A stretch of 64,000 bases of DNA from an uncultured Actinomycetes bacterium (GTDB lineage: Bacteria; Actinomycetota; Thermoleophilia; Gaiellales; JAICJC01): assembly GCA_963794415.1 (NCBI GenBank), contig CAWCDI010000001.1, positions 1,868,731 to 1,932,730 of the forward strand, in the 5' to 3' direction. The position numbers were made by a program, and so were the translations under genes. Positions 1 through 64,000 of this stretch are shown here, in pieces; the first letter of the stretch is position 1; each line of letters starts with the position of its first letter. Under the pieces are notes generated by a model, which saw only the letters and a list, made by a program, of their open reading frames with translations, did no database searches and had not been told where the DNA came from.

Positions 1-1
1 C

Positions 2-1720
2 GTGATCGTGCTGCTGCTCGCCGTGACCGGCGGCATCGCGCTCTGGGGATCGTCCGCCCAGCAGACCTCCACCGCGGCCGTCATCCAGCTCGAAGGGGCA
101 AGCCAGGCGCTCGCCCAGGCGCGGTACGACATCGCCGACATGAACGGGTGGCAGACCGCCTACGCCTTCGATATCCAGCGCACCCGCCGGCAGGGCACGA
201 TGCCCGTGATCGCCACCCTCGCCTCGCGCAAGGCCTTCGTCGCCTCGGTCGCGCACGTGCGCCGCGACCTCGCCACTCTGGCGCGGAGCGCGCCCACCCC
301 GGCCGGCCGCCAGGCCGTTGCCGCCGCCGGCGCCGGGCTGGTCCGGTTCATGGCGCTCGACCGCCGGATCGTGGCGCTCTACACCCAGAACACCCCAACG
401 TCGAACGCCGAGGCGACCACGCTCGTGCTCGACCAGGAGATCACGATCTATGACCAGATCGCGACCCAGGCCGGGCGTCTGCGCGAGTCGCTCGACGCGA
501 CCTCCGACACCGTCGATCACCGCGCCCGGTCGGCCGCCGCGCTCACCCGGGCGCTGGTGATCGCAGCCGTGCTTCTGGCACTCATCGCCGCCGCGGCCAT
601 CGCGATTGCCATCTCCCGCTCGCTCACGCGATCGGTGACGCCCGTGCTCGAGCGGCTGCGGATGCTGCGCGACCACTGCGTCCCCGAGCTTCGCTCCGGC
701 CTCCAGGCGATGGCCCAGGGCGACCTGACCCGCACCGCCACGCTCGTCACGCCGGCCATTCCCCGGCCGGGGCGCGACGAGATCGGCCAGATCGCCATAG
801 AGGTCAACGCCATCCGCGACGCGACGGTCGCCTCGATCGAGGCCTACAACCAGTCGTGCGCCGCGCTCTCGCGGATGGTGACCGACGTCGCCGGCCAGGC
901 CTCCACGATCAGCGCGGCGTCCCAGGAGATGGCCTCGACGTCGGAGGAGACCGGCCGCACGGTGACCGAGATCGCCGCCGCCATCGGCGAGGTGGCCTCC
1001 GGCGCCGAGCGCCAGGCCCGGATGGTCGAGGAGGCCCGCACCAGCACCGACGCCACCCGCGCCTCGGCCCAGGAGGCCCGCGGCGTCGCCGAGCAGGGCG
1101 CCACCGCCGCCTACGAGGCGGCCGAGGCGATGGTCTCCGTGAACGAGTCGGCCGGCCGCGTGACCGAGGCGATCCGCGCTCTGGCAGCCAAATCCGAGCA
1201 GATTGGCGGTATCGTCGGCACCATCACAGGGCTCGCCGATCAGACCAATCTGCTGGCGCTGAACGCCGCCATCGAGGCCGCCCGCGCAGGCGAGCAGGGC
1301 CGCGGCTTTGCCGTGGTCGCGGAGGAGGTGCGGAAGCTGGCCGAGCAGTCGCAGGACGCCTCCACCACCATCGCGGGGCTCATCACCGAGATCCAGAACG
1401 ACACCGAGCAGGTGGTCTCTGTCGTGGAGGAGGCCGCGGAGCGCACCGAGCGCGGCACCGACGTGGTGGAGCGCACCCGCCAGGCGTTCACCGCGATCGA
1501 CGGCGCCGTCCAGAGCTTCGACCGGCAGATCACCGAGATCGCGCACGTGACCGGCGAGGTCGCCACCGTGGCGGAGGAGGCGAGCGCATCGACCGAGCAG
1601 ATCTACGCCTCCACCCAGCAGACCTCCGTCGGATCCGAGCAGCTCTCGCGGGCGGCTGAGGATCTCGCCACCACGGCCGGCCGGCTGGAGGAGCTGGTCA
1701 TGGGCTTCAGGACGAGGTAA
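2..1720 (+). CDS. Methyl-accepting chemotaxis protein (two TM, extracellular sensor, HAMP, MCP signal domain); 5' end possibly truncated by window edge
   Basis: Two hydrophobic segments flank a ~165-aa helical domain; HAMP-like RDEIGQIA; MCP hairpin [45 protein letters not shown]. Confidence 0.93.
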
Positions 1721-3836
1721 CCGGCGAGACGACCTTCCACACGGCCATCTGCGCAACCTGCGTGGATGACTGCGGATCGTCCGTGAACACGCGCTCGAGG
1801 CCGGGATCGGCATCCAGCTGGCGCACGATCTCGGGCGATGCCCGCTTGAGGTCGAGCGCCACGTAGTCCACCTGCCAGCGCTCGATGATCTGGTGCCGCT
1901 CGGCCTGCGACGTGCCCTTCCGCAGGTAGCGCGCGACGTCGCGGCGCCGCTCTGCGGGCTGATCCTTGCGCTCGGCCTGCGAGTGGAAGCTCGAGATCGC
2001 CGCCGCATACACCGGCGCCCCGCCCACCAGCTCGTATGCGAGCCCCGAGTAGTAGTTGGACGGCCGGGCGACGAACGGCGCCAGCACCACCGGCAGCGGC
2101 TGCCCCAGCGACCGCAGATACGTCAGCACCTGCGGCGTGGGCTGATCGCCCACAAACGGCTGCGGCCGGCCGTGGGTGATGGACTGCTTGATGGTGTGCC
2201 CGTGCACCGAGATCGAGCCCGCCAGCACCGCGAGTCCCAGCACGAGCGCCAGGATCGGCGCCGCCATGTTGCCCTCGTGGTACTCGTGCGAGGGCCGCCG
2301 CCGCCGCCGTGAGCGGGCGATCGCCTCCACCGCCGAGGCGATCACCACCAGCGCGCCGGCGCTCGAGATGACCGTCGCCGGGTTGCCGTAGAGCAGGTGG
2401 GTGCGTTGCAGGAAGAGCGACGCGATCGCCGCCACCGCGATCGCCAGCACGGCGTTTCGCGAGCGCGCGACCAGCACGATCGCCGGGCCTGCCACGTACG
2501 CCCACGGGATCATCTCCGCATAGCGCTGCGACTGGCCCTCGCCCACCAGCACGCCGATCGCAGGCGTCACCCCGGGGATGGTGCAGATCAGGAAGATCGT
2601 CGCGCTCAGGATCGCCAGGATGCCGAGCGGCGTGCGCGGCCTGCGGATGCCCCACACCACCGCCACGAGCGCGAGCACCGACTCGGCGCGGTGGTTCCAC
2701 ACCTGGTAGCCGGAGAGGGCCACGCGGTGGCCGCCGAGCGCCCAGAAGTTGCCCGGCGGGATCAGCACCGGCGTGCTGTGGCCCGAGCCGTGCACCGAGG
2801 CCAGGTAGATCAGCGCCACGAACACCATGCTCGACCCGATGGCGGCGATCGTGGCGCGCCAGAGCTGCGGGTTGAAGCACGAGACCACCACCAGCGCGAT
2901 CCAGAGCGGCGGGTCGTAGGTGAGGTGGCAGAACGTCATCACCAGCACGCCGGCCACAAGCAGCACCTCGATCACCGCCGAGCGCCGGCGGACCTGCTCG
3001 AGGACGAGGAGCAGGATCGCGGGCAGCACCACGAGCGTCACGTAGTACCGCGGCTGCTGGCCCGTGCTGATGATCTGCCCGCCGGTGCACGTCACCCAGA
3101 GCGCGAGGATGGCGGTGATGAGCCCCGAGAGCCGCCCGGCCACCCGGTGGCCCACCGCGTAGGCCACCACCGGCAGCATGAGGGCAAAGAGCGGTGCGAG
3201 GTCGGCGTAGCCGATGGAGACGTCCACCCCCGCGATGCGGATCGCCGCCGCCTCGGGCAGGTGCAGCAGCGGAAACGCGTAGCCGGCATGCGGATACCCG
3301 TCCTTGAACTGCCAGATGTTTCGCTCGTCGGGCCGCGAGAGCGCCAGCAGCTTTCGGATCACGCCGGCGTGGAAGAGGGCATCGCCGATGAGGATGGACT
3401 GCCACTGCCAGCCGATGATGGCGGCGAGCCCCGAGAGCGTGACGATGGCGGCGCTATCCACCAGCGGCGGCGGCTGAAGCGGCGGCACGGCAGCCAGGCA
3501 GAGCGCCGCGATCACCCCGACGACCACCGCGATGGCCACCAGCGGCACGCCGATCAGAAGCCCCGCGCCGCCGGGCACGATCCACACCGCCACGCCCAGC
3601 AGCGGCACGAGCCCCCATGCGGTCACGGGGCCGCGATCCTCGTCCAGCGCCAGCGCCCCTGCAAGCGCCCACCCCGGCACCAGGATCGCGAGCGCTCCCG
3701 CGAGGATCATCTCGAGCTGGCCGGGCACCACCCCGTTCAGCAGCCGCACGCCCGCAGCCGCCGCTGAGAGCACGAGCAGGGCGAGCGCGAACCGCAGGAC
3801 GAAGCCGCGCCAGGGGGTGGCAAGGGTGGTGGGCAT
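1707..3836 (-). CDS. Multi-pass membrane protein, possible GT-C-fold glycosyltransferase
   Basis: 709 aa with more than 12 hydrophobic segments, a GDALFH loop motif and a soluble C-terminal tail; TAGGCT -10 just upstream of ATG. The function is inference. Confidence 0.6.
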
Positions 3837-3877
3837 CCGCCGTAGCCTATGGTCGCGGGTTGACGGCGGCTCCAGAT

Positions 3878-3904
3878 CTCAACTCGCGACGCCACGAGCC
3901 GATC
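3878..3904 (+). promoter_or_regulatory. Sigma-28 (FliA/WhiG)-type promoter
   Basis: CTCA-N16-GCCGATC upstream of a chemoreceptor gene; fits the actinobacterial flagellar promoter pattern CTCA-N15/17-GCCGA. Confidence 0.7.
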
Positions 3905-3961
3905 AATCGGGCCGTCGGCCGGCTATCCGGGCCGTGTCCCCGTAGAAGGAGCTCGTCGCCC

Positions 3962-5449
3962 GTGTCCCAGCTCGCCTCGACCTATCGCATGAACGAGACC
4001 AACCTGGCGCTGCGCCGCGAGTTCATGGGGCTCACCCAGGACGACGTGGCGGTGCTCGCGAAGCTGCAGCCGTGGGCCGACAAGATCGCCGACCAGCTGG
4101 CCAGGGAGTTCTACGACATCCAGTTCAACTTCGAGCCGACGGTGCGCTTCTTCCGCGCCTACGGCGAGAAGAACGGCCGCTCGCTCGACCAGCTGCGCTC
4201 GGGGCTCGAGAAGGCCCAGGCCGGCTACTTCCGCCAGATCTTCGGGGAGGCCGCCGGCCGCGGCACCTTCGGCGTGGACTACTTCGAGCAGCGGCTGCAG
4301 GTCGGCCGCCTCCACAACGCCATCGACCTGCCGCTCAAGTGGTACATCGGGAGCTACCCGCGCTACTTCGACCTCACCCGCAAGCACCTGCGCAAGTCCT
4401 ATCCCCACCGCCCGCGCATGCGCGCCCAGGCCGAGCGCGCCGTCCTGACGGTGATGAACGCCGACATGCAGGCCATCGTCGAGGCCTTCTACTTCGACAC
4501 CTTCGCGACCATGGGCGTGCAGCTCGAGACCATCCCGGTTGACACCTCGAGCGAGGACCTGTCGGATCGCGGCCAGCACCTGAAGGCCATGGTGCGGGTG
4601 CCGCTGGAGGGCGTCACGAAGGCGCTCGTCACGCTCAAGGCGACCGCCGAGCGGATGGAGGGCGCCTCGAGCGAGGCCGGCCGCGCAGTGGCCGAGATCG
4701 CCCAGGCGGTGACCGATGTGGCCGAGGGCGCCGAGCGCCAGGTGCGCATGGTGACCAAGGCGCGCGACAGCGCCACCGAGACCGCCACCGAGGCCGCCGC
4801 AGCCCAGCAGATGTCCGAGGAGGGCGTGAGCTCGGCCGGACGCGCCGCCGACGCGATGCAGGCCGTGCGCGACTCGTCGGAGACCGTCTCGAGCGTCATG
4901 GGCGAGCTCTCGGGCATGTCCGAGGAGATCGGCACCATCGTCGAGACCATCACCAACATCGCGGGCCAGACCAACCTGCTGGCGCTGAACGCCGCCATCG
5001 AGGCCGCCCGCGCAGGCGAGCAGGGCCGCGGATTCGCCGTGGTCGCCGAGGAGGTGCGAAAGCTCGCCGAGGAGAGCCAGCTGGCCGCCGAGCGCATCGC
5101 AACCCTCATCGCCCGCATCCAGCGCGAGACCACCTCCGCCGTCGCCGCGGTCGCATCGAGCGCCGAGCAGACCGATGCCGGCGTGGCCGTGGTCGAGCAG
5201 ACCCGCGAGGCCTTCGCCGCCATCACCCAGCGCGTGGCCGGCATCGCCGACCGCGTCGATTCGATCGTCTCGGCCGCCACCGAGGTGGCCGCGGTCGCCG
5301 AGCAGTCGTCGGCGTCGGTCGAGCAGGTCTCGGCATCCACCCAGGAGACAAGCGCGACGACCGATGCGGTGGCCGCCTCGGCCGCCGAGCTCGCGCGGAC
5401 GGCCGCCGACCTCGAGACGATCGTGGCCGGGTTCAACCTCGAGGCGTGA
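3962..5449 (+). CDS. Globin-coupled sensor (HemAT-like soluble chemoreceptor)
   Basis: GTG start after AGGAG; N-terminal protoglobin-like domain ([23 protein letters not shown] with candidate proximal His); C-terminal MCP motif [27 protein letters not shown]; no TM helix. Confidence 0.9.
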
Positions 5450-6054
5450 TCGTGGCGCGACGCCTGCTCGGGCCGCTGGTGATCGTGCTGGTTGCGATCG
5501 CCGCGGCCGTTGCCGGCGGCGGGGTCTACGCGACCTGGACGGGCACGGCCTCGCAGTCGCAGGCGATCGGCTCGGGCACCCTCACAGCCACCTTCGGCGC
5601 CGCCGGCACGTCCGCCAACCGCATCTCGCTCGCGATCACCGACATGACCGCGGGCGTGCCGGTGTTCCGCCCGCTCGACGTGATCAACGGGGCCGACCTC
5701 ACCGCTTTGCAGATGTCGACGGGCTCGGCGAGCCCGTCCTCCACGCTCAACAGCGACACCACCAACGGCATCCAGATGACCGTCACCCGCTGCTCGGTGC
5801 CGTGGACGGAGTCGGGGACATCGCCCAGCTTCAGCTACGCCTGCTCGGGCACGACCACGACCGCGATCGCAGCGGGCTCCCTCCAGACGTCGACCCAAAC
5901 CCTTACCGGCAGTCCCGACCTCACTAACGGCGGGACCAACCATCTGCTCTACCGTTTCATGATCCCGTCGGCGACCTCCACGTCGTTCGAGGGGCTCACG
6001 ACCGGCGTCACGTTCCGGTTCTTCAGCCAGCAGCGCACCGCCGGCAGCCGCTAG
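5446..6054 (+). CDS. TasA/CalY-like secreted protein with SipW-type signal peptide (paralog 1)
   Basis: Signal ends GGVYATWT, then SGTL; Ser/Thr-rich; [18 protein letters not shown]; GTGA overlap with the globin sensor stop. Confidence 0.8.
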
Positions 6055-6083
6055 CTCAAGAAGCCCGCGCCGCCTCCGACTAC
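6055..6083 (+). promoter_or_regulatory. Sigma-28-type promoter
   Basis: CTCA-N16-TCCGACTAC; ATG follows at 6090. Confidence 0.62.
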
Positions 6084-6089
6084 GTGGGC

Positions 6090-6710
6090 ATGAATCTGCC
6101 AGACCGCATCCGCCGTCCCCACGTCATCGCCGTCGGCGCGCTCACGCTCGCGGTCGCCGCCGCCATCGCCGGCGTGGGCACGTTCGCGAGCTTCACGTCG
6201 AGCGCCTCCCAGGCGATCTCCATCACGTCGGGCACCGTCACCATTGCGCTCGGCGCAACCGGCGCGTCCACCAACCGCCTGAACGTGAACGCCTCGGCCA
6301 TCGTCCCCGGCGACACGATGCAGCGAAGCGCCGACATCTCGGTCTCGGGCACGAGCGACATCGGCTCGATCAAGCTCACCACCACCGCGAGCCCCAGCAC
6401 GCTTCTCGACACCGACACCACCGACGGCCTGCACATCGCCATCGACAAGTGCTCGTCGGCGTGGACAGAGGCCGGCACCTCGCCCGCATTCACCTACACG
6501 TGCGGCGGCACCACCACCACCGTGCTCTCGTCTCAGGCCGTGATCGGCGCAAACATCTCGCTCCCCGGCGTCTCCACCACCGCCGGCTCGACCACCCACC
6601 TGCGCGTGACCCTCACGCTCCCGGCCACGGCGGGGAACACCTTCGAGGGCCTCTCGTCCACCATCACGTGCGCCTTCACCGGCAGCCAGCGCGCCGCCAC
6701 CAACGAGTAG
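6090..6710 (+). CDS. TasA/CalY-like secreted protein (paralog 2)
   Basis: Signal ends GVGTFASFT; SGTV...IVPGDTMQR; LTLPATAGNTFEG C-terminus; two Cys in the shared motif. Alternative GTG start at 6084. Confidence 0.85.
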   Translation: MNLPDRIRRPHVIAVGALTLAVAAAIAGVGTFASFTSSASQAISITSGTVTIALGATGASTNRLNVNASAIVPGDTMQRSADISVSGTSDIGSIKLTTTASPSTLLDTDTTDGLHIAIDKCSSAWTEAGTSPAFTYTCGGTTTTVLSSQAVIGANISLPGVSTTAGSTTHLRVTLTLPATAGNTFEGLSSTITCAFTGSQRAATNE

Positions 6711-6743
6711 CCCGCGGGTGCGACTCGCGGGTCGACACCACCG

Positions 6744-7439
6744 ATGCCCCCCACACAGACCGATATCCCCCTCATCGCCTTCACGGCCGCCATCGCCGGG
6801 CTGCGGCTCGTGCAGCTCGGCAGGTCGTGGCTGCCGCGGGCAAACGGCCGCAGGGCCGGCTCGGTCGCCGTTGCGGGCATCGCCCTGGCGGCCGCGCTAG
6901 CCGGAGCAGGGGCCTATGCCACGTTCACCAGCGTGGCCTCGCAGTCGCAGTCGGTGTCGTCGGGCACGGTGGCCATCAACCTCGGCGCCACCGGCGCGGC
7001 GACCAACCGCCTGAACATCAGCGCAAGCGGCATCGTCGCCGGCGACACCATGCAGCGAAGCGTCGATGTGAACACCGGCTCGGCCGACCTCAGCGGCATC
7101 ACGCTCACCACCAGCGCCAGCCCGAGCTCGCTGCTCGACACCGACACCACCAACGGCCTGCAGGTCGCCATCGACAAGTGCTCCTCCGCGTGGACGGAGG
7201 CGGGCACGTCGCCGGCCTACACCTACACGTGCGGCGGCACCACCAGCACGGTGCTCGCCTCGCGGGCGGTGATCGGCACCAACATCACGCTCTCGAACAT
7301 GACGTTCACCGCGAGCGCCACCAACCACCTGCGGGTGACCCTGACCCTGCCGTCGGCCTCCGCCAACACCACGCAGGGCCTCAGCTCGACCATCCAGTAC
7401 GACTTCATCGGCTCCCAGCGGGCGGCGACCAACAAGTGA
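6744..7439 (+). CDS. TasA/CalY-like secreted protein (paralog 3); true start may be downstream (e.g. GTG 6810)
   Basis: Signal ends GAGAYATFT; IVAGDTMQR; near-identical blocks to paralog 2 (IDKCSSAWTEAGTSPA). Confidence 0.85.
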   Translation: MPPTQTDIPLIAFTAAIAGLRLVQLGRSWLPRANGRRAGSVAVAGIALAAALAGAGAYATFTSVASQSQSVSSGTVAINLGATGAATNRLNISASGIVAGDTMQRSVDVNTGSADLSGITLTTSASPSSLLDTDTTNGLQVAIDKCSSAWTEAGTSPAYTYTCGGTTSTVLASRAVIGTNITLSNMTFTASATNHLRVTLTLPSASANTTQGLSSTIQYDFIGSQRAATNK

Positions 7440-7447
7440 GCGACGCG

Positions 7448-7476
7448 CTCAACACTGGTTCGCCGCATCCGACTAC
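7448..7476 (+). promoter_or_regulatory. Sigma-28-type promoter
   Basis: CTCA-N16-TCCGACTAC, same -35, spacing and -10 as the site at 6055. Confidence 0.62.
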
Positions 7477-7521
7477 CTGGGGGTCATCCATCCGACCTCA
7501 ACCGGCAACGGAGCTTCCCTC

Positions 7522-8118
7522 ATGCGCTCTCTGAGCAGACGAACACGGCTTTTCATCCTCCCCACGGTGATCCTCATCGCGGCGATCGTCGCGGCGTTCG
7601 GCGCCTGGGCGAGCTTCACCAGCTCGACCACTGCAGTGACCCAGAACTTCTCGACGGGCACGTTCACGGTCGATGTCGGCGCGACCGGCGGCCAGGCCAA
7701 CCGGCTGAACGTGAACGCGACCGACGTGAACCCCGGCGACACCATCCAGCGAAGCGTCGATCTCATCAACTCGGGCACGCTCGACTTCGGCGCCATCACG
7801 CTCACGACCGACGCGACCACCAGCTCGGTGCTTGACACCGACACCACCGACGGCCTGCAGATGTCCATCGACCACTGCTCCAACAGCTGGACGGAGAGCG
7901 GCACCTCGCCCAACTACACCTACATCTGCGGGGGCTCGACGAGCACCGTGCTCGCGTCGCGGCCGGTGGTGGGCAACAACCTCTCGCTGAGCAACCTGGA
8001 CGCTGTCAACGGTGGCAACACCGACCACCTCCGGGTGACGTTCACGCTGCCCTCGACCGCCGACAACACGTTCGAGGGCAAGAGCTCGTCCATCCGGTTC
8101 GTCTTCACCGCGAACTAG
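7522..8118 (+). CDS. TasA/CalY-like secreted protein (paralog 4)
   Basis: Signal ends FGAWASFT; VNPGDTIQR; FTLPSTADNTFEGKS; GGAG RBS. Confidence 0.85.
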   Translation: MRSLSRRTRLFILPTVILIAAIVAAFGAWASFTSSTTAVTQNFSTGTFTVDVGATGGQANRLNVNATDVNPGDTIQRSVDLINSGTLDFGAITLTTDATTSSVLDTDTTDGLQMSIDHCSNSWTESGTSPNYTYICGGSTSTVLASRPVVGNNLSLSNLDAVNGGNTDHLRVTFTLPSTADNTFEGKSSSIRFVFTAN

Positions 8119-8125
8119 CCCGCAC

Positions 8126-8644
8126 GTGGGCCGGTTCGCAGGCTTCTGCGCCACCGGGCTCGCGGGCCTGGTCGCGCTGGTGACGATCGTGATGGTGGCG
8201 GGCACGCTCACGGGGAAGATGCGCGTGCTGCCCGTGCTCTCGGGCAGCATGACGCCCGCATTCGACACGGGCTCGGCCGCGATCGTGACGCCGCAGGCAG
8301 CATCCGCGCTCCGCGTCGGCGAGGTGGTCGTCTACCACATCCCCGTGATGGATCACCACCTCGTGATGCACCGCGTCGTGAAGGTGCTGCACCACCACGC
8401 GGGCACGATCATCACCACGCGCGGCGACGCCAACCCGGTGGACGATCCGTGGACGGCGCGGCTGAAGGGCGGCGTGGTGTGGGTTGCCCACGGCGACGTG
8501 CCGCTGGCCGGCTACGCCATCGTGGCCCTGCGCTCGCCGTTCACCATCGCGGGCATCGTCCTGATGGTCGCCGCGTGGGTCGCCGGGACGATGGCCGTGC
8601 GCGAGTGGCGAAAGCGCGACGACGACATCTGGTGGCAGCTGTGA
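8126..8644 (+). CDS. sipW: Signal peptidase I, SipW/ER-type (S26B)
   Basis: VLSGSMTP (catalytic Ser), VMHRVV (His general base), TRGDANP..D; N- and C-terminal TM helices; adjacent to TasA-like genes. Confidence 0.9.
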   Translation: MGRFAGFCATGLAGLVALVTIVMVAGTLTGKMRVLPVLSGSMTPAFDTGSAAIVTPQAASALRVGEVVVYHIPVMDHHLVMHRVVKVLHHHAGTIITTRGDANPVDDPWTARLKGGVVWVAHGDVPLAGYAIVALRSPFTIAGIVLMVAAWVAGTMAVREWRKRDDDIWWQL

Positions 8645-9078
8645 GGGTGAGGCGCCTCCACGTGATGGTCGCCGCGATGGCGATCTTCTGCGCGACCGCA
8701 GGAGCCGGCACCGCTGCATGGTCGGTGGGGCTCACCATCACGCCGGGCCAGCCGTTCACGAGCGCGACCTTCACCACCCCGGCGAGCCCGGCGGTGGTCA
8801 ACTACGACTGCTCGTCGTCGCTGGGCGCCCGCGTGCAGCTCAGCTGGACGGGGGCGGGCGGCTCGGGCGACGGGATCGACCTGCTGCGCGCCACCTCCTC
8901 GGGCGGGCCGTACACCGACCAGGGGGTGCAGACGTCGTCGATCGGCACCGGCAGCTTCATCTCGCCGTACATGACGCGAAACACGCACTACTGGTTCGAG
9001 CTGCGAACCACGGTGAACGGCGGCACGTGGTTCAGCACGGCGACGTCCTCGGTGAACGTCGTGACGCTCAACTGCTGA
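8641..9078 (+). CDS. SipW-type secreted protein with fibronectin-III-like beta domain
   Basis: GTGA overlap with sipW; signal ends GAGTAAWS; VQLSWT...LLRATSSGGPYT...YWFELRT pattern; two Cys in the mature part. Confidence 0.7.
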   Translation: MRVRRLHVMVAAMAIFCATAGAGTAAWSVGLTITPGQPFTSATFTTPASPAVVNYDCSSSLGARVQLSWTGAGGSGDGIDLLRATSSGGPYTDQGVQTSSIGTGSFISPYMTRNTHYWFELRTTVNGGTWFSTATSSVNVVTLNC

Positions 9079-9097
9079 CCCGCTAGGGTCCGGCGGC

Positions 9098-9835
9098 ATG
9101 CGCATCACCTATGTCGGGCACGCCACCCTGCTCGTCGAGATCGACGGCGTCAGGATCCTCACCGATCCGATCCTGCGCTCGCGCGTGGCCCATCTGCGCC
9201 GGCTCGGATCGGTCGCCGACGCCGACATCCGAAACATCGATGCCGTGCTCATCTCCCACGCCCACGGCGACCACCTCGACCCGCCGTCGCTTCGGCGCAT
9301 CCCCGGCGACCCGCTCTACATCGCCCCCACCGGGCTCGGGAAGCTCCTGCGAAAGCGCGCCGGCGCCCGCGTGCGCGAGATCGCCGTCGGTGAGACCACC
9401 GCCGTGGGCGACGTCGGCGTGACCGCCTTCGAGGCCGACCACGACCACCGCCGGACACCCGTCACCACCACCAGCGCGCCGGCCGTCGGCTACCTCATGC
9501 GCGGCTCGCAATCGGCCTACTTCGCCGGCGACACCGGCCTGCACGACCAGATGTCGGCGCTCGCCGCCGAGGAGGTCGACGTCGCCCTGATCCCCGTCGC
9601 CGGCTGGGGACCGACCCTCGGCCCCGGGCACATGGATCCCCGCCAGGCGGCCGCGTCGCTCGCCCTCATCAAGCCGCGGGTCGCCATCCCCATCCACTGG
9701 GGCACGCTCGGCCCGATCGGCTCGAAGCCGCCCACCGCGGCCCCGGCGCGCGAGTTCGCAGAGGCCGCCGCCGAGCTCGCTCCCGGCGTGCGCATCGTGG
9801 TGCTCCAGCCCGGGGAGAGCTCAGCTCTCGAGTGA
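9098..9835 (+). CDS. MBL-fold metallo-hydrolase (UlaG-like)
   Basis: YVGHAT, TDP, ISHAHGDHLD, YFAGDT, IPIHWGT. Confidence 0.92.
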   Translation: MRITYVGHATLLVEIDGVRILTDPILRSRVAHLRRLGSVADADIRNIDAVLISHAHGDHLDPPSLRRIPGDPLYIAPTGLGKLLRKRAGARVREIAVGETTAVGDVGVTAFEADHDHRRTPVTTTSAPAVGYLMRGSQSAYFAGDTGLHDQMSALAAEEVDVALIPVAGWGPTLGPGHMDPRQAAASLALIKPRVAIPIHWGTLGPIGSKPPTAAPAREFAEAAAELAPGVRIVVLQPGESSALE

Positions 9836-10888
9836 GCTCAGGTGCAGGCTCTTGTCCTCGTGGCGCCAGATGAGGGCGCACACCGAGCCGACCACGATCG
9901 TGGGCACGAAGGTCAGCACGCGGTAGAGCAGCACCGCCGTCACCACGCCGGTGCGCCCGCCGCCGAAGCCCACGAGCGCGGCGGTCATCCCCAGCTCGGT
10001 CACGCCCAGGCCGCCCGGCGTGATCGGCACCGACGCGAGCAGCCGGGTGAACGACCAGGCGGCGAGCGCCTCGAGCGTGGAGACGTTGTTCACGCCGATG
10101 CTGCGAAGCACGATCAGGAGCACCCCGAAGAGCGTCAGCTGGTTCACGAGCGAGGCGATGGTGAGGATGTGCCAGCGCGACGAGACCACCTCGATGGTCT
10201 CGTGCCGCAGCCGCACCAGCCGCGGGCCCCAGTCCTTCACCGGACCGCGGCGCACCAGCCCGAGCACCGCCGACACCATCCGGCCTGCGAACTCCCCCAC
10301 CCTGTGGGCAGCCGTGTCGCGGCGCATCGTCAGCACGAGCACCACGACGATCACGATCAGGAGGATCGATGCCCCGATGCTCACCAGGATCAGCGAGTGG
10401 CTGCCGTCGGTGGGCCCGAGCGCCGCGACCGCAGCGATCGGCAGGATCACGTTGATCGCCTGGTTCCAGAGGGTGACCAGCACGAGGCCCGCGGTGATCG
10501 CCTGGCCGCGGAACTTCCAGCCCGAGAGCATCTTCACCTGGGTCGCGATGCCCACGGCCTCGCCGAGGGGCAGCACCGTGGTGAAGAGCGTGGTGGTCTG
10601 CGTCATCAGCATGGCGCGCTTGTACGAGAGCCCCGGCACGGCCGCCATCCACGGCGGCCCCGACGTCGCCACGTTGGCGGCGACCGAGAGGAAGATGATG
10701 CCCCAGTCGGTGAGGCCCAGGCCGACGGCGGCGTCCCACACCGCCTCGTAGCTGGTGATCTGCGGCAGGATGGCGACAAAGATCGCCAGCACCACGATGA
10801 TGCCGAATGCCGGCCCGACGAGCTTTCGCAGCCGCCGCTTCAGCTGGTCGGGCGGGGGCGCCTCAGCGATCGGCGGTTCGACGGCCAA
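9821..10888 (-). CDS. Lysylphosphatidylglycerol synthase TM-domain / flippase-like membrane protein (UPF0104)
   Basis: Multi-TM; VPITPGGLGVTE and AVLLYRVLTF motifs. Confidence 0.85.
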   Translation of the reverse strand: MAVEPPIAEAPPPDQLKRRLRKLVGPAFGIIVVLAIFVAILPQITSYEAVWDAAVGLGLTDWGIIFLSVAANVATSGPPWMAAVPGLSYKRAMLMTQTTTLFTTVLPLGEAVGIATQVKMLSGWKFRGQAITAGLVLVTLWNQAINVILPIAAVAALGPTDGSHSLILVSIGASILLIVIVVVLVLTMRRDTAAHRVGEFAGRMVSAVLGLVRRGPVKDWGPRLVRLRHETIEVVSSRWHILTIASLVNQLTLFGVLLIVLRSIGVNNVSTLEALAAWSFTRLLASVPITPGGLGVTELGMTAALVGFGGGRTGVVTAVLLYRVLTFVPTIVVGSVCALIWRHEDKSLHLSSLES

Positions 10889-11234
10889 CGCCGACCACCA
10901 GCTGCATGATCATGTTGACGATCCAGACGACAATCGTGATCTCGGCGACGTTGATGAACCCGCCGACGTCCACGCCGCTCAGGAGCCAGGCGGTGAGCGC
11001 CACCATCGCCATGTTGATCAGAAACGTGACGAGGCCGAGCGTGATGATGCGAAACGGCAGGCCGATCAGCATCAGGATCGGCTTCAGGAAGATGTTCAGC
11101 AGGCTGAACACCACTGCGGCGAGCACCAGCTCGCCCGTACCGCTCACCGAGACGTCGCCGACGACCTTGAACGCCACCCAGAGGGCGATGAAGTTCAGGA
11201 TCCACGAGATCAGGAGCTGTCGGATGAGACGCAT
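10863..11234 (-). CDS. YvlD-like (phage holin family) membrane protein
   Basis: Four TM; LNIFLKPILMLIGLPFRIITLGLVTFLIN signature. Confidence 0.88.
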   Translation of the reverse strand: MRLIRQLLISWILNFIALWVAFKVVGDVSVSGTGELVLAAVVFSLLNIFLKPILMLIGLPFRIITLGLVTFLINMAMVALTAWLLSGVDVGGFINVAEITIVVWIVNMIMQLVVGVGRRTADR

Positions 11235-11297
11235 ACGTGGGTGAGAGTACCAGTGCGCCCCCGGGGCAAGGCCGCCGGGGGCGCGTGGAACGTGCGA

Positions 11298-11693
11298 CTA
11301 GGCGGAGAGCGCCTTGGTCTTGATCGTGTTGAACTCGTCCTGCGTGATGGCGCCGGAGTCGAGCAGGCCCTTGGCCTTCTCGATCTCGTGGGCGGCGCCG
11401 CCGCCGCTACCACCGGCGGTCTGGCGGACGTAGCTGTCGAACTGCTCCTGCTGCTGCTTGGCAGCGCTGATGTTGCGCTGCGCAATGCCGTCGGAGTTGG
11501 TGATCATGTAGGCCAGCAGCCCGATCAGCGGGAAGATCAGCAGGAAGAGCAGCCAGAGGGCCTTCTTGCCACCTGATGCGTCGTGTCGCCGGAAGATGTC
11601 GACGATCACGTAGAACAGCATCATGAAATAGATGACCATGAAGAAGATAACGAGCAAACTCCACAGGAATTCGCCCAGACTCAGGAGCGCCAT
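11298..11693 (-). CDS. PLDc_N and SHOCT domain membrane protein
   Basis: DIFRRHDASGGKKALWLLFLLIFPLIGLLAY; C-terminal EIEKAKGLLDSGAITQDEFNTIKTKAL. Confidence 0.9.
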   Translation of the reverse strand: MALLSLGEFLWSLLVIFFMVIYFMMLFYVIVDIFRRHDASGGKKALWLLFLLIFPLIGLLAYMITNSDGIAQRNISAAKQQQEQFDSYVRQTAGGSGGGAAHEIEKAKGLLDSGAITQDEFNTIKTKALSA

Positions 11694-11819
11694 CTAGTGG
11701 TCCTTTCGGTTGAGGAGGATCTTTGAGAGTACCGCAGACAACGAAGATGAATGCCTGGATGGATTCGCCACGGGCTGCCCGCGTCCTTCTTGCCGCATGA
11801 CCCGTGCTACCTTGGCCGC

Positions 11820-12746
11820 ATGAGCACCCGCGTCGTGCGAAAGAACATGGTCGATGTCCCGGGCGGCGAGTTCGAGATGGGCTGCGATCGCTACTACCCG
11901 GAGGAGGCGCCCGTGCGGCGGGTGCACGTTGACGGCTTCCGCATGGACGAGCACCCCGTCACGGTGGCCGAGTTCCGCCGCTTCGTGAAGGACACCGGCT
12001 ACGTCACGCTGGCCGAGAAGGCGCCCGATCCCGCCCAGTACCCCGGCGCCGATCCCGCGCTGATGGTGCCGGGCTCGCTCACCTTCCAGCGCACCCCCGG
12101 CCCCGTTGACCTGTCGGTGTGGGCCAACTGGTGGGCGTGGACGCCCGGTGCAGACTGGCGCCATCCCGATGGGCCCGACTCCGGCATCGGCGGGCGCGAG
12201 CGCCATCCGGTCACCCACGTCGCCTACGAGGACGCCCAGGCCTTCGCGGAGTGGGCCGGCGGCGAGCTGCCCACCGAGGCCGAGTGGGAGCGCGCGGCCC
12301 GCGGCGGGCTCGAGGGCGCGACGTACACCTGGGGCGAGGAGTGCGCCCCCAGGGGGCGGATGATGGCAAACACCTGGCAGGGCGAGTTCCCGTGGCAGAA
12401 CCTCCTCACCGACCGCTTCGAGGGCACCTCACCCGTGAAGAGCTTCCCCGCCAACGGCTACGGCCTCTACGACATGGCCGGGAACGTGTGGGAGTGGACG
12501 TCTGACTACTTCTCGCAGCCGGCGACCGAGAGCCCGTGCTGCGTGCCGTCCAACCCGCGGGTGACCGAGCCCGCGCCGGGCGATCCTGGCGAGCCCGACG
12601 CACAGATTCCCCGCCGCGTGATCAAGGGCGGGTCGCACCTCTGCGCACCCAACTACTGCCTGCGCTACCGGCCCGCAGCCCGGCAGGGCGAGGCGGTCGA
12701 TACCTCGACCCGGCACATCGGCTTTCGCCTGATCGTCAGGGGGTAG
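11820..12746 (+). CDS. Formylglycine-generating enzyme (sulfatase-modifying factor)
   Basis: GGEFEMG, YPEEAP, HPVTHV, LPTEAEWE, NGYGLYDMAGNVWEW, KGGSHLCAPNYCLRYRPAAR with both active-site Cys; TACCTT -10 just before ATG 11820. Confidence 0.93.
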   Translation: MSTRVVRKNMVDVPGGEFEMGCDRYYPEEAPVRRVHVDGFRMDEHPVTVAEFRRFVKDTGYVTLAEKAPDPAQYPGADPALMVPGSLTFQRTPGPVDLSVWANWWAWTPGADWRHPDGPDSGIGGRERHPVTHVAYEDAQAFAEWAGGELPTEAEWERAARGGLEGATYTWGEECAPRGRMMANTWQGEFPWQNLLTDRFEGTSPVKSFPANGYGLYDMAGNVWEWTSDYFSQPATESPCCVPSNPRVTEPAPGDPGEPDAQIPRRVIKGGSHLCAPNYCLRYRPAARQGEAVDTSTRHIGFRLIVRG

Positions 12747-13461
12747 CCTCGGCGCGCAGCGGCCGTCGGATGCGCTCGTCCAGGTAGAGGAGCGCGCCGA
12801 TCAGGCCGAACACCGGCGTGAGCACCAGCCCGGCGAGCGTGGTCACCACGACGTTTGCCCCCACGCTCGTGTCAGTCACGGGTGAGCACGCGTTCTGCAC
12901 CACCCCCGAGGAGATGCTCTCGATCACGAGCGCCAGCAGCAGGATCCCGAACACGCGCCACCACGAGCCGCGCACGGTGTCGCGGCTGATGGCCATCGAG
13001 TGCATCACGCGGTGATCCTCGAGCACCGCGATCGGCACGGCAAACGCGAACCACGTGTAGAAGAGGACGCCCGGCAGGAGCAGCGTGAACGTGCCGAGCA
13101 GCACCACGGCGCCCACCATGAGCGAGGTCACGGCCAGCCGCCCGGCCCGCGGCCGAAGCGCGGCAAATGCGCCGCGCACGGTGACGGGCTCGTGGGCGAG
13201 CGCCGCCACCACGATCTGGATGACCAGGCCGATCGAGACGAGGTAGGCGAACGCCTGCAGCGCGCCCGCCGCCACCTCGGCCGGGCGATGGCCCTGGGCC
13301 ACGGCGCGCACCACCGATGCGGGCACCGAGACGGTCGCCACCACCGCGATGATCGCGGGTGCATGGCGCCAGTAGATGTGGACCCCGCGGGCGAGCATCT
13401 CGCGCAGGTCGATGGGCTCGGGCGCCTCGACGTCGGCTGACTGCGGCTGGTGGTCGATCAC
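12736..13461 (-). CDS. Membrane protein of unknown function
   Basis: About six TM segments; SRDTVRGSWWRVFG and LLYLDERIRR motifs. Confidence 0.7.
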   Translation of the reverse strand: MIDHQPQSADVEAPEPIDLREMLARGVHIYWRHAPAIIAVVATVSVPASVVRAVAQGHRPAEVAAGALQAFAYLVSIGLVIQIVVAALAHEPVTVRGAFAALRPRAGRLAVTSLMVGAVVLLGTFTLLLPGVLFYTWFAFAVPIAVLEDHRVMHSMAISRDTVRGSWWRVFGILLLALVIESISSGVVQNACSPVTDTSVGANVVVTTLAGLVLTPVFGLIGALLYLDERIRRPLRAEATP

Positions 13462-13535
13462 TGCATATGAGGGTAGTGATCGCGGCGCGCAGGGTCGACA
13501 GCCAGCCGCCCGATCGGCGAGACTCCCGCTGCACG

Positions 13536-14987
13536 ATGCTCTTCCCGCACCTACGGCACCCTCCCGGAAAACCTGCGCTGCGAGTTGGCGAGCGCGTCCT
13601 CAGCCACGCCGAGCTGCGCGCGGCGGCCGCGGCGCTGACGGCCCGCATCGAGGGCTGCGAGCGGGTCGCGGTGTTTGCCGAGAACACGCTCGAGACCGGC
13701 GTGGCGGTGGTCGCGGCGCTCGCCGCGGGCATCCCCGCGATCCCGGTCAACCCCAAGTCCGGCCGGCTCGAGCTGGCCCACGTGCTGGGCGATTCGCAGC
13801 CGTCTGCCGTGCTCTGCGGCCCGCGGTCAGAGCTACCCGAGGGCTTCGCCGGGTTACGCCGCATCGACGTCGATCCGGATGCGCGCAGCGACCGGGAGCT
13901 GCCGCCCGGGGCCGGCCCCGAGACGCCGGCGCTCATCGTCTACACCTCGGGCACCACCGGGCCGCCCAAGGGCGCGGTGCTGCCGCGCCGCGCGATCTCC
14001 TCAAACCTCAACGCGCTCGCCGCCGCCTGGGAGTGGACGGCCGCCGACGTGGTGTGCCACGCCCTGCCGCTCTTCCACGTGCACGGCCTGGTGCTGGGGA
14101 CGCTCGGTCCGGTGCACCGCGGCGGCACCTCCTGGCACCTCGGTGGCTTCAGCCCCGATGCCGTCGGCACCGCGCTCGCGGGCGACGGCACCATGCTCTT
14201 CGCCGTCCCCACCATGTACCACCGCCTCGCCGATGCCGCGGAGACCGATGCCGGGCTGGCCCGCGGGCTCGCCTGCGCGCGCCTCCTGGTCTCGGGATCG
14301 GCGGCGCTCCCCGCGGCCGAGCACCACCGCCTGACCCGTCTCACCGGCCAGCACGTGGTGGAGCGCTACGGGATGTCCGAGACGCTCATGATCGCGTCCA
14401 CCACCGTCACCGGAGACCGCCGCGCAGGCTCGGTCGGCACGCCGCTCGCGGGCGTCGAGGTGAGTGTCCGCGACGACGACGGTAGCGAGATCCCGCCGGG
14501 CGAGGAGACCATCGGGGAGGTGCACGTGCGCGGCCCAAACGTGATGCTCGGCTACCTCAACCGGCCCGACGCGACTGCCGAGGCGATGACCGCCGACGGC
14601 TTCTTCCGCACCGGCGACCTGGCGGTGCGAAGCGGCGACGGGTTCATCCGCATCGTCGGCCGGCGGGCCACCGACCTCATCAAGAGCGGCGGCTTCAAGA
14701 TCGGCGCGGGCGAGATCGAGGCGGCGCTCCTCGAGCACGATGCGGTGGCCGAGGCCGCCGTGGCCGGGCTGCCCGACGCCGACCTCGGCGAGCGGGTGTG
14801 CGCGTGGGTGGTGCTGCGGCCGGGGGCCGCGGTGAGCGAGAAGGAGCTCGAGAACCACGTCGCCGTCGCGCTCACGCCGCACAAGCGGCCGCGCACGGTG
14901 CTCGTGGTGGAGTCGCTGCCCCGAAACGCGATGGGCAAGGTGCTGAAGACCCAGCTCCGGGCCGGGGCGACGGCGGCCGCGCAGTGA
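13536..14987 (+). CDS. Acyl-CoA synthetase (malonyl-CoA synthetase-like AMP-binding enzyme)
   Basis: YTSGTTGPPKG, LPLFHVHG, ERYGMSET, FRTGD, LPRNAMGKVLK. Confidence 0.93.
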   Translation: MLFPHLRHPPGKPALRVGERVLSHAELRAAAAALTARIEGCERVAVFAENTLETGVAVVAALAAGIPAIPVNPKSGRLELAHVLGDSQPSAVLCGPRSELPEGFAGLRRIDVDPDARSDRELPPGAGPETPALIVYTSGTTGPPKGAVLPRRAISSNLNALAAAWEWTAADVVCHALPLFHVHGLVLGTLGPVHRGGTSWHLGGFSPDAVGTALAGDGTMLFAVPTMYHRLADAAETDAGLARGLACARLLVSGSAALPAAEHHRLTRLTGQHVVERYGMSETLMIASTTVTGDRRAGSVGTPLAGVEVSVRDDDGSEIPPGEETIGEVHVRGPNVMLGYLNRPDATAEAMTADGFFRTGDLAVRSGDGFIRIVGRRATDLIKSGGFKIGAGEIEAALLEHDAVAEAAVAGLPDADLGERVCAWVVLRPGAAVSEKELENHVAVALTPHKRPRTVLVVESLPRNAMGKVLKTQLRAGATAAAQ

Positions 14988-16306
14988 GCATCGACCGGTT
15001 CGAGCTGGGTGCCGTGGGCGACTGCATCGTCACGCGGCCGCTCACCCCCGGCCGCAGGTTTGCCCCGATGCTCGAGGCGCTCGGCGGCTGCGACGCGCTC
15101 TTCGGCAACCTCGAGACGGTGATCTTCGACATCCGCGAGTTCGCCGGGGCGGCGTACCCGTGGCGCAGCGACTGGCCGCTCTCCTCCCCGCCCGCGGTCG
15201 CCGTGGACATGGCCGCGATGGGCTTCGACATGGTCGGCCGCGCCAACAACCATGCACTGGACTGGGGCCTCGAGGCGATGCGCGAGTCGAGCGCATGGCT
15301 GGACGAGGCCGGCATCGTGCACGCGGGCACCGGCGAGAACGCCGGCCTGGCGCGGGCGCCGGCCTACCTCGAGACCGCCGCTGGGCGCGTGGGCCTGGTG
15401 TCGTGCACCACCACGTTTCGCGAGACCAGCGAGGCCTCCCCCGCCCGCGGCGCCGCTCCCGCCCGGCCCGGCGTGGCGGGCATCCACCTCACGCGCACGG
15501 TCGCGCTCGACCCCGAGCAGCTGCGCCTCGCACGCGAGCTCGCGCGGGCGCTCGGCCCCGAGCTGGCCGGCGAGGGCGAGGACGGCGAGCGGCTGCTGGA
15601 TCAGCTCATCGGTGAGGCCGCGAGCGAGCCGGGCTACCGCTACGAGATGGATGCCGCTGATCTGGCCGAAACGCTTCGCGCGGTGCTGCTGGGAAAGCAG
15701 CACTCCGACCTGCTGGTCGCCGCGCTCCACGCCCACGAGCCGCTGCACGACGAGTTCCCCCAGCCGCCGGGGGCGTTCGTGGGCGAGTTCGGGCGCGCGG
15801 CGATCGATGCCGGCGCCGACGTGGTGGTGACCAGCGGCATCCACCACCTCGCCGGGATCGAGCTCTACGGCGGCGGGGCGATCTTCCACGGCCTGGGCAA
15901 CTTCGTGTTCTCCGACCTGGTCGAGCCCCTCCCGCACGAGCTCTACGCCTACGGCCGCGAGCACCTGCGGCGCGCCTTCGACGATCCCGGCGCGGCGACC
16001 GACGCCGACCTCACGCGCGTCCTCAACGACGCGTGGTTTGCCCACGCCGAGACGTTCCAGGGAGTGCTCGCGCGCTGTCAGTGGCGCGACGGGCGGCTGG
16101 CCCGGATCGCGCTTCACCCGCTGGATCTGGGCTACGGGCTGCCGCTCACCTCGAGCGGCGTGCCGCTCCCGGCCTCACCCGACGTGGCCGCGGCGATCAT
16201 CCGGCGGCTGGCCGAGCTCTCGGCGCCGATGGGGACGGTCATCACCGCAGAGCCGCACGGCGATACCGTGCTCGGCATGATCGACGCCGCAGGATCGAGC
16301 GCATGA
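14984..16306 (+). CDS. CapA/PGA_cap family metallophosphoesterase-like protein
   Basis: AVGD, GNLET, RANNHALDWG, LHAHE, IDAGADVV, HGLGNF; GTGA overlap with the upstream gene. Confidence 0.88.
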   Translation: MSIDRFELGAVGDCIVTRPLTPGRRFAPMLEALGGCDALFGNLETVIFDIREFAGAAYPWRSDWPLSSPPAVAVDMAAMGFDMVGRANNHALDWGLEAMRESSAWLDEAGIVHAGTGENAGLARAPAYLETAAGRVGLVSCTTTFRETSEASPARGAAPARPGVAGIHLTRTVALDPEQLRLARELARALGPELAGEGEDGERLLDQLIGEAASEPGYRYEMDAADLAETLRAVLLGKQHSDLLVAALHAHEPLHDEFPQPPGAFVGEFGRAAIDAGADVVVTSGIHHLAGIELYGGGAIFHGLGNFVFSDLVEPLPHELYAYGREHLRRAFDDPGAATDADLTRVLNDAWFAHAETFQGVLARCQWRDGRLARIALHPLDLGYGLPLTSSGVPLPASPDVAAAIIRRLAELSAPMGTVITAEPHGDTVLGMIDAAGSSA

Positions 16307-16923
16307 CCGCCGACGGGTACAACACCGCCGACGTCTTTCTCATCATCCTGATCGGCGTCGGGCCGCTGAAGGCGGTCATCGCATTCGCCGACCTCACGCG
16401 CGGCATGACCATCCGCCAGAAGCGGATCGTGTCGCTGAAGACGTCGTTCTACGCGGCCGTGATCGCCGGCGTGCTCCTGATCTTCGGCGACATCGCCCAG
16501 CACGTGTTCCACTTCAGCCACGCGGCGCTCGCGATCGCCGGCGGCATCGTGATGTTCATCCTGGGCCTCGACATGGCGCTCGGGAAGCGCGAGAACAGCG
16601 ACTCCGAGCAGGTGAACGATCCCAACAAGATCGCGCTCACGCCGCTCGCCGTCCCGCTCACCCTGAACCCCGTGGGCGTGGTCGCCCTCATCACGTACTC
16701 GTCCAACTTCTCGTGGTCGCAGGAGGCGCGCACCGAGGTGATGATCGCGATCGTCGCGGTGATCAACGTGGTGGTGTTCCTCGTGATCGCGCGCTTCAAG
16801 GACGCGCCCGAGGGCGTGATCACGGTGGTCGAGATCCTGTTCGGCATCCTGCTCTGCGCGGTGGCGGTGCAGCTCACCCTGGTCGGGCTGCACGATCTGG
16901 CGCTGGTGAAGAACCTCGCATGA
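16303..16923 (+). CDS. MarC family membrane protein
   Basis: Six TM; IAGGIVMF, IALTPLAVPL, FGILLCAVAVQL; ATGA overlap. Confidence 0.85.
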   Translation: MTADGYNTADVFLIILIGVGPLKAVIAFADLTRGMTIRQKRIVSLKTSFYAAVIAGVLLIFGDIAQHVFHFSHAALAIAGGIVMFILGLDMALGKRENSDSEQVNDPNKIALTPLAVPLTLNPVGVVALITYSSNFSWSQEARTEVMIAIVAVINVVVFLVIARFKDAPEGVITVVEILFGILLCAVAVQLTLVGLHDLALVKNLA

Positions 16924-17516
16924 GCCTGCGGATCTGGTCGCCGAGCGCCGCGGGAGCCGAGATCGTTGAGGCCCTCGGTCGCGGTGACCAGCTGGTGGCC
17001 GCCGATGCGCGGCCGCAGGTGGTGATCCGCGACGGCGATTCCGAGCCGGTAAAGGCCCCCGGCGCACGCATCATCACCATCGCGCCGGCGCGGGTGGCAG
17101 AGATCGAGGCGACCATCGTCGAGCTGGCCGCCGCGATCGGCGCCTCGCCGCAGGCGCCCGAGGTGATCGAGTCCATCCAGAAGCCCATCGAGTCGGTGCT
17201 GGCCGCGGTCGTCAACAGGCCGCGGCCCGCGGTCTTCATCGACATGCCGGCGGCGTGGATCCCCGACATGGCGGGGATGGCCGGCGGACAGTGGGTGGGC
17301 GCGCCGCAGGAGGCCGATCTGGTGGTGGTGGCCGACGGCGCTTCGGCGCCCCAGCCGATCACCGCGCGGGTGGTGGCGGTCGATCCGGCCTACTACGCCG
17401 TGGCCGGCCCGCGCGTGGCGTACGGGATCGTCCAGCTGGGGTTCCTGCTGCACCCCGACCGGCTGAACGATCCGCAGCTGCCGCTGCGTAACATCGAGGC
17501 GGGTGCGGGTGACTGA
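16920..17516 (+). CDS. Short, degenerate helical-backbone (BtuF-like) solute-binding-type protein with no signal peptide
   Basis: RIWSPSAAGAEIVEALGRGDQLVA, RPRPAVF, WIPDMAGMAGG, GPRVAYGIVQLGFLLHPD. Confidence 0.55.
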   Translation: MSLRIWSPSAAGAEIVEALGRGDQLVAADARPQVVIRDGDSEPVKAPGARIITIAPARVAEIEATIVELAAAIGASPQAPEVIESIQKPIESVLAAVVNRPRPAVFIDMPAAWIPDMAGMAGGQWVGAPQEADLVVVADGASAPQPITARVVAVDPAYYAVAGPRVAYGIVQLGFLLHPDRLNDPQLPLRNIEAGAGD

Positions 17517-18105
17517 AGAGGATGACGACAGACGATTGGTGGCCGCCCTGCGGGCCGGCGACGAGGAGGCGTTCCGCGAGTTGATCGACCGCTACCAGGC
17601 GCCGTTCGTGCGCACCGCGCGCACCTACGTGCGCGATCAGGCGGTGGCCGAGGAGGTCGCGCAGGAGACGTGGCTGGCGGTGCTGAACGGCCTCGACCGG
17701 TTCGAGGGCCGCTCGTCGCTGAAGACCTGGCTCTACCGCATCCTCACCAACCGCGCGATCACGCGGGCCAAGCGCGAGCGCCGCTCGGTGCCGTTCTCGG
17801 CCGCGGTGGATCCCGACCGGTTCGGCGCCGACGGCGGCTGGATCGACGGCCCCATGCCGTGGAGCGACCTGCCGCAGGATGTGCTGCTGGCAGCCGAGAC
17901 GCGGGCGAAGATCCTGGAGGCCATCGAGCAGCTCCCGCCCGCCCAGGCGCGCGTGATCACGCTGCGCGACATCGAGGGCTTCACGGCGGACGAGGTGCGC
18001 GACCTGCTCTACCTCTCGGACGTGAACCAGCGCGTGCTGCTCCATCGGGCGCGCTCGCGGGTGCGGGCGATCCTCGAGCCCTACTTCGCGGAGACCGTCG
18101 CATGA
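17503..18105 (+). CDS. ECF RNA polymerase sigma factor
   Basis: GDEEAFRELIDRY, AEEVAQETW, FEGRSSLKTWLYRI, region 4 LPPAQARVITLRD...LLHRARSRVR. Confidence 0.93.
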   Translation: MRVTEEDDDRRLVAALRAGDEEAFRELIDRYQAPFVRTARTYVRDQAVAEEVAQETWLAVLNGLDRFEGRSSLKTWLYRILTNRAITRAKRERRSVPFSAAVDPDRFGADGGWIDGPMPWSDLPQDVLLAAETRAKILEAIEQLPPAQARVITLRDIEGFTADEVRDLLYLSDVNQRVLLHRARSRVRAILEPYFAETVA

Positions 18106-18344
18106 GCGCCACCGCACTTCGCTGCCGCGAGCTGGTCGAGCTGGTGACCGACTACCTGGAGGGCGCGCTCTCCCCGGCGGACACGGCGCGCTTCGAGCAG
18201 CACCTCACCGGCTGCGACGGCTGCGTCGCCTACCTGGACGAGATCCGCACGACCATCGAGCTGGCCGGCCGCATCACCGAGGACACGATCACCCCCGAAG
18301 CCCGAGCCGAGCTGCTGCACGCGTTCCGCCTCTGGCGTGAATAA
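18102..18344 (+). CDS. Zinc-binding anti-sigma factor (zf-HC2/ZAS)
   Basis: CRELVELVTDYLEG...HLTGCDGC; ATGA overlap with the sigma gene. Confidence 0.92.
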   Translation: MSATALRCRELVELVTDYLEGALSPADTARFEQHLTGCDGCVAYLDEIRTTIELAGRITEDTITPEARAELLHAFRLWRE

Positions 18345-18368
18345 ACGGTGCCAGGCACTTAATATTCA
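18338..18368. repeat. 31-bp AT-rich palindromic repeat, copy 1 (REP-like or terminator)
   Basis: TGAATAAACGGTGCCAGGCACTTAATATTCA; exact reverse complement of 51842-51872. Confidence 0.85.
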
Positions 18369-18373
18369 GCGAG

Positions 18374-18571
18374 CTACTCGCCCTTGCTCGAGAGCATGGC
18401 CAGCGCCAGCACGATGTTGGCGGCGGCGAGCGGGACTGCGCACCACTCCTCCTTCACGCCAAACCAGATGGCGAGCGGGAACGCGATGATGACGGCCGCC
18501 ACGTAGAGGATGGCGGAGAGCGCTGTGAGCATCGCAGCGGTGCTGCTGCGGCGAGATTGCATGATGGTCAT
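18374..18571 (-). CDS. Small two-TM membrane protein (65 aa)
   Basis: ATGA overlap with the cyclase stop; two hydrophobic segments. Confidence 0.6.
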   Translation of the reverse strand: MTIMQSRRSSTAAMLTALSAILYVAAVIIAFPLAIWFGVKEEWCAVPLAAANIVLALAMLSSKGE

Positions 18572-21500
18572 GGCTCGGCAGGATACAACGTGGGATCGAC
18601 GATGGCATCGCTCAGGCGCAGGCCCGTCGCGGGGCTCGACCACACCTCGCTCACCCACGGCCGCGTGAGCAGCGTCGAGCGCATGTAGCCGATCGGCACC
18701 AGCACCGCCGCGCGCTGCACCAGGTGGCGGTCGAGCTCCTGGTAGATGGCCAGGCGCCGGTCGTGATCGCGCTCGGCCGAGGCCGCCGCGCGAAGCCGCT
18801 CGGTGGTCTCGTCGGAGTAGATCCCGTACGACGGATGCACCAGCCCGCGGAAGAAGCCCTCCGGATCGGGATAGTCGGCGCCCCAGCTCGAGATGAACAT
18901 GTCGGCGTCGGCGATCGCGGGCTCGATCCCGCCGAAGTCGCGCGCCGGCGTGGTCACCTTCACCCGCAGGCCGATCTCGGCGAGCTGCTCCACCATCAGC
19001 TCGGCCACGGGATGCAGCCAGCCGTGGGCGCCCAGCACGATCTCGGGCAGCATGCGCCCCTCCGGGTGCCCGGCGTCGCGCAGGAGCTCGGCGGCGCGGT
19101 CCAGATCGCGCACCACCCCGCTCTTGGGCGAGTGCCCGGGAAGCGTCGGCGGCAGGAGCCCCGCACCGCTCGCCTGCCGCGGCTCCGACTCGACGGCCGC
19201 GGCCAGCGCCTTCACATCGAGCGCGGCGGCAATTGCCTGGCGGATGAGCGGATCCGACACGTTGGACTCCTCGGGCACGAACCACAGCATGAGGGTCGCG
19301 ATCCCGGGAACGGAGGTGACGGTCGTGCCCGGCTGCTGCCGGCCGCGGATGCCGAGCGACATCACGTCGGCGGCGTGGTTCTCCCACGTTGCGAGCCCCC
19401 GGCCCTTGACGTCGTCAAAATGCAGGAAGCCGATGTCGAGCTCGCCCACGTTGCCGGTCGGGCCAAGGAAGTACGGGTCGGCGACCGCCAGCAGGTGCGT
19501 GTCGTCGAGCTCTGCCACCTTGAACGGCCCGTTGGTGACCACCTCCTGCGTGCGCCAGTCCTGGCCGACGCGCTCCACGACGTGCCTCGGCCACGGCCGC
19601 AGCGCGCCGTGTGCGAGCTCGTAGAGAAACGCGTTTCGCGGCTGGTGCAGCACCACCTCGAGCGTGCGGTCGTCGTGGGCCACCACGTCGGCAACGTCCT
19701 CCAGCAGGAACGCCGTGGGCAGCTCCCACTCGATGATCTTCTGCCACGTGTACACGAAATCGTGGGCGGTGACGGGCTCGCCGTCGCTCCAGCGAAGGCC
19801 GTCGTGGAGCTGGAAGAGGTAGCTCAACCCGTCGCCCGACACGCGCATGTTCTCGGCCAGCGACGGCACCACGTTCATGTCGCGATCCAGCGTGAGGAGC
19901 CCGCGGAAGAGCACGTCGGTGACGGTGTTTGCCTCCATCACGTACACGTAGCCGGGCACGAACTCGAACGGCCGCGGCATGATCATCGAGAGCCGCTGGT
20001 CGCGAGTCACCTTCTCGGGCAGCGGCGCCTTGCACGCAAACGCCTCGTCGTAGGCGCGCTCGGCGCCGCGATAGTCGAAGTCCACGTGGTGGACGAGGGC
20101 GATCTTGAAGAGCGTCTCGCGCGACCGCCGCTCGTCCCCGAGCCGCGCCAGGAACGCGCGGGCGCGGCGGTAGTCCTCCACGGCCTCGTCGGTGGCCCAG
20201 AGCGCGCGGGCGTTGTCGCCGGCCTGGATGAGCGCGTCGGCCGCCTCGCTGGGCATGTCGGCCTCGGCCAGGTGGCGCGCGAGCACCGGGGTCGGCGGCG
20301 TCATGCCCGACTCGGCGGCCAGCTCCCGGAGCGCCAGGGCGATGCGCCGGTGGGCGTCGCGGCGGTCGTGCTCGAGCATGCCGGTGTAGGCCACCTCCTG
20401 CACCAGCCCGTGCCGGAACCGGTACTCCGGCGCCGGCCGGCGCCGCTCCTCGGTGATCAGGTCGAGCCGCTGCAGCTCGAGCAGCGCCGAGTGCGCCACG
20501 TCGGGATCCACCAGCTTCTCGACCAGCTCCACCCCGAACGTCCTGCCCACCGCCGCGCAGAGCGTCGCCACCTCGCGCGTCTGCGGGCTGAGGCGGCCGA
20601 GCCGGGCCTGGAGCGCAGTCTGCACCGCCACGGGCACCGCGACGTCGGCCAGATCCACCTGCAGCGCCATGCCGTCGCCGTTGGGCGTGATCACGCCGCG
20701 CTCGGCCAGATCGCGGATGGCCTCCTCGATGAAGAACGGGTTGCCGCCGGCGCGCTCCGAGACGAGCGCCCCCACGTCGGACGGGAGCTTCCCGCCCGCC
20801 ACGGTCTCTGCCAGCCGCATGCCGGCATCGGCGGGCAGCGCGCGCAGCTCGACCTCGCGGTAGCGGTGCGGCAGCCGCTCGCGGGCCCGCTGCCCCAGCT
20901 TCCAGGCGCTCGACTCGCGCTCGCTGCGGTACACCAGCGCAAAGCCGATGGAGGCGCGCTCGGTGAGGTCGAGCAGATGATCGACCACGGCGATGGTGGC
21001 GGCATCGGCCCAGTGCAGGTCGTCCATGACCACCAGCACGGGCTGGTCCTCGGCCAGGCGGCAGAGCACGTCGGAGAGCGCGCCGCCCGCCCGGTCGCGC
21101 ACGTTCTCGCGCGAGAGCTCGTTCAGGATGCCGGCCGCATCGGGGCCCTCCGGGGCCAGGCCGAGCGCCGCAGAGAGCAGCACGTAGCGGTCGCCCAGCT
21201 CGCCGAAGAGCTCGGTGAGCTTCGCCTTCAGCTCGAGCCGCATGCGCGAGTCGGTCGCCGCCACCGGCAGATCCATCCAGCCCCGCAGCAGGTCGCGGAT
21301 GGGCCAGAGCGGGAACCCGGTCGCATACGACGAGCTACGGCCCTCGAGCAGGCACGGCGGGTGCTCGGCCGCCCCCACCACGTCGCGGATGAGCCGCGTC
21401 TTCCCGATGCCCGCCTCGCCGGTGACCACCATCACCACGCCCAGCCCGTCGCAGAGCTCGGTGACCGCCCGCTCGAGCAGCGTGCGCTCGAAGTCGCGGC

Positions 21501-22113
21501 CGACCAGCGGCGGATCGGGGCGCGGGTCGCACGCCGGCACGGCGCCGTCCACCCGCATAAGCCTGATCGGCGAGCTGAAGCCGCGGAGCTCCACCTCGCC
21601 CAGGTCGTCCAGCTCGAAGAGGCCGCTCACCGCGCGGGCCAGCTCGGGGCCGACCACCACGGTGCCCGGCTCGGCGTGCTGCTGCAGCCGCGCCGCGAGG
21701 TTCACGGGGTCGCCGAGCGCGTTGAACCGCTCGCCGTCGCTCCCCGCCTCCCAGTCCACCACCACCCGGCCGGCCTCGACCGCCACCCGCGCGGCCACCG
21801 TCACGCCGTAGTCGGCCCGCACCTGCTCGGCAAACCGCGCCAGCTCGCGCTGCAGCTCGATGCCCGCGAGCACCGCGCGCTCGGCGTCGTCGTCGTGGGC
21901 CTCGGGCGCGCCGAACACCGCGAGCACGCCGTCGCCGGAGAGCTGTGCCACCGTGCCGCCGAACCGCCGCACGTGCACCGACACGAGGTCGGTGATCTCG
22001 TCGAAGAGCAGCTTCGAGCGCTCGGGGCCGAGCCGCTCGGCGATGGCCGTCGAGCCTTGCACGTCGGCCATCAGCACCGACACCAACCGCATCTCGCCTC
22101 GGGTCACGGACAT
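18568..22113 (-). CDS. Class III nucleotide cyclase - STAND/AAA NTPase - helical repeats - family 5 solute-binding domain fusion
   Basis: VLMADVQGST, LSGDGVLAVFG, GDPVNLAARLQ; Walker A GEAGIGKTR, Walker B VVMDDLHWAD, GGNPFF; OppA-like VPSLAE...DGLSYLFQLHDGLRWSDGEPVTAHDFVYTW, NGPFK, WGADYPDP. Confidence 0.9.
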   Translation of the reverse strand: MSVTRGEMRLVSVLMADVQGSTAIAERLGPERSKLLFDEITDLVSVHVRRFGGTVAQLSGDGVLAVFGAPEAHDDDAERAVLAGIELQRELARFAEQVRADYGVTVAARVAVEAGRVVVDWEAGSDGERFNALGDPVNLAARLQQHAEPGTVVVGPELARAVSGLFELDDLGEVELRGFSSPIRLMRVDGAVPACDPRPDPPLVGRDFERTLLERAVTELCDGLGVVMVVTGEAGIGKTRLIRDVVGAAEHPPCLLEGRSSSYATGFPLWPIRDLLRGWMDLPVAATDSRMRLELKAKLTELFGELGDRYVLLSAALGLAPEGPDAAGILNELSRENVRDRAGGALSDVLCRLAEDQPVLVVMDDLHWADAATIAVVDHLLDLTERASIGFALVYRSERESSAWKLGQRARERLPHRYREVELRALPADAGMRLAETVAGGKLPSDVGALVSERAGGNPFFIEEAIRDLAERGVITPNGDGMALQVDLADVAVPVAVQTALQARLGRLSPQTREVATLCAAVGRTFGVELVEKLVDPDVAHSALLELQRLDLITEERRRPAPEYRFRHGLVQEVAYTGMLEHDRRDAHRRIALALRELAAESGMTPPTPVLARHLAEADMPSEAADALIQAGDNARALWATDEAVEDYRRARAFLARLGDERRSRETLFKIALVHHVDFDYRGAERAYDEAFACKAPLPEKVTRDQRLSMIMPRPFEFVPGYVYVMEANTVTDVLFRGLLTLDRDMNVVPSLAENMRVSGDGLSYLFQLHDGLRWSDGEPVTAHDFVYTWQKIIEWELPTAFLLEDVADVVAHDDRTLEVVLHQPRNAFLYELAHGALRPWPRHVVERVGQDWRTQEVVTNGPFKVAELDDTHLLAVADPYFLGPTGNVGELDIGFLHFDDVKGRGLATWENHAADVMSLGIRGRQQPGTTVTSVPGIATLMLWFVPEESNVSDPLIRQAIAAALDVKALAAAVESEPRQASGAGLLPPTLPGHSPKSGVVRDLDRAAELLRDAGHPEGRMLPEIVLGAHGWLHPVAELMVEQLAEIGLRVKVTTPARDFGGIEPAIADADMFISSWGADYPDPEGFFRGLVHPSYGIYSDETTERLRAAASAERDHDRRLAIYQELDRHLVQRAAVLVPIGYMRSTLLTRPWVSEVWSSPATGLRLSDAIVDPTLYPAEP

Positions 22114-22143
22114 GGGTGCAGTGTGGCACACCGCGAAGCCGTC

Positions 22144-22171
22144 CTAAAGGTGCCGCCGCTTGCTGCCGATG
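22144..22171 (+). promoter_or_regulatory. Sigma-28-type promoter
   Basis: TAAA-N16-GCCGAT (22145-22170), close to the SigD/FliA consensus. Confidence 0.55.
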
Positions 22172-22259
22172 GCACCGGACTCGTCCGGGGAAGCCGTATG
22201 CCTTCAGGGGGCCATCGGTGGAGCTCGGGTGGCGCCGCTTCGGGAGGCTCCCGCAGTGG

Positions 22260-22367
22260 CCGGCGGATGCCGGGAGCGACGGCCCTTCGGGGTCGCTCTA
22301 CCCCGGTGGAAACCGGTCACCGCCGCCTTCTGGAGCGGAACCCGTCATCCGGGCATGCATCCGCCGG
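22260..22367 (+). ncRNA. Candidate structured cis-regulatory RNA, family not recognised
   Basis: Perfect 11-bp closing stem CCGGCGGATGC/GCATCCGCCGG enclosing a cUUCGg hairpin (22274-22298) and a CCGGT-GGAA-ACCGG GNRA hairpin (22303-22316). Confidence 0.45.
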
Positions 22368-22413
22368 TGGCTCTCTGGGTGTGCGGCTCCCCGGGACGAG
22401 CACTCGATCTCTC

Positions 22414-23079
22414 ATGGCCACGATCTCTCGCAAACACCTGCTCGTCTCCGCCTCGGCGCTCATCGGCGGCGCAACCGCGTTCGGCGCGGTCGATAGCCCG
22501 CGGGTGCTGGGCCAGACGCTGCCGGTCTATCGCCTCGACAACAGCGCCACGCCGCACTCGGCCGGCTGCGTGAGCTGCAACGCCTGCGCCGCGCACGCCG
22601 CCAACAAGTACTTCGCGACCGCGACCGACGCCGACCTCGACCGCGCCCACGTCCACTGCAAGTGCGTGGTGGTCGAGGGCGAGCAGCTGCCCTATCCGCA
22701 GTGGGTGCTGCTCTTCGGCGGCATGCCCGGATCCACCACGCGCGCGAGCGTGGATCTGCGCTCGCCGGGCGTCGCCGAGGTGCTCGCCCCCAGGGAGATC
22801 CACGTGCGCACCTTGCGAGTGCGGCTGCACCGGCGGCTGCTGGCAGTCGATCTGAAGCTCACGCAGGCCGCGCGGATCGAGGTGCACATGGCGGCCTCGC
22901 CGGGCGCCGTCTACGCCAGCAAGTGGCTGTCCGCGCCGCAGGGGATGAGCCGGAAGGGCGTGAGCATCCCGCCCGGCGCGCCCGCCGGCCCGTGCCTCCT
23001 CACGTTCGTGGTGCACCCCGCCTCGGGGAAGGGCCCGTCACGCACGCTCACGCGCCACGTGACGATCAGCCGAACGTGA
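22414..23079 (+). CDS. Putative Tat-exported Cys/His metal-binding protein
   Basis: ISRKHLL followed by a hydrophobic stretch; CVSCNACAAH and HVHCKC motifs; beta-rich C-terminus. Confidence 0.6.
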   Translation: MATISRKHLLVSASALIGGATAFGAVDSPRVLGQTLPVYRLDNSATPHSAGCVSCNACAAHAANKYFATATDADLDRAHVHCKCVVVEGEQLPYPQWVLLFGGMPGSTTRASVDLRSPGVAEVLAPREIHVRTLRVRLHRRLLAVDLKLTQAARIEVHMAASPGAVYASKWLSAPQGMSRKGVSIPPGAPAGPCLLTFVVHPASGKGPSRTLTRHVTISRT

Positions 23080-24757
23080 ACGAGTAGAGCGTGGTGCCCT
23101 GCGGCACCGAGATGTTGATCACGTGCGGTCCGGCCGACTGCTTCGCCGAGAGCAGGTAGAGGTCGTGGGCGTTCACGCGCACCGGCGGCTCCTTCTTGCC
23201 GTCCACGGTGATCCCCAGCACCGCGCTGGATCCGGCCGGCGGGCCGGCGACCAGATAGATGCGCGGCGCGGTGTACTTGAAGAGCAGGTGCGCGTTCTTG
23301 CCCGCAACGATCTGGTGTGACTGCACCAGCCACGTCCCGGTGAGCACCACGTTGCCCGGCTGGAATGTCCGGGGCGCGGAGTAGGTGGCCGAGCGGCCCT
23401 CGTGCATCTGCTGCACGTACCCCGCCGCGCGGTAGGTGCCGAGGTAGGTCTCGGGCGTGCGCACCTGCGGCGATGCGGTGAGCGCTCCGGCCGGGGTCAC
23501 CGGGGCCGCCGCCTTCTCGCCGAGGAGCGTGCGGATGTCGGCCTCGGTCTGCGAGTAGGCGCCCTCGCCGAAGTGGGCGTCGCGGACGTTGCCGTTTCGG
23601 TCGATCAGGTAGTCCGCCGGCCAGTACTGGTTGCCGTAGGCATTCCAGGTGCCGTAGGCGTCGTCGATGGCGACGGGATAGCGGATGTCGTGCTCGGAGA
23701 CCGCCATGCGCACGTTGGAGGGGACGTGCTCGAACGCGAACTCCGGCGTGTGCACCCCGACGATCTCGAGGCCTGCCTTGTGGTAGCGGGAGTACCACGC
23801 CTCGAGGTAGGGGAGCGTGCGGATGCAGTTCACGCACGAGTACGTCCAGAAGTCCACCAGCACCACCTTGCCGCGCAGCTTCGCCATGGTGAGCGGTGCG
23901 CCGCCGGGGGTGTTGATCCAGTCCGAGATGCGCGTGAAGTCCGGCGCCTTGCCGTAGTTCTTCAGCTGGTCGGCGGAGTTGCCGGCGGCCAGGGCCGCTT
24001 TCGAGCTCGAGTCGGAGTGCTCCAGCTTCTGCAGGTCGTTGCGGACGAGGGTGGACTTCTCGGCGCCCTGCAGGCTCTCGAGATAGCCGGGAGCGCTGGC
24101 CGCAAGCTGGGTCGGGATGTTGGTGTGGAAGAGAAACGCGGCGGCGATCAGCACGACTCCCGCGGCCTGGCGCAGGTGCACCCCGCCATGGCGGATCGCG
24201 GTGAGCTTCCCCGCACCGCGGTTTCCGAGCAGCGCGATGCCGAAGATCGGGATGGTCGCCCCGGCCGCGTAGGCGATGGTGATGAGCACCAGCTCGAGCG
24301 AGACCCGGTACTGCGAGCTGAGCGAGGTGACCGCCGCGAGGATCGGCCCGGCGCAGGGCGTCCACACCAGCGCGAGGCCGGCGCCCAGGCCAACGCCCGA
24401 CCAGAACCCGTCGCCCTTTGCCAGCCTGCCGCCGGCCCTCGCCGAGAGCGGCACGAAGAGGCGGCCGACCCACTCACCCAGCGGCGGGATCAGCAGCGTG
24501 ATGCCCACCAGCGCCAGCATCACGATTGCGAGCGTGTGCAGGAGGTCCTGCGGCAGGCCGAGCGCCGAGAGCAGGCGCGACGCGGTGAGCGTGAACACGA
24601 CGAACGCCACGGCGAGCCCGGTGGCGATGCCCAGCGGCCGGCGCCGGCCGCCGGTCGCGGATGCGGCCGCGACGACAGGCAGCACAGGGAGGACACACGG
24701 CGAGAGGAACGTTGCGAGCCCTGCAACGACGCCGACGACGATCAGGGTGAAGTCCAC
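23066..24757 (-). CDS. dipZ: Cytochrome c biogenesis protein DipZ (CcdA TM domain, thioredoxin-like domain, C-terminal domain)
   Basis: FLSPCVLPVLP, WTPCAGPIL, VDFWTYSCVNCIR, GVHTPEFAFE, NQYWPA, HFGEGAY, TPETYLG, YSFTFG. Confidence 0.93.
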   Translation of the reverse strand: MDFTLIVVGVVAGLATFLSPCVLPVLPVVAAASATGGRRRPLGIATGLAVAFVVFTLTASRLLSALGLPQDLLHTLAIVMLALVGITLLIPPLGEWVGRLFVPLSARAGGRLAKGDGFWSGVGLGAGLALVWTPCAGPILAAVTSLSSQYRVSLELVLITIAYAAGATIPIFGIALLGNRGAGKLTAIRHGGVHLRQAAGVVLIAAAFLFHTNIPTQLAASAPGYLESLQGAEKSTLVRNDLQKLEHSDSSSKAALAAGNSADQLKNYGKAPDFTRISDWINTPGGAPLTMAKLRGKVVLVDFWTYSCVNCIRTLPYLEAWYSRYHKAGLEIVGVHTPEFAFEHVPSNVRMAVSEHDIRYPVAIDDAYGTWNAYGNQYWPADYLIDRNGNVRDAHFGEGAYSQTEADIRTLLGEKAAAPVTPAGALTASPQVRTPETYLGTYRAAGYVQQMHEGRSATYSAPRTFQPGNVVLTGTWLVQSHQIVAGKNAHLLFKYTAPRIYLVAGPPAGSSAVLGITVDGKKEPPVRVNAHDLYLLSAKQSAGPHVINISVPQGTTLYSFTFG

Positions 24758-24766
24758 ACCTCATGA

Positions 24767-24791
24767 TACGAAGCCGAGGGTTGGACGGTTC
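24767..24791 (-). promoter_or_regulatory. ECF-type promoter of dipZ
   Basis: GAACC-N16-CGTA on the minus strand, about 10 nt before the dipZ start. Confidence 0.5.
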
Positions 24792-24804
24792 TCAACACTC
24801 GATT

Positions 24805-24856
24805 AAACGAACAAGGCTCGGGCTGGGCCTGCCGCTCCGCAGACCCCGCCCGAGCC
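24805..24856 (-). terminator. Intrinsic terminator after the 55-aa peptide gene
   Basis: Stem GGCTCGGGC/GCCCGAGCC with inner pairing, followed on the minus strand by TTGTTCGTTT; a second hairpin GCCGCGG/CCGCGGC lies at 24861-24877. Confidence 0.7.
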
Positions 24857-24891
24857 GGACGCCGCGGAGACCGCGGCAAACCTGACTGCTG

Positions 24892-25059
24892 CTAGCGCTT
24901 GTGGTGGTGCAGCTCGAAGTCGGGGCCTTCCTCGTCGCTCTCGGGAGAGACCTCGTCAACGGCCTTCTTGTGCACGTGCGCCTCGACGTCGGGAGCGTCG
25001 TCGCGCTTGGCGTGCGCCCCTGCCTCGTTGCCATGCTTGAAACGATCGATCTCGCTCAT
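24892..25059 (-). CDS. 55-aa acidic His-rich repeat peptide (not in the ORF track)
   Basis: Hand translation MSEIDRFKHGNEAGAHAKRDDAPDVEAHVHKKAVDEVSPESDEEGPDFELHHHKR; AGGAGG RBS, GC-rich third codon positions, own promoter and terminator. Confidence 0.8.
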   Translation of the reverse strand: MSEIDRFKHGNEAGAHAKRDDAPDVEAHVHKKAVDEVSPESDEEGPDFELHHHKR

Positions 25060-25102
25060 CGTGATCCTCCTGCGGTGGTGGAATGACCCAATCCTTACTC
25101 AC

Positions 25103-25132
25103 CCAGACGGGGGATGCGCGCGAAATCTTCCC
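25103..25132 (-). promoter_or_regulatory. ECF promoter, copy 1 (peptide gene)
   Basis: GGGAAGA-N16-CGTCTGG. Confidence 0.75.
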
Positions 25133-25177
25133 GACCGTTGAAATTCGTTTCGCGAGCCGCACCGGTAAGGTTGGCGG

Positions 25178-25726
25178 ATGGCCACATCTCAGGCGCTTGT
25201 CGATCGCTGCCGCACGGGCGATCCAGACGCCTGGCGCGATCTGGTGGACGGCTACGCCGCATACGTGAACGCGATCATCGTGCGCGCCTACCGGGTGGGC
25301 CCCGAGGACGCCGAGGACATCTTCCAGGACGTGTTCAGCCGCGTGTTCGAGCGGCTCGAGACGCTGCGCGACGACGAGGCGCTGCGCGCGTGGATCGCCC
25401 AGGTGACCCGGAACCTCTGCCTCGACCACCTGCGGCGCGCCCGGCCGGCGGAGGAGCTGCCCGAGACCCTCATCTCCGACGGCGAGCAGGAGCTGGCCGA
25501 CCTCACCGAGGCGCTCTGGCTGCGCCAGGCGATGGCCGATCTGCCCGAGAGCTGCAGCGACATCCTCGACCGGTTCTTCCAGCGCGACCAGTCCTACCGC
25601 ACCATCGCGAGCCAGACCGGGATCGCCGAGGGCACCATCGCGAGCCGCATCAGCCGGTGCCTCGGGAGGCTTCGCGAACTGGTCGAGGGAAGAAATGTGC
25701 ACCCGCCTGCGTCTGGAAAGACATGA
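25178..25726 (+). CDS. ECF RNA polymerase sigma factor
   Basis: GDPDAWRDLVDGY, DAEDIFQDVF, WIAQVTRNLCLD, SYRTIA...GTIASRISRCLGRLR; TAAGGT -10 just before ATG. Confidence 0.93.
   Translation: MATSQALVDRCRTGDPDAWRDLVDGYAAYVNAIIVRAYRVGPEDAEDIFQDVFSRVFERLETLRDDEALRAWIAQVTRNLCLDHLRRARPAEELPETLISDGEQELADLTEALWLRQAMADLPESCSDILDRFFQRDQSYRTIASQTGIAEGTIASRISRCLGRLRELVEGRNVHPPASGKT
25687..25716 (+). promoter_or_regulatory. ECF promoter, copy 2 (inside sigma 3' end, facing the partner gene)
   Basis: GGGAAGA-N16-CGTCTGG, 6 nt before ATG 25723. Confidence 0.72.
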
Positions 25727-25980
25727 GCATCGACGACTACGAGATCCAGCGGCGCCTGCGGCTGCTGCCGCCACCGCCCGTGAGCTGGGTGCAGACGGCC
25801 AAGGAGCTGCCGTTCGTGCAGGACGAGATCTCGCAGATCCTCTCGCGCGCTGCCGCGGACGAGCGGTTCCAGCAGGCGCTTCGCGACGATCCCGAGGGCG
25901 CGCTCGAGGCCGGCGGCTACGAGCTCTCGGGGGACGTCGTCGCGCACATGCTGCGGCGGCTGCCGCCCCCCGCTCGCTGA
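25723..25980 (+). CDS. 85-aa sigma partner (candidate anti-sigma) with NHLP-leader-like C-terminal segment
   Basis: ATGA overlap with sigma; LRLLPPPPVSWVQTAKELP followed by ILSRAAADERFQQALRDDPEGALEAGGYELS. Confidence 0.75.
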   Translation: MSIDDYEIQRRLRLLPPPPVSWVQTAKELPFVQDEISQILSRAAADERFQQALRDDPEGALEAGGYELSGDVVAHMLRRLPPPAR

Positions 25981-26010
25981 TCCGGCGCCGCCTGTAGCAT
26001 CTGCGGCTCG

Positions 26011-27666
26011 ATGAGCTCCATCCTGAGTGCCTTTCGAGGCGTCTTTGCAAACCGGGACCTCCGGCGGGTCGAGCTCGCCGCGATTGGCTCGGAGCTGGCC
26101 GCATTCTCGTTCCTGGTGGTGCTGGCGGTGGTCGCCTACCATGCGAGCGGAACCGGCGGCGTGGGCGTGCTCATGCTGGTGCGGATGATGGCCGCAGCGC
26201 TGACCACGCCGTTCACGTCGGCGTTCGCCGACCGGTATCCGCGAAAGCGCGTGATGATCGTCTCCAACCTGGCGTGCGCCGCGCTGATCATGGTGATCGC
26301 GCTGGCGGTCTCGCGCGACGTCGGCCTGCCCGGCCTCTGCGCGCTCGCGGCCGTGACCGCCATCTTCTCGAGCATCTTCCGGCCGGCCCAGGCGGCGCTT
26401 CTGCCGTCGCTTGCACGCACGCCGGAGGAGCTCACCGCGGCAAACGCCGTCGCGACCACCATCGAGGGCGTGGCGATCTTCTGCGGCCCCGGCATCGGCG
26501 GCATCCTGCTGGGCCTGAGCGGGCCCACCGCGACCTTCGCGTTCGCCTCGGCCGGCCTGATCTGGTCGGCGGCGCTCGTCACCCGGGTGCACGAGCCCGC
26601 GCGGGAGGCCGAGGAGGCCGCCGAGGACGCGCCGCCCACCTCACGGTTCCAGGAGGCGACCGCGGGCATCCGGACGCTCTGGCACCAGCCGTCGCTGATC
26701 GCCGTCGTCGGCGTCTACGCGGCGCAGACGGTGGTGGCGGGGGCGCTCGGCGTGTTCAACGTCGTGCTCGCGCTGCAGGTGTTCGACCTGGGAAACGCCG
26801 GCGTCGGCTACCTCGACTCGGCGTTCGGCGTGGGCGGCATCATCGGCGGCGTGCTGGCCGCGGGGCTTGCCGGGAGCCGGCGGCTGGGCGCGTGGTTCGC
26901 GCTGGGCGCGCTCACCTGGGGCATCGGCATCTCGCTGGTGGGCCTCGCGCCCACCACGCTGGTGGTGTTCGCGCTGCTGGCCGGGGTCGGCGTGGGCAAC
27001 ACCGTGATCGACGTGGCGGCGATCACGCTCATCCAGCGCTCTGCGCCGCCCGCGGTGCTCGCGCGCGTGTTCGGCATCATCGAGAGCGTGCTCCTCACCG
27101 GCCTCGGCGTGGGCTCCATCCTGGCGCCGGTCCTCATCTCGGTGCTCGGCGCCCGCACGGCGATCGTCGTCACCGGCCTGATCATCCCCGTGTCGGTCAT
27201 CTTCCTCGGCCGCCGCGTCCTGAGCCTCGACGAGGTGGGCAAGGAGCTGGTGCCGCTGGTGGAGCTGCTGCGCGGCACGTCGATCTTCGCGCCGCTTCCC
27301 CAGGCCACCCTCGAGCAGGTGGCCGGCCGCCTCGAGGCGCTGAAGGTGACCGCGGGCGAGACCGTGATCACCGAGGGCGATGCGGGCGACCGGTTCTACC
27401 TGGTCGCCTCGGGCGACGCGGCCATCCTGGCCCACGGCGAGCGGGTCGCGACCACCGGCGCCGGCGGGTTCTTCGGCGAGATCGCCCTCCTCCGCGACAC
27501 GCCGCGCACGGCGACGGTCATCGCCGACACCGACCTCGAGCTCTACACGCTCGAGCGCGAGGAGTTCCTGGCGGCGGTCACGGGCCACACGGAGAGCTCG
27601 GCCGAGGCCGACCTGGTCACGTCCCAGCGGCTGGCCGACCTACGCGGCACCGTCGCGGCCATCTAG
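26011..27666 (+). CDS. MFS transporter with C-terminal cyclic-nucleotide-binding domain
   Basis: Twelve TM with FADRYPRKRVM motif A; VITEGDAGDRFYLVASG...FFGEIALLRDTPRTATV phosphate-binding cassette. Confidence 0.93.
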   Translation: MSSILSAFRGVFANRDLRRVELAAIGSELAAFSFLVVLAVVAYHASGTGGVGVLMLVRMMAAALTTPFTSAFADRYPRKRVMIVSNLACAALIMVIALAVSRDVGLPGLCALAAVTAIFSSIFRPAQAALLPSLARTPEELTAANAVATTIEGVAIFCGPGIGGILLGLSGPTATFAFASAGLIWSAALVTRVHEPAREAEEAAEDAPPTSRFQEATAGIRTLWHQPSLIAVVGVYAAQTVVAGALGVFNVVLALQVFDLGNAGVGYLDSAFGVGGIIGGVLAAGLAGSRRLGAWFALGALTWGIGISLVGLAPTTLVVFALLAGVGVGNTVIDVAAITLIQRSAPPAVLARVFGIIESVLLTGLGVGSILAPVLISVLGARTAIVVTGLIIPVSVIFLGRRVLSLDEVGKELVPLVELLRGTSIFAPLPQATLEQVAGRLEALKVTAGETVITEGDAGDRFYLVASGDAAILAHGERVATTGAGGFFGEIALLRDTPRTATVIADTDLELYTLEREEFLAAVTGHTESSAEADLVTSQRLADLRGTVAAI

Positions 27667-27671
27667 GCCAT

Positions 27672-29081
27672 CTAGCGGAGCGCCGCCCCCACCTCGCGGG
27701 TGACGTCCACCAGCGCCCGCACGTCGTCGTCCGAGGTGCGGTAGTTGACCAGGCACGGGCGCAGGTAGACCTTGCCGTCGATCATGGCCGGCGCCACGTA
27801 CACGCGCCCGTCGTGCTGGAGCGCCGTGGTGAGCCGCGAGTTGTGCGCGTTCAGGTCGGCGACGCCCGCGGGCACGTGGCGAAACGGCACGATCGAGAGC
27901 GGCGGGTGCGTGTCCAGCAGCTCCAGGTCGGAGTACGCCGAGACCTCGCGCACCAGGAGGCGCGCCTGGTGCAGGTTGTGCGCGATCGCCTCGCGAAACG
28001 CCTCCGCGCCGTGGGCGCGAAACGCGAGCCACAGCTTGAGCGCGCGAAACGGGCGCGAGTACTCGAGCGTGGCATCCACCGCGTGGCGGCGCTGCTCCTG
28101 GTGGGGAAGGTAGTCCTCGTCATGCCCGAACGTCGTCTCGAGCGCCGTTGGGTGCCGCACCATCACCACGCCGCACGCCTTCGGCAGGTAGAGCCACTTG
28201 TGCGCGTCCAGGCTGGCCGAGTCGGCCCGCTCCAGCCCCGCGAACCGCTCGCGCATGTCGGGCACCGCGGCGGCGGCGAGCCCGTAGGCGCCGTCGATGT
28301 GCAGCCACACCCCGCGCGCGGCGCAGACGTCGGCGATGGCCGAGATGGGATCGATCGCGCCGGTGAGCGTGGTGCCGGCGGTGGCCACCACGGCGACCGG
28401 GATCACCCCGGCGGCGAGGTCGGCGTCGATCGCCGCGGCCAGGTCGCCGGCCCGCATGCGGCGGCGCTCGTCGATGGGCACCACCCGCACGCCGCGCGAG
28501 CCCATCCCGAGGATCTCCACCGCGCGCTCGATGGAGTAGTGCGCCTCGGCCGAGCAGTAGACGGCTGCGCGGCGGCCGAACAGCCCGTCGCGCCGCACGT
28601 CCGCAATCGCACGTTCGCGAGCGGCCGCAAGCGCGGTGAGATTCGAGATGGTGCCGCCGCTCGTGAAGGCGCCTGCAGCGACCGGATAGCCGATGAGCTC
28701 GCCCACCCAGCGCACGGCCTGCTCCTCGATCTCGGTTGCCGCACCGGCGTACACCGCCAGGTTGGGATCGAAGCACGAGGCGAGCGCGTCGCCGATCACG
28801 CCGATCTCGAGCCCCGAGGAGCCGACGAAGGCGAAGTACCGCGGCCGCGGCTGGGCGATGCTCTCGTCCAGGATGCGGGCGGCGTCCTCGAGCACCTGCT
28901 CGGCGGCAGTCGGCGCCTCGGGAAGCGGCGAGGCCAGGAGCGCGCGCACGTCCGCATCGACGTCCGGCTGTCCCGGCCGGGCATGGTCGAAACCCCTCCA
29001 CGCCTCGGCGATGAGCGCCACCGCCCGCTCGAGCACCTGCTCGCGCGGGGCATCGAGCCGCAAGGACGGCTGGCTGCTCAC
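27672..29081 (-). CDS. Group II PLP-dependent decarboxylase (aromatic amino acid / diaminobutyrate decarboxylase family)
   Basis: FTSGGTISNL, EAHYS, TAGTTLTGAIDP, WLHIDGAYG, SLDAHKWLY (PLP Lys), RALKLW. Confidence 0.93.
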   Translation of the reverse strand: MSSQPSLRLDAPREQVLERAVALIAEAWRGFDHARPGQPDVDADVRALLASPLPEAPTAAEQVLEDAARILDESIAQPRPRYFAFVGSSGLEIGVIGDALASCFDPNLAVYAGAATEIEEQAVRWVGELIGYPVAAGAFTSGGTISNLTALAAARERAIADVRRDGLFGRRAAVYCSAEAHYSIERAVEILGMGSRGVRVVPIDERRRMRAGDLAAAIDADLAAGVIPVAVVATAGTTLTGAIDPISAIADVCAARGVWLHIDGAYGLAAAAVPDMRERFAGLERADSASLDAHKWLYLPKACGVVMVRHPTALETTFGHDEDYLPHQEQRRHAVDATLEYSRPFRALKLWLAFRAHGAEAFREAIAHNLHQARLLVREVSAYSDLELLDTHPPLSIVPFRHVPAGVADLNAHNSRLTTALQHDGRVYVAPAMIDGKVYLRPCLVNYRTSDDDVRALVDVTREVGAALR

Positions 29082-29082
29082 G

Positions 29083-29304
29083 TCACTGCTTGACGCGTGC
29101 GAACCGCAACGCGCCGGTGAACGACTGCCCGACCACTCTGGCAGCTCGTTTGCGACGGCTCACCTGAGGCCGCCACGGGGCAAGCGGAAGCTCCGCCAGC
29201 TCAGTGATGACCTGGCGGCGCAGACGCGACACCTCGTCGTGCAATTCATGCATACGGTCTCCCGACACCTGCCTGTCGATAACCGATCGCTGGGAGTGTG
29301 ACAT
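29083..29304 (-). CDS. Possible small hypothetical protein
   Basis: 73-aa ORF ending 1 nt before the decarboxylase start; no motif recognised. Confidence 0.3.
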   Translation of the reverse strand: MSHSQRSVIDRQVSGDRMHELHDEVSRLRRQVITELAELPLAPWRPQVSRRKRAARVVGQSFTGALRFARVKQ

Positions 29305-29404
29305 ATGGAGCGGATGTCTGTCCCCAGCATCGTCACTAAAAGGACGCATCACCGACAGTTCGTCCTGCGCGATCGGACTCCTGCCTGTAAGGTGCGAAGT
29401 CGCA

Positions 29405-29773
29405 ATGGGAGTCCTCAGCATCGATCACGTCAACCACTATCCGGCACTGCTGGAGGCACGGCGAGACGGCTCGGGCGAGGTGAGCAAGGTGCTCGCAAGC
29501 TGCGATCCGCGCACCCCGAGCGCCCTCAGCGTGCAGCTCGCCACGCTCTGGACGACGGTCACGCTGTCGCTCCCCGAGCTCGAGCGGCTGCTGCGCGTGC
29601 CCTCGCGCCAGGTGATCCTCACGGGCGACCCCGGACGCGGCGCCATCTACCTGCCCACCGAGCAGGCCGGCGGGCTTCTGAAGTGGATGCACCAGCTCGA
29701 TCAGGAGCGCACGCAGCCGCCCGCCAACCGCGCGGTGCCGCCGGGCGCGCAGCCCGGCACCAGCCACTCCTAG
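29405..29773 (+). CDS. Hypothetical protein
   Basis: GC-rich third positions; TAAGGT -10 upstream; no recognised motif. Confidence 0.6.
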   Translation: MGVLSIDHVNHYPALLEARRDGSGEVSKVLASCDPRTPSALSVQLATLWTTVTLSLPELERLLRVPSRQVILTGDPGRGAIYLPTEQAGGLLKWMHQLDQERTQPPANRAVPPGAQPGTSHS

Positions 29774-29788
29774 CCGGGCGCCTGCCGG

Positions 29789-30421
29789 TCAGTCCTGGTG
29801 GCGCTCGCCGGCTTCGACGGCGGTCGGGAGCCGGCTGGAAGCGGGCGCGAGCGGGCACGTCCAGTCCGGGTTGTACGAGCACGATGGGTTGTAGGCGAAG
29901 TTGAAGTCGAGCACCATGCGCCCGTCCGCCTCACCCAGGTCTGCGCCCTTCACGGTGTCCAGCAGGTAGCGGCCGCCGCCGTAGGTCGCCCGTCCGCTGG
30001 TGGCGTCGGAGAACGGCAGCAGGATCCCGCCCGCATAGCCGGTGAGCCAGTAGAGCGGCAGGGCGCACTCGTCGTCGCCGAGCGTGAACCGGGCGTCGGC
30101 GAAGTGCACCGCGGCGACGCGCGAGCCGGTGGACGTGTCGATCTGGGTCTCCTGCTCGTCCACCGCCACGACGTCGGCGAGCACCCGCAGCTCGGGGTCG
30201 TACGGGAAGTAGTCGAGGCCGGTGAAGCCGTCGAGGCCCTCTGCGTCGAGCGCCGTCTGCGGGTGCTCGGCAAACAGGCGGTCGCGCACCCGCCGCCACT
30301 CGTGCCACGCCTCGTCGGGATCGTCGCTCGCGCGGATCAGGGCATAGAGCTCGAAGATCTGGCGCCGCCAATCGGCCAGCTCGAGCTGCATCGTCTGGGT
30401 GGGAGTCGCGGGCATCTGCAT
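29789..30421 (-). CDS. DUF1684 domain protein
   Basis: GLDYFPYDP, FSDATSGRATYGGGRYL, LDFNFAYNPSCSYNPDWTCPLAP. Confidence 0.92.
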   Translation of the reverse strand: MQMPATPTQTMQLELADWRRQIFELYALIRASDDPDEAWHEWRRVRDRLFAEHPQTALDAEGLDGFTGLDYFPYDPELRVLADVVAVDEQETQIDTSTGSRVAAVHFADARFTLGDDECALPLYWLTGYAGGILLPFSDATSGRATYGGGRYLLDTVKGADLGEADGRMVLDFNFAYNPSCSYNPDWTCPLAPASSRLPTAVEAGERHQD

Positions 30422-30441
30422 ACAAGAACGCCACGTACCCC

Positions 30442-31590
30442 CTATCGGATTCCCTGAACCCCCAGCACGAGCACGGCAGAGTCGTCCTGCGGCACCTCAT
30501 CGGCGAAGTCCTGCGACGCCGTGCCGAGCGTGGCGGCCATCTCGGGAGCGCTCTCGCCGGCGTGCTGCAGCACCAGCGCCTCGAGCCGCTCGTCGCCAAA
30601 CCGCTGCCGCGCCCCGCGCCGGTCGGGAATGCCGTCCGTCCAGAGCACCAGGGCGTCGCCGGGGCGCATCAGCGCGACCTGCTCGGACACCGAGATCTGC
30701 TCCCAGATGCCGAGGAGCGTCCCGGGCCGGCCGACCTCCTCCCCGGTGCCGTCGGCCCGTACCAGGAGCGGCGGCGGATGGCCGCCGCACGCCACGGTCA
30801 CCTCATACCCCTCGGGATGCACGCGGCCGCGCACCACCAGCGCCGTGCAGAACTGCCCGGTGCCGATGCGCCGGCGGATGGCGTCGTTCACGATCTGGAG
30901 CACCTCGGCCGGCGGCTGCTCGAGCATCGAGGCTGTGCGGATGGTGTGGCGCGCGAGCGCGGTGACCGCCGCGGCCGTGGGGCCCTTGCCGCAGACGTCG
31001 CCGATGGTCGCGCCGAACGTCTCGGGCGTCACCTGCCACACGTCGTAGAAGTCCCCGCCCAGCACGGTGCCCTCGCCGGCGGGCCGAAACCACGCGCCGA
31101 TGTCCACCCTGGGGATCTCCGGAAGCCGCTCGGGCAGCAGGCTCTGCTGCAGCGAGGAGGCCACGAACTGGGCTGACTCGTTGGCGCGGCTCAGATCGCC
31201 GAAGGCCCGGTCGAGCCGACCGCGCAAATAGTCCACCGCCGCGCCCGTGCCGAACCCGATCACGAACCAGAGGAGGATCGACGGCAGCCCGTAGGCCGAC
31301 ACGTCGTTGCCCGACGACGCCGCGAGGACGTCGAACATCGCGGCGTTCACCACGCCCACGATGCCGCCGGAGTAGCGGCCGCCGAAGAGGCCGCAGGCGA
31401 TCGCCGCCGTGATCCCGAGCGCGCTCGGCACGCCGGCCAGGTTGTGGATGCTGTCGGTCTGCCACACCACGAGCAGGACGATCGCCTCGGCGACGATGCC
31501 GGCGACCGTGACCATCACCTGCCTGCGGCGGTCGGGCGGCTCGGCCAGCATCGCCAGGGGGATGGCGCGGCGGGAGGAGGGAACCGTCAT
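30442..31590 (-). CDS. Membrane-bound PP2C/SpoIIE-type phosphatase
   Basis: N-terminal TMs; LQQSLLP, GGDFYD, IGDVCGKG, CGGHPPP, WTDGI, QDDSAVL. Confidence 0.92.
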   Translation of the reverse strand: MTVPSSRRAIPLAMLAEPPDRRRQVMVTVAGIVAEAIVLLVVWQTDSIHNLAGVPSALGITAAIACGLFGGRYSGGIVGVVNAAMFDVLAASSGNDVSAYGLPSILLWFVIGFGTGAAVDYLRGRLDRAFGDLSRANESAQFVASSLQQSLLPERLPEIPRVDIGAWFRPAGEGTVLGGDFYDVWQVTPETFGATIGDVCGKGPTAAAVTALARHTIRTASMLEQPPAEVLQIVNDAIRRRIGTGQFCTALVVRGRVHPEGYEVTVACGGHPPPLLVRADGTGEEVGRPGTLLGIWEQISVSEQVALMRPGDALVLWTDGIPDRRGARQRFGDERLEALVLQHAGESAPEMAATLGTASQDFADEVPQDDSAVLVLGVQGIR

Positions 31591-31599
31591 CCCGGCAAA

Positions 31600-31942
31600 T
31601 TATCGCATCGAGCTTGCGCGCCGCGCCGTGGCCGATCAGCGCGCTTGCCGCGAGCATCGCGCCCGTGACCGCTGCGCCGAGCACGCGCCGGCTGCGCGGC
31701 GGCGCCGGCGGCTCGCTCTTGATCTCGTTCAGGCGGTGCGCCGCCCCGCTCAGGGCGAGCCCGGCGATGATCACGTTCTGGCGCACCTCGGGGTCGCGCA
31801 CCAGGCTGTTGGCGGTACGCGCTGTGCGCACGCTGCGGATGACCGTGCGGGGCCGGCGGGCCAGCTTGAAGCCGGTGCGCACCACCAGGCGCGGGTGGTT
31901 CCGGGCGAATTTGAGGCCGTGTGAGTACATCCAGGAGTCCAT
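31600..31942 (-). CDS. Small hypothetical membrane-anchored protein; in-frame stop probably lost to an indel
   Basis: MDSWMYSHGLKFAR... reads as coding up to a C-terminal hydrophobic helix, then runs on into the next gene; an out-of-frame TAA lies at about 31600. Confidence 0.4.
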
Positions 31943-32037
31943 GTCGAGTGGCAGGATCGCACATCCGGCGCACATCTGGGCTACGGAAACCGGCTCGACA
32001 CGTCGAATACCGCCTTAGACTCCTTTGCAGGACTTCA

Positions 32038-33745
32038 TGCAGACCAGCTCACGACAGACATCCGACCTCGCTCCCCGCCTCTGGGTGGCTCCGGCGTCGG
32101 CCCTGATCGCAGCGGTCACCGCGCTCGCGTCGCTGGTCTCGGCGCTCTCGCCCACCATGGCGTGGCGCGGCCACGTGATCGCCGACTACGGCCTGGTGCA
32201 GGTGGCGGCGGTCTTCCACGCCGCCGTCGTGCCGCTGGCAACCGCGCTGCTGCTCGCGTCGTACTACCTCTGGCGCAGGCGCCGCCGGGCGTTTGCCGCC
32301 GCCTTCGTGATGCTCATCGCGATCGGCTTCTTCAACATCTTCAAGGGCCTCGACGTGGGCGAGGCGCTCCTCGCGTGGTCGGGCGCCGGCGTGATGTGGT
32401 GGGGCCGCAGGGCGTTCACCGTCGAGCCCGGCCCCGTGAGGCTCAGCGCGTCCATCGCCACTGCGGCGGCCGCGCTCGGGGTGACCGTGGGCGTGACGTT
32501 CGTGTCGGCCTGGTCGGCCGCCAGCGGACCGCCCGGAGCTGGGCGTGGTGGCCCGGGCATCGCTCGACATGTTCCTGTGGCAGGACCCGCCCATGCGGAA
32601 TTGCCGACAACCTGCGGTTCGTGCCCCAGGCCCTCGGCGTGGTCTCGCTCCTCGGCGTGATCCTGGCCGCGCGGGCGCTCTTCCGGCCGCTGCCCTCGCT
32701 CGTGCCGCTGCCCGATCTGGCCGAGCGGGCCCGCGCCGCCGACGTCATCCGCCGCCACGGCCACGACACCCTCTCGTTCTTCAAGCTGCGCCAGGACAAG
32801 CACTACCTCTGGAGCGAGGATCACCGCGCATTCGTCGGCTACCGCTCCGAGAGCGGCGTGATGCTCATCTCCGGCGACGCCGTCGGGCCGCCCGAGTCGG
32901 TGCGCCCGCTGATGCAGGACGCCGCCGAGCACGCAGCGCGCCGCGGGCTTCGCCTCGCGGTCGTGGGTGCCAGCCGCCAGATGCGCGACACGTGCGCCGA
33001 GGTGGGCATGAAGTCGCTCTACATCGGCGACGAGGCGCTGGTCGATACCAGGAGCTTCTCGCTGGAGGGCAGGCCCATCCGCAAGGTGCGCCAGTCGGTC
33101 AACCGGCTCGCATCGGCCGGCTACACCACCGAGGCGCTCTCCCCCGCCGACGCATCTCCGCAGCTCCTCGAGGAGCTGAACGAGGTCTCCGCCGAGTGGC
33201 GCAAGGGCGCGCCCGAGCGGGGCTTCTCGATGGCGCTCGACTGCGTCTCGAGCCACGGCCAGCCCGACACGCTGCTCGTCATCACGCGCGCGCCCGACGG
33301 GCACCTCGCCGGGTTCATCCACCTGGTGCCGTCGTTCGGGCCGGCGGCGATGTCGCTCGAGCGGATGCGGCGGCTGCCGGACGAGCCCAACGGCCTCATG
33401 GAGTTCCTCGTGGTGCGCACGATCCAGCTCCTGCGCGACCGCGGCGTGGATGAGCTCTCGCTCAACTTCGCCGCCTTCGGCCAGTTCCTGCGCGCGCCGG
33501 GCAACCGCTTCCAGGCGCTCCTGGCGGCGGGTCTTCGGTTCTTCGACCGCTGGTTCCAGATCCAGCGGCTGCAGCGGTTCAACGCCAAGTTCTTCCCGCG
33601 CTGGCAGCCCCGCTACCTGATCTACCCCTCCACCGCGGCCCTGCCGCGCTGCGCGCTTGCAGTGCTCTGGGCCGAGGGCCAGGCGCCCAAGCCGGCGCTG
33701 CCCGCCCCCGTCACGGCGCGGCTGCGCGTGACGTCTGGTCACTGA
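32038..33745 (+). CDS. Phosphatidylglycerol lysyltransferase (MprF/LysX-like, DUF2156), two apparent +1 frameshifts at ~32530-32610
   Basis: LWRRRRRA, KGLDVGEA; DTLSFFKLRQDK, GDAVGP, YIGDEA, ERGFSMAL, NGLMEFL, SLNFA, RFNAKFFPRWQPRY, spread over three successive frames. Confidence 0.85.
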
Positions 33746-34196
33746 GCAGGTCGCGCCACTCGCGCGCCTTCTCGACGTTCCAGGCGATCCAGAAGCAGAG
33801 TGCGGCCAGCGGCAGCTCGGCGAAGGCCGCCGAGACCACGGCCACGGTGGCCTGGCTGCCGGTGTCGGACGTCAGCACGTCGAACCACGCGTCGCAGATC
33901 AGCATCGTGCCGGTGATGGTGGCGGCGATCGCGATCCAGCGCGCGCGCCGGAACGCGCCGATGGCCGTCGCCAGGATCGCAAGCGCGAGCACGATGTCGA
34001 AGCCCACCCAGACCGCCGACCAGTGCGCTGCGTGGTGGCGGTCGGGCAACGTCACGGCGAGGTAGAGCGTCCAGGGAACGAGGCCCAGCGCGACCACCAC
34101 GAGCATCGTCCCCAGGATCATCCGCAGACGCCGGCGCCGCTCGGTAGTGCGGGCCAGCTGTTCGGTGGCTACCGGAGTGGGATCCTCGACCTCCAC
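33711..34196 (-). CDS. Actinobacterial membrane protein
   Basis: LVPWTLYLAVTLP, WSAVWVGFD, LICDAWFDV, AELPLA; start uncertain. Confidence 0.75.
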   Translation of the reverse strand: MEVEDPTPVATEQLARTTERRRRLRMILGTMLVVVALGLVPWTLYLAVTLPDRHHAAHWSAVWVGFDIVLALAILATAIGAFRRARWIAIAATITGTMLICDAWFDVLTSDTGSQATVAVVSAAFAELPLAALCFWIAWNVEKAREWRDLLSDQTSRAAAP

Positions 34197-34204
34197 GACA
34201 TCTC

Positions 34205-35386
34205 TCAGAGTAGCGTCAGCGTCCTCGGGATCCTCGACATGATCTCGATGCCAGTCTCGGTCATCAAAAGCGTTTCCATGTAGGAGGCCGTGATGCCGGT
34301 CTCCGAGTCGAACACGATGTTCTCGTAGTTGGTCGTGTAGCCAGGTTCCCATGTGAACTTCTGGTAGGCGTTGTTGTCGAGATACGTGTGGCCTACCCAT
34401 GACGGCGGGAAGGCAATCCCGAGCGCGTAGCCGCCGACCCACCACACCTGATCGCGCGAGAACCGCGAGAACACGTGCTCCTCGGCGATCTTCTGGGCCA
34501 CGTCGAGCGGGTCGCCGGGCTTCACCGCCGCCTTCACCTTCTCGACGCTCTGCGACGTGTACTCGAGGATCTCGCGCGCCTGCGGGTTGTCCTCGCCGAT
34601 GGCAAACGTGCGGCAGACATCCACGTGGTAGCGGTTGTAGACACCGGCGGCATCGACGTACATGACGTCGCCCACCTCAACGGGCCGGCGGGTGGGCGCG
34701 AAGTGCGTCTGGCACCAGACCAGCGGCCCGGCCGACACCATCGTGCGCACGCCGGAGTGCTCGCCGCCCTGCTCGGCCATCGCGAACTCGAGCCGGCCGG
34801 CGATCTCGATCTCGGTCATCCCCGGGCGCACGAAGCCGGGCAGCTGTGCGAAGGCGTTATCGACGATCTCGGACGCCTTTCGCACGCACTCGAGCTCTGC
34901 GGGCGACTTGGTGAGCCGCACGCGATCGACCACCCAGTCGCCGTCCACCACCTCGGCGCCGCGCTCGGCGAGGCCCTCGGCGACGGCGGTCACCAGCGGC
35001 CCGGCGGGAGCGACGGTGTGCCACTCGATGCCGACCGTGCCCTTTGTCCAGCCCCTGTCAACGAACACGCCGAAGACCGTCTCGAGCGCACCGGCGTAGT
35101 CGATGAACACCGTCTCGTCCCAGTGCGCGGCGTTCAGCGCGTGGTTCTGGTGACGCTCGTAGTCGATGAAGACGAGGCCCGGCTCGGCGACGCGCAGCAC
35201 GGCTCCGAGAGGGGCTCGCGGCGGGTACCAGATCGACTCGAAGCCGGTGAGGTAGTTGAGGTTCGCGGGGCTCATGACGTAGAGGACGTCGATGCCGCGG
35301 CGCGACATCTCGTCGCGCACGCGCTGCTCGCGGTCGCGGTACTCGGCGAGCTCGAACGGAAGGCGGGAGTAACGGGTTTCTGGCAT
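34205..35386 (-). CDS. M24 / creatinase-like amidohydrolase (ectoine hydrolase DoeA-like)
   Basis: NLNYLTGF, VRLTKSPAELE, RYHVDVCRT, GYALGIAFPPSW; TACGAT -10 before ATG. Confidence 0.85.
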   Translation of the reverse strand: MPETRYSRLPFELAEYRDREQRVRDEMSRRGIDVLYVMSPANLNYLTGFESIWYPPRAPLGAVLRVAEPGLVFIDYERHQNHALNAAHWDETVFIDYAGALETVFGVFVDRGWTKGTVGIEWHTVAPAGPLVTAVAEGLAERGAEVVDGDWVVDRVRLTKSPAELECVRKASEIVDNAFAQLPGFVRPGMTEIEIAGRLEFAMAEQGGEHSGVRTMVSAGPLVWCQTHFAPTRRPVEVGDVMYVDAAGVYNRYHVDVCRTFAIGEDNPQAREILEYTSQSVEKVKAAVKPGDPLDVAQKIAEEHVFSRFSRDQVWWVGGYALGIAFPPSWVGHTYLDNNAYQKFTWEPGYTTNYENIVFDSETGITASYMETLLMTETGIEIMSRIPRTLTLL

Positions 35387-35422
35387 GCCGGTGATCGTAC
35401 TGTCTAGACTCGGGCGGTCGCC

Positions 35423-38400
35423 ATGGCAAGACTGCTCTACCGTCTGGGACGGCTGGTCGCTGCCCACCCGTGGACCGTGCTCCTGGTCTGGATCGTCGTC
35501 GCGGGCGGCGTGACGCTGCTCGTCAAGCAGGTCGGCGCCGACACGAACAACTCGGTGTCGCTGCCCGGCACCGGCAGCCAGGCTGCCACCGACCTGCTCA
35601 CCGCAGGCTTCCCGCCGCAGCAGAACGGGTCGAACCCGATCATCTTCCACACCACCACGGGGAAGGTGACCGACAAGGCCAACAAGCAGGCGATCATCGA
35701 CTCGTACAACGCGATCAAGAAGATGTCGATCGTCTCGAGCGCGACCAACCCGTTTGCCCAGGGCGCGAGCGCGCAGATCTCCAAGGACAAGCACACCGCC
35801 TTCATCGGGGCGCTCCTCAAGGTGAGCTCGAGCGACCTCACCGAGGGCCAGGCCCAGAAGGTCATGGACAACGCGAAGCCGGGCGTGAAGGCCGGGATGG
35901 AGGTGGAGGGCGGCGGCTCGATCGGCTCGGTGCTCTCGCCCAACGACACCTCCACGAGCGACCTGATCGGCATCCTCGCCGCGATGCTGATCCTGACGTT
36001 CACGTTCGGCACGGTGGTCGCGATGGGGATGCCCATCGGAAACGCCGTCCTCGGCCTCTTGACCGCGCTCGGCGTGATCGGCCTGCTGGGCCACATCATC
36101 GCCGTGCCCGACATCGCCGACACGGTGGCCACGATGATCGGCCTGGCGGTGGGCATCGACTACGCGCTCTTCCTGGTCACCCGCCACCGCACGCAGCTCC
36201 GCGAGGGCGTCGAGATGCACGAGTCCATCGCCCGGGCCGTCGGCACGGCGGGCACGGCAGTGGTGTTCGCCGGCTGCACGGTGGTGGTCGCGCTCGTCTC
36301 GCTGGTGGTCGCGGGCATCCCGCTGGTCTCGTCGCTCGGCTACACGGCCGCCGTGGCGGTGGCGACCGCGGTGCTCGCAGCCATCACCCTCCTGCCGGCG
36401 TTCATGTCGCTCGCGGGCCGCCACATCAACTCGATCGCCCTGCCGAAGCGGCTGCACCCGTCCGACGACCCCGAGAAGGTTGGCCTCTGGGGCCACTGGT
36501 CGAACCTGGTGACGGGCACGCCGTGGGCCCTGGTGGGCCTCGCGGCGCTCATCCTCGTGCCGCTGATGATCCCGGTGCTCGACCTGCGCCTGGGCCAGGA
36601 GGACATCGGCCAGACCGATCCGAGCACGATGGAGCGGCGGGCCTACGACCTGATGGAGCAGGGCTTCGGGCCGGGCTTCAACGGGCCGCTCCTCATCGCG
36701 ATGGCGCTCCAGCCGGCGGCGCAGACCGACCCTGCGGTGGCGGCGCAGAAGAAGCAGGCCGAGTCGCTCCAAAGTCGAGCTCGAGCAGGAGCAGAAGCAG
36801 GGTAACGCGATGGCGGCCGACCTGCAGTCCGGCCAGAAGTCGCTCGAGGCCCAGCAGCAGCAGCTCGAGCAGAAGCAGGCCTCGCTCACCCAGCAGTCAA
36901 ACCAGCTGAAGGCGCAGCAGGCCTCGCTCGAGCAGCAGCAGGCATCGCTCGAGACACAGGCGGCGGCGCTCCAGTCGCAGGCCGACTCGCTGCACGCCCA
37001 GGCGGCGTCGCTCGAGTCGCAGGCCCGCGCGCTGGCCGCCCATGCGCGCGACCTGGGCCGCCACCTCGTCGGCGTGCGGGCCGAGATCCGGCGCACCGAG
37101 TTCGCGATCGCCCACACCACCGATCCCGTGAAGCTCGCGGCGCTCAACAAGCGGCTCGTCGAGCTCCAGGCCAACGAGGCCCGCACCATCGCCGGGCTCG
37201 AGGAGGCCAGGCGCGAGGCAAAGAGGCTCGAGGCCGAGGCGAAGTCGCTCAAGCGCCAGGCCGTCGCGCTCGAGGCCCAGAAGGCCGAGCTCACCAAGGC
37301 AGGGGGCCCAGCTCCAGGCGCAGGCGGCGAGCCTCCAGCAGCAGGGTGACGCGCTGCAGCAGCAGGCCGATCAGCTGCAGGCCCAGGCAGACGCGCTGCA
37401 GCAGCAGGCCGACGAGCTGAAGCAGGAGAAGTCTGACCTCGACGCCCTCCAGGCCAAGGCGGCCAAGCAGCAGAAGCAGGCCGAGCAGCTGCAGGACGAG
37501 CTCACGAAGGAGCTCACCAAGGCCGGCGGCGACGACAAGGCAACCGACCCGCGCATCGTCGAGCTCCAGGACGCCCTCATCAACACGAAGGGCGACGAGC
37601 TGGTGACCCCGCCGCAGGTCTCCAAGCACGGAAACGATGCGGTCATGAGCGTCATCGCCACCACCGCGCCCTCGGCGGTGGCCACGGCCGATCTGGTGAA
37701 GCTCCTGCGCGACAAGGTGATCCCCAACAACAGCAAGAAGGGCATTGACGCCTTCGTGGGCGGCTCGACCGCCGGCAACGTCGACCTCGCCGCCGAGATC
37801 TCGAACCGGCTGCCGCTGGTGATCGGCACCATCCTCCTGCTGAGCATGCTGGTGCTGCTGGTGGCGTTTCGGTCAGTCCTCATCCCGCTGCAGGCAGCGG
37901 TCACCAACTTCCTCACCGCGATGGCGGCGTTCGGCATCCTCACGGCGGTGTTCCAGTGGGGCTGGGGCATCGACATCGTCAGCGTGAGCACCGACGCTTC
38001 GACCGTGCCCATCGCGAGCTTCGTGCCGCTCATGATGTTCGCGATCCTCTTTGGCCTGAGCATGGACTACCAGGTGTTCCTGCTCTCATCGGTGGATCAC
38101 TTCCGGGCCGAGGGCGAGAACGACCACGAGTCGGTGCGGCTCGGGCTGAAGGCGTCCGCGCGGGTGATCGCAGCGGCCGCGCTGATCATGATGTCGGTGT
38201 TCTCGAGCTTCATCCTGAACGGCGACCCGGTGGTGAAGCAGTTCGGCGTGGGCCTTGCGAGCGCGGTGTTCCTGGCGGCGGCGATGGTGCTGATGCTGGC
38301 GCCGGCGGTGCTGACGATCATGGGCAGATGGGCCTGGTGGATGCCGTCGCTCCTCGGCAAGGTCATCCCCGTGATCGACATCGAGGGGACGAACCTCGGC

Positions 38401-38457
38401 AAGCCGAAGATGGCCCGCGACGCAGAGCCCTCACCGACCCCAGCCGAGGGAGACTGA
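35423..38457 (+). CDS. MMPL/RND transporter with long coiled-coil insert; two apparent +1 frameshifts (~36770, ~37300)
   Basis: GLAVGIDYALFLVTRHR, GFGPGFNGPL, AFRSVLIPL, FGLSMDYQVFL, VIAAAALIM; Gln/Ala heptads at ~36730-37530. Confidence 0.88.
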
Positions 38458-38481
38458 CGACCGCTGCCGCCGGCGCGGGTC

Positions 38482-39905
<1,424 letters not shown>

Positions 39906-39913
<8 letters not shown>

Positions 39914-42900
39914 CGACGGCCTCCGATGCGCCCGCCGCTTCCAGCGCCGCCAGCTCGGCCTGCACCCGGCGCAGGTCGCGCGGCATCACCTTGCACGAAC
40001 GCCGCGTCCGCGCCCGCCGGCCAGTTCGCGAGGATCTTGGTCGCAGCCGGGCTGCCGGTGGCCTCGACGTGGCGGTGCAGCAGGTCGATCACCGTCTCCA
40101 GATCGTGCGTCGTCGAGCCGCTCGAGATCGACGCGTCTCGGTGTTGCACGGCGGCTCGGCAGGTCGGCGCCCGGGATCGAACACGTAGGCCACGCCGCCG
40201 GTCATGCCCGGCCGCGAAGTTCCGGCCCACCGTGCCCAGGATCAGCACCGTGCCGCCGGTCATGTACTCGCAGCCGTGGTCGCCGACGCCCTCGATCACC
40301 GCGGTCGCGCCGGAGTTCCGCACCGCGAAGCGCTCGCCGGCGCGGCCGCGGAAGAACGCCGCGCCGGCCGTCGCGCCGTAGAGCACGGTGTTTCCCACCA
40401 GCACGCTGCGCTCGGCCACGTAGCCGGCGTGCTCGAACGGGCGGATGGTGAGCGTGCCGCCGCAGAGGCCCTTGCCGGCGTAGTCGTTGCACGCGCCCTC
40501 GAGCTCGATGCGAAGGCCCGCCGGCGCCCATGCGCCCAGGCTCTGGCCGGCGTGGCCGGTGAGCCGCAGCGTGATGTGGTCGCGCCGGCAGCTCGCGGCC
40601 GGCGCGGCGCACGATCTCGCCCGCCAGGAACGCGCCCACGCTGCGATCGGTGTTCGAGACCGGCGACTCCACCACCACGGCGCGAGTCTCCGGCGAAGGC
40701 GTGCTCCAGCTCCGGCAGGAGCTCGGCGTCGAGCGAGGCCAGGGCGGACTGCTCGTGCGCCGCGCTGCGGCCCGGCGCGGGATAGATCAGCGCGGCGAGG
40801 TCGAGCGCGCTCTCGCGCTCGTGCAGCAGGTCGGCCCGGCCGACCAGCTCGTCCAGGCTCCGCGCGCCCAGCGCGGCGAGCTCGGCCCGCACCGCCTCGG
40901 CCAGGTGCATGAAGTAGGTGACCACGTGATCGGGCGTGCCGGTGAAGCGGCGGCGCAGCTCGGGATCCTGGGTCGCGATGCCCACCGGGCAGGTGTTGAG
41001 GTGGCAGACGCGCATCATCACGCAGCCCGCGGCGACGAGCGGCGCGGTCGAGAACGCGAACTCCTCGGCGCCCAGCAGCGCCGCGACGATCACGTCGCGC
41101 GGCGGTGCGCAGGCCGCCGTCCACCTGCAGCCGCACCCGCCCGCGCAGGTCGTTTGCCGCCAGCACCTGCTGCGTCTCGGCCAGGCCCAGCTCCCACGGC
41201 GACGCCGGCGTGCTTCAGCGACGAGAGCGGCGTGGCGCCGGTGCCGCCGTCGTGGCCGGCGATCACGATGTGATCGGCGCCGGCCTTGGCGACGCCGGCC
41301 GCGATCGTGCCCACGCCCGCGCCCGAGACGAGCTTCACCGAGACCGACGCCTTGGGGTTCACCATGCGCAGGTCGTGGATCAGCTGGGCGAGATCCTCGA
41401 TGGAGTAGATGTCGTGGTGCGGCGGCGGCGAGATCAGGCCCACGCCCGGCGTCGAGTGCCGCAGGCGGGCGATGGTGACGTCGACCTTGTGCCCGGGCAG
41501 CTGGCCGCCCTCGCCCGGCTTCGCGCCCTGCGCGATCTTGATCTGCAGCTGGTCGGCGTCGACCAGGTACTCGGCGGTGACCCCGAACCGCGCCGAGGCC
41601 ACCTGCTTGATCGCCGAGCGGCGCAGGTCGCCGTTCTCGTCGGGCATCGAGCGCGCCGGATCCTCGCCGCCCTCGCCCGTGTTCGAGCGCCCGCCCATGC
41701 GGTTCATGGCGATCGCGAGCGTCTCGTGCGCCTCGCTCGAGAGCGAGCCGAGGCTCATCGCCCCGGTCGCGAAGCGGCGCACGATCTCGGTCGCAGGCTC
41801 GACCTCCTCGAGCGGCACCGGCGGGCGCAGGCCGCCGGGATCGAGCAGGCTGCGCAGCGTCGCGCCGTCGCCGTCGGAGAGCTGGGAGAAGCGCGCGAAC
41901 GCGCGCGGATCGTCGTCGCGGGCGGCGCGCTGGAGCGAGACGATGGTCTCGGGATTCCAGCGGTGGTGCACCCCGCCGACGCGGAACCGGTACTCGCCGC
42001 CGCGATCGATGGGCTCCGCGTGGGGGCCGTGGGCGGCGGCATGGCGGCGCACCTGCGCGCGTGCACGTCGGCGAGCTCGATGCCGCCGACGCGCGACACG
42101 GTGCCGGGGAAGTAGCGCTCGATCAGCCCCGGCGCCGAGGCCGACGGCCTCGAAGATCTGCGCGCCGCGGTAGCTCTGGATGGTCGAGATGCCCATCTTG
42201 GAGCAGATCTTCAGCAGCCCGTCGCCGATGCGCCTTCACGTAGCTCGGCTGCGCGCTCGGGCGCGAGCGCCTCGAGCGCGAGGTACGGGCACACCGCCGC
42301 CGCGCCGTAGCCCAGCAGGAGCGCCACGTGCATGGTCTCGCGCGGCTCGCCCGACTCGACCACGAGGCCGCACATCGTGCGGGCGCCCTCGCGCACCAGG
42401 TGGGAGTGCACGGCGGCGGTCGCCAGGAGCGACGGGATCGGCGCGTGGTCCGTCATCCACCTCGCGGTCGGAGAGCACCACGATCGCATAGCCGTCCCAC
42501 GCCGCCCGCGAGGCGGCGCGGCACAGCGCGTCGACCGCCCGCTCGAGCCCGTCGGCGCCCTCGGCGACCGGGTAGGTGGCGGGCAGCGTGATCGAGGCAA
42601 ACCCGACGCGCTCGATGCTTCGCAGCTGCTCGAGCGCGTCGCGGGTCGAGCACCGGCGTGGGCAGCACCACCCGGCGGCAGTACTCGGGCCGCTCGTCGA
42701 GCAGGTTCCCGATCGCGCCGATCGAGGTCTGCAGGCTCATCACGAGCGCCTCGCGGCGCGGGATCGATGGGCGGGTTGGTGACCTGCGCGAACTGCTGGC
42801 GGAAGTGGTCGGAGAGCAGGCCGCGTCTGCCTCGCGAGCGCGGCCACGGGCGTGTCGTCGCCCATCGAGCCCACCGGCTCGGCGCCGTCCGCGAGCGGCT

Positions 42901-44364
42901 CGAGCACCAGCTCGATCTGCTCGGCCGTGTAGCCGAAGGTGCGGCAGCAGCCGCTCGCGCTCGCCGGGCTCGATCGGCGCCACGTCGCGCATCGGCAGGT
43001 CGTCGACGTGCATCTGGTGGCGGGCGAGCCACGCGCCGTACGGGCGGCTGCGGGCAAGCGCGCGGCGCGACCTCGCGCGAGCCGATGAGCCGGCCCGAGA
43101 CGGTGTCTGCGACCAGCAGCCGGCCGGGCTCGACGCGGTCGCACTCCACGATCTCGGACGGGTCGGCGTCGAGCACGCCGATCTCCGACGCGATCGCGAC
43201 CAGGCCGTCGGCGGTGCGCACGTAGCGGGCGGGCCGAAGGCCGTTTCGGTCGAGCGCTGCCACCACCTTGATGCCGTCGCGAGGCGACGATGCGCGGCGG
43301 GGCCGTCCCACGGCTCCATCACCGAGGCGTGGTACTCGCACATGGCGCGCACGTCCTCGGCGAGATCGGTGCGACGGGTCGGTCCAGGCCGGCGGGACGA
43401 GCATCGTGACGCGCGTGCTCCAGCGACCGGCCCGACATCACCAGCAGCTCGAGCGCCGCGTCGAGCTTGGCCGAGTCCGACCAGCGCTCCTCGGCGATCG
43501 GGATAGAGCTTCTGCAGGTCGGCGCCGAGCAGCCTCGGAGCGAAGCTGCGGCTGCCGCGCCGCAAGCCAGCTCGCGTTGCCGCGCACCGTGTTGATCTCG
43601 CCGTTGTGGGCCAGCAGGTTGAACGGGTGGGCGAGATCCCAGGTGCCCAGCGTGTTGGTGGAGAACCGGCTGTGCACTACCGCGAGGGCCGACTCGAAGC
43701 GGGGATCCACCAGGTCGGGGTAGTAGCGCTCGAGCTGGGTTGCCTTGAGCAGGCCCTTGTAGACCAGCCGCCGGGCGGAGAGGCTCACGATCATGAAGTC
43801 GGCCTCGCCCACTCCCTGCGGCCTGGGCGAGCCGCTCGATGCGCCGGCGGATCACGTAGAGCTTGCGCTCGAACTCGCCCTCGTCGCCCGAGCGGCGCTC
43901 GACGAAGAGCTGGCGCATCACCGGCTCGCGACGAGCGGGCGAGCGGGCCGATCGCGCTCGAGTCGACGGGCACGTCGCGGAATCCCAGCGCGCGATGGCC
44001 CTCCTCGGCGCAGACGCGCACGCAGAGCTCCTCGCAGCGCAGCCGAAGCGCCGGGTCGCGCGGCAGGAAGACGAGGCCCGCCGCCGTAGCCGCCGGGCTC
44101 CGGCAGCCCGTGGCCGAAGCGCGCCTCGAACTCGCGCCGCAGAAACCTGTCGGGGAGCTGCACCATGATGCCGGCGCCGTCGCCCGTGTCGGGGTCTGCG
44201 CCGGTCGCGCCGCGATGCTCCAGGCCGCGGAGGGCGCGGGTGGCGCGCTCCACCAGCTCATGCGTCTGGCGGCCGTCGAGCCGGATCAGCGCGCCCAGAC
44301 CGCAGGCGGCATGTTCGAATCGCTCATCGTAGAGCGGTGGCAGAGGAGAACGCTCGGAGCGCAT
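39906..44364 (-). CDS. gltB: Glutamate synthase large subunit, multiply frameshifted
   Basis: [116 protein letters not shown]. Confidence 0.92.
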
Positions 44365-44433
44365 CAGACCACCATAGCAAAATCCAAACCGTTTGGATTG
44401 TGACGGTTAGGTTACTGAAACTTTTGTTTCAGT
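44365..44433 (-). promoter_or_regulatory. gltB promoter: extended -10, two palindromic operators and a GlnR-like box
   Basis: TGcTATGGT 6 nt before ATG; AATCCAAAC-C-GTTTGGATT (44381-44399); ACTGAAAC-TTTT-GTTTCAGT (44414-44433); GTAAC-N6-GTCAC (44400-44415, minus strand). Confidence 0.65.
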
Positions 44434-44434
44434 C

Positions 44435-45457
44435 TCAGTTACCGAAGGTGTCGCTCAGCACGTAGCCCTCGGGAAACGGGTCACTGGGATCCACGAACAC
44501 GTGGCTGATGCCCGTGATCCACGCTTTCCCGCGGATTGCAGGCACAATACCGGGCCGATCGCCCACCGTCACCTCTGCGTCGATGCGCCCGTCGAAGGTG
44601 CTGCCGAGCGCCGAGGCGTGCGTCATCGTCTCGCCGGCCGCCATCAGCCCGCGGGCGTAGAGCGCCGCGATGCGAGCGCTCAGCCCCGTGCCGCAGGCCG
44701 ACCGGTCGATGCGCCCGGGCGAGATCACCACTGCGTTTCGCGTGACCCGGCCCACTCCCTCCCACGGCGCGGCGATCTGGACGATGCTGACGCCGGCGAT
44801 CGCGGGGTTTTCGGGGTGGACGCACTCCACCTGCTCGGCGGCCGCGGCGCGGATGCGCTCGCCCACACGGGTGAGGTCGCGCGCCTCGTCCGGCGTGATC
44901 GCAAATCCCAGCGCCGAGGCGTCGGCGATGGCGTACCACATGCCGCCGTAGGCGATGTCGGCCGTGACCGTGCCGAGCCCCTCCACCTCGAGCGCCACGT
45001 CCAGGCTGTGGGCAAAGCACGGCACGTTTCGGAACTCGACCGACTCCACCTTGCCGTCGCGGCAGGCCGCGTGCACCTCGATCACGCCGCCCGGCGCCTC
45101 CAGCCGCAGCACGGTCTCGGGCTCGTGCATCTCGACCATGCCGGTCTCGAGCAGCACGGTTGCCGTGCACATCGCGTTTGAGCCCGACATCGCGGGATAC
45201 TCGGTGGGCTCCATGATGATGAAGCCGGCGTCGCACTCGGGGCGGTTGGAGGGCACGATCAGGTTGGCGTGGACGGCGACGCTTCCGCGCGGCTCGCGCA
45301 GCAGCAGATTGCGAAGGCGATTGCCGTCGTGCTCCAGAGCCTGCATCCGATCGAATACGGTGTCGCCTTCCGGCGCGAGCACGCCGCCCGTGATGACGTT
45401 TCCCACCTCGCCACCTGCATGACAGCCAACCACCGTGATCGCCGTTTGAGTCCGCAT
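44435..45457 (-). CDS. Proline racemase superfamily protein (Ser/Cys catalytic pair)
   Basis: HAGGE, LLREPRG, YPAMSGSNA, DIAYGG, DRSACGTG. Confidence 0.92.
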   Translation of the reverse strand: MRTQTAITVVGCHAGGEVGNVITGGVLAPEGDTVFDRMQALEHDGNRLRNLLLREPRGSVAVHANLIVPSNRPECDAGFIIMEPTEYPAMSGSNAMCTATVLLETGMVEMHEPETVLRLEAPGGVIEVHAACRDGKVESVEFRNVPCFAHSLDVALEVEGLGTVTADIAYGGMWYAIADASALGFAITPDEARDLTRVGERIRAAAAEQVECVHPENPAIAGVSIVQIAAPWEGVGRVTRNAVVISPGRIDRSACGTGLSARIAALYARGLMAAGETMTHASALGSTFDGRIDAEVTVGDRPGIVPAIRGKAWITGISHVFVDPSDPFPEGYVLSDTFGN

Positions 45458-45480
45458 GAGTCCCAGCGAGGATACCGGCC

Positions 45481-47181
45481 GTGAACCTGCGGCTGCGCGA
45501 CCGCGTGCGCTCGGTCGAGCCCGACCGGGCGACCATCAAGGGCGATGTCGTGGCCGGCGTCCCCGTCGCCATCAGCGGCGTCCCCGACGGTATGGCCGCA
45601 TCGGTGCTCGCCGGCGTGAGCCCCGTGTTCGGGCTCTACTCGAGCTTCGCCGGGCCCATCATCGGCGGCCTCTCGTCCAGCACGCAGCTGATGGTGATCA
45701 CCACGACGAGCGCCGCTGCGCTGACGGCCGGCGGCACGCTGAACGACGTCTCGTTCGCCCAGCGGCCCGAGGCGCTGATGATCCTCACGGGCATGGCGGG
45801 CGTGCTGATGGTGTTAGCGGGCATCCTGAAGCTCGGCCGGTACACGCGGTTCGTCTCGATCTCGGTGATGATCGGCTTCCTCACCGGCGTGGCGGCAAAC
45901 ATCGTGCTGGGCCAGCTCGGGAACCTCACGGGCGCCGAGGTGTCGGGATCGGTGGCGATCCGAAAGGCCGTCGATCTGCTGCAGCATCCGGGGCGCATCG
46001 AGCTGGCATCCACGCTCGTGGGCGTCTCGGCGCTCGTCATCGTGGCGCTCGTCGCGCGCACGCGCCTGCGGCCGTACGCCGCCGTGTTCGGGCTGGTGAT
46101 TCCCACGCTCGCGTCGCTGCGGATCGACAGCATCACGCGCGTGAACGACGAGGGAGCCATCCCCACGGGCTTTCCGGTGCCGCACTTCCTGCCCGATCTC
46201 TCGGTGTTCAGCCCCAACCTGCTGGCGGGCGCGGCGGCGATCGCGGTGCTCGTGCTGGTGCAGGGCGCGGGCGTGGCCGAGTCGGCACCCAACCCCGACG
46301 GCTCGCACACCGAGATGAACCGCGACTTCATGGCCGCAGGATTCGGCAACGTGGCGGCGTCCATCTTCCGTGGCCTGCCGGTGGGCGGCAGCGTCGGGCA
46401 GACGGCGCTCGATCTGGCGGCGGGGGCGCGGTCGCGCTGGGCGCCGATCTTCGCGGGCGTCTGGATGCTCGCGATCCTCGTGCTCTTCTCGGGAGCGGTC
46501 GGCCGCGTGCCGATCCCCGCGCTCGCGGGTCTCCTGATCTACGCGGCTGTCCGGTCGGTGCGGGTGGACGAGATCAGGGCGATCATGCGGGCGGGCTCGA
46601 CGTCGCAGGTCGCCATCATCACCACGTTTCTCGCGACCCTCTTCCTGCCGATCGCGGCGGCGGTCGGCATCGGGGTGGCGCTCTCGCTGCTCCTGCAGCT
46701 CAACCAGGACGCGCTCGATCTGCAGGTGGTCGAGCTCGTGCCCGAGGGCGACACCTTCGAGGAGCGCCCGGCGCCTGCGGTGCTGCCGAGCCACGAGGTC
46801 ACGATGCTGCACGTCTACGGCAGCCTCTTCTACGCGGGCGCGCGCACGCTGCAGGCGCACCTGCCGGATCCGAGCGGGTCGCACGAGCCCGTGGTGGTGC
46901 TGCGGCTGCGCGGCCGCGTCACGCTCGGGGCCACCGCCTTCCTGGTGCTGGGCTCCTACGCCGAGGCGCTGCGCGACGTTGGCGGCCGGCTCTATCTCAG
47001 CGGCGTCGCGCCCGAGCTGATCGAGCAGATGCGCCGGTCACGCCGCGTCGAGGCCGCCGGCCGCGTGGAGATCTATGAGGCGACGCCGAAGCTGGGTGAG
47101 TCCAGCCTCGAGGCCTACGAGGACGCCGAGCATTGGCTGATCACAGCCGACGCTCACCCTCCTCGATCCGGTAGTCATTGA
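45481..47181 (+). CDS. SulP family anion transporter with STAS domain
   Basis: DVVAG...[42 protein letters not shown]. Confidence 0.92.
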
Positions 47182-47551
47182 TGCTCGCATCGCGGCGGCG
47201 CATGTAGCCGAGATCGTCGAACTCCCAGTGCTCGTTGCCGTGGCTTCGCCACCACTGCCCGGACGGGTCGCGGCTCTCGTACTCGAAGCGCACCGAGATG
47301 CGGTTGCCGTCGTGGCACCAGAGCTCCTTCTTGAGCTTGTAGTCGAGCTCGCGCTCCCACTTCCGCGTGAGGAACTCGACGATCGCGTCGCGGCCCTCGA
47401 AGAACTCGTCGCGGTTTCGCCACTTCGAGTCGATGGTGTAGGCCTTCGAGACGCGGTCGGGGTCGCAGGTGTTCCATGCGTCCTCGGCAGCCTGCACCTT
47501 CTGCCTGGCGGTCTCGAGCGTGAACGGCGGGACGGGTGGGCGGGGATCCAT
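47141..47551 (-). CDS. DUF1348 / NTF2-like protein
   Basis: RPPVPPFT...[48 protein letters not shown]. Confidence 0.93.
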
Positions 47552-47612
47552 TCGAGGTCAGCCTCCTGGTCGGTACGAGCGCGAGCTTGGTGACGATCTC
47601 AAGGTACCTCGG

Positions 47613-47960
47613 CTAGGGCCCGCCGGGCGTGAACACCTGCGTGCTTGCGCCCGTGCCGCCGGGTGCGATGACCGCGACATGACCGGCCACGGCGCCCGCC
47701 GGTACCCGGAATGTGATCTGGTAGTCCGAATCGACGTGGAACGCCGCCGTGGTGCCGTTGAAGAGCACCGACGTGACGCCGGCGAGGCCGGTGCCGGTGA
47801 TCACGACGCTCGCGCCCGCAGATCCCAAGGCCGGCGCGAACGACGTCAGCTCCGGTTTCGCCAGGGGTGCTGCCTGCACGTTGCCCGCGAGGCCGAGAAG
47901 GCCCGCCAGGACGACGGCAAGGAGGCCCAGTGCCGCCCTGCTTCCAGATGATGCTCGCAT
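47613..47960 (-). CDS. Small secreted IPT/TIG-domain protein
   Basis: Signal peptide ending VQA; P.LTSFAP..G..G.SVVITGTGL...V.FNG. Confidence 0.82.
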   Translation of the reverse strand: MRASSGSRAALGLLAVVLAGLLGLAGNVQAAPLAKPELTSFAPALGSAGASVVITGTGLAGVTSVLFNGTTAAFHVDSDYQITFRVPAGAVAGHVAVIAPGGTGASTQVFTPGGP

Positions 47961-48045
47961 GGTGTTCCCCTCGTGCCGATCGGTGTCCAGGCGAGGAACA
48001 CTACGATCTCAAAGCACGATCTGCAAGCTGATCATGTCAAAAAAC

Positions 48046-48486
48046 TCACTCTACAATGCGCCAATCTGTGTGCACGTCGGCGGTGGTCGAGGCCGAGATG
48101 AAGCAGTCGCGCTCGGCCTTGGCGGTGAGCCCGCGGGCCGCAGCAGCGTGACCTCCTGCCATGCGCGTGTGCACGGTGAGATTCACGCTGGTGAACGCGT
48201 AGCGGCGGTCGCTCTCGCGCCGCTCGAGCATGCCCTCCGCGCGCGACTCGTAGCTCACGATCTCGAGCCCGTGGTGGGCGCAGTGCGCGATGTAGGAGAG
48301 CATCGTGCACGACTGGAGCGACGCCAGGAAGAGGTGCTCCGGGCTCCAGTTGGCGCCGTCGCCCGACGGAAACTCGCTTGGCGGCACCACGATGAGCTCC
48401 GGCCGGTCGCCGGCATGCACCGAAGCGCGCCGCGAGCCGTCCCAGCGGAGGTCTGCCGAGTACGTGAAGACCTTGCTCTCCATCAC
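48046..48486 (-). CDS. OsmC family protein
   Basis: PPSEF, WSPEHLFLASLQSC, AERDCFISAS (both Cys present). Confidence 0.9.
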   Translation of the reverse strand: MMESKVFTYSADLRWDGSRRASVHAGDRPELIVVPPSEFPSGDGANWSPEHLFLASLQSCTMLSYIAHCAHHGLEIVSYESRAEGMLERRESDRRYAFTSVNLTVHTRMAGGHAAAARGLTAKAERDCFISASTTADVHTDWRIVE

Positions 48487-48492
48487 CCCACC

Positions 48493-49260
48493 CTAGCCGC
48501 CGAGCACCCCGAGCACGGCTGCAGGCGTCACGTCCTTCCACGGCCCGGCATGCCACTCGCGATCGCGGTAGCGCGTGCGTAGCAGGTGGGACTCGAGCCC
48601 GGCCACGTGCGGATCGACGCGCTCGGTGAGCACGGGCGCCGCGTCCGGGAACGCATCGACGATGGCCGCCTCGGCCGCCACCGGGCTGCCGCCGATGTTC
48701 TGGACGTGATCGGGCCGGCTCGGGGTCGGCCGCGGCGCACCGTCGAGCGCTCCCTCGCGTGCGCCCGCGATGCAGCTGCGAAGCGCGTCGAGGTCGGCGT
48801 CCACCAGGAGCGTGCCGTGCACCAGGGTGGCCGCGCGGTTGCGGTGTGCGGCGATGCCGGTCACCTTGCGGCCGGCGACGCGCACCGTGCGCTCGTCGCG
48901 CTCGGCGTCGACCCCCAGGGCCCGGCAGGCGGCCACCATGCCGTCCAGAAACGGCGAGTACATGTCGGGCACGCCGGCGAGCGCAGCGGGATGCGTGGCA
49001 GGGACGATGAGCGCCGCGCACACCACGCCGGGATCGAGGTAGACGGTGCCGCCCCCGGTGAACCTGCGCCAAACCCGCACGCCGCGGGCCTCACACGCGG
49101 CGGCGTCCACCTCCCAGTCGGCCCGCTGGAACCGCCCGACGATGACCGCCGGCCGCGACCGCCACACCGCGATCACGGGATCGGGCAGCCCCGCCCGCGC
49201 GAGCGCCTCATCCAGCGCCAGCCCGCGCTCGGGGGCGATCACGCCCGCCGGCGCGCTCAC
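48493..49260 (-). CDS. Lipoate-protein ligase A family (catalytic domain only)
   Basis: GLALDEAL, VIVGRFQ, RRFTGGGTVYLD, GRKVTGIA, HGTLL. Confidence 0.88.
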   Translation of the reverse strand: MSAPAGVIAPERGLALDEALARAGLPDPVIAVWRSRPAVIVGRFQRADWEVDAAACEARGVRVWRRFTGGGTVYLDPGVVCAALIVPATHPAALAGVPDMYSPFLDGMVAACRALGVDAERDERTVRVAGRKVTGIAAHRNRAATLVHGTLLVDADLDALRSCIAGAREGALDGAPRPTPSRPDHVQNIGGSPVAAEAAIVDAFPDAAPVLTERVDPHVAGLESHLLRTRYRDREWHAGPWKDVTPAAVLGVLGG

Positions 49261-49988
49261 TCGCGGGCGCCGGTTGCGACCTCGATGCCGGCGCGCCGCA
49301 GCCGCTGCTCGAGCGACGGCGGGGTGTTGGCGGGGAGCTCCACCGCGGCCGGGAGGCGGTCGTTGAGGCTGCCGAGCTCGGCCTCGAGCTCGGCCTCGGC
49401 CGGGAGCGCCGCCAGCGCGCCGCGGGCCTCGGTGAGGCGATCGCGGGCGAGCTCGTGCTCCTCTGCCAGCGCCCGCTTGGCCTCGTCGATGGTCTCGATG
49501 AGGGCGAGCGTGTCGCGGCGAAGCGCCTCGGGCCGGGAGTCGTCGCGAAGCTCGACGGGAGGCTCGACCTCGACGGGCAGGTCGCCGAGGGTCACGATCA
49601 GGCTGTCGCGCTCGGCCTCGAGCAGGTCGCGCTGGTCGCGGGTCTGCAGGCGGGCAGACTCCACCCGCCGCGCGCAGGCCTGCACCTCGTCGCGGTAGAT
49701 CTCGGTATCGACGCCCGCCGATTCGGCCAGCTGCAGCTGCTCGGCTGCGCGCGTCCAGAGCGCGACGAGCGGGCCCTGCGCGCTCCACTGCCGCTCGAGC
49801 TCACGGGCGATGGGCGTGATGGCGACCGCCCTCGCCTCGAGCGATGCGTGCAGCTCGGGCACCGATCGCTCGATCGCCTGGTCGCGCTCGACCTCGGACC
49901 CGAGCCGGCGCACGCGCTCGAGCTGCTCGTGCACCGCGGCGCGGCGGTCGGCCAGCTCCAGCAGCTGCTCGAGCTCAGACCGATTCAT
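49257..49988 (-). CDS. Coiled-coil hypothetical protein
   Basis: Glu/Arg/Leu-rich helical ORF overlapping both neighbours. Confidence 0.7.
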   Translation of the reverse strand: MNRSELEQLLELADRRAAVHEQLERVRRLGSEVERDQAIERSVPELHASLEARAVAITPIARELERQWSAQGPLVALWTRAAEQLQLAESAGVDTEIYRDEVQACARRVESARLQTRDQRDLLEAERDSLIVTLGDLPVEVEPPVELRDDSRPEALRRDTLALIETIDEAKRALAEEHELARDRLTEARGALAALPAEAELEAELGSLNDRLPAAVELPANTPPSLEQRLRRAGIEVATGARE

Positions 49989-50718
49989 CCAGCACCGGCT
50001 GTGGCGCAGGCCGGACGAAGATGCCGCGCGGCATCCTCTCCCAGGCGATGAGGAGCATGGGCGCGAAGATCAGCCCCGCGGCGTCGAGGAAGCAGTAGCC
50101 CCCGGCCATGCCGCTGGGCGGATTGCCCTGGGGGATGATCCCGCTGGGGCCGTGGTGCGCCCACGCCCAGGCGCCGAGGTTGGTGCCGACCAGCTCGAGG
50201 TAGCTCGTGACCAGGAACGCACCGGCGTAGACCAGCGGCTGGCGGCCGCGCAGCAGGAATCGCAACAGAAAGAGATACATGATCGCGCCAAGAACGTCAC
50301 GCCTTGGCGCGAGCGCGAGTCCCCAGAAGGCCCACGCCCCGCACACCACGATCACGCCGACGATGAACTCGCGGCGGTAGCGCTCGGCGAGCACGGAGCG
50401 GCCGATGCAGAGCGCCGCGAGATACACGAGCCCGTGGCCGGGCGGCACGTACATCGGCACGTTGTGGAGGCGGTAGGTGTAGACGCCGAGGCCGGTGGAC
50501 GCCGTGTACTCGAGCAGCGTCGCCGCGATGATCACGACGACGACCTGCGCGCGATGGTGTCGCTTCTCGCCCCAGAGCAGGCCGATGAGGAGGATCCAGG
50601 TGGCGACGCCAATCGAGCGCTGGAGCCAGATTCCGGCATTGTGGTCGGCTGTCGCGGCCACCGCGATCCAGGCGAACACGGTGACAGCAACCCAGAGGTC
50701 TCGAGGCGGCCGGCGCAT
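49975..50718 (-). CDS. Conserved-looking membrane protein
   Basis: YTYRLHNVPMYVPPGHGLVY, LELVGT..G.W.W, GNPPSG.AGGYC.LD; TACCAT -10 before ATG. Confidence 0.8.
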   Translation of the reverse strand: MRRPPRDLWVAVTVFAWIAVAATADHNAGIWLQRSIGVATWILLIGLLWGEKRHHRAQVVVVIIAATLLEYTASTGLGVYTYRLHNVPMYVPPGHGLVYLAALCIGRSVLAERYRREFIVGVIVVCGAWAFWGLALAPRRDVLGAIMYLFLLRFLLRGRQPLVYAGAFLVTSYLELVGTNLGAWAWAHHGPSGIIPQGNPPSGMAGGYCFLDAAGLIFAPMLLIAWERMPRGIFVRPAPQPVLDESV

Positions 50719-50756
50719 CCGCCGAATGGTAGTAGAAGATGGGCTACCCTCCTGCG

Positions 50757-51641
50757 ATGGACGAGCGGGTGATCCAGGTGAACACACAGTCGGTGCGCCA
50801 TGCGCTGGCCAACGCGTTCGTCGCCTCGGAGCCGGGCGATCACGCCTGGCGCGGAGAGATCGGCATCGTCGGGCCGTCGGTGACGGTGGACGTGCGCGAC
50901 GACGGCGGAGTGCCCTACGTGCACGCCCGCGCCGACGTGCTGGCGCTGCCCGAGCTGACGGCGGCCGCGGCGCGGATGCTCCTCATCGAGAACGGCGAGC
51001 TGGTGCTCGGCAGGTTTGCCTACGCCGACGGCCACGTGCGCATCGAGCACGCCATCATGGCGGGTTCGACGATGTCGCGGGTCGAGGTGCAGGCCTCCGT
51101 GTGGGCCGTGGGCTGGGGCGCCTCGGCATTCGGCGCGAGGCTCCATGCGCTCCTGGCCGAGGGCACGCCGCCGCCGGCGCCGCTCACGCCGGCCGCACGC
51201 AGGCGTGACGCGGCCTACGCGCTCGAGTCCACCACCAAGCGCGTGCAGCGGTTTCTGGAGGAGAACTACGGCGGGTTCGAGCACCATCCCGAGTGGGGCT
51301 TCCACGGCCCGTTCGGGAGTGCGCGGGTGTTCGTCGATGTGCTGCCGGTGCTCGACGACTCGACCGCGGTGCGGGCGTCGTCTCCGGTGCTCTCGGACAT
51401 CGACCTGACCGACGACCTGGCGCTCTACCTCGCAACGCTCGAGACCTCCACCCCGTTCGGATCGTTCCTCTACGTGCCCGCGCGGCGCGAGGTGTGGTTC
51501 CAGCACGTGGTGCTCGGGGACGATCTGGATCTGACCGAATTCAGGGCCGCGATCGACGTCGTTGCCTCGTCGGCAGACGAGCACGACGACGAGCTGCAAG
51601 CCAGATTCGGCGGCAAACGGTATGCGGATCTCACGGCCTGA
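50757..51641 (+). CDS. Tandem YbjN / type III secretion chaperone-like domain protein
   Basis: Two repeats of GSxxVxV...V...N/T..LxxGxF; ends ADEHDDELQARFGGKRY. Confidence 0.7.
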   Translation: MDERVIQVNTQSVRHALANAFVASEPGDHAWRGEIGIVGPSVTVDVRDDGGVPYVHARADVLALPELTAAAARMLLIENGELVLGRFAYADGHVRIEHAIMAGSTMSRVEVQASVWAVGWGASAFGARLHALLAEGTPPPAPLTPAARRRDAAYALESTTKRVQRFLEENYGGFEHHPEWGFHGPFGSARVFVDVLPVLDDSTAVRASSPVLSDIDLTDDLALYLATLETSTPFGSFLYVPARREVWFQHVVLGDDLDLTEFRAAIDVVASSADEHDDELQARFGGKRYADLTA

Positions 51642-51664
51642 CAGAGTGGTATCGTGAGCGCCCA

Positions 51665-51832
51665 GTGAACGCCGACCGAACAGCAATGTGGATCATCGCC
51701 GGCGGCATCCTGGCCGGCATGCTGGTCGTGATCGCCGTGAACGGCATCAGCGGCCTGCCGTTCGAGTGGTGGGGCGTGGCGGCCGGCTGCGTCCTGGCCG
51801 GCGTCGCGTTTTCGCTGGGCTACACGGACTAG
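51665..51832 (+). CDS. Small two-TM membrane protein (55 aa)
   Basis: Two hydrophobic helices; start could be GTG 51665 or ATG 51686. Confidence 0.55.
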   Translation: MNADRTAMWIIAGGILAGMLVVIAVNGISGLPFEWWGVAAGCVLAGVAFSLGYTD

Positions 51833-51841
51833 CCGCCGCCG

Positions 51842-51872
51842 TGAATATTAAGTGCCTGGCACCGTTTATTCA
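51842..51872. repeat. 31-bp AT-rich palindromic repeat, copy 2
   Basis: TGAATATTAAGTGCCTGGCACCGTTTATTCA; reverse complement of 18338-18368. Confidence 0.85.
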
Positions 51873-53060
51873 GGGCTGGGTGACGGCTTCGGCGACCAGC
51901 TCGGCTGGGTGGACGATCGGGATGTCGCCGCGGCCGAGGTCGCGCAGTGAGGCTGCCAGCTGGAGTGCGCAGCCGGGGTTGGCCGTCGCGATCACGTCGG
52001 GCTCGGCCTCCAGGATGGTGCGTGCCTTTCGCAGTCCCAGCTCCTTCGCCGCCGCCGGCTGCGTCAGGTTGTAGACGCCCGCCGAGCCGCAGCACATGCC
52101 CGGGTTGCTGATCTCGACCAGCTCGATGCCGGGGATGCCCTCGAGGAGCGCGCGCGGCTGCGCCGAGATGCCCTGGCCATGGTTCAGGTGGCAGGCGTCC
52201 TGATACACCACCCGCGTCGCCGGCCGCGGCGCCCGCTCGGCGCGCGGCCCCAGCTCGGCCAGGAGCTCGGTCACGTCGCGCACCGACTCCGAGAACCGCC
52301 GCGCCTCCTCCGTTCCCAGCAGCTCGCCGTAGCCCTTCATCGCCGAGCCGCAGCCCGCCGCCGTCACCACCACGCGCTCATACCCCGCGAACGTCTCGAC
52401 CGTCGCCTGGGCCATCTCGCGCGCCTGGTGGTCACGCCCGTTGTGGAGGGCCAGCGCGCCGCAGCAGCCCTGCCCGCCCGGCACCGAGCATGCGCACCCG
52501 TCGGCCGCGAGCGCCGTCACGGCGGCCTCGTTCACCTTGCCGAAGTAGACGCTCTGCACGCAGCCCTCGAGGAGCGCCGCCGACTGCTTCTGCTGCCCGC
52601 GGGCAGGCGTGTACCGCGGTGGCCCGGCGCGGAGATCGCCCAGCGACACCCGCGGAGCCAGCGGCAGCGGCCGGATCCCCAGCGCGAGCGGCAGCGAGAG
52701 CGCCCGCAGCAGCTTCGGCCGCGTGAAGAGATTGGAGACGAGCGTGTCCACGCTTCGGTGCCGCGGCGTCATCGGCGCCTCGACCCGGCGCTTTGCGCGC
52801 GTGCGCTCGATGAGCAGGTCGTAGCGCACACCGCTGGGACAGGCCGGCACGCACGCCAGGCAGCCGAGGCAGCGATCGACGTGCAGCGCCACCGACTCGT
52901 CCATCGGCAGCTCACCGCGCTCGACCAGATCCATCAGCATGATCCGCCCCCGCGGCGAGTCCTGCTCCTGCCCCCACAGGTCGTACGTCGGGCACGCCGG
53001 CAGGCAGAAGCCGCAGTGCACGCAGGCATCCAGCAGCTCGCGGGTGCTCGCCTCAGCCAC
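51870..53060 (-). CDS. glcF: Glycolate oxidase iron-sulfur subunit
   Basis: CVHCGFCLPACP, DSPRGRI, CLGCLACVPACPSGV, GCCGAL, YQDACHL, CCGSAGVYN, ANPGC. Confidence 0.92.
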   Translation of the reverse strand: MAEASTRELLDACVHCGFCLPACPTYDLWGQEQDSPRGRIMLMDLVERGELPMDESVALHVDRCLGCLACVPACPSGVRYDLLIERTRAKRRVEAPMTPRHRSVDTLVSNLFTRPKLLRALSLPLALGIRPLPLAPRVSLGDLRAGPPRYTPARGQQKQSAALLEGCVQSVYFGKVNEAAVTALAADGCACSVPGGQGCCGALALHNGRDHQAREMAQATVETFAGYERVVVTAAGCGSAMKGYGELLGTEEARRFSESVRDVTELLAELGPRAERAPRPATRVVYQDACHLNHGQGISAQPRALLEGIPGIELVEISNPGMCCGSAGVYNLTQPAAAKELGLRKARTILEAEPDVIATANPGCALQLAASLRDLGRGDIPIVHPAELVAEAVTQP

Positions 53061-53823
53061 GGTATGCCTCCACCACGCGCCGCTCGAGCGGCGTCAGCTC
53101 GACGTCGGGATCGACCGGCACCGCATCGCTGAAGAGCCGGCCGCGGGCGATGCGGCCCACCACCCTGGTCGCGCCCTCCAGCCGCAGCCGCTGGATCTCG
53201 CCGGGCGCCTCGGCGGGCAGCACGCGCGTGGATCCCAGTCCCGCGGCCGCCTCGCGATGCTCTGCCCAGAGACCCTCGTCATCGGTCACGAGCTCGCCGG
53301 CTGCGAGCACCCACGCGCGATCGGCCAGCGCCTGGGCGACGGGGCTCTCGAACCGCACCAGCATCTGCCCGGGCGGCCACGCGTACTCCACGCAGGCCGG
53401 CGCGAGCGGCTCGAAGATGAGCGGATCCACCTCGTCGCACACGAGCGTCGCGGTGGCCGCGGGCAGCGGATGCAGGCGTACCGTGAGCTCGCGAATGGAG
53501 CCGAGCCGGCCGTGAGCGCCGGTGAAGAGCTTGGGCAGGTCGTAGCCCGCCACGCTCTTCACCACCTTGCCTCCCGAGCGTGCGACCGTGCCGTCGGCCA
53601 GCTCGGCCTCCATGCCCAGGATCAGGTCGCGCGGCTCGCCGTAGCGGTGGCTGCGCGGGCCGCTGAGCGCCCCGTCGAACACCTCTCCCACCGTCAGCGT
53701 GGCGGCACCGGGGGGATCGACGGCCAGCATCTGGCCCGCCTTCCCGAGCTCGGCGTTCAGCTCGGCGAGGCCCGTGCCGGCCGAGACCGTGCAGATGAGA
53801 TCGCCCGGGCTGTGCTCGATCAC
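53053..53823 (-). CDS. glcE: Glycolate oxidase FAD-binding subunit (short form)
   Basis: HSPGDL, GPRSHRYG.PRD, SGGKVVKSVAGYDLPKL; lies between glcD and glcF. Confidence 0.85.
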   Translation of the reverse strand: MIEHSPGDLICTVSAGTGLAELNAELGKAGQMLAVDPPGAATLTVGEVFDGALSGPRSHRYGEPRDLILGMEAELADGTVARSGGKVVKSVAGYDLPKLFTGAHGRLGSIRELTVRLHPLPAATATLVCDEVDPLIFEPLAPACVEYAWPPGQMLVRFESPVAQALADRAWVLAAGELVTDDEGLWAEHREAAAGLGSTRVLPAEAPGEIQRLRLEGATRVVGRIARGRLFSDAVPVDPDVELTPLERRVVEAYRG

Positions 53824-55246
53824 AGGCGCTCCACCCCCGCCCGCTCGGCCGGGTGCACGCGATGGATGCCCGGCGCCTCGCCGCACAGCCGCGGTGTGGG
53901 GAACGCCTTGCCAGGGTTGCAGAGCCCTTCGGGATCGAACGCCGTGCGCAGGCGCAGCATCACCGCCATGTCGGTGTCCGAGTACATCCGCGGCATCTGG
54001 CACGCCTTGTCCACCCCCACCCCGTGCTCGCCGGTGAGCGATCCGCCCGCTGCGATGCAGGCCTCGAGGATTTTGGTGGCCAGCTCCTCGGCCTGCCCCG
54101 ACTGGCCGCTCACCGCCGAGTCGAACAGCACCAGCGGATGGAGGTTGCCGTCGCCCGCGTGAAAGACGTTTGCCACCTTGAGACCGTACTCCTGCGAGAG
54201 CTCGTCGATGCGGTGAAGCGTCCGCGGAAGCGCGGTGCGCGGCACCACGCCGTCCTGCACGTAGTAGTCGGGACTCACCCGGCCCATCGCGGCAAACGCA
54301 GCTTTCCGCCCGTACCAGAGCGCCGCGCGCTCGGCCAGGTCGGCGGCGATCCGCACCTCGCTGGCGCCGTGCTCCCGGCAGATCTCCTGCACCTGCCCCT
54401 CGAGCAGCTCGACCTCGATGTCGGGGCCGTCGAGCTCCACCAGGAGCACCGCGCCCGCACCCACCGGAAGGCCCGCGTGCACGGCCTCCTCGACGGCGCC
54501 GATGGCAACGGCATCCATCATCTCGATGGCAGCCGGCACGATCCCGCCGGCGATGATCTGCGAGACGACCTCTCCGGCGGCGTCGGTGGACGGGAACGCC
54601 GCCAGCATCGTGGTGATGCGCTGAGGGATCGGCGTCAGCCGGATGACCGCGGAGGTCACGATCCCGAGCGTCCCCTCGGAGCCGACGAATCCGGCCACCA
54701 GATCCACCGGCCGGTCGCGCCGGAGCGTCACCACCTCACCGCCGGCCAGCACCACCTCGAGCTCGATCATGTGGTTGGTCGTGAAGCCGTGCTTCAGGCA
54801 GTGCGCGCCGCCGGAGTTCTCGGCCACGTTGCCGCCGATGGTGCACACCTGCTGGCTCGAGGGGTCGGGCGCGTAGAAGAGGCCATGCCGCGCCACCGCC
54901 TTCGACACCTCCAGGTTGGGCACGCCCGGCTGCACCCGCGCGCGGCGGTTGGGCACGTCGATGTCGAGGATGCGGTTCATGCGCGAGAGGCCGATCACGA
55001 TGCCCTCGGCCACCGGCATCGCACCGCCGGAGAGGCCCGTGCCCGCCCCCCGGGCCACGAACGGGACGCGGTGCGCGGAGGCGATGCGCACGGCCGCAGC
55101 CACCTCCTCCGTGGTGCGCGGCAGCACCACTACCAGCGGAATCGCCCGCCAGCCGGTGAGCCCGTCGCACTCATAGGTGCGCAGCTCCGCCGGATCGGTC
55201 AGCACGGCGTCGCTGGGGAGCGCCGCCCGGAGCTCCGCGACCAGCG

Positions 55247-55250
<4 letters not shown>
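53820..55250 (-). CDS. glcD: Glycolate oxidase FAD-linked subunit
   Basis: YECDGLT, RGAGTGLSGGA, PDPSSQQVCTIGGNVAENSGG, GSEGTLG, HAGDGNLHP, GEHGVG, NPGK. Confidence 0.92.
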
Positions 55251-57820
<2,570 letters not shown>

Positions 57821-57858
57821 CCTCCGAAACCTACCAGTGATGTGGGTACGCTAGGGGT

Positions 57859-58140
57859 ATGGCACCATCGGGATCACGCGTGCATTTGCCCCCTTCCGCG
57901 ACGCCGCCGCTGGAGGTCTACATCAACGGCGTGCAGCAGGAACCGGGCCGTGACTACGCGCTCGAGGGCCGCACGCTGGTGTTCCCGCAGGTGCTGATCC
58001 AGCCGCGTAAGGACACGGCGAAGAGCCTCTTTCGCTCGCTCTTCTTCGGCCGGTACAAGCCCGAGCACGTGGTGGACGTGGTGTACCGCGTAAACGGGGT
58101 ACGCACGGTCGAGAGCGGGCTCGACATCGACAACTCGTAG
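57859..58140 (+). CDS. Hypothetical protein (93 aa)
   Basis: EVYINGVQQEPGRDY; TACGCT -10 6 nt before ATG; coding-like codon usage. Confidence 0.7.
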   Translation: MAPSGSRVHLPPSATPPLEVYINGVQQEPGRDYALEGRTLVFPQVLIQPRKDTAKSLFRSLFFGRYKPEHVVDVVYRVNGVRTVESGLDIDNS

Positions 58141-58148
58141 GAGGTGCC

Positions 58149-58715
58149 ATGGCACGGCTGATCTACTCCGTCATCTGCTCGCTGGACGGCTACATCGAGG
58201 ATGCGGCCGGCAAGTTCGACTGGGCCGCGCCGAGCGACGAGGTGCACGCCTACGTGAACGATCAGGAGCGGCCGGTCGGGACGTACCTCTACGGCCGCCG
58301 GATGTACGAGACCATGGTCTACTGGGAGCATCCGCCCGCGGGGACGGAGACGCACGCCGTCGCGCGCGACTACGCGAGCATCTGGCAGGCGGCCGACAAG
58401 GTGGTCTACTCGAGCTCGCTGACCGAGGTCGGAAGCGCACGCACGCGCCTCGAGCGCGAGTTCGATCCGGCGGCCGTGCGGCAGATGAAGGCGGATGCGG
58501 CGACCGACATCAGCATCGGCGGGCCGGGACTCGCCGCCCATGCGATCCGCGCAGGCCTGGTGGACGAGATCCACCTGCTCGTGAACCCCATCATCGTGGG
58601 CGGTGGCAAGGCCGCGCTGCCCGACGACGTGCGCCTACGGCTGGAGCTGCTCGACGAGCACCGCTTCGCCAACGGCGTCGTCCACCTGCACTACGGCGCT
58701 CAGACCAGCGAGTAG
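58149..58715 (+). CDS. Dihydrofolate reductase / RibD C-terminal family protein
   Basis: SLDGYIE, LYGRRMYE, KVVYSSSL, IGGPGLA, GLVDE...PIIVGGGK; AGGAGG RBS. Confidence 0.92.
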   Translation: MARLIYSVICSLDGYIEDAAGKFDWAAPSDEVHAYVNDQERPVGTYLYGRRMYETMVYWEHPPAGTETHAVARDYASIWQAADKVVYSSSLTEVGSARTRLEREFDPAAVRQMKADAATDISIGGPGLAAHAIRAGLVDEIHLLVNPIIVGGGKAALPDDVRLRLELLDEHRFANGVVHLHYGAQTSE

Positions 58716-58957
58716 CCCTGAAGGGCGGTGGCGAGGAGCGCGATCATGCCGATGACGAACACCGCCAGGATGCTGCCGCCCTTGCTGCGCGGGTTCAGGA
58801 AGTAGCCGATCACAGCCACCACGAGGCCGATGATCACCATGAAGACGGGGCGCGTCCAGAAGGCCATCACCGTTACGGCAACTGCCGACCCGTTGATGAC
58901 GGCGACGGCATCGTCGCGGAAGGATTCGAACTCACCTGTGGTCTGCTGCTGGGTCAA
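58700..58957 (-). CDS. Small membrane protein
   Basis: TTG start after AGGAG; three hydrophobic segments. Confidence 0.65.
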   Translation of the reverse strand: MTQQQTTGEFESFRDDAVAVINGSAVAVTVMAFWTRPVFMVIIGLVVAVIGYFLNPRSKGGSILAVFVIGMIALLATALQGYSLV

Positions 58958-59011
58958 GGCTTGGCTCCTGGAGGACGGTCGTCGGCGAAAGCATACCGCC
59001 GGGTCGCGACG

Positions 59012-59998
59012 TTAGGCGGAAGACTCACCCAGAATCTCTGCAAGCTTGTCGATGGAGTGGTTGGCCGACACGCGCCGCACAGTGCCCGAGCGCGAGCGCA
59101 TCACCAGCGACTGGGTGCGCGCGCCGCCGGAGCGGTACCGGACGCCCTGCAGCAGGTCGCCGTCGGTCACGCCGGAGGCGGCGAAGAACACGTTGTCGCC
59201 CTTCACGAGATCGTCGGTCTTCAGCACCTTCTCGAGGTCGTAGCCGGCGTCGATCGCGGCCTTTCGCTCGTCATCGTTCCGCGGCCAGAGCCGTCCCTGG
59301 AACTGGCCGCCGAGGCACTTGAACGCCGACGCCGAGAGCACGGCCTCGGGCGTGCCGCCGATGCCCCACAGCAGGTCGATGCCGGTGTCGGGAGTGGCGG
59401 CCATCAGGGAGCCGGCGACGTCGCCGTGGGAGATGAAGCGGATGCGGGCGCCGGCCGCGCGCACGCGCTTGACCATCTCGTCGTGACGCGGGCGGTCGAG
59501 CATCACGACCATGAGGTCGCGCACCTTGCTGCGCTTGGCGGCGGCGATCTGCGCGAGCGTGGTCTCGATGGGCGCGGTGATGTCGATCTCCTCGTCCACG
59601 TCGGCTCCGCACGCGAGCTTCTCCATGTAGAACACCGGCCCGGGATCGAACATCGCGCCCTTCTCGGCGGCGGCGATCACGGCGAGCGCGTTTGGCTGGC
59701 CGCGGGCGACCAGCTCGGTGCCCTCGAGCGGATCGACGGCCACATCCAGCTCGGCACCCGTGCCGGAGCCGACGTGCTCGCCGTTGTAGAGCATCGGGGC
59801 CTCGTCCTTCTCGCCCTCGCCGATGACGATCACGCCGTCCATGTCAACGGTCGCGAGCATGATGCGCATCGCATCGACCGCGGCCTGATCGGCGGCGATC
59901 TTCTCGCCGAAGCCGACCCAGCGGGCACAGGCGATTGCTGCCACCTCGGTTACCCGCACCAGCTCGAGAGCCAGGTTTCGGTCAGGTTTCACGGTCAC
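59012..59998 (-). CDS. glpX: Class II fructose-1,6-bisphosphatase
   Basis: DRNLALELVRVTE, VIGEGEKDEAPML, DPLEGT, YMEKL, LDRPRH, GIGGTPE. Confidence 0.96.
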   Translation of the reverse strand: MTVKPDRNLALELVRVTEVAAIACARWVGFGEKIAADQAAVDAMRIMLATVDMDGVIVIGEGEKDEAPMLYNGEHVGSGTGAELDVAVDPLEGTELVARGQPNALAVIAAAEKGAMFDPGPVFYMEKLACGADVDEEIDITAPIETTLAQIAAAKRSKVRDLMVVMLDRPRHDEMVKRVRAAGARIRFISHGDVAGSLMAATPDTGIDLLWGIGGTPEAVLSASAFKCLGGQFQGRLWPRNDDERKAAIDAGYDLEKVLKTDDLVKGDNVFFAASGVTDGDLLQGVRYRSGGARTQSLVMRSRSGTVRRVSANHSIDKLAEILGESSA

Positions 59999-60017
59999 GT
60001 GCCGAGACCATACCCGA

Positions 60018-60920
60018 CTACGAGCGCAAAAGGCGAGTGGCGAGCCCCGAGATGGAGGCCCGGTCGAGCAGGGGCTCGAGCCAGCGCTCGGGAATTCCGC
60101 CGGCACCGAAACGGGCGCCGGCGAGCGCACCGGCGACTGCTGCGTTGGTGTCGGCGTCCCCGCCGAGGTTGGCCGCGAATACCACCGCCTGCTCGAACGT
60201 CTCGTGGCCGAACGCTGCGGCGTAGCCGATGCGAAGCGCGGTGAGCACGAACCCCACCTGCTCCTGCGCCTCGGTCTCGAGCTCGTCGGGGCTCGCCGTG
60301 AGCGCCGAGGCCGCGGCGGTGCCGGCCGCTGACGACGATCCTGGCAGCCGCTTCTGGCGCAGGAGCGCGGCCACGGTCTGGTTGAAGAACACGCAGGCGT
60401 CGGCGGCCAGGGGATCGTGGTGGGTGAGCGTCGAGTCGAGCCGTGAGACCCGCTCGAGCTCCTTGCCGTCGCGGCTGTAGCGAAGCGCGATGGGCGCCGT
60501 GCGCATGAGCGATCCGTTGCCGGCGCTCTTGCCGCCCGAGTCCTCGTGGTGGCGCAGGGCGGCGGCGCGCGACTCGTCCGCGCTTCGCGCGCGCATCACG
60601 GCGGCCGAGACGGTACCGCCGATGTCCTTCGGGCCCGAGCGCGCCCAGAGCGCGTAGCGGGCGAAGACGTCGTCCTCGTCGTACTCGCCGCACTCCACGA
60701 TGCTCCGCGCGAGCTCGAGCGCCATGGCGGTGTCGTCGGTCCACTCACCCCGCGCCCAGAGCGTCGATTGCACGAGGTCGCGGAGCTCGCCGCCGTAGCG
60801 CTGGCGGATCTGGTTGGGGTGAAGCCACTCCAGCGCGGCGCCGAGCGCGTCGCCGACCGCCAGCCCGAGGAGGGCCCCTCGAGCCCGGTCGAACTCCTCG
60901 TCGGAGTACCGGCCCCTCAC
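60018..60920 (-). CDS. ADP-ribosylglycohydrolase (DraG/ARH family)
   Basis: GLAVGDALG, GEWTDDT, DIGGT, GNGSLMR, LTH, GGDADTNAAVAG; GTGA overlap with the nei stop. Confidence 0.93.
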   Translation of the reverse strand: MRGRYSDEEFDRARGALLGLAVGDALGAALEWLHPNQIRQRYGGELRDLVQSTLWARGEWTDDTAMALELARSIVECGEYDEDDVFARYALWARSGPKDIGGTVSAAVMRARSADESRAAALRHHEDSGGKSAGNGSLMRTAPIALRYSRDGKELERVSRLDSTLTHHDPLAADACVFFNQTVAALLRQKRLPGSSSAAGTAAASALTASPDELETEAQEQVGFVLTALRIGYAAAFGHETFEQAVVFAANLGGDADTNAAVAGALAGARFGAGGIPERWLEPLLDRASISGLATRLLRS

Positions 60921-61618
60921 CGGTTCACCTGGCAGCCCGGGCACCAGTAGAGGCGCCGGCGCTGCTCTCCCACCGGCCGCGAGGCGATGGGGGTGCGGCA
61001 GCGCGGGCACGGCCGGCCGGCCTGGCGGTAGATGGTGCGGCCGAGCTGGCCCCGATCGGTGACGCCCGCGCGAAGGAGCCTGCGCGAGACCGCTGCGAGC
61101 CGAAGGAGGGTGCGGTCGGAGAGCTCCTTCGCCGGCGCGAATGGATCGATCGCCTCGCGAAAGAGCGCCTCGCAGCGCACGATGTTGCCGATGCCGGCGA
61201 GCACTCGCTGGTCGAGCAGCGTCTCGGCGATGGGCCTCTCGATGAGCCGCGCGCGGCGCAGGTACTCACGCGCGTCGAAGCGGCCGTGGAGCAGGTCGGG
61301 GCCTAGCGCGAGCCTGGGCTGTGAGCGCCCCACGCGCATGCGGCCGACCAGCACGGCGTCGCCCTTGGAGGTGCGCATGACGGCCTGGTTGAGCGCCGCG
61401 CGCGAGGGCCCGGCGCCTGACGGCAGCAGCCGTGCGCGGCCGTGCATGCCCAGGTGCAGATCGACGCTTCGGCCGTCGGCGGCGTGGATCAACAGGTGCT
61501 TCCCGCGGGCCTCCACGCCGGTCACCGTGCTGCCTGCGAGCGGACCTTCGAGCACGTCGGAGCCCACGATCGGCGCGAGGCGGCGGGCCGCCAGCTCGAG
61601 CGAATGGCCCTCAGGCAT
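60917..61618 (-). CDS. nei: Fpg/Nei family DNA glycosylase (endonuclease VIII-like)
   Basis: MPEGH N-terminus, RGKHL, HLGMHG, LLDQRVLAGIGN, CPRC...WCPGCQ zinc finger. Confidence 0.92.
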   Translation of the reverse strand: MPEGHSLELAARRLAPIVGSDVLEGPLAGSTVTGVEARGKHLLIHAADGRSVDLHLGMHGRARLLPSGAGPSRAALNQAVMRTSKGDAVLVGRMRVGRSQPRLALGPDLLHGRFDAREYLRRARLIERPIAETLLDQRVLAGIGNIVRCEALFREAIDPFAPAKELSDRTLLRLAAVSRRLLRAGVTDRGQLGRTIYRQAGRPCPRCRTPIASRPVGEQRRRLYWCPGCQVNR

Positions 61619-61658
61619 GGGCGACGTCGAATGGGGGAGATAGCATCATGGTCAGTTT

Positions 61659-62438
61659 ATGGACCCCGCACCCCGCATCGATCCGCTGGCACAGGCCTTT
61701 GCAGGCATCGCAAATGAGTACGAGCTGGGCCGTCCAGAGTACCCGTCCGAGCCGGTCGATTGGGCGTGGGAGCGGCTCGGGCTGAGCGACTCGGCCACCG
61801 TGCTCGACCTGGCGGCGGGCACCGGCAAGCTCTCGCGGCTCCTGGCTCCGCGGGCCGGGCGGCTGATCATCGTGGAGCCGCTGGCCGAGATGCGGCGCGT
61901 GCTCACCGAGCAGATGCCGGAGGCCGAGCCCATCTCGGGCACCGCCGAGCAGCTCCCGCTGGACGACGCGTCGGTGGAGGCCGTGTTCGTGGCCGAGGCG
62001 TTTCACTGGTTCGACGGCGACCGGGCGCTTCGCGAGATCCACCGCGTGCTTCGGCCGGGCGGCGGCCTCGCGGTGATCTACGGGCACAGCGGCTGGGACG
62101 TGCTGCCCGGCGATGCCGAGCTCACCGAGCGGCTCAATCAGGTGAACCGGCGCGACGTGCGGCCCGAGAACCGGCCGTGGACGGGGCTCTGGCGCGACGC
62201 GTTCGAGCGCTCGGAGCAGTTCGAGCCCCTGGTGAAGACCAGCTTCCCGTTCGTGCAGTCGCTGACCATCGACCAGCTGGTGGCGCTGGTGGCGTCGTGG
62301 AGCTTCGTGGGGGCGCTGCCTGCGGACGAGCGCGACGATCTGCTGGCCGACGTGCGCGACATCCTGCGGTCGCACGGCGACGGCCCCTTCGACCTGCCGT
62401 CGTCGATCGACGTCTACGTCACCACCCGGCGCCGTTGA
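61659..62438 (+). CDS. Class I SAM-dependent methyltransferase
   Basis: YELGRPEYP, VLDLAAGTGKL, VEP..EM, AEAFHWFD, RVLRPGG. Confidence 0.92.
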   Translation: MDPAPRIDPLAQAFAGIANEYELGRPEYPSEPVDWAWERLGLSDSATVLDLAAGTGKLSRLLAPRAGRLIIVEPLAEMRRVLTEQMPEAEPISGTAEQLPLDDASVEAVFVAEAFHWFDGDRALREIHRVLRPGGGLAVIYGHSGWDVLPGDAELTERLNQVNRRDVRPENRPWTGLWRDAFERSEQFEPLVKTSFPFVQSLTIDQLVALVASWSFVGALPADERDDLLADVRDILRSHGDGPFDLPSSIDVYVTTRRR

Positions 62439-64000
62439 TCAGGCCTGGAGCACCAGCCGCCTGTGTGTCTGGAGAAAGCCGTGGGCCAGCAGCACGCTCT
62501 CTGCCGGGTCGCCCGTCAGCGGACGGCCGTCGATTCGCTCGGGCGTGATCCGCTTGATCCTGCCCTTCGCCACCGCCTCCGCGAGCGCCCCGATGCCCGC
62601 GTCGAACAGCTCCGGATCGAACGTCACCAGGCCGCGCCCGCCCTTCTCCACGTAGACCGCCGCCGCGCCGCCCACAAGCGCCAACCACGCCCCTGCGGCC
62701 CGCGACGGCTTTCGCGCCGCATCCGGCCACGGCGCCGTCACGCCGAACGGGTTGGCGGGATCCGTCGCTGCCAGCACCACTGCCTCGGCCCGCGGATCGC
62801 GCTCGCGCAGGTCGCGCAGCCGCTCGACGGCCGCCGGCAGCGCAAACTGCGCCCCGCCCAGCCCCTCCACGAAGTAGCCGCGCTGGCAGAGCCCCGCCTC
62901 CTCCATCGCGCGGAGCTCGCCGTACACCGACGAGAAGCCGCCCGGCACGCCCTCGGCCAGCACCGCCGCCCGCGTGACCACGCCGTGGCGCTCGAGCATG
63001 ACCTCGGCCAGGGTCCGCGCGCGCTCCTTCTGCGTCGCGACCGGCTGGAGGAGCGGCGCCACCAGCGACCACCGGCCGCGTGCCGCCGGAAGCGATGAGG
63101 TCGCCCGCGACCGGCGCGTGCGCCGCACCGGCGCAGAGGCCGGCAGCGCACGCAGCTTGACCCCGCCGCGCAGCGGCTCCCACGCGTCGTTGGTCACCAG
63201 CCCTGCCCACACCAGCTCCCACAGGTCGGCCAGCACCGCGCGATCTGCGCCGCCGACGTCGGTCACGAGGTCGGCGAAGAAGCTCGCTCCGCGCCGGTCG
63301 AGCACCTCCAGGAGCTGATGCTCGCGCTCGTCGAGCGCGGGATGAAGCAGCGGCACGTTCTCGCGCAGGTACAGGCGCACCTTCCCGGGCCCCGCGCCGA
63401 TCCATACCAGCTCGCCGCCTGCACACGCCGTATCGAGCCAGTCCGAGCGGTAGCCGGGAATGCGCGCCGGCAGGATGTCCGACTCGATGGCCGCGACCGG
63501 CAGCGCGAGCCCCTCGAGCTGCGAGACCACCTCCCGCAGCCGCGTCTGGCCCCGGCCGAGGTCGCGCCCGATGCCGTGCCACGCGGGCAAAAACCGCCCC
63601 AGCACCGCGGGCTCAACCGGCTCCACCTCGCGCCGCAGCCGCGCCAGCGTGCGCCGGCGCAGCCGCCGCAGCACCTCGGGCGCCACGAACTCGTTCCCGC
63701 TCCCGGCGGGCAGGAAGCCGCCCTCCAGCAGCTCCCCCTCCTTCACCAGCCGAGCGAGCGACCCGGTCGCGTCCACGCCCAGCCGCGCGGCGACCTCGGA
63801 CGCCGAGAACGGCACGTGCGTGCGCGCGTGGCGCAGCACCAGCCGATCGAGCGCGTCGGGCACGTGGTCGAGAAACGCCACCGGCACGCCGGGCGGCGGA
63901 ACCGCTCCCAGGCCGTCGCGGTAGAGGCCCGCGTCCTCGCCGGCGATCACCCGCTGCTCGCCGGCGATCCCCACCTCGAACGCGCGGCGATCCTTCAGGA
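62439..64000 (-). CDS. lhr: Large Lhr helicase, C-terminal portion (starts beyond the window)
   Basis: EDAGLYRDGLG, RHARTHVPF, LRRRTLARLRREVEPV, WELVWAGLVTND, GRWSL, RGYFVEGLGGAQFALP, ATDPANPFG; near nei. Confidence 0.92.
   Translation of the reverse strand, partial: LKDRRAFEVGIAGEQRVIAGEDAGLYRDGLGAVPPPGVPVAFLDHVPDALDRLVLRHARTHVPFSASEVAARLGVDATGSLARLVKEGELLEGGFLPAGSGNEFVAPEVLRRLRRRTLARLRREVEPVEPAVLGRFLPAWHGIGRDLGRGQTRLREVVSQLEGLALPVAAIESDILPARIPGYRSDWLDTACAGGELVWIGAGPGKVRLYLRENVPLLHPALDEREHQLLEVLDRRGASFFADLVTDVGGADRAVLADLWELVWAGLVTNDAWEPLRGGVKLRALPASAPVRRTRRSRATSSLPAARGRWSLVAPLLQPVATQKERARTLAEVMLERHGVVTRAAVLAEGVPGGFSSVYGELRAMEEAGLCQRGYFVEGLGGAQFALPAAVERLRDLRERDPRAEAVVLAATDPANPFGVTAPWPDAARKPSRAAGAWLALVGGAAAVYVEKGGRGLVTFDPELFDAGIGALAEAVAKGRIKRITPERIDGRPLTGDPAESVLLAHGFLQTHRRLVLQA

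What the first reader, a model, noticed from the sequence alone, without database searches (positions are those of the whole stretch)
24805..25980. Self-contained ECF sigma circuit driving an unannotated repeat peptide and an NHLP-leader-like partner
Seen: the same promoter, GGGAAGA-N16-CGTCTGG (14 of 14 fixed bases, same spacing), occurs at 25132-25103 (minus) and 25687-25716 (plus, inside the sigma 3' end). One copy drives a monocistronic 55-aa peptide with AGGAGG and a terminator; the other sits 6 nt before the ATG of the 85-aa partner. The sigma itself has a housekeeping-type -10. Known: ECF promoters are typically GGAA-like/CGTC-like, and cognate anti-sigmas are usually the next gene. Inference: the sigma induces both an effector peptide and its own regulator, a feedback loop. 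The partner has no ZAS motif or TM helix, so it would be an atypical anti-sigma. I do not recognise this three-gene module as described.
Basis: partly seen in the sequence, partly recalled or inferred. Interest (0 to 1): 0.85.

Follow-up and report, generated by a model that had tools for sequence, protein, structure and literature searches.

The report
ECF sigma, novel anti-sigma, repeat peptide
A stress-type sigma factor of a soil actinobacterium sits beside a small soluble protein that probably holds it in check, and one conserved promoter drives both that protein and a histidine- and acid-rich repeat peptide of unknown function.

Summary
GGGAAGA-N16-CGTCTGG occurs exactly twice in the 3.97-Mb genome, and both copies lie in this locus.

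Comparative genomics shows it is a real, conserved ECF-type promoter:
- At 54 distinct sigma-partner places, GGAAGA is kept in 51. GTC at the same spacing is kept in 53, and the spacer carries no information.
- All 28 related peptide genes found carry the motif upstream.

The 85-aa partner always follows the sigma: 30/30, 28/28 and 6/7 loci. It has no Cys and no TM segment. Its C-terminal half is NHLP/LigA-like, at NF038399 39.2 bits against a cutoff of 40.

In a complex model, partner residues 2-33 lie between sigma regions 2 and 4. The ipSAE is 0.80 and the best control 0.02.

The 55-aa product belongs to an unnamed family of PDVEAH-repeat peptides with 2-5 repeats. These were found only in genomes that also have the partner.

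No RiPP enzymes lie nearby, and no further regulon member was found in this genome.

Best reading: a constitutively made ECF sigma, a new type of soluble anti-sigma under sigma-dependent negative feedback, and a peptide output. Inhibition, the inducing signal and the peptide's function are all inferred.

The parts
24805..24856 (-). Terminator-like hairpin (24856-24815) with a U-rich tail (24814-24805) after the peptide gene.
   Evidence: RNA fold of 24790-24895(-): -63 kcal/mol, z -5.5, 0 of 200 shuffles fold as well. Hairpins also follow the peptide genes of other genera.
24892..25059 (-). 55-aa His/Asp/Glu-rich peptide, a member of the PDVEAH-repeat peptide family. It has one canonical PDVEAH repeat and one degenerate PDFELH repeat.
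   Evidence: ORF. Relatives have 2-5 repeats and 47-137 aa. No Pfam or NCBIfam family.
25066..25071 (-). Shine-Dalgarno AGGAGG, 6 nt before the peptide ATG.
   Evidence: Sequence. An AGGAG-type SD with a 34-49 nt leader is present in the relatives.
25103..25132 (-). ECF-type promoter GGGAAGA-N16-CGTCTGG for the peptide gene, with a 46-nt leader.
   Evidence: The same motif lies upstream of 28 of 28 PDVEAH genes.
25166..25171 (+). TAAGGT (TANNNT, -10-like), 6 nt before the sigma ATG. A leaderless sigma mRNA is inferred.
   Evidence: Kept at the same position in the 6 distinct same-genus loci. There is no -35, and the consensus scan is negative.
25178..25726 (+). ECF (group 4) sigma factor, 182 aa.
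   Evidence: Pfam Sigma70_r2 8.3e-13 and r4 1.7e-6. TIGR02937 85.4 bits against a cutoff of 42.9. No specific NCBIfam equivalog reaches its cutoff.
25687..25716 (+). ECF-type promoter inside the sigma 3' end. CGTC lies 9 nt before the partner ATG, so a leaderless partner mRNA is inferred.
25723..25980 (+). 85-aa soluble partner and candidate anti-sigma. The N-terminal part (residues 2-33) is predicted to contact the sigma, and the C-terminal part is an NHLP/LigA-like helical domain (about residues 35-79).
26011..27666 (+). MFS transporter fused to a cNMP-binding domain. It is a conserved neighbour of the module in three genera, and its role is unknown.
   Evidence: Pfam MFS_1 1.7e-35 and cNMP_binding 1.2e-19. 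Neighbour in genera g1, g2 and g7.

Best explanation
This is an ECF sigma / anti-sigma module of Gaiellales-type actinobacteria with an unusual layout.

The sigma gene (25178-25726) is transcribed from a housekeeping-type TANNNT promoter, probably as a leaderless mRNA, and is not autoregulated. The next gene (25723-25980) encodes a small cytoplasmic protein. Its first ~33 residues wedge between sigma regions 2 and 4 and keep the sigma off RNA polymerase. Its C-terminal NHLP/LigA-like three-helix domain is the probable input or docking part.

The partner is made in two ways. The first is translational coupling (ATGA) on the sigma transcript. The second is a leaderless mRNA started at the sigma's own target promoter, GGAAGA-N16-CGTC, which is embedded in the last 40 nt of the sigma gene. 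Free sigma therefore raises its own inhibitor, giving negative feedback without positive feedback.

The same promoter drives the output, a monocistronic PDVEAH-repeat peptide rich in His, Asp and Glu. This is most likely a disordered metal-binding or stress-protective peptide.

What is shown: motif conservation, gene linkage, fold class and a supportive complex model. What is inferred: that this sigma reads this promoter, that the partner inhibits, the leaderless starts, the signal, and the peptide's function.
For: **Motif**
- It occurs exactly twice in the genome, both times in this locus.
- At 54 distinct sigma-partner places from three searches, GGAAGA is kept in 51, CGTC at N16 in 48 and GTC in 53. 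Spacer columns carry about 0 bits.
- The motif persists where the sigma ORF ends before it (L013, L046, L063, L068). The first base of the xCG codon varies while its third base is fixed. Both facts point to a constraint on the DNA, not the protein.
- A diverged module in another family of the phylum has GCAAGA-N17-CGTC at the same place.

**Regulon**
- 28 of 28 PDVEAH genes in 27 loci carry GGAAGA-N16-18-CGTC within 200 nt upstream of the first repeat.
- The strict N16 core occurs only 25 times in 7.9 Mb of both strands of this genome.
- In one sample of 121 genomes of the order, the peptide was found in 28 and the partner in 65. All 28 with the peptide also have the partner.
- In about 20 of those 28 genomes the two genes lie within 2.5 kb on one contig (coordinates).

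**Partner**
- A sigma gene lies directly upstream in 30 of 30, 28 of 28 and 6 of 7 loci. The seventh is cut by a contig end.
- The complex model gives ipSAE 0.80 in 3 of 3 runs, with a best control of 0.02. The runs share at least 94% of contacts and partner pLDDT is 84. The tool's mark was reached by 58 of 80 solved complexes and 2 of 110 mismatched pairs.
- The interface is partner residues 2-33 plus 75 and 78-79, against sigma residues 19-58 and 108-170. It includes six of the partner's conserved residues: L11, L15, P19, W22, A26 and P30.

**Start codons and autoregulation**
- The partner start codon lies 9-12 nt after CGTC in 47 of 53 loci (with hand correction of in-frame TTG/ATG codons that lie on the -10).
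- The strict motif is not found on the + strand upstream of the sigma in any of the 54 places, within the ~900 nt held.
Against: - No transcription or binding experiment exists.
- The strict core is not enriched genome-wide compared with other spacings. The case therefore rests on position and conservation.
- No further target was found in this genome, which is 87% complete.
- GGAAGA also encodes a conserved Gly-Arg in the sigma tail, so part of its conservation at that site may be at the protein level.
- The complex score is the model's own confidence, and sigma/anti-sigma complexes of other families are solved. My own alignments were used, so the calibration holds only roughly.
- The partner on its own models only moderately well, at pLDDT 70.
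- Fold search gave no significant hit, with all E > 1.
- The genome holds other ECF sigmas, for example at 17503-18105, and one of these could read the motif.
- The sigma's ECF group could not be determined.
- Nothing indicates what signal releases the sigma.
Confidence: 0.62

Rival explanations
1. The partner binds the sigma but acts as a positive cofactor, chaperone or stabiliser that the sigma needs for activity. It would not be an inhibitor, and the sigma-dependent promoter would then give positive feedback.
For: Strict co-location and predicted binding fit any obligate partner. The partner shows no similarity to any known anti-sigma family (E up to 1).
Against: The predicted contacts cover sigma residues 19-58, which are regions 2.1-2.2. 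From established knowledge, this is the surface that binds the beta-prime clamp helices. The contacts hold regions 2 and 4 together, which is the geometry of known anti-sigmas. The gene order and stop/start overlap are those typical of sigma/anti-sigma pairs.
Confidence: 0.15
2. The conserved motif is read by a different sigma factor or regulator, and its presence in the sigma-partner locus is coincidental linkage.
For: No experiment ties this sigma to the motif. The genome encodes other ECF sigmas, one of them at 17503-18105.
Against: The motif sits at the sigma-partner junction in 53 of 54 places. It changes together with a diverged sigma in another family, from GGAAGA-N16 to GCAAGA-N17. Peptide genes carrying it were found only in genomes that have the pair, 28 of 28.
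Confidence: 0.08
3. The 85-aa protein is a RiPP precursor with an NHLP-type leader, as its nearest families are annotated. The sigma would merely regulate a natural-product locus.
For: NF038399 scores 39.2 bits against a cutoff of 40, and there are weak TIGR03793 and PF14407 hits. Many relatives carry a precomputed PF14407 assignment. PF14407 was defined as an ATP-grasp-linked RiPP family (PMC8939145, one passage read).
Against: There is no core peptide: the family alignment ends a few residues after the last helix, with no Gly-Gly site and no Cys. None of the 13 gene products scanned across the neighbourhood (within about 9 kb on either side) is an ATP-grasp, YcaO, radical-SAM or lanthionine enzyme or a C39 exporter. 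The conserved N-terminal 33 residues have no counterpart in NHLP leaders and form the predicted sigma interface.
Confidence: 0.03
4. The repeated motif is a by-product of coding constraint on the sigma C-terminus (Glu-Gly-Arg ... Ser) together with a chance second copy.
For: GGA-AGA is in frame as Gly-Arg, and xCG-TCx encodes a conserved Ser.
Against: The second copy and 27 others lie in non-coding DNA upstream of peptide genes. The motif is kept where the sigma ORF ends before it. The amino-acid-determining first base of the xCG codon varies while the CG is fixed.
Confidence: 0.02

Closest known systems
Class II anti-sigma domains (CnrY with CnrH; NepR with sigma-EcfG). The names and binding mode are recalled; the classes are mentioned in PMC7406223 and PMC6101532, of which I saw only the search listing.
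   Same: A short helical segment of a small protein is predicted to lie between sigma regions 2 and 4. As with NepR, the protein is small and soluble.
   Different: No sequence similarity was detected (E up to 1). There is no TM segment, unlike CnrY. No PhyR-like partner-switching protein was identified. The partner carries an extra NHLP/LigA-like C-terminal domain.
Soluble zinc-binding anti-sigmas of actinobacteria (RsrA with SigR; RshA with SigH). Recalled.
   Same: A cytoplasmic anti-sigma is encoded directly after its ECF sigma in an actinobacterium.
   Different: There is no HxxxCxxC motif, and indeed no Cys at all. In those systems the sigma/anti-sigma operon is autoregulated as a whole. 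Here only the partner gene has the sigma-type promoter.
RsbN-BldN (PMC6101532, title and abstract in the search listing).
   Same: This is a precedent for an anti-sigma with no sequence similarity to known ones, recognised only through its linkage to an ECF sigma.
   Different: The protein family is different, and no relation was detected.
NHLP / Nif11 / Os1348 / Frankia_peptide 'LigA-like' three-helix domain. Os1348 is an 85-aa precursor protein in Pseudomonas with an X-ray structure (PMC7726476, abstract). The ECOD grouping is in PMC12353581 (passages read).
   Same: Residues ~35-76 match these profiles weakly: NF038399 at 39.2 bits, and nitrile hydratase alpha and NHLP precursor chains in PDB at E 0.002-0.03.
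   Different: There is no core peptide and there are no maturase genes. The partner has a conserved N-terminal extension that contacts the sigma. It is always encoded next to an ECF sigma.
Typical autoregulated ECF operons. ECFs 'usually autoregulate their own expression' (PMC7826278, passages read).
   Same: An ECF-type -35/-10 pair (GGAA.../CGTC) lies in the sigma's own locus, with a co-encoded regulator.
   Different: The promoter lies inside the sigma gene's 3' end and serves only the downstream regulator. The sigma itself has a TANNNT promoter.

Membership tests
ECF (group 4) sigma-70 family | Only regions 2 and 4 are present, and the family model scores above its cutoff. | tested here: met
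   Pfam Sigma70_r2 at 48.4 bits (cutoff 24) and r4 at 27.8 bits (cutoff 24.1). TIGR02937 at 85.4 bits against 42.9. The protein is 182 aa.
A named ECF subgroup or equivalog (SigZ, SigM, SigE, SigW and others) | The NCBIfam equivalog scores above its curated cutoff. | tested here: not met
   The best specific models are far below cutoff, for example SigZ at 69.4 against 212 and SigE-fam_strep at 68.3 against 141.55. The ECF Hub group could not be assigned because those models are not available here and the paper's supplements are closed.
Class I anti-sigma (ASDI / ZAS) | An anti-sigma domain with a zf-HC2 hit or an HxxxCxxC motif. | tested here: not met
   No Pfam hit other than Frankia_peptide and DurB-like at E up to 1. 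The protein has no Cys.
Class II anti-sigma (CnrY/NepR-like) | A short helical sigma-binding segment that embraces regions 2 and 4, and family sequence similarity. | tested here: inconclusive
   The predicted interface fits this mode. No sequence similarity was found and no structural hit. There is no solved structure.
Functional anti-sigma factor | Binds its sigma and blocks transcription. | not testable with these tools
   Only a supportive model (ipSAE 0.80 against 0.02) and gene linkage.
NHLP clan (NF038399 Os1348 family; TIGR03793; PF14407) | Score at or above the curated cutoff. | tested here: not met
   NF038399 at 39.2 against 40. TIGR03793 at 22.5 against 50.9. PF14407 at 23.7 against 48. 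The first is a near miss. Many relatives carry a precomputed PF14407 assignment, and a PDB profile search hits nitrile hydratase alpha and NHLP precursors at E 0.002-0.03. Fold-level kinship is therefore likely, but family membership is not shown.
RiPP precursor | A core peptide after the leader with a cleavage site, and co-located maturase or exporter genes. | tested here: not met
   The alignment ends right after the last helix, with no GG and no Cys. The neighbours are a DsbD-thioredoxin fusion, an MFS-cNMP fusion, a PLP decarboxylase, DUF1684, a SpoIIE phosphatase, an adenylate cyclase fusion and another sigma.
ECF-type promoter | A conserved -35 (GGAA-like) and -10 (CGT-like) at fixed spacing with a variable spacer, located upstream of genes. 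| tested here: met
   That the consensus is typical of ECFs is recalled knowledge. Sigma-dependence was not tested.
Intrinsic terminator (after the peptide gene) | A GC-rich hairpin followed by a U tract. | tested here: met
   The simple scan missed it because of its loop limit.

The most novel reading that the evidence does not exclude
The NHLP/LigA-like domain of the partner is a peptide- or protein-recognition module borrowed from RiPP biology. It would gate an ECF sigma: binding of a ligand, possibly the PDVEAH peptide that the sigma itself induces, or recognition by a leader-specific protease, releases or re-captures the sigma. If so, part of what databases call 'Frankia_peptide/NHLP RiPP precursors' in Actinomycetota are transcription regulators. 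The PDVEAH peptides would then be a new class of sigma-controlled signalling or metal-handling peptides in abundant soil Gaiellales.
Probability: 0.12. Interest if true: 0.8.

Novelty: new variant of a known kind. Interest (0 to 1): 0.6.

Why it matters
ECF sigma / anti-sigma pairs are a major bacterial signalling device and are used as orthogonal switches in synthetic biology. The largest published classification says that soluble anti-sigmas can be recognised only if they resemble known ones, and that others probably exist (PMC7826278, passage read).

This is a concrete candidate for such a case:
- The partner family has at least 983 sequence clusters, all labelled hypothetical.
- It is always encoded beside one ECF clade.
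- It has a fold otherwise known from RiPP leaders.
- It comes with a defined promoter and a defined output gene.

The layout, with a constitutive sigma and sigma-dependent transcription of the inhibitor alone from inside the sigma gene, predicts a negative-feedback response that can be tested directly in a heterologous host.

It also names a previously unnamed peptide family, the PDVEAH repeats, in Gaiellales. That order is known mostly from metagenomes.

Tried and rejected
**Single-sequence peptide search.** Searching 40 relatives with the window's peptide found only 4 genomes and none of 6 in the same genus. This was a sensitivity problem. The same-genus genes were then found by position, and a profile search found 28 of 121 genomes.

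**Genome-wide regulon scan in this genome.**
- The strict core GGAAGA-N16-CGTC occurs 25 times and is not enriched over other spacings.
- Apart from the two local sites, no occurrence had a convincing gene-start context.
- The one-mismatch sites are no more than the control gives.

**Small basic proteins.** Homologues of the small basic proteins driven by this promoter in family f3 were sought in this genome. None was found.

**The search for related loci.** Run with the partner alignment on genome contigs, it returned an error because no block was conserved enough. Organism names therefore come only from the source labels of homologues, 'Gaiellales bacterium' and 'Gaiellaceae bacterium'.

**Consensus promoter/terminator scan.** 0 promoters and 0 terminators in 24700-26100.

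**RNA evidence.**
- One soil metatranscriptome (X1) holds two short contig pieces identical to 24881-24926 and 25803-25887, flanked by unrelated letters.
- X2, of unknown kind, covers 25594-26100.
- These are contigs only, so they show no start, strand or level. I do not use them as support.

**Fold search of the partner model.** No hit with E below 1. The top rows are RiPP precursor and nitrile hydratase chains.

**Protein atlas.** Only 'hypothetical protein' clusters for both the partner and the peptide.

**Literature.**
- 'NHLP' with 'anti-sigma': 0 papers.
- 'Franean1_4349': 0 papers.
- 'DVEAH': 4 unrelated papers.
- 'ECF', 'sigma factor' and 'Thermoleophilia' together: 0 papers.
- The supplements of PMC7826278, which describe the ECF groups, are closed. 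This clade may be listed there as a group with a 'putative anti-sigma factor'.

**Earlier findings of this scan.** Nothing was found by place or by sequence.
Full report
**What is in the sequence**

The region holds three genes:
- a 55-aa ORF on the minus strand (24892-25059);
- a 182-aa ORF on the plus strand (25178-25726);
- an 85-aa ORF (25723-25980), whose ATG overlaps the TGA of the second ORF as ATGA.

The 30-nt pattern GGGAAGA-N16-CGTCTGG lies at 25687-25716 (+) and 25103-25132 (-). These are the only two matches in the window even with 2 mismatches allowed. They are also the only exact matches in the whole 3.97-Mb assembly. The two one-mismatch sites elsewhere are no more than the backwards-pattern control gives.

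AGGAGG (25066-25071, minus strand) lies 6 nt before the peptide ATG. Downstream of the peptide stop, a long hairpin (24856-24815) with a U-rich tail folds far better than shuffled sequence, at z = -5.5. The simple terminator scan had missed it.

**The sigma**

The 182-aa protein has Sigma70 regions 2 and 4 and passes the general ECF model, TIGR02937, at 85.4 bits against a cutoff of 42.9. It reaches no specific NCBIfam equivalog. Its nearest solved relative is Rhodobacter RpoE at E = 1e-14. I could not place it in an ECF Hub group.

In the six distinct loci of the same genus, a TANNNT hexamer sits 6 nt before the sigma start codon. Here it is TAAGGT at 25166-25171. There is no -35, and the sigma-70 consensus scan is negative. 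I infer a leaderless mRNA from a housekeeping-type promoter. The idea that leaderless mRNAs with TANNNT promoters are common in actinobacteria is recalled knowledge, not tested here.

**The partner**

The 85-aa protein has no Cys and no hydrophobic segment. Its residues ~35-76 match NHLP-clan models:
- NF038399 'Os1348 family' scores 39.2 bits against a cutoff of 40.
- TIGR03793 and PF14407 score well below their cutoffs.

A profile of the family hits nitrile hydratase alpha chains and NHLP precursor chains in PDB at E 0.002-0.03. The namesake Os1348 is an 85-aa Pseudomonas precursor protein with a crystal structure (PMC7726476, abstract). ECOD places Frankia_peptide, Nif11 and NHase-alpha in one 'LigA-like' three-helix group (PMC12353581, passages read).

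The family alignment of 23 sequences ends a few residues after the last helix. It has no Gly-Gly site and no Cys, so there is no core peptide. None of the 13 gene products scanned across the neighbourhood, within about 9 kb on either side, is a RiPP maturase or exporter. I therefore reject the RiPP-precursor reading.

**Linkage of partner and sigma**

A single-sequence search of 40 relatives found the partner in 26 of them, including 22 of 24 genomes of the same family. Profile searches gave these results:
- 65 of 121 genomes sampled from the order: family f1 32/32, f3 24/32, f4 6/14, f2 2/33, f5 0/9. These tallies include one genome flagged unpublished, G257.
- 35 of 201 genomes sampled from the class.
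- 11 of 401 sampled from the phylum, among them 7 of 21 genomes of one other family, f24.

In every locus fetched, a homologue of the sigma lies directly upstream:
- 30 of 30 loci (two of them are the same place in G004);
- 28 of 28 loci;
- 6 of 7 loci in f24, where the seventh is cut by the contig end.

The protein collection holds at least 983 clusters of this family, all labelled hypothetical. The few named ones come from Gaiellaceae or Actinomycetota bins.

**The promoter**

I anchored on the -35 in 54 distinct sigma-partner places (with duplicates removed). Conservation there is as follows:
- GGAAGA in 51;
- GGAAG in 53;
- CGTC exactly 16 nt later in 48;
- GTC in 53;
- about 0 bits in the 16 spacer columns.

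The one outlier is the G004 locus. There the partner frame is broken and the -10 is shifted by 3 nt.

GGA-AGA is in frame as Gly-Arg of the sigma tail, so coding constraint had to be excluded. Four facts argue against it:
- The motif is kept where the sigma ORF stops before it (L013, L046, L063, L068).
- In the xCG-TCx codons the first base varies (Ala, Thr or Pro) while the CG is fixed.
- The same motif recurs in plainly non-coding DNA, as shown below.
- In family f24 the diverged sigma (35-41% identity) carries GCAAGA-N17-CGTC at the same place. This is what co-evolution of a sigma and its promoter would look like.

The partner start codon lies 9-12 nt after CGTC in 47 of 53 loci. In 25 of these the distance is exactly 9 nt, as it is here. 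This count comes, and I corrected by hand the cases where the script took an in-frame TTG or ATG lying on the -10. That distance leaves no room for a Shine-Dalgarno leader, so I infer leaderless partner transcripts.

The strict motif is not found on the plus strand upstream of the sigma in any of the 54 places, within the ~900 nt held. The sigma therefore appears not to be autoregulated. ECFs 'usually autoregulate' (PMC7826278, passage read).

**The peptide**

The window's peptide query alone found little. By position, same-genus loci G003, G005 and G002 have a divergent small gene behind the same promoter. It encodes VDKERRI...DDGPDVEAHYKKR, and the G005 copy has a frame change near its end. 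G006 and G004 lack the gene at that place.

Weak hits in other genera turned out to be genes for peptides of 53-137 aa built from repeats of [DE]P[DE]VEAH, separated by His/Arg/Lys and Asp/Glu linkers. Each has the promoter, an AGGAG Shine-Dalgarno and a hairpin after the stop.

A profile search of 121 genomes of the order found the family in 28: f1 25/32, f3 2/32, and none in f2, f4 or f5. One of the 30 loci returned (L095) has no repeat, and two are duplicates. In the remaining 27 loci, 28 of 28 peptide genes have GGAAGA-N16-18-CGTC within 200 nt upstream of the first repeat: 26 at N16, one at N17 and one at N18. Leaders are 34-49 nt.

For scale, the strict N16 core occurs 25 times in both strands of this genome.

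All 28 genomes with the peptide are among the 65 with the partner in the same sample. Kin are not independent, so this is descriptive only. In about 20 of them the two genes lie within 2.5 kb on one contig (coordinates).

The family has no Pfam or NCBIfam model. It forms 65 clusters, all hypothetical, in the protein collection. No paper was found for the motif.

**Other targets**

In this genome I found none. In other genera the same motif precedes other genes near the module:
- small basic proteins (H-x-E-I-A-R-x-R-H-A-D-L-L-R-E-A...) with start codons 2-30 nt after CGTC;
- secreted proteins;
- in one locus, a subtilisin-like protease.

The regulon is small and varies between genera.

**Binding**

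A complex prediction used the two family alignments. It gave ipSAE 0.80 in all three runs against 0.02 for the best of three controls. At least 94% of contacts were shared between runs, and partner pLDDT was 84. The tool's mark was reached by 58 of 80 solved complexes and 2 of 110 mismatched pairs. These counts hold only roughly here because my own alignments were used.

The confident interface is partner residues 2-33 (plus 75 and 78-79) against sigma residues 19-58 and 108-170. It includes six of the eleven invariant or near-invariant partner residues: L11, L15, P19, W22, A26 and P30.

The NHLP-like part is mostly outside the interface. The partner on its own is all-helical, with only moderate confidence at pLDDT 70. 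The N-terminal part is the weakest.

Sigma residues 19-58 are regions 2.1-2.2, which from established knowledge is the main surface that binds core polymerase. A segment clamped between regions 2 and 4 is how known anti-sigmas work. This is what the partner works like. It is not a member of the class I family, and membership of the class II family is not shown.

The model is support, not proof. Sigma/anti-sigma complexes of other families have been solved, so some of the score may come from likeness to them.

**Mechanism proposed**

The steps that are shown are the conserved promoter, the linkage, the fold class and a supportive complex model.

The steps that are inferred are these:
- The sigma is made constitutively, and the partner is made with it through the ATGA overlap.
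- The partner sequesters the sigma.
- An unknown input, acting on the NHLP/LigA-like domain or on the sigma's conserved cysteines, frees the sigma.
- Free sigma transcribes the peptide gene and, from inside its own gene, a leaderless partner mRNA, which shuts the response down again.

The peptide's composition, with regularly spaced His flanked by acidic residues and no signal peptide, suggests a disordered metal-binding or protective peptide. This is the weakest inference in the report.

**Novelty**

ECF sigma / anti-sigma modules are well known. What I could not find described is fourfold:
- this partner family acting as a sigma regulator;
- the NHLP-like fold in that role;
- the internal promoter serving the regulator alone;
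- the PDVEAH peptides.

The closed supplements of PMC7826278 may list this ECF clade with a 'putative anti-sigma factor'.

I rate the finding as a new variant of a known kind, with interest 0.6.

Noticed in passing
window 25178-25726 (sigma residues C11, C81, C126, C161): Across 23 aligned sigma homologues, three Cys are invariant (C81, C126, C161) and a fourth is kept in at least 90% (C11). The partner has none. The sigma itself might be redox- or metal-sensitive.
   Followed up: no
window 26011-27666 (+); loci L006-L015: An MFS transporter fused to a cyclic-nucleotide-binding domain is a conserved neighbour of the module in genera g1 (downstream), g7 (directly upstream of the sigma) and g2 (convergent). 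Separate cNMP-binding-domain hits lie near the module in five further loci. An adenylate cyclase-AAA-solute-binding fusion lies at 18568-22131 (-). A cAMP link is possible.
   Followed up: partly
window 17503-18105 (+): A second ECF sigma factor lies 7 kb upstream.
   Followed up: no
loci L041, L047, L048, L051, L055, L058, L016: In other genera the same promoter drives a different family of 56-76-aa basic proteins (H-x-E-I-A-R-x-R-H-A-D-L-L-R-E-A...). Their start codons mostly lie 2-11 nt after CGTC. No homologue was found in the window's genome.
   Followed up: partly
loci L013 (2297+), L048/L051/L058 (about 900, -), L026 (1741+), L016 (1770+): Further genes behind the motif next to the module: a subtilisin-like protease, Arg-rich signal-peptide proteins, and an M24-type peptidase-like ORF. 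The last name is only my reading of the translation.
   Followed up: no
L023/L032 (G004, same genus): This locus is degenerate. The partner reading frame is interrupted, the sigma C-terminus is altered and longer (193 aa), the -10 is shifted by 3 nt, and there is no peptide gene at the divergent position.
   Followed up: partly
loci L099-L105 (family f24, another class of the phylum): A diverged version of the module, with the sigma at 35-41% identity and a partner-like ORF. It has GCAAGA-N17-CGTC in the sigma 3' end and a start codon about 12 nt later.
   Followed up: partly
L069 (G019) and L070 (G011): The peptide family varies in copy number. G019 has two tandem peptide genes, each with its own promoter. 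G011 has a 137-aa form with five near-identical 27-aa repeat units.
   Followed up: partly
window 30442-31590 (-): A SpoIIE-type PP2C phosphatase lies 4.5 kb downstream. Such phosphatases act in partner-switching cascades that control other sigma factors (recalled). I did not check whether it is conserved near the module.
   Followed up: no
window 23066-24757 (-): A DsbD-like membrane domain is fused to thioredoxin-like domains next to the peptide gene. It is adjacent to the sigma in G006 and G004, where the peptide gene is missing.
   Followed up: partly
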